A DNA stretch of 22,173 nucleotides, from contig CAYQPU010000030.1 of NCBI GenBank assembly GCA_964419615.1, positions 1-22,173 of the forward strand. The letters are read 5' to 3'. The notes beneath the pieces are model-generated. The model saw only the letters and a program-made list of their open reading frames with translations. It was not told the DNA's origin and ran no database searches. This DNA is from an uncultured Methanosarcinales archaeon (GTDB lineage Archaea > Nanobdellota > Nanobdellia > Woesearchaeales > JAGVZT01). The first letter of the stretch is position 1; every line of letters begins with the position of its first letter. The translations under genes were made by a program, and so were the position numbers. This document shows positions 1-22,173 of this stretch, piece by piece.

Positions 1-575
1 ATTGATAGCAACAAAGTCCTAACAATTATCATTTTTGTCATGTTAAGAAAAAAATCTTGAGGAAACAATTTAATTAGGGTACTGTCGACGGGAAATTGCC
101 AATTACCTTGCGGAAAAAACAACCTATGGAACAAAATAAAACTGTTATCAAAGTTAATCATAAATAAAATCATTAATAATGTTAATGGTAAAACAAAAAT
201 AAATCCTAAAGCAATTGTATCAAATCTTTTCTTAGTAACAAAAAAATAAAAACAAATCAAAATTAAAAACAAATTAACACAAACAACCACCCTTAGATTA
301 CTCAATAATAATCTCACATCATGCAAATGTTGCATTTCTTCCTCGGTAAAATAATCAATAGCGTCAACATCTGATGAAAAAAATTCCATTAATAGATCAA
401 CAATCTCGAAAGGTAATTCTGGATCATCAAAGTTACCATGAACTTCCAACTTATCAAACTGTTTTAGGTAAACTTGCTTATCATTGATTAATACAATTGA
501 ATTAGTAATGATCATTATTGACAACAAGTTAAGTGCAATAAATAATGCAAACATATATTTTATCACAGCTTTCAT
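1..575 (-). CDS. DUF1461 / lipoprotein intramolecular transacylase (Lit)-family integral membrane protein, 3' end runs off the window (absent from the ORF track)
   Basis: Manual translation from ATG at 575: MKAVIKYMFALF...YFTEEEMQHLHDVRLLL...FDNSFILFHRLFFPQGNWQFPVDSTLIKLFPQDFF... with no stop before base 1. The F.E.E..H..DV and FH.LFF...NW.F...S.LI.L.P..FF motifs are characteristic of DUF1461. Confidence 0.85.
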   Translation of the reverse strand, partial: MKAVIKYMFALFIALNLLSIMIITNSIVLINDKQVYLKQFDKLEVHGNFDDPELPFEIVDLLMEFFSSDVDAIDYFTEEEMQHLHDVRLLLSNLRVVVCVNLFLILICFYFFVTKKRFDTIALGFIFVLPLTLLMILFMINFDNSFILFHRLFFPQGNWQFPVDSTLIKLFPQDFFLNMTKMIIVRTLLLS

Positions 576-620
576 AACCTAACACACAACAACAATCAAT
601 TTAAAACTTTCCAAAAACCA

Positions 621-632
621 AAAAATATATAA
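621..632 (+). promoter_or_regulatory. Archaeal BRE-TATA-like promoter of nitroreductase gene (probably leaderless)
   Basis: AAAAATATATAA ending about 24 nt before ATG 656. Confidence 0.5.
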
Positions 633-655
633 TCCCTTAATTGTAAGGTTTAATC

Positions 656-1360
656 ATGGATGTGTTGGAAGCAATTAAAAAAAGAAGATCAGTCAGAAAA
701 TACATGGATGTTCCAGTGGAATGGGACAAGGTTGGTCAGATTCTTGAAGCAGGCAGACTCTCGCCTAGTGCTGGTAATGTACAAGATTGGAGATTCATGG
801 TAATAACTGATCCAGGTTTAAGGCAAAAAATCGCTGAAGCATCACTTAAGCAATACTGGATGCAAGAAGCACCAGTATATATCATTGTAATTACTGAACT
901 AGACAAGATTAGAAAACACTATGGTCTACGGGGAGAAAGATTATATGCAATACAAGACTGTGCAATAGCTGCAACATCAATGATGCTTACCGCAGAATCA
1001 CTAGGGCTTGCAACCTGTTGGGTTGGTGCATTTGAAGAAGGAATGATCCAGGAAATTCTTGGAATCCCAGATGATGTAAGGCCTCAAGTGATTTTGACGA
1101 TTGGCTATGCAAATGAAAAACCAGAACCAACATATAGATATCCTATGGAACATCTAACATTACTAAATGGTTATGGCGGTAATGCAAGAAAAATTAAGGA
1201 TTTTGGAAAGGTTTTCTGGGACCATAATATCATTGGCCGTGCAGTTGATAGCACAAAACAAACATTTAGTGATGCTGAAAAGCTAACACGTAAAAAAAGG
1301 CAAAAACACACAATTAAGTTTAAGAAATTCTTTGAAAAATTTAAAAAACCCAAGAAATAG
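656..1360 (+). CDS. Nitroreductase-family (FMN-dependent) protein with Lys-rich C-terminal extension
   Basis: IKKRRSVRKY, LSPSAGNVQDWRF and SLGLATCWVGAF motifs. Confidence 0.93.
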   Translation: MDVLEAIKKRRSVRKYMDVPVEWDKVGQILEAGRLSPSAGNVQDWRFMVITDPGLRQKIAEASLKQYWMQEAPVYIIVITELDKIRKHYGLRGERLYAIQDCAIAATSMMLTAESLGLATCWVGAFEEGMIQEILGIPDDVRPQVILTIGYANEKPEPTYRYPMEHLTLLNGYGGNARKIKDFGKVFWDHNIIGRAVDSTKQTFSDAEKLTRKKRQKHTIKFKKFFEKFKKPKK

Positions 1361-1391
1361 ATTTAAAAACTAGACTTTGTTATCTATTATA

Positions 1392-3272
1392 ATGACCTAT
1401 TTGAAAAAGTTTTACTTTCCATATGATAGTTTAAGAGATGTACAAAAAGATCTAATTAAAAAGGTTGATCAATCACTCTCAGATAAAAGTAACCTACTTG
1501 TGCACGCACCAACTGGGCTAGGAAAAACAGCTGCAACCTTATGTCCTGCAATAAAGCATGCGATAGAAAATGATCTTACAGTGTTCTTTCTTACATCAAG
1601 ACACACTCAACACTTAATAGCAATTGAAACCTTACAACAAATCAAAGAAAAGTTTAACACAAAAATTATTGCAACAGACATTGTTGGAAAGAAATGGATG
1701 TGTCCAGTTCCGGGCACAGATAGATTATATGCAAATGAATTTGCAGAATATTGCAAATCAGTGAGAGAATCAAACAAATGTGAGTTTTTTCAAAATACTA
1801 AACAAGGAACCAAGCTATCTCATGAAGCAAATCTTGTGCTCGAGCAAATAAAAAACATTTGTCCATGTCATGCTGAAAAAATAGTGGAACTATGTTCAGA
1901 CTATAAATTGTGTCCATATGAAATAAACACAGCACTTGCAAGAGAATCAAGAGTCATAATTGCTGATTACTATTACATATTCAATCCCCATATCCAGAAA
2001 CTATTCTTTGGGAAAACTGGAAAAGAACTTGAAAAATCAATTATAATTGTTGATGAAGCACATAACTTACCAATGAGAGTAAGGGAGTTATTAACACAAA
2101 GGTTATCTAATTATATGATATCAAGGTCAATAAAAGAAGCGGAAAAATTTGAATACAATGAAACAAAACAAAGACTGCAAATAATACTCAAATTAATTGA
2201 AAGACTAACAAAAGATATTGTATACAATGAAAAACTAGTTACAAAAAAAGATTTTGTGGTTGGTTTACCTAAAGTTGAATACTTCCAGTTAATCGAAGAC
2301 TTCAAATTTATTGCAGAATCAATAAGAGAAAAAGAAAAGCAAAGCTATATTGGAAGCATAGCAGGTTTTCTAGAATCATGGACTGGCCAGGATGAAGGCT
2401 ATGTTAGAATCATAACAAAAAAACTAACATCAAAAGGGAAAAAGCCAATCCTCACGCTAAGCTACCGTTGTCTTGATCCAAGTTTGTTATCAAGTGAAAT
2501 AATATCAGAATCATACTCAACAATAATGATGAGCGGAACTCTAACTCCTTTGAATATGTATCAAGACATACTTGGGGTGGATAATTCCATTCTTGAAAAA
2601 TATAAAAGCACTTTTCCAAAAGAAAACAAACTTTCATTAATCATCCCAGAAACAACAACAAAGTATTCACAGAGAAGTCAAGCTCAATTTAAAAGAATTG
2701 CAGAAATCTGTGCAGAAATAACAAACCTTGTTCCAGGTAATTCAATCATATTCTTTCCAAGCTATAAACTAAGAGATAGTGTAAACAAATACCTCTTTGA
2801 TACATGTAAGAAAACTACATTTTTAGAAATCCCCAACATGAGTAAAAAAGAAAAAACAGACATGCTTGAAAGATTCAAAAAATACAACAAATCCGGAGCA
2901 GTGCTCTTGGCGGTTGTATCAGGATCATTTGGAGAAGGAATTGACCTTCCGGGTGATCTATTAAAAGCCGCAATCATTGTTGGACTTCCATTACAAGTAC
3001 CTGATCTTGAAACAAAAGCCTTAATCCAATACTATGATGAGAAATTCTCAAAAGGTTGGGACTATGGTTACTTATTTCCGGCAATGAACCGAGCCATGCA
3101 AAGCGCAGGCAGAGTAATAAGATCAGAAACGGACAAAGGAGCAGTAATCTTTTTAGATGAAAGATATGCTTGGCCTAATTATTATAGATGTCTTCCTATG
3201 AACGAAAACATAGAGATAACTAGAAATTACAAAAAAAGAATTGAAGCTTTTTTTAGCTATGATAAAAAGTAG
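1392..3272 (+). CDS. xpd: XPD/Rad3-family Fe-S 5'-3' DNA helicase (ATG at 1392 preferred over TTG at 1377)
   Basis: Walker A APTGLGKT, DEAH box, four Cys (MCP, EYC, KCEF, LCPYE), SGTL, GSFGEGID and QSAGRVIRS motifs. Confidence 0.92.
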   Translation: MTYLKKFYFPYDSLRDVQKDLIKKVDQSLSDKSNLLVHAPTGLGKTAATLCPAIKHAIENDLTVFFLTSRHTQHLIAIETLQQIKEKFNTKIIATDIVGKKWMCPVPGTDRLYANEFAEYCKSVRESNKCEFFQNTKQGTKLSHEANLVLEQIKNICPCHAEKIVELCSDYKLCPYEINTALARESRVIIADYYYIFNPHIQKLFFGKTGKELEKSIIIVDEAHNLPMRVRELLTQRLSNYMISRSIKEAEKFEYNETKQRLQIILKLIERLTKDIVYNEKLVTKKDFVVGLPKVEYFQLIEDFKFIAESIREKEKQSYIGSIAGFLESWTGQDEGYVRIITKKLTSKGKKPILTLSYRCLDPSLLSSEIISESYSTIMMSGTLTPLNMYQDILGVDNSILEKYKSTFPKENKLSLIIPETTTKYSQRSQAQFKRIAEICAEITNLVPGNSIIFFPSYKLRDSVNKYLFDTCKKTTFLEIPNMSKKEKTDMLERFKKYNKSGAVLLAVVSGSFGEGIDLPGDLLKAAIIVGLPLQVPDLETKALIQYYDEKFSKGWDYGYLFPAMNRAMQSAGRVIRSETDKGAVIFLDERYAWPNYYRCLPMNENIEITRNYKKRIEAFFSYDKK

Positions 3273-3955
3273 CTCCCAACCAATACCAATCCGGTTACAC
3301 AAGCAAGTGCTCCGACAACTTTTGCATCTCTTCCTTTTTTAATAAAATACTCTGGAGTTATGTTTACCAAAGATATTTTACTATCTGGATTTTCTTCATT
3401 CCATTCTTCAACTCTTTCCATAATGCCAATGTAATGTCTTTGACCATATGCAGCAGCTTCAAGTGTACTTGTACTTGTTCCAACTCTTTCAACTAAATTA
3501 TCTAGCATATTATGATCATTATATCCCCAACTATGTCCTGAGCGACACATCATAAAATTCTCTTGGATATTCTCAGCCGTATCTCCTGGTATAATCATAA
3601 GATCTTTCTTTTCTTTTAATCTAACAACTGCGAATAACCTGTCCTCTTCTTTTATTTTGTTTTGGTTGTAAGTAGCTGCAGTTGACTCTCCAATCTGTTC
3701 ATCAGCAACCATAAAAACACCATATTCATCCATTAAATGCCCAAGAATCCCATAAATCTGATCTTCAACTAATTTATTATTTCCTTTTGTTTCATCAACT
3801 TTTTCAATATATATCAGAACATGCTTAGCATCTGGTGCAGGATCAACATATGTAAGTCTGTTTGGTTCATTAAAGATAGCTATTCTATCCTCAAAGTCAA
3901 AAAAAGGATCTGATTCAATTTTACTAACAATATCTTCTGGTGTAAGTTGTTTCAT
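3257..3955 (-). CDS. Hypothetical acidic protein with C-terminal hydrophobic anchor
   Basis: 232-aa ORF with GAGGGG SD upstream; C-terminal VVGALACVTGLVLVGSYFLS; no recognisable family. Confidence 0.8.
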   Translation of the reverse strand: MKQLTPEDIVSKIESDPFFDFEDRIAIFNEPNRLTYVDPAPDAKHVLIYIEKVDETKGNNKLVEDQIYGILGHLMDEYGVFMVADEQIGESTAATYNQNKIKEEDRLFAVVRLKEKKDLMIIPGDTAENIQENFMMCRSGHSWGYNDHNMLDNLVERVGTSTSTLEAAAYGQRHYIGIMERVEEWNEENPDSKISLVNITPEYFIKKGRDAKVVGALACVTGLVLVGSYFLS

Positions 3956-4084
3956 TTTCTACATCCCCTCAAATTGGGAGAAATACTTTTCTGTATTAAA
4001 ACTTTTATGTGCTCAACAATAGCATTGTTTCTTGTATAATTAAATGTCAAAAGGTATACTTTTTAGTATCCTGATATCTTAAAC

Positions 4085-4100
4085 CAAAACATTTATATAC
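4085..4100 (+). promoter_or_regulatory. BRE-TATA promoter, supports ATG 4126 as start
   Basis: CAAAACATTTATATAC about 26 nt before ATG 4126. Confidence 0.55.
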
Positions 4101-4125
4101 TGGTTTGTTATATTTATCTCCAAGT

Positions 4126-4488
4126 ATGGTAATGTTGTTCGATCAATATAATCTGCCAGAGAATATATTTGAGGTAATCTTTGCAACAGACCTACAAATT
4201 AAGGTCGGAGAAATGCTGGTCAAATACATAAAAGAAAACAAAGGAGAGCTAAACAAACGCCAGATGTCTGCCTTTGCAACAAAACTACACAATGGCAAGT
4301 CAAAATATAATGGTGAAGAAATCTCTTATAATAAAAGACAATTTTATGATCGAATATTAACTCCAATGAAAGCAATGGGAATAGTAGCATATGACATGTA
4401 TAATCGCAAATATTCCCTATCAAATAAGTTATGCAATGCCCTTAGCCAGAACTCAGAAATGTGGCAAGAAGAATATGACAAATCATGA
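4126..4488 (+). CDS. Conserved hypothetical protein, probable winged-helix fold
   Basis: Helix-helix-strand-strand pattern (RQFYDRILTPMKAMGIVAYDMYNRKYSLS); TATA box spacing. Confidence 0.7.
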   Translation: MVMLFDQYNLPENIFEVIFATDLQIKVGEMLVKYIKENKGELNKRQMSAFATKLHNGKSKYNGEEISYNKRQFYDRILTPMKAMGIVAYDMYNRKYSLSNKLCNALSQNSEMWQEEYDKS

Positions 4489-4490
4489 TC

Positions 4491-4590
4491 AAAAGGCTCC
4501 CCAGAGTTCTTACACCCCTCAAACCCCCTCAAACAACCGGGAGCCTTTTAATTTTTTTTTTCTAATGAAATAATAAAAAATGTGTAAGAA
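4491..4590. ncRNA. Candidate structured RNA or bidirectional terminator with pseudoknot potential
   Basis: 11-bp IR AAAAGGCTCCC (4491-4501) / GGGAGCCTTTT (4539-4549); loop TTCTTACAC (4507-4515) complementary to GTGTAAGAA (4582-4590); CCCCTCAAA twice in the loop; T10 tract at 4552-4561. Confidence 0.45.
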
Positions 4591-4620
4591 TCAATAATAG
4601 TAAAAGTAATTAATTCATTA

Positions 4621-4980
4621 TCAAAGACTCATAATCCTATAATCAGAGTACAAAGGCACACTTTGAGTTTTTCTTTCATAATTAGGATCACCTAATTCTT
4701 GTAGAAATTCCATAATTCTACTTTGGTCACCTTCAAATATTGGCATACCAAAAATTACTGGTACGGTAATAGAATTTGCTATTTCAAGCAGATCAGAACC
4801 AGGTTCATAAGAAATAAATTCTCCATAATGAGTTTTACATTCACTGTGTGAACTTACAACTAAAGGTGTGCCAACTTCCATCTCTTTTAGCTTTGGAAAC
4901 ATGCCCAGACCATCAACTTCATATTCTGGGTTTAAAGCGACCTCTTCTAGTTTCATTCTGGAATTAGGGTAATGGTGCAT
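4621..4980 (-). CDS. Hypothetical acidic protein
   Basis: 119-aa ORF, AT-rich promoter-like region upstream; no recognisable family. Confidence 0.7.
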   Translation of the reverse strand: MHHYPNSRMKLEEVALNPEYEVDGLGMFPKLKEMEVGTPLVVSSHSECKTHYGEFISYEPGSDLLEIANSITVPVIFGMPIFEGDQSRIMEFLQELGDPNYERKTQSVPLYSDYRIMSL

Positions 4981-5074
4981 TATATATAAATTATCTGTCT
5001 AAGAAATAATTTATTATATATTAAAACATATAATAACAGAATGCTGTTTAGTCACAAACTAATAGTAACAAAAT

Positions 5075-5090
5075 CAAAAAGTTTATAAAT
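5075..5090 (+). promoter_or_regulatory. BRE-TATA promoter of EndoV-like gene
   Basis: CAAAAAGTTTATAAAT about 27 nt before ATG 5118. Confidence 0.6.
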
Positions 5091-5117
5091 GAAAAAGTAC
5101 CTCTGTAATAAAAAAAG

Positions 5118-5756
5118 ATGAATATCAATAAACTAAAACAAGAGCAGTTAAGGCTTGCGAAAAAAGTAGAGATAAGAGACTCTTTTTCTAATATTGATAC
5201 AATCGCAGGTTGTGACATAGCCTATACTTTTGATAAACTAATATCATCAATTGTTGTCTTAGATTTTAAAACTCTGGAAATTATTGAAAAAAGGGTTTCT
5301 GTTAGTAAAGTAAAATTTCCTCGGGTCTCATCATTCTTAAGTTATAGAGAAGCTCCATCAATAATAAATCTATTTGCACAGCTTAAGAATAAACCGGATT
5401 TATTGATGTGCAATTCTAATGGAATTTTGCATCCACGAAGAATGGGAGCTGCATCTCATATTGGTCTATCATTAGACATCCCAACAATTGGCGTGGCAAA
5501 TGAATTGCTCTGTGGTACAATCAAGGATAAAAGAGTATTTGTTGAAGATGAACCTAGAGGTTATGAATTAAAAACAAAAGAGCATGCAAATCCCATTTAT
5601 ATTAGTCCTGGACATAAGGTCAGCAGAAGAACATCACTTAAAATAACAATAAAATGTCTAAAAGAGAATAAACTACCAGAACCACTCAGATTGGCTCACA
5701 AAGCTGCAGTAACAAAAAGAAGAGAACTTAAGGAATCAATAAAAGTTATTGCATAA
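5118..5756 (+). CDS. nfi: Endonuclease V-family protein with degenerate active site
   Basis: IAGCD, LSYREAP, GILHPRRMGAASHIG, IPTIGVA, PIYISPGH and LPEPLRLAH motifs; canonical DG.G reads NSNG. Confidence 0.9.
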   Translation: MNINKLKQEQLRLAKKVEIRDSFSNIDTIAGCDIAYTFDKLISSIVVLDFKTLEIIEKRVSVSKVKFPRVSSFLSYREAPSIINLFAQLKNKPDLLMCNSNGILHPRRMGAASHIGLSLDIPTIGVANELLCGTIKDKRVFVEDEPRGYELKTKEHANPIYISPGHKVSRRTSLKITIKCLKENKLPEPLRLAHKAAVTKRRELKESIKVIA

Positions 5757-5857
5757 AAAGCTATATACTCTTTTTCTGATTAAAACATTTTTTTCATATA
5801 TAGATTCATAAAATTTATATAGTCACAAATCCGTTTCAGATTTCTGGGGGTATTAAA

Positions 5858-6112
5858 GTGGATGAATTAGAAGAAAAAGATATCTATTCTGATGAGGGAA
5901 GAGAAGATTTAGTAGAAGATGATGCCATTGAACCCTGGGAACAGGGATTCATGCAAGGAGCAGAAGGCCTTGGTCAAGATGCTAAATGCAGGCGTTGTGG
6001 AAAAATCTTTATGGGACCTGATTCAGTATTAGAAACCGAAGTTGAAGGAGAAGTAATGAGATTTTGTTCAGATGATTGTGTTAATAAATACAAAGAAAGA
6101 CTTATCAATTAA
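5858..6112 (+). CDS. Small acidic protein with C-terminal Cys4 zinc finger (TRASH/YHS-like)
   Basis: GTG start with GGGGG SD; CRRC...FCSDDC. Confidence 0.8.
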   Translation: MDELEEKDIYSDEGREDLVEDDAIEPWEQGFMQGAEGLGQDAKCRRCGKIFMGPDSVLETEVEGEVMRFCSDDCVNKYKERLIN

Positions 6113-6132
6113 CATCAGGAGGTGGTATATTG

Positions 6133-6381
6133 ATGCAAAAAGTTGGAAAAATCACTCACTTCTTTGGCAACCTAAGTGTTGCTGTAATTGAGCTAGAAGG
6201 AGAAATTATTGCAGGTGATGAGATTCATATCAAAGGACACACCACAAACTTCACCATGAAAGTAGACTCAATGCAAATTGATCATAAAGAAGTTGAAAAA
6301 GCAGGAGCAGGCCAATCAATTGGCATGAAAGTTCCAGATGCTGTAAGGCAGAATGATGAAGTATTTTTGGTTAAAAGCTAA
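6133..6381 (+). CDS. Small beta-barrel protein ('translation elongation factor-like', EF-Tu domain II / U32 peptidase C-terminal-like)
   Basis: VGKITHFF..LSVAVIEL...GDEIHIKG.TT.F...V.SMQI....V..A..GQSIG.KV; GGAGGTGG SD. Confidence 0.8.
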   Translation: MQKVGKITHFFGNLSVAVIELEGEIIAGDEIHIKGHTTNFTMKVDSMQIDHKEVEKAGAGQSIGMKVPDAVRQNDEVFLVKS

Positions 6382-6413
6382 TTGTACTCTAATTGAAAAA
6401 CCTAATCACTTAA

Positions 6414-7088
6414 CTACTTACAAAATTCATAAACTTTCTCAAACAATGGATCAATTGCTTCTAGAGGAGATTTCCCATATCCAAAAATAGGTATACCTTC
6501 TTGTATATTTGTTGTAGCATTTTTAAAAAAAGAAAAAGGTCCACTATGTTGAAACTCAGAAACCTCAAAAGATCCTAGTGCATTCTCAAGTACTCCTCCA
6601 ATCCAAGTTTCAGTCTGGTAAATATCTAATTTTGCAATCACCATATCTGGGGGGAATATTATTCCACTGTATTGATCAATTGCATCTCTTCTTAATCTAA
6701 GAGGATGTTTGTCCATATCAAACTTCTTGGCAATTCTTTCCAAAGTACAAAAATGAGTTGGAGTATCAGGCTCAGGTTCATTACTAATCCATTCTCCTGG
6801 TCCTTGTGGATTCTTTCTGAGTAAATCTAGTGCATATCTTATACTAGTTTCTGTATCTTCAATAATTATAGCATAATGTCCATTAACAGCAGGTAATTCT
6901 TCTATTGGCTGCATTGAGAAAGCATGCTCATGTGAGTAGAAACGATCTGTCTTTCTAACTTCGTGAGGAGTAGGAGATAATGTATAAGCATTTAGCATAC
7001 CTTGATCAATCTGCCCTTGAAAAAAATCTCTTAATCTTCTGCTATCTTCACTTACTTCTTTTTTAAATACTTTAACTAAGTTGCTCAT
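6414..7088 (-). CDS. Hypothetical protein
   Basis: 224-aa ORF with GGGGG SD; no recognisable family. Confidence 0.8.
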   Translation of the reverse strand: MSNLVKVFKKEVSEDSRRLRDFFQGQIDQGMLNAYTLSPTPHEVRKTDRFYSHEHAFSMQPIEELPAVNGHYAIIIEDTETSIRYALDLLRKNPQGPGEWISNEPEPDTPTHFCTLERIAKKFDMDKHPLRLRRDAIDQYSGIIFPPDMVIAKLDIYQTETWIGGVLENALGSFEVSEFQHSGPFSFFKNATTNIQEGIPIFGYGKSPLEAIDPLFEKVYEFCK

Positions 7089-7156
7089 GATGAATCCCCC
7101 CTTATATCCACTATAAAATGGTCAATATGTATAAATAATTTATGGAAAATGAAATT

Positions 7157-7927
7157 TTAATCAGCCGCTAACTTGATTAACCACTCTACAACCTGTTCAT
7201 CAGCACCAACCAGAAAATCTTTGTTAAGAATATCAAATTTCTCAATCTCATAATCTTTGTTTGAAAAATCTCTAACCAAACAGCCTGCTTCCTTGATAAT
7301 TAATAATGCAGCAAGTGTATCTTCCATTTCATTTTCAAAAGCAATCATGCCTTGGATCTTACCTTCTGCTATCAAACATAAGTCTAGTGCAGGAGACCAG
7401 TTTAATAACACTCTGTAACAGTTATCTACTATCTTTGGAAAATTCTTTGGTATTCTATCAGCACATGGGTAACCTGCAATCAAAGCAATAATCTTTTTTT
7501 CACATTTTTTAGATTCTATCTTTTTTCCACTAACAAATGCACCTTTATTAAGTTCAGCAGTATATAATCTATCCTCTGATGGATAATAAACCACACCCAG
7601 AATAGTTTTCCCCTTGTAAAGTAAAGCAATAGAAACAGAAAAATAAGGAATGCCAACAACAAAATTGCTAGTACCATCAAGTGGATCAACCACCCATAAA
7701 TAATCAGAATCTTTGTCATCCATTAAGGATTCCTCTGAAAAGATACTATGTTTTGGAAAACTCTTTGAAATAAGATTAAAGATAACCTTTTCGGATTCCT
7801 TATCAGCAACTGTAACAACATCACCCCTTTGTTTAGTATGTTCTTTAAGTTCCTTATTATAATAATCTAGAATAATTCTACCGGCTTTTTTTGCAGCTTT
7901 GATAGCAATATCTTTATATTCAAACAT
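7157..7927 (-). CDS. suhB: Inositol monophosphatase / FBPase-like (SuhB family); ATG at 7927 preferred over 7990
   Basis: GDVVTVADKESE, SEE, WVVDPLDGTSNF, ALDLCLIAEG and DTLAALLIIKEAG motifs. Confidence 0.88.
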   Translation of the reverse strand: MFEYKDIAIKAAKKAGRIILDYYNKELKEHTKQRGDVVTVADKESEKVIFNLISKSFPKHSIFSEESLMDDKDSDYLWVVDPLDGTSNFVVGIPYFSVSIALLYKGKTILGVVYYPSEDRLYTAELNKGAFVSGKKIESKKCEKKIIALIAGYPCADRIPKNFPKIVDNCYRVLLNWSPALDLCLIAEGKIQGMIAFENEMEDTLAALLIIKEAGCLVRDFSNKDYEIEKFDILNKDFLVGADEQVVEWLIKLAAD

Positions 7928-8105
7928 GGGACAATAATTAGGAGTCACATATATAATTGTTTCTTTGAAAAAATTTATATACATCTTCATTTATCCATAA
8001 GTTAATATGAGAAATATTCAAATCTCAGAACTTATCTTACTGATTTAATTAGGTTCTTCCCTTTTCTGGAAGAACAAACAAACAAAACAAAGATTGGAGA
8101 ATAAA

Positions 8106-8174
8106 ATGCTGGCAAAAACAAAAACAATTGCAGTTTGTGTCAGCCTAAGCCTTATTCTAATTATTCTGCTGTGA
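8106..8174 (+). CDS. Putative 22-aa hydrophobic small peptide MLAKTKTIAVCVSLSLILIILL
   Basis: GGAGA SD (8096-8100) 5 nt before the ATG; basic N-terminus plus hydrophobic helix; flanked by two hairpins. Confidence 0.4.
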   Translation: MLAKTKTIAVCVSLSLILIILL

Positions 8175-8247
8175 ATAGCTTGCTCTTTTCCATGGGCAAG
8201 CATCATACAAAATAATTAGAGGTATATCTCCAAGCTGGAGGAAAAAA

Positions 8248-8547
8248 ATGACACAAAATCAAGATGGAGACAGTGGTGTTGGATATAATGTATTGATGCC
8301 CACATTGGCAACTAGAACCATTATACCTAATGGAGAGGAAGAACCAGACTTTGTCCTGGATTCACCATGGATGGAATATTTAACACATGAACTGACACTC
8401 CTAGAAGAGTGGAAAGCTGCATACAAAGCTGCAGAAGAAGCAGGAGAAGAATTTTTCCTACCAAAACCAACTTTTACACAAATGTACGCAGTAGAAGGAG
8501 TTGTTTCCACAAAAGGCCAGACATTTTACCTACAATCATTAGGTTAA
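8248..8547 (+). CDS. Hypothetical acidic protein
   Basis: 99-aa ORF preceded by GGAGG SD. Confidence 0.7.
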   Translation: MTQNQDGDSGVGYNVLMPTLATRTIIPNGEEEPDFVLDSPWMEYLTHELTLLEEWKAAYKAAEEAGEEFFLPKPTFTQMYAVEGVVSTKGQTFYLQSLG

Positions 8548-8625
8548 ATTAACAGGCTCATATTAAAGTATGAAACAATAACTTAGGTTATACAATGCGA
8601 TTTTTAATTCTAATAAACTTCTTTT

Positions 8626-8640
8626 AGAAACCTTTAAATA
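8626..8640 (+). promoter_or_regulatory. BRE-TATA promoter of por operon
   Basis: AGAAACCTTTAAATA, followed by GAGGA SD before ATG 8677. Confidence 0.5.
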
Positions 8641-8676
8641 AAAACTATTGTATATGAAACTAAAAAAAGAGGATTT

Positions 8677-9231
8677 ATGGAAGATATATTTGAAATAATC
8701 ATCATTGGGAGAGGTGGTCAAGGAGCAAAAACCGCTTCAGAAGTTTTAGCAATTGCAGCCCTAAACCAAGGAAAGTATATACAGGCATTTTCTGAGTATG
8801 GTGCAGAAAGATCAGGAGCACCAATAATAAGTTTCATCAGAATAAGTGAAAAACCAATCACAATTCACACAAGTATTCTTGATCCAAATCTAGTTGTGGT
8901 AATGGATGAAACCTTGTTAAGCATGATAAATGAACATAGTGAAAAATTAATTGTTAACACTATAAGATCTCCTGAGGATATCAAATTATGTACTGATTAT
9001 AAAGGCAAGATATTCACAGCAGATTGTACTGGAATTTCTGTCGAAGTTCTTGGAAGAAACATTCCAAACACTCCAACACTTGGAGCTGTCTTAAAAGCAA
9101 CAGATCTATTACCTAAAGAATGTGTTGAACAAGAACTAAGAAATAAACTAGAAAAGAAAATTGGTAAAGAAGCAATGGATAAAAACATTGAATGTTTTAA
9201 TAGAGCATACAACGAACTGAAGGAGCACTAA
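8677..9231 (+). CDS. porG: Pyruvate:ferredoxin oxidoreductase gamma subunit
   Basis: GRGGQGAKTA, YGAERSGAP and GRNIPNTPTLGA motifs. Confidence 0.92.
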   Translation: MEDIFEIIIIGRGGQGAKTASEVLAIAALNQGKYIQAFSEYGAERSGAPIISFIRISEKPITIHTSILDPNLVVVMDETLLSMINEHSEKLIVNTIRSPEDIKLCTDYKGKIFTADCTGISVEVLGRNIPNTPTLGAVLKATDLLPKECVEQELRNKLEKKIGKEAMDKNIECFNRAYNELKEH

Positions 9232-9618
9232 ATGTCAAAAGAAAAGGTATGTGGGTTTTTAGCAGCATCAGAAGATGCAAAAAGCTGGAAAGAAATTCCA
9301 GAAGCTGGACTTATAATTGAAGCTGGAAACTCAGAAGGATATAATACTGGGAGCTGGCGAACATTCAGACCATTAGTTGATAAAAAAAGATGCATCAATT
9401 GTATGATCTGCTGGATAATGTGTCCTGATTCATCAATTATTGTTGAAAACGAAAAAATGGAAGGCTTTGATTATGGGCACTGTAAGGGATGCAAAATATG
9501 CTCAGAAGTCTGTCCAGTTAAATGCATAAAAAACATAAAAGAAAGTGATTCTGAAAATCTAGAAGGATTTGATGAACAAGGCAGAACAACTACAGTCGAA
9601 ATAAACGAGAAAAAATAA
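9232..9618 (+). CDS. porD: Pyruvate:ferredoxin oxidoreductase delta subunit (2x[4Fe-4S])
   Basis: TGSWRTFRP, CINCMICWIMCPD and CKGCKICSEVCP motifs. Confidence 0.92.
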   Translation: MSKEKVCGFLAASEDAKSWKEIPEAGLIIEAGNSEGYNTGSWRTFRPLVDKKRCINCMICWIMCPDSSIIVENEKMEGFDYGHCKGCKICSEVCPVKCIKNIKESDSENLEGFDEQGRTTTVEINEKK

Positions 9619-9621
9619 AAA

Positions 9622-10800
9622 ATGAAAACTAAAGGTTTAACAGGAGCAGACGCAGCAGGAACTGCAATGAAACAAGTCGACCCAGATGTAGTTGCAGCAT
9701 ATCCAATAACCCCTCAAACACCAGTCATGCACAAATTTGCACAATTTATTGCAGATGGTGAAGTGCACACTGAATTAATAAGGGTGGAATCAGAACACTC
9801 AGCAATGTCAGCCTCAGTTGGAGCAGCATCAGCAGGTGCAAGAGTAATGACAGCAACTGCTGCAAATGGGCTAGCTTTAATGATAGAGATAGTATACATT
9901 GCATCATCATTAAGACTACCAATAGTTATGAATGTTGTCAACCGTGCATTAAGTGCGCCAATAAATATTCATTGTGATCATTCTGATTCAATGATGGCTC
10001 GTGACTCAGGTTGGATTCAATTATACTCTGAAAATCAGCAAGAAGTATATGACAACACAATACTTGCTATCAAACTAGCAGAAACTAACAAGATTAGACT
10101 ACCTGTAATGGTATGCCAAGATGGATTTATCACAAGCCATGAAGTTATGAGAGTTGACCTTTTAGAAGACAAACAAGTTAAAGACTTTGTAGGCGAACAC
10201 AAAGCAGTATATCCATTACTAGATACTGATGATCCCGTAACTTATGGGCCTTTAGATTTATTTGACTATTATTTTGAGCATAAAAGACAACAAAGTGAGG
10301 CACTAACCCATGTTTTCAAAACATTTAAACAAATATCAGAAGAATACTCAAAAATCTCAGGAAGAAAACTGAATTTAATAGAACCTTACAAGTTGGATGA
10401 CGCAGAACTTGCAATAATCTGTCTTAACTCAAGTGCAGGTACAGCTAAATTTATTGTTGATGAATTAAGAGGATGGGGAATAAAAGCAGGATTACTAAAA
10501 ATAAGAATGTTTAGACCCTTCCCAAAACAGTTGGTTGCAGATGCACTAAAAAAATTAAAAGCATTTGCAGTTCTAGACAGATCAGAATCATTCAGCCTTC
10601 AAGGCGGCCCATTATTCACAGAAATTAGATCTGCACTTTATGAGCTAAATGAAAAACCAAAATCAATTAATTATATTTACGGTTTAGGTGGAAGAGAACT
10701 CACATTGGATCATTTAAGACAAGTGTTTGAAGAATTAGGAAAAGTGGTAGAATTAAATGAATTTGAAATTGTAAGATTTTTGGGGGTGCGAGATGGTTAA
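9622..10800 (+). CDS. porA: Pyruvate:ferredoxin oxidoreductase alpha subunit
   Basis: AAYPITPQT, VESEHSAMS, NRALSAPINIHCDHSD and YGLGGRE motifs. Confidence 0.95.
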   Translation: MKTKGLTGADAAGTAMKQVDPDVVAAYPITPQTPVMHKFAQFIADGEVHTELIRVESEHSAMSASVGAASAGARVMTATAANGLALMIEIVYIASSLRLPIVMNVVNRALSAPINIHCDHSDSMMARDSGWIQLYSENQQEVYDNTILAIKLAETNKIRLPVMVCQDGFITSHEVMRVDLLEDKQVKDFVGEHKAVYPLLDTDDPVTYGPLDLFDYYFEHKRQQSEALTHVFKTFKQISEEYSKISGRKLNLIEPYKLDDAELAIICLNSSAGTAKFIVDELRGWGIKAGLLKIRMFRPFPKQLVADALKKLKAFAVLDRSESFSLQGGPLFTEIRSALYELNEKPKSINYIYGLGGRELTLDHLRQVFEELGKVVELNEFEIVRFLGVRDG

Positions 10801-11716
10801 CCTTAAAGAATTATCAAAGCAACCTGAAAGATTGGCCCCAGGTCACAGAATGTGCATCGGTTGTGGCGTCACAATTGGAATAAGACAAATCCTTAGAGGA
10901 ACAGACAAACCAGTTGTTGTTGGTAATGCAACTGGGTGCCTTGAAGTCTGTACAACCATCTACCCTTACACTTCCTGGAAAATACCATTTATTCATAATG
11001 CCTTTGAAAATGTTGCAGCCACTATGAGTGGTGTTCAAACAGCGTATGAAGTTCTAAAAAGAAAAGGTAAAATTGACAAAGATATCAAATTCTTAGCAAT
11101 TGGTGGAGACGGTGGAACATATGACATTGGTCTACAAAGCATGTCAGGAATGATGGAACGAGGTCATAATGTCTTTTATGTTTGCTATGATAATGAAGCT
11201 TATATGAATACTGGAATCCAGCGAAGCTCGGCAACACCTTATGGTGCATCAACAAAAACAGATCCAGCAGGGAAAGTTAGACAAGGAAAAGAGCAGTTTA
11301 AAAAAGATCTTGCAAAAATAGTTGTAGCACACAACATCCCATATGTTTGCCAGGCAGCAATCCATAATTACAATGATACAATTAAAAAGGCTCAAAAAGC
11401 CTTTAACACACAAGGTCCAACATTTATGAATCTACTTACACCTTGTGTACCTGGTTGGGTATATCCAGCAAAAAAAACAGTGGATATGTCAAGACTAGCA
11501 ACAGAAACTTGTTTTTGGCCACTGTATGAAGTCGAAAACGGAAAATATACCTTAAATTATGATCCTGGTGATAAGAAAAAACCAATTACAGATTGGATAA
11601 AAACTCAAAGAAGATTTAAGCACTTATTCAAACCAGGAAATGAACACCTAATAAAGGAGCTCCAAGAGCATGTTGACAGTGAATGGGAAAAGCTAAAAAA
11701 ACTGTGTTCTGATTAG
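10793..11716 (+). CDS. porB: Pyruvate:ferredoxin oxidoreductase beta subunit (TPP-binding)
   Basis: GHRMCIGCG, TGCLEV, GGDGGTYDIG...DNEAYMNTGIQRS and PCVPGW motifs. Confidence 0.95.
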   Translation: MVNLKELSKQPERLAPGHRMCIGCGVTIGIRQILRGTDKPVVVGNATGCLEVCTTIYPYTSWKIPFIHNAFENVAATMSGVQTAYEVLKRKGKIDKDIKFLAIGGDGGTYDIGLQSMSGMMERGHNVFYVCYDNEAYMNTGIQRSSATPYGASTKTDPAGKVRQGKEQFKKDLAKIVVAHNIPYVCQAAIHNYNDTIKKAQKAFNTQGPTFMNLLTPCVPGWVYPAKKTVDMSRLATETCFWPLYEVENGKYTLNYDPGDKKKPITDWIKTQRRFKHLFKPGNEHLIKELQEHVDSEWEKLKKLCSD

Positions 11717-11717
11717 T

Positions 11718-11909
11718 TTACTTATGGTGTTCTAAGTGTTTTTTAAAATCTTTTTCTAGGACTCTAACAGTCTTTTTAATATTGTCTGTACTTGTACTCA
11801 TTTTCCTCAAATTTTTGGAATTAATTAAATAGAACAATATTATTGAGAATAGTAATATCAAATTTAATATTAGGTTTAATATTTCTAAAATATTATTGTT
11901 TAGTGCCAT
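11718..11909 (-). CDS. Small single-pass membrane protein
   Basis: N-terminal hydrophobic helix plus coiled-coil-like tail. Confidence 0.6.
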   Translation of the reverse strand: MALNNNILEILNLILNLILLFSIILFYLINSKNLRKMSTSTDNIKKTVRVLEKDFKKHLEHHK

Positions 11910-12015
11910 TTGTTCTTAATATGGTTCAGATTTACATATAAATAAATTTTTCCTTTCCAAAGGAATTTATCATAATTTCACAAATAATATAAACTCATCA
12001 ACTTGAGTATATTAT

Positions 12016-12498
12016 ATGAAACCTCAAAACAAGTTCATCCAAATGTGGTTAATAATAGCAATCATCGTTGGATTCATATTTATAATATTCTTTACAAACA
12101 ACTATCTTAAGGAAAATGTTCTTTGTGACTTGCATTGTAATAGTCACAAAAGTGTAACTTTAGCAATAACACTGGCTGCTCTTGCTGGAGTTTTTGTTGG
12201 CAGTCTCACATACTATTTAATGTCAGAAAAATATGGTAAACAAGTGAATAAATTTCAAAGGGATATCAAAGCAACAATAAAATTCCTTGAGCAAGATCAC
12301 CAGCTGATAATTAATGCTCTTATTAAAAACAGTGGTAAGTTAACTCAATCTGAACTTACAAAACAAACAAAACTATCAAGAGTGAAAATCTCTAGGGGAG
12401 TCAAACAATTAGAAGAAAAACAAATAATAACAAAATCAAAAGCAGGTATGACTAATCAGATAGAACTCCAAAAAGACTTAAAAAAGCTTTTTCTATGA
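12016..12498 (+). CDS. Membrane-anchored winged-HTH (MarR-like) transcriptional regulator
   Basis: Two TM helices separated by a CDLHC..H loop; C-terminal GKLTQSELTKQTKLSRVKISRGVKQLEEKQII wHTH. Confidence 0.8.
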   Translation: MKPQNKFIQMWLIIAIIVGFIFIIFFTNNYLKENVLCDLHCNSHKSVTLAITLAALAGVFVGSLTYYLMSEKYGKQVNKFQRDIKATIKFLEQDHQLIINALIKNSGKLTQSELTKQTKLSRVKISRGVKQLEEKQIITKSKAGMTNQIELQKDLKKLFL

Positions 12499-12594
12499 AT
12501 CAATTTGAAGTAATGATTCATATATGTTTTAAACAAATACTTTATAAGTAACACTAATCTCACTTTTTGATACAAACATTCATAGGTTGTATCA
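12494..12594 (+). promoter_or_regulatory. TATA box (12541-12547) flanked by two inverted repeats, candidate operators
   Basis: TATGAATCA-N11-TGATTCATA (12494-12522); TTTATAA; TGATACAA-N11-TTGTATCA (12568-12594). Confidence 0.45.
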
Positions 12595-12608
12595 TATTTG
12601 GTAATAAC

Positions 12609-13916
12609 ATGAATAAAAAATACCTAATATTAGCATTGCTGCTATTAACAATCCCATTAGCACTAGCACAATCAGAAAAAGAACTAGTATTATTCTACAG
12701 TTCAACCTGTCCTCATTGTCATGATGAAATTGAATACTTAAATGAAATAAGATCTGATTATCCTGACATTGACTTCAGTTTTTATGAAATATCTAGCAAG
12801 AAAAACTCAGATCTGCTGGAAAAATATGCAAAAGAATATGACACAGGAACCGCAGGAGTACCAAGGACTTTCATTGCAGATAAAGTGTTTATTGGGTTTG
12901 ATCCTGGAAATGGAGATTTGACATATGCTGATCAATACAAAGCATACATTGGCTACAAAAACCAAATCAGTAATGAGCTTGCCAAATTAAACAATTCAGA
13001 GTTCACACCAACCCAGCAAAAAACATCTAATCCATTTTGGTTACTCTCATTAATCCTGGTTTTTATCCTAACATATCCATTATTCAAAAAGAAACGATTG
13101 TGGTTCTCTGGATTAGTTGGAGTTGTAATTCTATGTATATTCTTGTTTGTGCTTATATCTCCTGAATCAACCATAACAGGTTTTGCATCAAGCCTGCCAT
13201 TCCCTTTATTTGTAACAGTAATTGCACTAGCTGATGGATTTAATCCATGCGCATTCACAGTTCTTTTCATATTACTATCACTATTAACATACACAAAAAA
13301 GAAAAAAGATATGCTACTTGTTGGTTCAGTATTTATTATAACATCAGCTGTAATGTACTTTATCTTCATCTCACTAATGATCCTGGTTGGTGGAGTATTT
13401 GTTGAGAGATATGGTCAAATAATCCTAAAATTATTAGGACTAGTGGTGCTAATTGCAGGAGCAATCAATATCAAAGACTTCTTCTTTCTAGGAAAAGGAG
13501 TATCATTATCAATATCTGATAAGCAAAAAAAGGACATAACAAAAAAAGCATCAGGAATAGTAAGATCACTAAAAACCAAAACCAAATTATACGCACTAGC
13601 AGCAACATTCATCCTTGCAGTAGGAGTAAATATAGTTGAACTTGGCTGCACAGCAATACTACCAACAGTATATATGTCATCATTAATAACAAACTTTGGC
13701 TCAAAATTTACCCTACTTCATGCAATGTGGACTGGATTGTACTCCATAATTTATATTCTTCCTCTATTTGCAATCTTGGGTAATTTCATATTCAGTTTTA
13801 GATCCAGGAGAATATCTGAAAAACTTGGCAAAAGACTTAAATTAGTCTCAGGTATATTCATGTTATTATGTGGTTTAATATTGCTATTAAAACCACAGTT
13901 ACTGATGTTTGGGTGA
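12609..13916 (+). CDS. Exported thioredoxin/glutaredoxin domain (CPHC) fused to CcdA/DsbD-like membrane domain
   Basis: Signal peptide MNKKYLILALLLLTIPLALA; FYSSTCPHC; multiple TM helices with DGFNPCAF and VELGCT Cys motifs. Confidence 0.85.
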   Translation: MNKKYLILALLLLTIPLALAQSEKELVLFYSSTCPHCHDEIEYLNEIRSDYPDIDFSFYEISSKKNSDLLEKYAKEYDTGTAGVPRTFIADKVFIGFDPGNGDLTYADQYKAYIGYKNQISNELAKLNNSEFTPTQQKTSNPFWLLSLILVFILTYPLFKKKRLWFSGLVGVVILCIFLFVLISPESTITGFASSLPFPLFVTVIALADGFNPCAFTVLFILLSLLTYTKKKKDMLLVGSVFIITSAVMYFIFISLMILVGGVFVERYGQIILKLLGLVVLIAGAINIKDFFFLGKGVSLSISDKQKKDITKKASGIVRSLKTKTKLYALAATFILAVGVNIVELGCTAILPTVYMSSLITNFGSKFTLLHAMWTGLYSIIYILPLFAILGNFIFSFRSRRISEKLGKRLKLVSGIFMLLCGLILLLKPQLLMFG

Positions 13917-13920
13917 TAAA

Positions 13921-14223
13921 ATGAAATATGAAGATTGTAATGTTGAAATTAAAGATAACATTGCTGCAATTGGCTTTAACAATGATCCTGAATCTGTAAA
14001 AACAATAAAAAACATAATTTTTATGGAATTTACAGTTAAACCAGGAGATGAGGTTAACCTAGAAGATCCACTGATTAGCATCGAAGCAATGAAAGGAACA
14101 CTCCAGCTCAAAAGCAGAGTTAGTGGAAAAGTCCTGGAAACAAACTTGGAAGTTGAAGAAAATCCAGAACTTCTCCATGAAGATCCAACTAAATGGTTAA
14201 TCAAAATAGAGGTAACTGAATGA
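13921..14223 (+). CDS. gcvH: GcvH-like lipoyl carrier protein (divergent)
   Basis: IG...I.F.E...GDEV...P...IEAMK...VSGKV.E.N...EENPELL.EDP..WLIKI; lipoyl Lys58 retained; GGTGA SD overlaps the upstream stop. Confidence 0.82.
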   Translation: MKYEDCNVEIKDNIAAIGFNNDPESVKTIKNIIFMEFTVKPGDEVNLEDPLISIEAMKGTLQLKSRVSGKVLETNLEVEENPELLHEDPTKWLIKIEVTE

Positions 14224-15464
14224 ACATTGCCATAATTGGAAATGGAACAGCTGGAATAACTGTTGCATCAGAGATTCGAAAAAACAATAATGAAGCTATT
14301 ATAACAATAATTGACAAATCTGACAAATTACCCTATTCCAGATGCTCTCTACCTTACTTGATCTCAGGAGCAATCAAAGACTCTATCCAAACCTTTGGTG
14401 AATCATTCTATAAGTCAAATAATCTTAATTTGGTTCAGTCAAAAGTAAATTCAATAAATGCAACAACAAAAAAAGTCAAAACAGATGATCAGGAACTTGA
14501 ATATGATAAACTTGTGATTGCAACTGGCGCTGCTCCATTTATCCCAAGCATAAAAGGACTTGAAGATTATTACACACTCCATTCAATAGAAGATGCTGAA
14601 AAAATCACAAAAGCAGCTGATACTGCAAAAAATGCAGTAATAATTGGAGCAGGAATGGTTGGAGTTGAAATTGCAGATTCACTTTCAAAAAAACAGATTA
14701 ATGTTACATTAATAGAAGTCCAGGAAAATATTCTTAATGCCATACTAGACAAGGACATGTCTAACATAATTGAGAAAAGACTTAAAGGAGAACTAAAACT
14801 ATTCACTAAAGCTAATATCAAAGAAATCAGTCAAAATAAGATAATCCTGGAAAATCAGAAAATTGAATTTGATCTTTTGATAATGTCTTGTGGTGTGAAG
14901 CCAAACCTTTTTCTAGCGAAATCCGCGAGCTTAGATGTAGATAAAGGAATAATTGTTAACAACAAACTCCAAACAAGCAATCCTGATATTTATGCTTGTG
15001 GTGATTGTATAGAATTGCCTGGGGTTGCAAAGCTAGCAACAAATGCAATTGTGCAAGCAAAAGTAATTGCTAATAATATTATTGGAAACAATCAGAATGT
15101 ACCAACAATGCACAATACATGTATTACAAAAATTCATAATCTCATAGTTGGTTCCACAGGTCAATTAGAATGTGACAGCACAATTAGTGCAGTGTTTCAT
15201 GGAAAAACTCGAGCTGAGTACTATCCTGAAAGCAAAAAAATTCATGTTAAGTTAATAGCAAAAGACAATAAACTCGTTGGAGCTCAAATAATTGGTGAAG
15301 AAGATGTAATCGGCAGGATAAACTGGTTAGCATTGGCAATACAAAACAATATGACAGTTGAGCAATTATGCAAAGCAGAAGCAGCATACAATCCTGCATT
15401 GTCATCAACTTTTGATCCAGTAATAGTTGCTGCAAACATCCTTCAAAGGAAAATCTCCAAATGA
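14220..15464 (+). CDS. FAD-dependent pyridine nucleotide-disulfide oxidoreductase, CoA-disulfide reductase/NADH oxidase type
   Basis: GNGTAG, YSRC(42)SLPY single redox Cys, IGAGMVGVE, TSNPDIYACGD, and C-terminal dimerisation domain YNPALSSTFDP. Confidence 0.88.
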   Translation: MNIAIIGNGTAGITVASEIRKNNNEAIITIIDKSDKLPYSRCSLPYLISGAIKDSIQTFGESFYKSNNLNLVQSKVNSINATTKKVKTDDQELEYDKLVIATGAAPFIPSIKGLEDYYTLHSIEDAEKITKAADTAKNAVIIGAGMVGVEIADSLSKKQINVTLIEVQENILNAILDKDMSNIIEKRLKGELKLFTKANIKEISQNKIILENQKIEFDLLIMSCGVKPNLFLAKSASLDVDKGIIVNNKLQTSNPDIYACGDCIELPGVAKLATNAIVQAKVIANNIIGNNQNVPTMHNTCITKIHNLIVGSTGQLECDSTISAVFHGKTRAEYYPESKKIHVKLIAKDNKLVGAQIIGEEDVIGRINWLALAIQNNMTVEQLCKAEAAYNPALSSTFDPVIVAANILQRKISK

Positions 15465-16297
15465 ATTCTAAACCAAAATACAATAGAAAAAAGTATGTTG
15501 AACTAAGAGATCAATTAAAAAACAAAAAGATTCACACTGTTTGTATTGGGGCAAATTGTCCAAATCGTTATGAATGTTTTTCAGAAAACACCGCAACTTT
15601 CTTGATATTGGGAGATAAATGTACAAGGGATTGTAAATATTGCAATATACAAAAAGGTAAACCAGTATACTCAGAAAAAGAACCAAAAATAATTGCTCAA
15701 ATAGTCAAAAAACTCAACTTAAAGTATGTAGTGATAACAAGTGTTACTAGAGATGACTTAAAAGATGGGGGAGCATCTGTCTTTATTGAATGTGTAAAAC
15801 AAATAAAAAAAATAGATCCAAAAATCAAGATTGAACTTCTAATTCCAGATCTTAATGGTAATTGGGAAGCACTAAAGAGCATTACAGAGCAAGACATCCA
15901 CATCTTAAATCACAACATAGAAACAGTAGAAAAACTATTCAAAGATTTAAGACCTGATGCAGATTATCAAAGATCATTAGAGCTTTTGAAACAAGCAAAA
16001 CTATTCAATCCATATCTTAAGACAAAATCTGGATTAATGCTCGGCCTTGGAGAATCAAAGCAAGATGTAGTAAACACAATGAACGATCTAAGAAACATGG
16101 GTGTTGACTATCTCTCACTTGGACAATATTTGGCACCAAGCAAAAACCATACTCCTGTTAAAAAAAACTACACTCAAGAAGAATTTGACGGACTAAAAAC
16201 AATTGCAATGAACTTTGGTTTCAAGCATGTGTTAGCAGGACCTTTGGTCAGAAGTTCTTATCATGCGAGTAATTACATAGACTCAAACAAAAAATAA
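15461..16297 (+). CDS. lipA: Lipoyl synthase (radical SAM)
   Basis: CX4CX5C (CIGANCPNRYEC), CX3CX2C (CTRDCKYC), NHNIETV, GQYL and RSSY motifs. Confidence 0.95.
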   Translation: MNSKPKYNRKKYVELRDQLKNKKIHTVCIGANCPNRYECFSENTATFLILGDKCTRDCKYCNIQKGKPVYSEKEPKIIAQIVKKLNLKYVVITSVTRDDLKDGGASVFIECVKQIKKIDPKIKIELLIPDLNGNWEALKSITEQDIHILNHNIETVEKLFKDLRPDADYQRSLELLKQAKLFNPYLKTKSGLMLGLGESKQDVVNTMNDLRNMGVDYLSLGQYLAPSKNHTPVKKNYTQEEFDGLKTIAMNFGFKHVLAGPLVRSSYHASNYIDSNKK

Positions 16298-16848
16298 GTC
16301 ACAATATTTCTCAATCTCAGGGCCTTTCCCTGTAATAACCGTGGAATCATTAGAAAACTCGATCAACAAGCCTGGACCGCCAACCATTTTTGATCCAAGA
16401 GTAAAGGCAGCAGAATCATCATTAACATGTATTCCAACTCCTGTTACATTAGCTTCATCCTCACGATATAAGCAAAGAACTTCTTCCAATAATTCTTGAA
16501 CTAATTCAAAATTTCTTTTTTCAGGATTAGCAAAAATTTTTATGCAATCAATTTCAGTTCCTTTTTGGAACCTACGAGCAATATGATGCCCATACTTTTG
16601 TTCATACCTCTCATTAAAAAACCTGTTATCTCTCCTTCAATGCTAAAAACCACACTATCTGTTTCATATGTACCAAAGCTAACTTTTCTTAGAAACTCTC
16701 CTTTTCCATCTATACCTGCTGTAGAATATATGTCCTGCAAATCACCTTGAAATGCTTTTATTGCCGCTTCTAGAGATACAGATAATAACAGCACCTCAGA
16801 TAGTGGCGTGATGGGCTCATGGTTCAGCAATTCTTTAATATTGTACAT
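16283..16848 (-). pseudogene. Probable single 188-aa hypothetical gene interrupted by a -1 frameshift at a T6 run (programmed shift, pseudogene, or sequence error)
   Basis: The frame of the 16283-16489 ORF stays open up to 16636, overlapping the 16540-16848 ORF. T_TTT_TTA lies in frame at 16621-16615. A BRE-TATA lies at 16870-16884. Confidence 0.55.
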
Positions 16849-16963
16849 ATACCATTAATATATTATCTCATTTAAATATTTTTCGATTTTTATCTCTTAA
16901 AAGTAACAACATTGTCAATAATAAACCAAACCTATTTAAAACATCTCAGACTCCCCTTTATAT

Positions 16964-18208
16964 ATGAATTTAGACGTACTAACTATTGTTCTAGCAGGTG
17001 GAGAAGGAAAGAGACTAAGACCTCTAACAGAACATAGAAACAAACCAGCAGTGCCCTTTGCTGGAAGATATAGGTTAGTTGACATTCCACTAAGCAATGC
17101 AGTGAATTCCGGTTTGGATATGATATATGTTTTGACTCAAGGAAAGGATTATTCATTTACTAGACACTTACAAAATACTTGGGCTTTGGATAGAATACAA
17201 GGTTTTGTTGTTCCCTTTTCACCTCAATCAGTTGGAGGTTTTTACAAAGGAGATGCAGATGCAGTTAGGCACATGATTCCATTCATTCAGAGAAGTGATC
17301 CTGAATTTGTGTTAATTGTACCAGGAGATAATGTGGTAAAAATGGACTATTCTCTTTTTGTGCAACAACTGGCTAATACAAAAAACGCTGATTTTGCCAT
17401 CTCTGTTGTTGAAATGCCAGTAGAACGGGCAGGTGACCTTGGCACAGCCGAACTAGACAAAAGTTCTTTTATTACAAAATTTCTTGAAAAAGATCCAAAT
17501 CCTCCATTTAGAGCTTCAGATAATAAACATGTTTTTGCATCTATGGGCACCTACTTGTTCAGAACTGAATTATTGCTTGAAGTATTAGAACAAAGTAGTG
17601 GGGTTTTGTTTGGATCACAAATAATACCTGAAGTAATGAGACAAGAAAAAACATTTGGTTATAATTTCACAGAGCATAATGCAGTTCCAGGAGTCATCAT
17701 TGATCTTGATTCAGGAAAAGAAGTGCTTGTAGATAAATCCCTTGATTCTGGGTACTGGGAAGATGTGGGTAAGCTTCCTGATTTCTTCAGAGTGCACATG
17801 GAAGACATATTGGGTGATTCTCTTAGGTTTGTACCATATACTCCAAGTGATATTCACAATCCAGAAATTCTTAGAAGAACATGGCCGTTTTACACACATG
17901 AAAGACTAATTGGCCCAGGTCATGTAAGTGGAAATCTTAAGAATGTACTAATTAGTGAAGGTGTTCATATATCTGAGTCAGAAGTTGAAACCTCTGTATT
18001 GTCTCCTGGTGTCACAATTGAAAATTCAAGTGTAACAAATTCAATTATTTTTGATGGAGCTTACATTAAAAACAGCAATTTGGATAATGTAATAATAGAC
18101 AAGCATTCAAAAGTAATTGATTTAGTTCTACCGGATACTCAAATTCCAGAAGGAATATATCAACATGAGTCAGGAATAGTTGTTGTACCTAGAGCTTATG
18201 GAAGATAA
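16964..18208 (+). CDS. glgC: Glucose-1-phosphate adenylyltransferase (ADP-glucose pyrophosphorylase), divergent
   Basis: LAGGEGKRLRPLTEHRNKPAVPFAGRYRL, YKGDADAV, PGD, FLEK, ASMGTY and YWEDVG motifs; C-terminal beta-helix. Confidence 0.88.
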   Translation: MNLDVLTIVLAGGEGKRLRPLTEHRNKPAVPFAGRYRLVDIPLSNAVNSGLDMIYVLTQGKDYSFTRHLQNTWALDRIQGFVVPFSPQSVGGFYKGDADAVRHMIPFIQRSDPEFVLIVPGDNVVKMDYSLFVQQLANTKNADFAISVVEMPVERAGDLGTAELDKSSFITKFLEKDPNPPFRASDNKHVFASMGTYLFRTELLLEVLEQSSGVLFGSQIIPEVMRQEKTFGYNFTEHNAVPGVIIDLDSGKEVLVDKSLDSGYWEDVGKLPDFFRVHMEDILGDSLRFVPYTPSDIHNPEILRRTWPFYTHERLIGPGHVSGNLKNVLISEGVHISESEVETSVLSPGVTIENSSVTNSIIFDGAYIKNSNLDNVIIDKHSKVIDLVLPDTQIPEGIYQHESGIVVVPRAYGR

Positions 18209-18245
18209 CGAACAATATAAATATGATAATCTAATATGACAAAAT

Positions 18246-18986
18246 ATGAGACTATTACCTGACATGCAAGCAAGTGCAGCCACACTAATGGCAACAGATG
18301 AAGCAATACTTACAGCCATCACTGAAAACAAATCACCTCCAACAGTTAGGTTCTATCAATGGACACCACCTGCAGTCACAATTGGGTATTTTCAAAATCC
18401 ACAAAAGGAAGTAGACTTAGAATATCTAAAACAAAACAAAATTGATCTTGTTAGGAGAATCACAGGAGGTGGAGCAGTTTATCATGACAAAGAATTAACA
18501 TACACTCTCTTTGTACCAACTGATCAAATATCAGAAGATATTCTTGAAAGCTATAAAATAATCTGCGGAGCAATTGTTAATGGATTAAAAACAATTGGAA
18601 TCAATGCACAATTTTCACCTATAAATGATCTATTAATCAACAATAAAAAATTCTCAGGCAATGCTCAAACAAGAAAAAATGGAATAATCATGCAACATGG
18701 CACAATTCTTTTAGAAGTTGACAAAGATAAAATGTTCTCGGTTCTAAACATAACAAAAGAAAAAATCTCAGACAAACAAATCACAGAATTAAAACAAAGA
18801 GTAACTTCTCTATCAGCTGAAACCAAAATCAAAGATTTTGCAAAAGTAAGAAATGCTCTTGTTGAAGGATTTGAGCAACAATTCAATACAGAATTCACTT
18901 TGGGACAATTAACAGAATATGAAATAAGACTTCAAGCAGAGTCAATAATAAAATATCAAAGTAAAGAATGGACATACAAAAGATAG
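18246..18986 (+). CDS. lplA: Lipoate-protein ligase catalytic subunit (LplA/LipM family)
   Basis: MATDEAIL, VTIGYFQ, VRRITGGGAVYHD, KKFSGNAQ and QHGTIL motifs. Confidence 0.9.
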   Translation: MRLLPDMQASAATLMATDEAILTAITENKSPPTVRFYQWTPPAVTIGYFQNPQKEVDLEYLKQNKIDLVRRITGGGAVYHDKELTYTLFVPTDQISEDILESYKIICGAIVNGLKTIGINAQFSPINDLLINNKKFSGNAQTRKNGIIMQHGTILLEVDKDKMFSVLNITKEKISDKQITELKQRVTSLSAETKIKDFAKVRNALVEGFEQQFNTEFTLGQLTEYEIRLQAESIIKYQSKEWTYKR

Positions 18987-19231
18987 ATAAAAAAATACCA
19001 GGAGGTAAACTACTTAGAGTTGAATTTGCCAAAGATAAAGATAGAGTTACCTATATCAAAATAACAGGGGATTTTTTTATATACCCTGAGAAATCAATTG
19101 AACAAATTGAAAAAATCATCCTTGAAAATAATTTGATTAAACTAGAAGATAAACTCAATGAACACATAGTAAAAAACAAGATTCAGATAATAGGCTTTAC
19201 TATTAGTGATTTAATAAACATAATAAAATAA
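18968..19231 (+). CDS. lplB: Lipoate-protein ligase C-terminal accessory domain encoded separately (LplB-like)
   Basis: PGGKLLRV...IKITGDFFIYPE..IE.IE; overlaps lplA by 19 nt. Confidence 0.8.
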   Translation: MDIQKIDKKIPGGKLLRVEFAKDKDRVTYIKITGDFFIYPEKSIEQIEKIILENNLIKLEDKLNEHIVKNKIQIIGFTISDLINIIK

Positions 19232-19241
19232 AAAAAAAGAA

Positions 19242-20156
19242 TTATTGTTCATAATCCAACATACCAAAGTGATCCAACACTTCCTCGATAAACTTCTCTT
19301 GGGCTTTTTCTTTTTTCAGATACTGACCACCAAAGAATCTATCGTTCTCGTATCTCTCTTGACCTACAAAAGGATGGTGATGTCTAGCTCCTTTGTTCTT
19401 ATACATTTCATCCAAAGCATCCATTGCATCATACAATCCTTCAACAAAATCATAGCCAGCTCCTTCCAGTAATGACTTTGCAGCTTTAAGAGAACACAAT
19501 CCAATTTTTCTGTTGTATCTATCAGCGTATTTAGGACTCGTCATTAAATCCCCAACTCCTCCCATAATCAAACTAATGCCTACCCCATAAGCTCTATCAC
19601 TGGACCCCTCTATATAGACATTCTCTAGATCCCAATCAAAATAGGTTTGGGTTGTACCAGATTTTCCCACAAACAATAACTCATCCACTGATACTCTCTC
19701 TATTTTCTGAAATGACGGTGAAACAGCTTCATTACGTTCACCAAGTAAAAACTCTGATGCACCAAGTTGTCCAACCAATTCTCCAGTACTAAGTCTATGT
19801 AATCCATGCAAACCATATGGAACTTTAATTTCTTCTTCCTCTTCTCTTAATTCAACATTAAAAGAGTGGATTAATTCAACAAGTCCTGCAATATTATCGC
19901 TATCTATTCTATGAGACAGACCAGAGACTGAATTGAACACTTCTGCAACTAAAGGTTCAACAGTAATCTCATTCCATGTATCTGATGATCTTCTATCAAT
20001 TAGATAGTTAGAAATAATTGCACTAAATAACCCAAGCTCTTGGCGAGCAGCTTGTACATCGTCACTAAATTCTACACTATACCACTTACTGTTTTCTGAT
20101 AATAAACTGGAAGTATGTTCCAGTGTTTCCAATAAACTTATTATTTGCTTTTTCAT
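19242..20156 (-). CDS. Hypothetical acidic protein; paralog of the C-terminal part of the 21111-22173 ORF
   Basis: Colinear shared motifs ELGLF, TGE.VGQ, FDW, G.DF.E.L, PF..Q.RY and F..EVL.HF. Confidence 0.85.
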   Translation of the reverse strand: MKKQIISLLETLEHTSSLLSENSKWYSVEFSDDVQAARQELGLFSAIISNYLIDRRSSDTWNEITVEPLVAEVFNSVSGLSHRIDSDNIAGLVELIHSFNVELREEEEEIKVPYGLHGLHRLSTGELVGQLGASEFLLGERNEAVSPSFQKIERVSVDELLFVGKSGTTQTYFDWDLENVYIEGSSDRAYGVGISLIMGGVGDLMTSPKYADRYNRKIGLCSLKAAKSLLEGAGYDFVEGLYDAMDALDEMYKNKGARHHHPFVGQERYENDRFFGGQYLKKEKAQEKFIEEVLDHFGMLDYEQ

Positions 20157-20309
20157 AACTAATGAGAATGGAACTTAATTTAAAAGAACTTCTCATGTTT
20201 TTTACTTAAAAGGGGCAACAAACCATGATTAATTCCACTAAAAACATATTTTCTTATATAAATATCCTTAACTGCTGGAAAAAGGCACAAAAAATGTGGA
20301 AAAGTAAAG

Positions 20310-20325
20310 CAAAAATATTTATAAT
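20310..20325 (+). promoter_or_regulatory. BRE-TATA promoter of ZIP gene
   Basis: CAAAAATATTTATAAT about 22 nt before ATG 20347. Confidence 0.55.
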
Positions 20326-20346
20326 CTCAGCAAACTACTATTGTAT

Positions 20347-21072
20347 ATGCTACTGACAATACTCTCAGCAGTTCTTATAGTTAGTTTAATCTCTCTAGTA
20401 GGGGTTTTCTTTATATCTCTAAGCAAAAAGAAACTCAATAGAATCGTTAATTACCTTGTGGCAATAGCATCTGGTGCTCTGTTAGGTGGAGCTTTTATTC
20501 ACATTCTCCCTGAAATCATGGAAGCTGGTCCGCAAATGTTCTTGTTTGTCTTATTTGGAATCCTGTTCTTCTTTTTGCTTGAAAAAATCATGTATTGGAG
20601 ACACTGTCATGATGGAGAATGTACAGTACATGCATTCACATACTTAAGTCTGATTGGAGATGCAGTTCACAACTTTATTGACGGAATAATCATATCAACA
20701 GCATTCTTAGTATCAGTTCCAATAGGAATCTCAGCAACAATAAGTATAATATTCCATGAAATCCCTCAAGAAATAGGAGATTTCGCTGTTATGATCTATG
20801 GTGGGTTTTCAAAGAAAAAAGCACTAATGTATAACTTTCTATCAGGTGCAACAGCTTTACTCGGAGCAATTGTTGGATACTTTTTATCATCAATCACAGG
20901 AATAATTCCAATTCTATTAGCTCTCTCAGCAGGAGGATTCATTTACATTGCATCCTCAGATCTAATTCCCGAACTTCACAAAACAAAGAAAATCACAGCC
21001 TCATTAATACAATTTGGATTAATAATATTTGGGATATTGGTAATGCTTGGATTAAAGTTGGTGTTTGAGTAG
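20347..21072 (+). CDS. ZIP-family divalent metal (Zn/Fe/Mn) transporter
   Basis: GALLGGAFIHILPE, HCHDGEC loop, GDAVHNFIDG, HEIPQEIGDF and YIASSDLIPE motifs. Confidence 0.92.
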   Translation: MLLTILSAVLIVSLISLVGVFFISLSKKKLNRIVNYLVAIASGALLGGAFIHILPEIMEAGPQMFLFVLFGILFFFLLEKIMYWRHCHDGECTVHAFTYLSLIGDAVHNFIDGIIISTAFLVSVPIGISATISIIFHEIPQEIGDFAVMIYGGFSKKKALMYNFLSGATALLGAIVGYFLSSITGIIPILLALSAGGFIYIASSDLIPELHKTKKITASLIQFGLIIFGILVMLGLKLVFE

Positions 21073-21110
21073 CTATCTCTAATAACTCTTATTAATTAGA
21101 ATGTTTTAGT

Positions 21111-22173
21111 TCAAGAATACTCCATTTCACGGAAATGCAGGAGAACTTCCTTTACAAAAGCTGTTTCAGCCGGCTTTCTTTCAAGAGGTTTAGCCCCAAA
21201 TTCATTACCTTCTCTATACCTTAATTGGTTTTTGAACGGATCACATCCTCCGGACTCTACTGAGTTTTCAACAGCAGATTCTAAAACTTCAATAAAATCA
21301 CCACCTGCTTGATCAATTAGGATTCTTGCGGTTTCAATCATCCTAAAACCCATATGAACATAAACTTCAGAATTAAATCTTGATCCTTTCATCATTTCAT
21401 ATCCACCATCAAGTATTAAATGGCTGCTATCAGCAATTATTTCTTCGCTTGTCCCCGGGTGATATACCTGCGTTGGACCCCAATCAAATTGTAATACGAG
21501 ACCACCCATATTGCCCTCATACAATGGACCATTATCAGATGGAATTCTAGTAATTTTATGACATAATGGAGATCTTGGAATATTATTCTTATCAAGCAAA
21601 AAATGCAGTGACGCACTCTGACCAACAAACTCTCCTGTATCCATCTCGTATGTACTTGGAATACTTTTGGCAATATCTAACTTAGTTGTTGATCCCTCTT
21701 CATGTAAATCATCATTAAATTCTCTTAATAATTCAACAAAAGTGTCAATAGTAAACTCATTAACAGTTGATCTAACTTCAAATGCACCAGTAGAAACCGC
21801 TTCAACCACACTGTTAAGAGCATTAGGAGTCCATTCCAAAGATTTTTTATTGAATCTAGTAATTGTTTTAATATAAGCTGTAAATAGACCAAGTTCAGTA
21901 ACAGCAGCTAGCATCTGGTAGCCCAAACCTTCATTTAAATAATCATGACTAGCCTGAGTAAGTCGATGTGCAATGTCGTCTATTCTTTCAATTAATTGAT
22001 TAAATTTGAGTATAACATCTGTAAATCTTTTTTGCATTTCTTCTGGACCAACTTTCAATTCTGTAATAAGTCTATCAACTTTGTTAATAAATAAAACAGG
22101 CTTAACTCTTTCACGCAGTGCTTGCTTGATTACAGTCTCTGTCTGTGGCATAATACCTTCAACAGCACAAGCT
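21111..22173 (-). CDS. Chimeric ORF: archaeal elongation factor EF-2 G-domain fragment (about 21988-22173, 5' truncated by the window) fused in frame to an orphan domain paralogous to 19242-20156
   Basis: [50 protein letters not shown] is EF-2 sequence including G4 NKVD. After FNQLIE the sequence leaves EF-2 and matches the neighbouring orphan. Confidence 0.8.
21988..21999. repeat. Perfect 12-bp palindrome TCAATTAATTGA at the EF-2/orphan junction
   Basis: Read directly from the sequence. Confidence 0.8.

Follow-up and report, generated by a model that had tools for sequence, protein, structure and literature searches.

The DsbD, CcdA and ScsB proteins pass electrons from cytoplasmic thioredoxin through two membrane cysteines to an extracytoplasmic protein of the thioredoxin (Trx) fold. 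Lipoyl proteins also take part in redox relays, as in M. tuberculosis, where Lpd, the lipoyl E2 protein DlaT, AhpD and AhpC form an NADH-dependent peroxidase relay. Lipoamide-AhpD chemistry in this organism is established (cited in PMC12440151). Incomplete glycine-cleavage systems (GCS) serve in peroxide detoxification, for example L and H proteins with OsmC in the Trichomonas hydrogenosome, lipoyl-dependent Ohr/OsmC, and GcvH_1-OsmC of Hyphomicrobium (10.64898/2026.10.01.755906; references cited in PMC12440151). In Staphylococcus and Streptococcus, GcvH-L shares an operon with LplA2, SirTM and a macrodomain protein (PMC12440151, PMC4518038), and LbpA lipoate-binding proteins belong to the sHdr sulfur-oxidation system (PMC6067878).

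In this study, we analyse a window of 22,173 nt (the whole stretch of DNA under consideration) from the draft genome (64 contigs, 99.4% complete) of a tiny DPANN archaeon. A winged-helix (wHTH) regulator, the membrane protein GrxMem, a GcvH-like carrier, a flavoprotein, LipA and a nearby split LplA are best explained as one lipoate-centred functional unit, a reading in which our confidence is slightly better than even. The gene arrangement suggests, at the same modest level of probability, that electrons pass from NADH to the flavoprotein, to lipoyl-GcvH, to a membrane Cys pair and on to an exported CPHC domain. Such a relay would deliver the reducing equivalents of NADH to the cell surface. 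The original prediction had called the arrangement undescribed, and we found no paper describing it in the searchable literature.

The cassette shares features with each described system and departs from each. Like DsbD, CcdA and ScsB, GrxMem links a membrane core, whose two broken helices of opposite orientation each hold one Cys, to a Trx-fold domain with CxxC that is exported; its conserved genomic partner, however, is a lipoyl carrier with a flavoprotein and lipoylation enzymes rather than thioredoxin and TrxR, and no c-type cytochrome maturation context was seen in the window. The logic of NADH to flavoprotein to protein-bound lipoamide to CxxC protein is that of the M. tuberculosis relay, and relatives' cassettes place an AhpD-like CMD directly after GcvH. 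In contrast to that relay, the role of carrier falls to an orphan GcvH-like protein and not to an E2, the flavoprotein is of the single-Cys CoADR type, this genome has no CMD gene, and a membrane protein, not a peroxiredoxin, is the putative acceptor. The use of an H-protein without P and T as a redox donor recycled by a flavoprotein recalls the incomplete GCS, but no OsmC/Ohr was found in this genome, there is no class-I L-protein, and the carrier appears tied to a membrane relay. The GcvH-L operon and the present locus have in common that a GcvH paralog is served by a ligase of its own within an operon linked to stress, whereas the window has no sirtuin or macrodomain gene and E2 subunits are absent as lipoate acceptors. 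LbpA is likewise a GcvH-like carrier in a non-canonical role with lipoylation genes dedicated to it, but the window has no hdr-like genes, and LipA and LplA stand in place of sLpl(AB)/LipS1/LipS2 (the NCBIfam LipS2 model reached 38.9 bits, far below its cut-off of 270).

Gene arrangement of the cassette

The core of the cassette is four translationally coupled genes at 12609-16297 on the + strand (Table 1). The TGA stop of the membrane gene (13914-13916) lies inside a GGTGA (13912-16) that stands 4 nt ahead of the carrier ATG at 13921, and ATGA start/stop overlaps join carrier to flavoprotein (14220-14223) and flavoprotein to LipA (15461-15464). The open reading frame boundaries, the GGTGA and both overlaps bear out the tight coupling originally described. 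The adjacent operon encodes a PFOR (PorC, PorD, PorA and PorB, 8677-11716), as had also been stated. The split LplA follows 2 kb 3' of the four genes, and carrier, ligase and LipA genes all fall within 6.6 kb.

Table 1. Positions of the cassette genes and of the neighbouring ligase genes in the window.
Feature	Position	Strand	Databases
Membrane-anchored winged-helix regulator (DUF7343)	12016..12498	+	Pfam
GrxMem: exported Grx/Trx-fold domain and 8-TM two-Cys CcdA-like domain	12609..13916	+	
GcvH-like lipoyl carrier, short (100 aa)	13921..14223	+	Pfam
FAD/NAD(P)H disulfide oxidoreductase, single-Cys CoADR/NSR/Nox group	14220..15464	+	Pfam, NCBIfam
Lipoyl synthase LipA	15461..16297	+	NCBIfam
Lipoate/octanoate-protein ligase, catalytic (large) subunit	18246..18986	+	Pfam, NCBIfam
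Small C-terminal LplA subunit (LplB-like)	18968..19231	+	Pfam

The exported and membrane domains of GrxMem

GrxMem consists of a signal peptide (residues 1-22), a Trx fold (approximately 23-130) and a membrane part (140-435). The exported domain gave weak Grx, Trx and DSBA matches in Pfam and Trx-fold structural matches up to Z 10.8, and it carries the motif C34-P-H-C37 (12708-12719) and a cis-Pro85. In the membrane part, Cys214 lies in the motif DGFNPC (13248-13250) and Cys347 in ELGC (13647-13649). All four Cys residues are invariant among 30 homologs.

The name CcdA, given to the membrane part in the original prediction, rests on fold and on transitive homology but not on a domain model. 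Neither Pfam DsbD_TM nor DsbD_2 matches it, a profile-profile comparison made directly with canonical CcdA gave no significant match, two N-terminal TM helices are additional, and Pro, usual at this point, is missing from the second Cys motif (LGC, not PC). On the other side, a model of the domain searched against 48,161 chains had CcdA 5vkv as its top match (Z 9.1, rmsd 3.9 Å, 189 of 224 residues), a slight margin over unrelated helical proteins, which score Z 8.0-8.4; its ESM Atlas neighbours include CcdA/DsbD_TM clusters. By blastp, GrxMem is similar to DPANN proteins at E values of 1e-10 to 1e-22, most of which pass Pfam DsbD_TM, and both of its Cys motifs align with those of the proteins that do. 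By its fold and by this indirect homology, in which both Cys align, the membrane domain is predicted to be a divergent CcdA.

The lipoyl carrier, its modifying enzymes and the flavoprotein

The carrier scores 47.8 bits with GCV_H (cut-off 22.2) and 36.8 bits with Biotin_lipoyl in Pfam. It retains Lys58 (14092-14094), as had been noted, and in an alignment with T. maritima GcvH this residue, in the motif EAMKGT, falls on the lipoyl-lysine; the cassette carriers all have Lys58, Glu55 and Gly69. The resemblance of EAMKGT to the biotinyl motif AMKM counts against a lipoyl relay. The carrier belongs to a clade of short carriers (support 100/99) distinct from GCS-type H proteins.

Both enzymes of lipoylation are recognisable. 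LipA exceeds the cut-offs of NF004019 (377 bits against 203) and TIGR00510 (335 against 310) and has the motifs CX4CX5C (Cys28/33/39), CX3CX2C (Cys54/58/61) and RSSY, in keeping with the earlier statement that its cluster motifs are complete. The ligase matches LplA-B_cat in Pfam (200 bits) and, below their cut-offs, the NCBIfam models LplA_large (196 bits) and lipoyltrans (184 bits). It is the single PF03099 match, and the genome has no other ligase of the BPL/LplA/LipB family; LplA belongs to the cassette in relatives too. The small subunit, whose gene overlaps the 3' end of that for the catalytic subunit, matches Lip_prot_lig_C at E 7.5e-4, and homologs follow LplA at four other loci. Because the carrier has the only lipoyl/biotinyl (Biotin_lipoyl) domain in this 99.4%-complete genome, it is the presumed target of LplA and LipA: LplA would attach octanoate or lipoate to Lys58, and LipA would insert the sulfurs.

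The original prediction had remarked that the window has no GcvP/T, E1, E2 or Lpd gene, and the same applies to the genome as a whole, where searches found no GCV_T, GDC-P, 2-oxoacid_dh, OsmC/Ohr or CMD (AhpD) match and no Lpd-like gene at E<=1e-60. The sole E1_dh match is a split transketolase, and neither an E1, a GCS nor a 2-oxoacid dehydrogenase complex was found in the rest of the genome. The lipoyl system is self-contained and without a known client. The carrier could still be a lipoyl relay or store for an unrecognised lipoyl enzyme or for a host, its adjacency to the membrane gene being meaningless, much as GcvH serves in the lipoate assembly of Bacillus and Staphylococcus. In Firmicutes GcvH is an obligate relay of lipoyl groups, and GcvH-L is a lipoyl donor in S. 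aureus (PMC12440151); the draft state of the genome would allow for such a role here. We consider it very improbable: searches of this 99.4%-complete genome found no second lipoyl domain, E2 or amidotransferase-type second ligase, and the adjacency of GcvH and membrane gene recurs across families.

The flavoprotein has Pyr_redox_2 (191 bits) and Pyr_redox_dim domains, and its best PDB match is 6pfz, NoxA-3. In alignments its Cys42 (14343-14345) falls on the redox Cys of both CoADR and NoxA-3, and there is no CxxxxC motif, which agrees with the class originally assigned. Glu166 (14715-14717) ends the NAD-binding beta2 strand; among cassette orthologs it is invariant and Cys42 nearly so. The protein thus shares fold, single redox Cys42 and FAD and NAD(P)H sites with CoADR, NSR, Npsr and A. 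fulgidus NoxA-3. It differs in lacking a rhodanese domain and in scoring far below the equivalog cut-off of its best NCBIfam model, CoA-disulfide reductase (294 bits against 579), and its genomic context points to a lipoyl-protein substrate. In the phylum sample (121 genomes), orthologs occur in 12 of the 17 GcvH-bearing genomes and in 2 of the 104 others. Three GCS-bearing genomes without an Lpd-like gene have the single-Cys flavoprotein, and one cassette ends instead in a true dihydrolipoyl dehydrogenase (TIGR01350, 492 bits, cut-off 409). This co-occurrence and substitution uphold the tie of flavoprotein to GcvH that had been proposed. From context and co-occurrence we infer that the flavoprotein is a candidate lipoyl-GcvH reductase, although we know of no demonstration of lipoamide reduction by a single-Cys CoADR-type enzyme. 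It would reduce the carrier dithiolane with NADH by way of a Cys42-lipoyl mixed disulfide.

Conservation of the cassette and proposed direction of electron flow

Linkage of the Trx-membrane gene to GcvH, looked for in other genomes, was found in many. GcvH lies immediately 3' of a GrxMem-family gene at all 14 non-GCS GcvH loci of the phylum sample (13 of 121 genomes, several families) and at about 10 further loci from archaeal MAGs; four loci keep the pair without adjacent flavoprotein and LipA. Both GCV_T and E2 are missing from 12 of the 13 cassette genomes. Fusions of a CPHC-Trx domain to CcdA are also known elsewhere in the phylum in similar form, and some relatives add extra secreted CPHC lipoproteins to the cassette. 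Relatives often have a further gene between GcvH and flavoprotein, for either a cytoplasmic AhpD-like CxxC protein or a secreted Grx. In five genomes of the sample and at the loci L013/L024, GcvH is followed by an AhpD-like CMD gene with CxxC, in keeping with the lipoamide-AhpD chemistry of M. tuberculosis, and the CMD proteins of these cassettes carry a CxxC..H motif.

Direct transfer from GcvH to the membrane protein is proposed from this adjacency; the outward direction of flow is likewise a proposal. The dihydrolipoyl swinging arm would reduce the Cys214/Cys347 pair from the cytoplasmic side, which would be the novel step, and the membrane pair would in turn reduce the fused CPHC domain outside the cell. 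That domain would then reduce or isomerise disulfides, or repair oxidised thiols, on surface proteins.

A second explanation, which we regard as unlikely though deserving of weight, is a co-regulated operon for envelope or oxidative stress in which no direct transfer takes place. Flavoprotein and lipoyl-GcvH would then be a purely cytoplasmic antioxidant or a persulfide- or peroxide-reducing couple, comparable to L + H + OsmC or to Lpd-DlaT-AhpD, and the CcdA-like protein would be fed by a TrxR/glutaredoxin-like system, the genes being neighbours only through the shared wHTH regulator. The genome does encode two TrxR-like proteins, a YruB-type glutaredoxin-like redoxin and AhpC. The first two provide a conventional candidate donor and count against the relay; because a TrxR/Grx system is also present, nothing is "replaced", and the earlier suggestion that lipoyl protein replaces Trx/TrxR is not sustained. 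Close homologs of the membrane protein (45-50% identity) have no GcvH nearby at about 58 cyanobacterial and other bacterial loci, so that the protein does not need a lipoyl carrier, and at eight archaeal loci, too, the membrane gene stands without GcvH. The AhpD-like genes of relatives point to peroxiredoxin-type acceptors, and among flavoproteins of known structure CoADR and persulfide reductases are nearest. Against this explanation, the genome has neither AhpD/CMD nor OsmC/Ohr, no Pfam Thioredoxin (PF00085) match above cut-off was found in it, and GcvH stays with the membrane gene at every non-GCS locus even where flavoprotein, LipA or CMD are elsewhere or absent.

The proposed relay and its reversal differ in energetics. 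With NADH at -320 mV, lipoamide at -290 mV and DsbD-type Cys pairs at about -240 mV, the series from NADH through lipoamide and a DsbD-type pair to a CPHC-type dithiol would run downhill. The exported domain could instead be an oxidant, because the oxidase DsbA has CPHC at its active site. Reversed wiring would make the cassette an oxidative-folding pathway of a quinone-less organism, in which the DsbA-like domain, with its invariant His, oxidises surface thiols, electrons pass inward through the membrane Cys to lipoyl-GcvH, and the flavoprotein re-oxidises the carrier at the expense of NAD+ or O2. Lpd, present in one cassette, canonically oxidises dihydrolipoyl groups, and to our knowledge DPANN archaea lack the respiratory quinones that DsbB and VKOR need. 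Transfer from a CPHC dithiol, of high potential in DsbA, to lipoamide and NAD+ would nevertheless be uphill; the flavoprotein has Thr10 in place of the His10 of NADH oxidases and peroxidases, and we know of no role for CcdA/DsbD relatives other than bringing reductant into the envelope. We hold the reversal to be quite improbable.

The regulator gene holds the first position in the cassette, which is conserved, with orthologs directly 5' of the membrane gene at 12 other loci. Its product matches DUF7343 at 39.5 bits, as well as MarR/HTH_24, and has two TM helices joined by a short outside loop with Cys37 and Cys41 (CDLHC), followed by the cytoplasmic wHTH. With these cysteines it would probably, if speculatively, control the operon upon envelope thiol oxidation. 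Cys is retained in the loop of each of the 11 sequences aligned, usually as CxC.

The cassette and its orphan lipoyl system

The window is an entire contig of 22 kb, from a genome of 1.48 Mb that is 99.4% complete. Its nearest database proteins are from Candidatus Woesearchaeota MAGs, the best match, at 81% identity, coming from a MAG of the Suakin Deep (Red Sea). As the original prediction had stated, four of its genes are tightly coupled. The first encodes GrxMem, an exported CPHC Grx/Trx-fold domain fused to a CcdA-like membrane domain with two cysteines; its stop codon (13914-13916) lies within a GGTGA, 4 nt ahead of the ATG at 13921 that opens the gene for a GcvH-like carrier. The following two junctions, from carrier to flavoprotein and from flavoprotein to LipA, are both ATGA start/stop overlaps. 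A wHTH regulator and a split lipoate-protein ligase complete the cassette, and the adjacent operon does encode the four-subunit PFOR. A sigma-70 promoter and terminator scan of the window gave no signal above chance, although the sigma-70 model does not apply to archaea.

Features of the window (cassette and ligase genes on the forward strand) and of related loci; G, genome (G000 is that of the window); C, contig; L, individual locus
Feature	Coordinates	Position	Character
Small protein	6130-6381		weakly EF-Tu domain 2-like; counterpart L019:5167-5424 (83-85 aa)
Pyruvate:ferredoxin oxidoreductase (PFOR)	8677-11716	adjacent operon	four subunits
wHTH regulator, DUF7343	12016-12498	upstream of GrxMem	two TM helices, membrane-anchored; Pfam
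wHTH Cys37, Cys41	12124-12126, 12136-12138	short outside loop between TM helices	CDLHC
GrxMem	12609-13916
GcvH-like carrier	13921-14223
Carrier motif	14083-14100		EAMKGT
Flavoprotein	14220-15464
LipA	15461-16297
Split lipoate-protein ligase (LplA)	18246-19231	downstream of LipA	Pfam + NCBIfam
Orphan gene	19242-20156		no Pfam match
ORF	21111-22172	runs off contig end	partial EF-Tu/EF-2 GTP-binding match, then sequence without Pfam match
Conventional peroxide/thiol string	G000:C1:31654-33954 (= L003:1447-3747)		AhpC, ferritin, YruB-type glutaredoxin-like, TrxR-like
Flavoprotein in complete GcvT-H-PA-PB relatives	G117:C3:64601-65860; G035:C149:4652-5962; G074:C18:51253-52557
Class-I Lpd-like flavoprotein	G100:C5:57802-60310; G010:C1:82645-85709; G051:C1:87174-90615; G028:C8:30406-33682	adjoins CcdA-like/Grx-CcdA gene
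Extra Trx-fold protein	L141:7609-8049; L142:5143-5604; L140:7473-7910; L138:8521-8967; L143:8420-8965	after GcvH	CPHC/CPVC, 146-182 aa
IscA/HesB-type Fe-S carrier	L019:4759-5121 (= G081:C38)	directly after GcvH
DUF169 protein	L135:8927-9688	directly after GcvH

The carrier keeps the predicted Lys58, which aligns on the lipoyl-lysine of the solved T. maritima GcvH. At 100 aa it matches the H-protein profile GCV_H (47.8 bits, cut-off 22.2) and falls short of the GcvH equivalogs TIGR00527 and NF002270 (45-50 bits, cut-offs 116-117); the C-terminal helix is absent. It belongs to a truncated, long-branched clade with an [AS]MKGT motif (support 100/99); the KW[ST]G carriers found in other cassettes and the GCS-type KSVSD H-proteins fall outside this clade. 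When a KW-type GcvH was used to search for relatives outside the archaea, the search retrieved cassette carriers of archaea first and canonical GCS operons after them. The motif in this carrier is nearer biotinyl AMKM than the ESVKA of GcvH. Biotinylation was nonetheless set aside, because the only ligase of the genome is of the LplA type, with none of the BirA type, and because translational coupling links LipA, by way of the flavoprotein gene, to the carrier. LipA itself is intact, scoring above curated profile cut-offs with CX3CX2C, CX4CX5C and RSSY all present.

Lipoate is the cofactor of the 2-oxoacid dehydrogenases and the glycine cleavage system (GCS), and has side roles in the AhpD/AhpC relay, Ohr/OsmC, sHdr and GcvH-L. 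This genome encodes a single Biotin_lipoyl domain, that of the carrier, and a single BPL/LplA/LipB ligase, LplA. The absence of GcvP/T and E2, originally noted for the window, extends to the genome, where GCV_T, GDC-P and 2-oxoacid_dh profile searches found none. Neither a Lpd-like gene (E<=1e-60) nor OsmC/Ohr or CMD/AhpD (CMD being the AhpD-like family) was found there. The sole E1_dh match, on contig 15, was rejected as an E1 and is a split transketolase. Within the limits of a draft that is 99.4% complete, the lipoyl system of the carrier is thus an orphan: an organism in which no 2-oxoacid dehydrogenase, GCS, AhpD or OsmC/Ohr was found retains all that is needed to lipoylate one small carrier, whose gene is tightly linked to that of a putative membrane thiol relay.

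The original prediction had also raised the possibility that the lipoyl protein replaces thioredoxin and its reductase. The genome does not support this: two TrxR-like genes are present, one of them on contig 4 and the other in a conventional peroxide/thiol string. No Pfam Thioredoxin match in the genome lies above cut-off.

The putative relay protein GrxMem

GrxMem consists of a signal peptide (residues 1-22), a thioredoxin fold (residues ~23-130, Z up to 10.8) that holds C34-P-H-C37, and ~300 remaining residues of membrane helices. The N-terminal part gives weak Grx/Trx/DSBA Pfam matches, the membrane part none. The family is large (1416 matches) and strongly conserved, and Cys34, Cys37, Cys214 and Cys347 are invariant among 30 homologs.

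The name CcdA, which the original prediction gave to the membrane domain, finds no direct profile match and is supported by structure and by intermediate sequences. DsbD_TM and DsbD_2 (PF02683, PF13386) matched neither the whole protein nor its membrane part, even at E<=10, and a PF02683 profile search of the genome had no match at E<=1. Alignment of the membrane profile with ten canonical DPANN CcdA proteins by hhalign was not significant (probability 1.7%), and an HMM search with this profile against PDB sequences had no match. In a Foldseek search of the PDB, the full model matched only through its Trx fold, and the membrane model had no significant match. In contrast, the top match of the AF2 membrane model (pLDDT 73) among 48,161 representative chains was the NMR structure of CcdA, 5vkv, which aligns over 189 of its 224 residues with the six C-terminal helices of the model (Z 9.1, rmsd 3.9 A), a small margin over the Z of 8.0-8.4 for unrelated helical proteins. 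The model has the six-helix core of two inverted repeats that characterizes CcdA/DsbD_TM, and its shape neighbours in the ESM Atlas include CcdA-labelled clusters with DsbD_TM members (TM 0.5-0.6).

Homology to CcdA was found through intermediates. Ten DPANN proteins, all scoring above the DsbD_TM cut-off of 27.1 bits, are similar to residues ~195-430 of GrxMem (24-31% identity, E 1e-10 to 1e-22). The motifs D[SA][IV]NPC and LPCT of the DPANN DsbD_TM proteins align with DGFNPC214 and ELGC347, so that Cys214 lies in an NPC and the second motif, LGC, lacks the proline of LPC. Part of these DsbD_TM-positive relatives are CPHC-Trx/CcdA fusions as well. DPANN proteins of 450-520 aa with weak DsbD_TM matches were also tested as members of the family and do not belong. 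By the positive-inside rule, Cys214 and Cys347 would lie in oppositely oriented broken helices, and the Lys/Arg-rich loops would be cytoplasmic with the Trx domain outside. On the strength of the structural match, the transitive homology and this cysteine topology, we place GrxMem among the relays of the CcdA superfamily, as a divergent member that has two additional helices at its N-terminus and no proline in its second motif. Complex prediction for the membrane domain and the carrier gave a score of 0.00 without controls, which speaks neither for nor against binding.

The GrxMem of the window falls in a clade 45-50% identical to cyanobacterial proteins, which suggests lateral inter-domain transfer of this uncharacterised, Pfam-less family. 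Proteins at this level of identity are from cyanobacteria of hypersaline and marine mats and from Desulfobulbales (loci L025-L090); cyanobacteria with GrxMem include Halothece, Dactylococcopsis, Coleofasciculus, Geitlerinema and Trichodesmium.

The single-cysteine flavoprotein

The flavoprotein is of the single-Cys class that had been proposed for it: Cys42 aligns with the catalytic cysteine of NoxA-3 and of CoADR, and there is no CxxxxC. It scores under every equivalog cut-off tested, including those for CoA-disulfide reductase (TIGR03385, 294 against 579; NF007123, 239 against 458), dihydrolipoyl dehydrogenase (TIGR01350, 121 bits against 409) and NADH oxidase (NOXase_Strep, 155 against 600). 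The hallmark of NADH oxidases and peroxidases is Cys42 plus His10; residue 10 is Thr here. These profiles and residues place it in the single-Cys CoADR/NSR/Nox group without demonstrating a CoADR. The NAD-binding beta2 strand ends in an invariant Glu166, which under the common rule for Rossmann folds suggests NADH as the cofactor.

The distribution of the flavoprotein suggests a role in the redox cycling of lipoyl groups on GcvH-type carriers. At one relative's cassette end (G081:C22), its place is held by a Lpd (TIGR01350, 492 against 409) with the motif CLHRGC. Of the 17 GcvH-bearing genomes in the phylum sample, 12 have a single-Cys ortholog (E<=1e-40); of the 104 others, 2 do. Moreover, G117, G035 and G074, which have a GCS operon and no Lpd-like gene at E<=1e-60, all encode the flavoprotein, and it may be their L-protein. 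A separate observation concerns class-I Lpd-like flavoproteins, which adjoin CcdA-like or Grx-CcdA genes in G100, G010, G051 and G028, all of the same phylum, and score from just under to just over the Lpd cut-off. Of these four genomes only G100 has a solid GcvH, within a GCS operon on another contig. These loci may represent a second flavoprotein-CcdA pairing.

Linkage of GrxMem with GcvH and the proposed electron path

The expectation that the gene order would recur in other genomes was borne out by two Woesearchaeota contigs with wHTH-GrxMem-GcvH-flavoprotein-LipA(-LplA), one of which has an AhpD-like CMD gene after GcvH. A scan of species-representative genomes for the GrxMem family yielded 80 loci, among them 12 archaeal loci in which GrxMem is directly followed by GcvH. 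In the ~58 loci of cyanobacteria, Desulfobulbales and other bacteria, GcvH never has this place, and no neighbour of any kind is conserved among them. An even sample of the phylum (121 genomes) contained 18 solid GcvH genes in 17 genomes. Four lie within GcvT-H-PA-PB operons, and all of the remaining 14, from 13 genomes of several families, directly follow a GrxMem-family gene in the same orientation; since kin are not independent, these counts describe a pattern and are not a statistic. Both GCV_T and E2 are absent from 12 of the 13 genomes with the pair, and relatives with real GCS operons have another type of GcvH. The GrxMem-GcvH linkage is therefore strongly conserved within the archaeal order, and comparative genomics makes the cassette a well supported finding.

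This constancy bears on the main rival explanation, in which the cassette would be a co-regulated stress operon and the TrxR/YruB system would feed the membrane relay. The GrxMem-GcvH pair persists across loci while the remaining cassette varies, which makes this rival less probable. The gene after GcvH can be AhpD-like (CxxC..H), a secreted CPHC Trx-fold lipoprotein, an IscA/HesB-type Fe-S carrier or DUF169, and the window has none of these.

CcdA/DsbD relays are fed by thioredoxin. The best-supported path for the cassette would start instead from NADH, which would reduce the flavoprotein through Cys42. Electrons would pass from Cys42 to lipoyl-Lys58 of the carrier, from there to Cys214/Cys347 of GrxMem, and on to the exported CPHC domain and surface targets; LplA and LipA would make the cofactor, and the wHTH protein would act as regulator. 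We infer each transfer step and its direction. CPHC is the active-site motif of DsbA and would suit an oxidative flow through the same proteins in reverse, but the reductive direction fits the established redox-potential order and the known role of CcdA/DsbD, and we prefer it on these grounds. Taken jointly, the chances are about even that protein-bound lipoate rather than thioredoxin feeds a CcdA-type relay, that this is the sole reason why these DPANN archaea keep lipoate synthesis, and that the single-Cys flavoprotein is a new NADH:lipoyl-protein oxidoreductase, possibly also the L-protein of relatives with a GCS and no Lpd.

Lipoyl proteins as thiol-redox donors are described for Lpd-DlaT-AhpD-AhpC of M. 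tuberculosis, for L and H with OsmC in Trichomonas and for lipoyl-dependent Ohr (PMC12440151; 10.64898/2026.10.01.755906). GcvH-L in S. aureus and GcvH_1-OsmC in Hyphomicrobium are further cases (PMC12440151; 10.64898/2026.10.01.755906). The cassette differs from each of the comparable systems. The Lpd-lipoyl protein-AhpD-AhpC relay has a CMD protein with CxxC, which is missing from the window's genome and present in the cassettes of relatives. Unlike the GcvH-L/SirTM/macrodomain operon, the scanned ORFs of the window contain no sirtuin or macrodomain Pfam domain, and unlike LbpA-sHdr they contain no hdr-like domains, the radical SAM enzyme being LipA and not LipS2. In keeping with the original view that the arrangement is undescribed, literature searches found no paper joining lipoyl-GcvH donors with CcdA/DsbD relays; a GcvH operon named in the Lipocone preprint is unrelated. 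If real, the path would bring DsbD/CcdA-type pathways a new class of donor, and single-Cys flavoprotein disulfide reductases a new substrate. The orphan gcvH, lipA and lplA genes of ultra-small archaea would then be explained, and the path would show how minimal, quinone-less, surface-attached cells deal with thiols at their outer face.

Several smaller features of these loci were also recorded. The outside loop of the wHTH protein carries its two cysteines as CDLHC; in relatives it is mostly CxC, and at least one Cys is kept in 11 of 11 aligned orthologs. The DUF7343 protein, tethered in the membrane, may sense the oxidation of envelope thiols. The extra Trx-fold proteins after GcvH have a hydrophobic segment at the N-terminus, either signal or anchor, in most cases with a lipobox-like LAGCS or LTGCS, and a pair of cysteines at the C-terminal end; the one at L143 is a split form because the membrane protein there has no Trx domain of its own. 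The Fe-S carrier of L019 might rebuild the sacrificial cluster of LipA, and the EF-Tu domain 2-like gene of that locus sits just downstream of its GrxMem-GcvH pair.

Follow-up and report, generated by a model that had tools for sequence, protein, structure and literature searches.

The open reading frame (ORF) that seems to join a piece of EF-2 to an orphan protein is very probably a metagenome assembly artefact at a contig end and no real feature of the genome, a conclusion that we draw from sequence comparisons. The window that we analyzed, 22,173 nt in length, is an entire contig (C30) of assembly G000, which consists of 64 contigs totaling 1.48 Mb (completeness 99.4%, contamination 2.3%), and the EF-2 piece occupies its terminal 172 nt. 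These 172 nt would stem from another DPANN archaeon in the sample, as a part of its EF-2 gene that became linked to the beginning of the orphan gene via a common AT-rich stretch of at most 22 nt. The orphan gene itself would, in the real genome, be a free-standing ORF of 300 codons with its own ATG, located directly downstream of an acetate kinase gene that was assembled on contig C34, and the only real EF-2 gene would be the intact copy on contig C7.

As deposited, the ORF lies on the minus strand (22172..21111), comprises 353 aa, and is open at the window end. It starts with 57 to 64 codons of an EF-2 G domain (with the residues ...FINKVDRL...EEMQKRF), which are followed, with no stop in between, by 296 of the 300 codons of the orphan protein. 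The features discussed below are as follows:

22002..22173, minus strand: EF-2 G-domain tip, apparently foreign, 172 nt, 57 codons including NKVD (G4), up to the contig end; Pfam GTP_EFTU.
21980..22001, minus strand: junction word of 22 nt, AATCAATTAATTGAAAGAATAG, encoding NQLIERI and compatible with both the EF-2 and the native orphan reading.
21111..21979, minus strand: remainder of the native orphan gene, corresponding together with the junction word to codons 5-300 and the stop.
20341..21072, plus strand: ZIP-family metal transporter gene between the two orphan paralogs; Pfam PF02535 Zip, E = 3e-42.
19242..20156, minus strand: stand-alone orphan paralog, P0243, 304 aa, 29-30% identity (E = 1e-28 / 3e-23).
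G000:C34:96-1232, minus strand, and L021:1-318: acetate kinase gene, directly upstream of the orphan gene; Pfam Acetate_kinase.

The original prediction had read the end of the window as EF-2, running without a stop into the orphan paralog and lacking the rest of EF-2, and all of this was confirmed. Residues 2-92 of the ORF match positions 101-151 of the 188-position Pfam profile GTP_EFTU (E = 2.4e-11). Over its first 64 residues, the ORF shows 95% identity to P0121, an archaeal EF-2 of full length, and its orphan part shares 29% identity with the paralog encoded at 19242-20156 (-), while no other EF-2 domain was found on the entire contig. Compared to archaeal EF-2 (aEF-2, fusA), the tip corresponds to the stretch from just after G3 through NKVD (G4) and the next helix, which amounts to no more than about 60 of the roughly 730 residues. 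The ORF does not hold a complete G1-G5 domain: G1-G3 would fall beyond the contig end, G4 is present, and orphan sequence stands in the place of G5. Likewise, a Pfam search of the 353-aa ORF revealed none of the domains II-V (GTP_EFTU_D2, EFG_III, EFG_IV, and EFG_C), all of which P0121 and the EF-2 encoded on C7 do possess. An intein or another insertion within EF-2 was considered as well and rejected, since behind the stop of the ORF the ZIP transporter gene follows in convergent orientation, and a C-terminal part of EF-2 is absent.

In other assemblies of the same sequence, the join is absent. A protein search retrieved P0001, a protein of 300 aa that starts with MKPHNQLIERI and that, from NQLIERI on, corresponds to the window ORF with a single differing residue. 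It is encoded on a contig of JGI 3300009314 (L004), and a second protein, P0242, is encoded on a contig of 2204 nt from JGI 3300009320 (L021). Both contigs have the same layout: about 66 nt of spacer separate the C-terminus of an acetate kinase (Pfam PF00871, E = 2e-28) from the codons ATG AAA CCG CAC, with which the orphan gene begins, forming a stand-alone 300-aa ORF there. The native start thus reads ATG-AAA-CCG-CAC-AAT, with its first four codons not present on C30. The identity of the window to both contigs begins exactly at position 22001, and the orphan gene in the window is 100% identical to L021 and 99.9% identical to L004. Furthermore, L021 connects the two G000 contigs: nt 1-385 are 100% identical to G000:C34:29-413 (the acetate kinase side), nt 397-2204 are 100% identical to C30:22001-20194, and only 11 nt, TGAAACCGCAC, lie between these matches. 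Therefore, C34 and C30 are true neighbors, and no EF-2 sequence is located between them. The search for the same fusion in other assemblies, which the original prediction had recommended, accordingly yielded the unfused gene in L021 and L004, and no homologous fusion was found among 1.84 billion representative proteins. An EF-2 N-terminus was found in none of the three members of the orphan protein's 90% cluster.

That the 300-aa form is the full-length native protein is indicated by its end-to-end alignment with the 304-aa paralog P0243, with which it is collinear from Met1-Lys2 to the C-terminus. A TATA-like TTTATAA is located about 23 nt before the ATG of the orphan gene, and a similar box precedes the ATG of the paralog by about 22-23 nt, a spacing that suggests that both genes give rise to leaderless archaeal transcripts.

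The two sides of the join appear to stem from different genomes. An intact fusA elsewhere, which had been proposed as a point of comparison, is indeed present on contig C7, where the genome's own EF-2 gene forms an uninterrupted frame of 729 codons with the G1-G4 motifs and the later domains. However, the tip is only 65% (aa) and 73% (nt) identical to this gene, compared to 95% (aa) and 85% (nt) identity to the EF-2 P0121, encoded on the metagenome contig L020 (Ga0222658_1007570); over their full length, P0121 and the C7 EF-2 are 58% identical. The codon differences between the tip and P0121 comprise 23 synonymous and 3 non-synonymous changes, indicating that the tip comes from an EF-2 gene under normal constraint. 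Taken together, the tip seems to be an EF-2 slice of another lineage and no decaying duplicate of the resident gene. Its database matches bear the names of Woese-, Pace-, and Nanoarchaeota, with the tip itself being foreign to the genome. No further P0121-like EF-2 piece was found anywhere in the 99%-complete bin. When metagenome contigs were scanned with 30-mers for the EF-2 parent, only L020 was retrieved, which at 85% nt identity is a relative, while genome contigs, queried with the junction-spanning sequence as well as with the EF-2 part only, and viral contigs, queried with the EF-2 tip, gave no match.

The DNA at the junction suggests how two such sequences could have been connected. In a blastn alignment, the EF-2 reading of L020 extends from 22172 to 21980, while the match to the native orphan gene sets in at 22001, so that the 22-nt word at 21980-22001 is compatible with both readings. 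The join is in frame and follows the fourth codon of the native orphan ORF, and at this site EF-2 proteins carry FNQLVERL (L020) or FNRLIERI (P0002). However, since the closest EF-2 in the collections scanned, that of L020, agrees with the word at 20 of 22 bases, the length of 22 nt is only an upper bound for what the parents share. In the assembly, six pairs of contig ends have overlaps of exactly 55 nt, which we take to be the mark of a de Bruijn assembly with k = 21/33/55 (SPAdes defaults). A shared word of 22 nt exceeds k = 21 and is sufficient for a collision at that k. Moreover, G000 alone contains 1,939 repeated 21-mers, compared to 1,027 repeated 33-mers, which indicates that short words shared by chance are common in this AT-rich DNA. 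The false join, the exact route of which we infer, may therefore have arisen while a de Bruijn assembler of the SPAdes type worked with its small k, or from a chimeric read; template switching at the same microhomology would produce such a read and yield an equal result.

In these respects, C30 resembles the chimeric contig ends of de Bruijn metagenome assemblies, with a short terminal foreign tip, two parent organisms, and what may be a short common word. The lack of a counterpart of the join in other assemblies of the population is likewise in line with known chimeras, and the 55-nt overlaps point to a multi-k de Bruijn assembler. What sets C30 apart is that the evidence comes from the comparison of assemblies, rather than from a coverage step or a lack of spanning read pairs. 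The possibility of an assembly or amplification chimera, raised by the original prediction as one of three options, is thus supported by the unfused orphan gene that follows acetate kinase in two independent assemblies.

Further non-native sequence was found at contig ends around the same gene. In another assembly of the same population (JGI 3300009128), the contig L022 (Ga0118727_1052729) matches the window with 99.98% identity along 3,984 nt, but its positions 1-107 are GC-rich foreign DNA joined to the orphan gene at window position 21944, and the gene caller made a chimeric protein of 285 aa (P0241) from this join. This different foreign tip demonstrates that contig-end chimeras do occur on the DNA of the orphan gene. 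Furthermore, at the end of C34 that faces C30 (G000:C34:1-28, corresponding to L005:1-28), 28 nt differ from L021 and L004. This tip contains a perfect 14-nt palindrome, GGATTATATAATCC, and matches neither the viral contigs nor any other place in the genome. We rejected the idea that nearby sequence had given rise to the C34 tip by folding back, as no approximate copy (<= 5 mismatches) was found elsewhere in the genome. Neither the C30 tip nor the C34 tip overlaps any other contig end. Both tips may be artefacts of an AT-rich promoter with weak coverage, or they may mark the edges of a real insertion.

The latter corresponds to the alternative that survives best, namely that the assembled strain carries a real structural variant, in which the foreign 5' third of an EF-2 gene recombined into the start of the orphan gene at a microhomology of roughly 22 nt, replacing 11 nt that include the native start codon and creating an in-frame hybrid ORF of G domain and orphan protein. 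It would be in line with such a variant that both G000 ends at this site are non-native relative to L021 and L004 (28 nt of C34 and 172 nt of C30), as expected from an insertion, and that the join is in frame and located inside the shared word. However, the assemblies behind L021 (100% identity) and L004 (99.9%) do not show the variant, the 99%-complete bin contains no other part of a P0121-like EF-2, and neither tip leads to another contig end. Moreover, the unrelated and obviously foreign GC-rich tip on the same gene in L022 argues against it, as does the G domain itself, which is cut after G4 and lacks G5 and domains II-V; a G domain that ends after G4 is unlikely to be a functional unit. 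We therefore regard a real variant as improbable. The specific form that it would take, with the first ~185 EF-2 codons of another DPANN archaeon residing in the orphan gene of the sampled strain and a hybrid with a truncated G domain being encoded beside the intact native EF-2, is very improbable.

A genuine translational-GTPase fusion that originated from a partial duplication of the organism's own fusA was the first option of the original prediction, and the continuous reading frame would be in agreement with it. Nevertheless, this option is contradicted by the far greater similarity of the fragment to the EF-2 of another lineage than to the resident one (95% compared to 65% at the aa level, with 73% nt identity to the latter), by the lack of a homologous fusion among the representative proteins, and by the unfused gene found at 100% identity elsewhere, which together leave it hardly any probability. 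While only an EF-2 fragment is visible in the window, an integration or rearrangement that disrupted fusA, the second of the suggested options, is equally remote, given that the EF-2 gene on C7 is intact in its 729-codon frame and that the bin lacks a second P0121-like EF-2 piece.

A contig-end chimera, which thus remains by far the best explanation, has consequences for how the genome is read. If the ORF were accepted as it stands, it would be annotated as a new type of GTPase fusion or be tallied as another, broken copy of the EF-2 marker gene, which would inflate estimates of contamination or duplication for this presumed DPANN genome. Its interpretation as a chimera removes this false novelty and restores the gene model of a stand-alone orphan protein of 300 aa with its own start. 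In addition, contig order is gained, with C34 placed next to C30 across a gap of 11 nt. New biology does not arise beyond the orphan family itself, which, as far as sequence searches can tell, has two members and is private to the species. A phmmer search of the 1.84 billion representatives retrieved no family member other than P0001 and P0243, the orphan protein had no Pfam match even at E <= 10, and a feature search of the ESM Atlas gave no usable match. AlphaFold2, run with a two-sequence alignment, predicted a mostly helical yet unreliable structure (mean pLDDT 45.8).

The two orphan paralogs (19242-22001, -) flank the ZIP metal transporter gene, and this neighbor is also found in L021, L022, and L023. 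A further contig, L024 (ENA ERZ23498658, scaffold_50370), represents a strain variant that is 98.9% identical to window positions 18164-21784, with 19 mismatches and 2 gaps; the lipoate-ligase gene in L024 is apparently partly shortened, with 98 aa called compared to 246 aa. On the other side of the orphan gene, it should be noted that acetate kinase is uncommon in archaea, and its presence in a DPANN-type genome may be the result of lateral transfer.

Finally, no intein was seen in the EF-2 fragment of the window. Many DPANN homologs of EF-2 (P0125, P0132, P0176, P0182, P0200, and others), with lengths of 912-1249 aa, contain the intein/homing-endonuclease Pfam domains PF14890 and PF14528, and intein-bearing EF-2 genes thus seem to be frequent in DPANN lineages.
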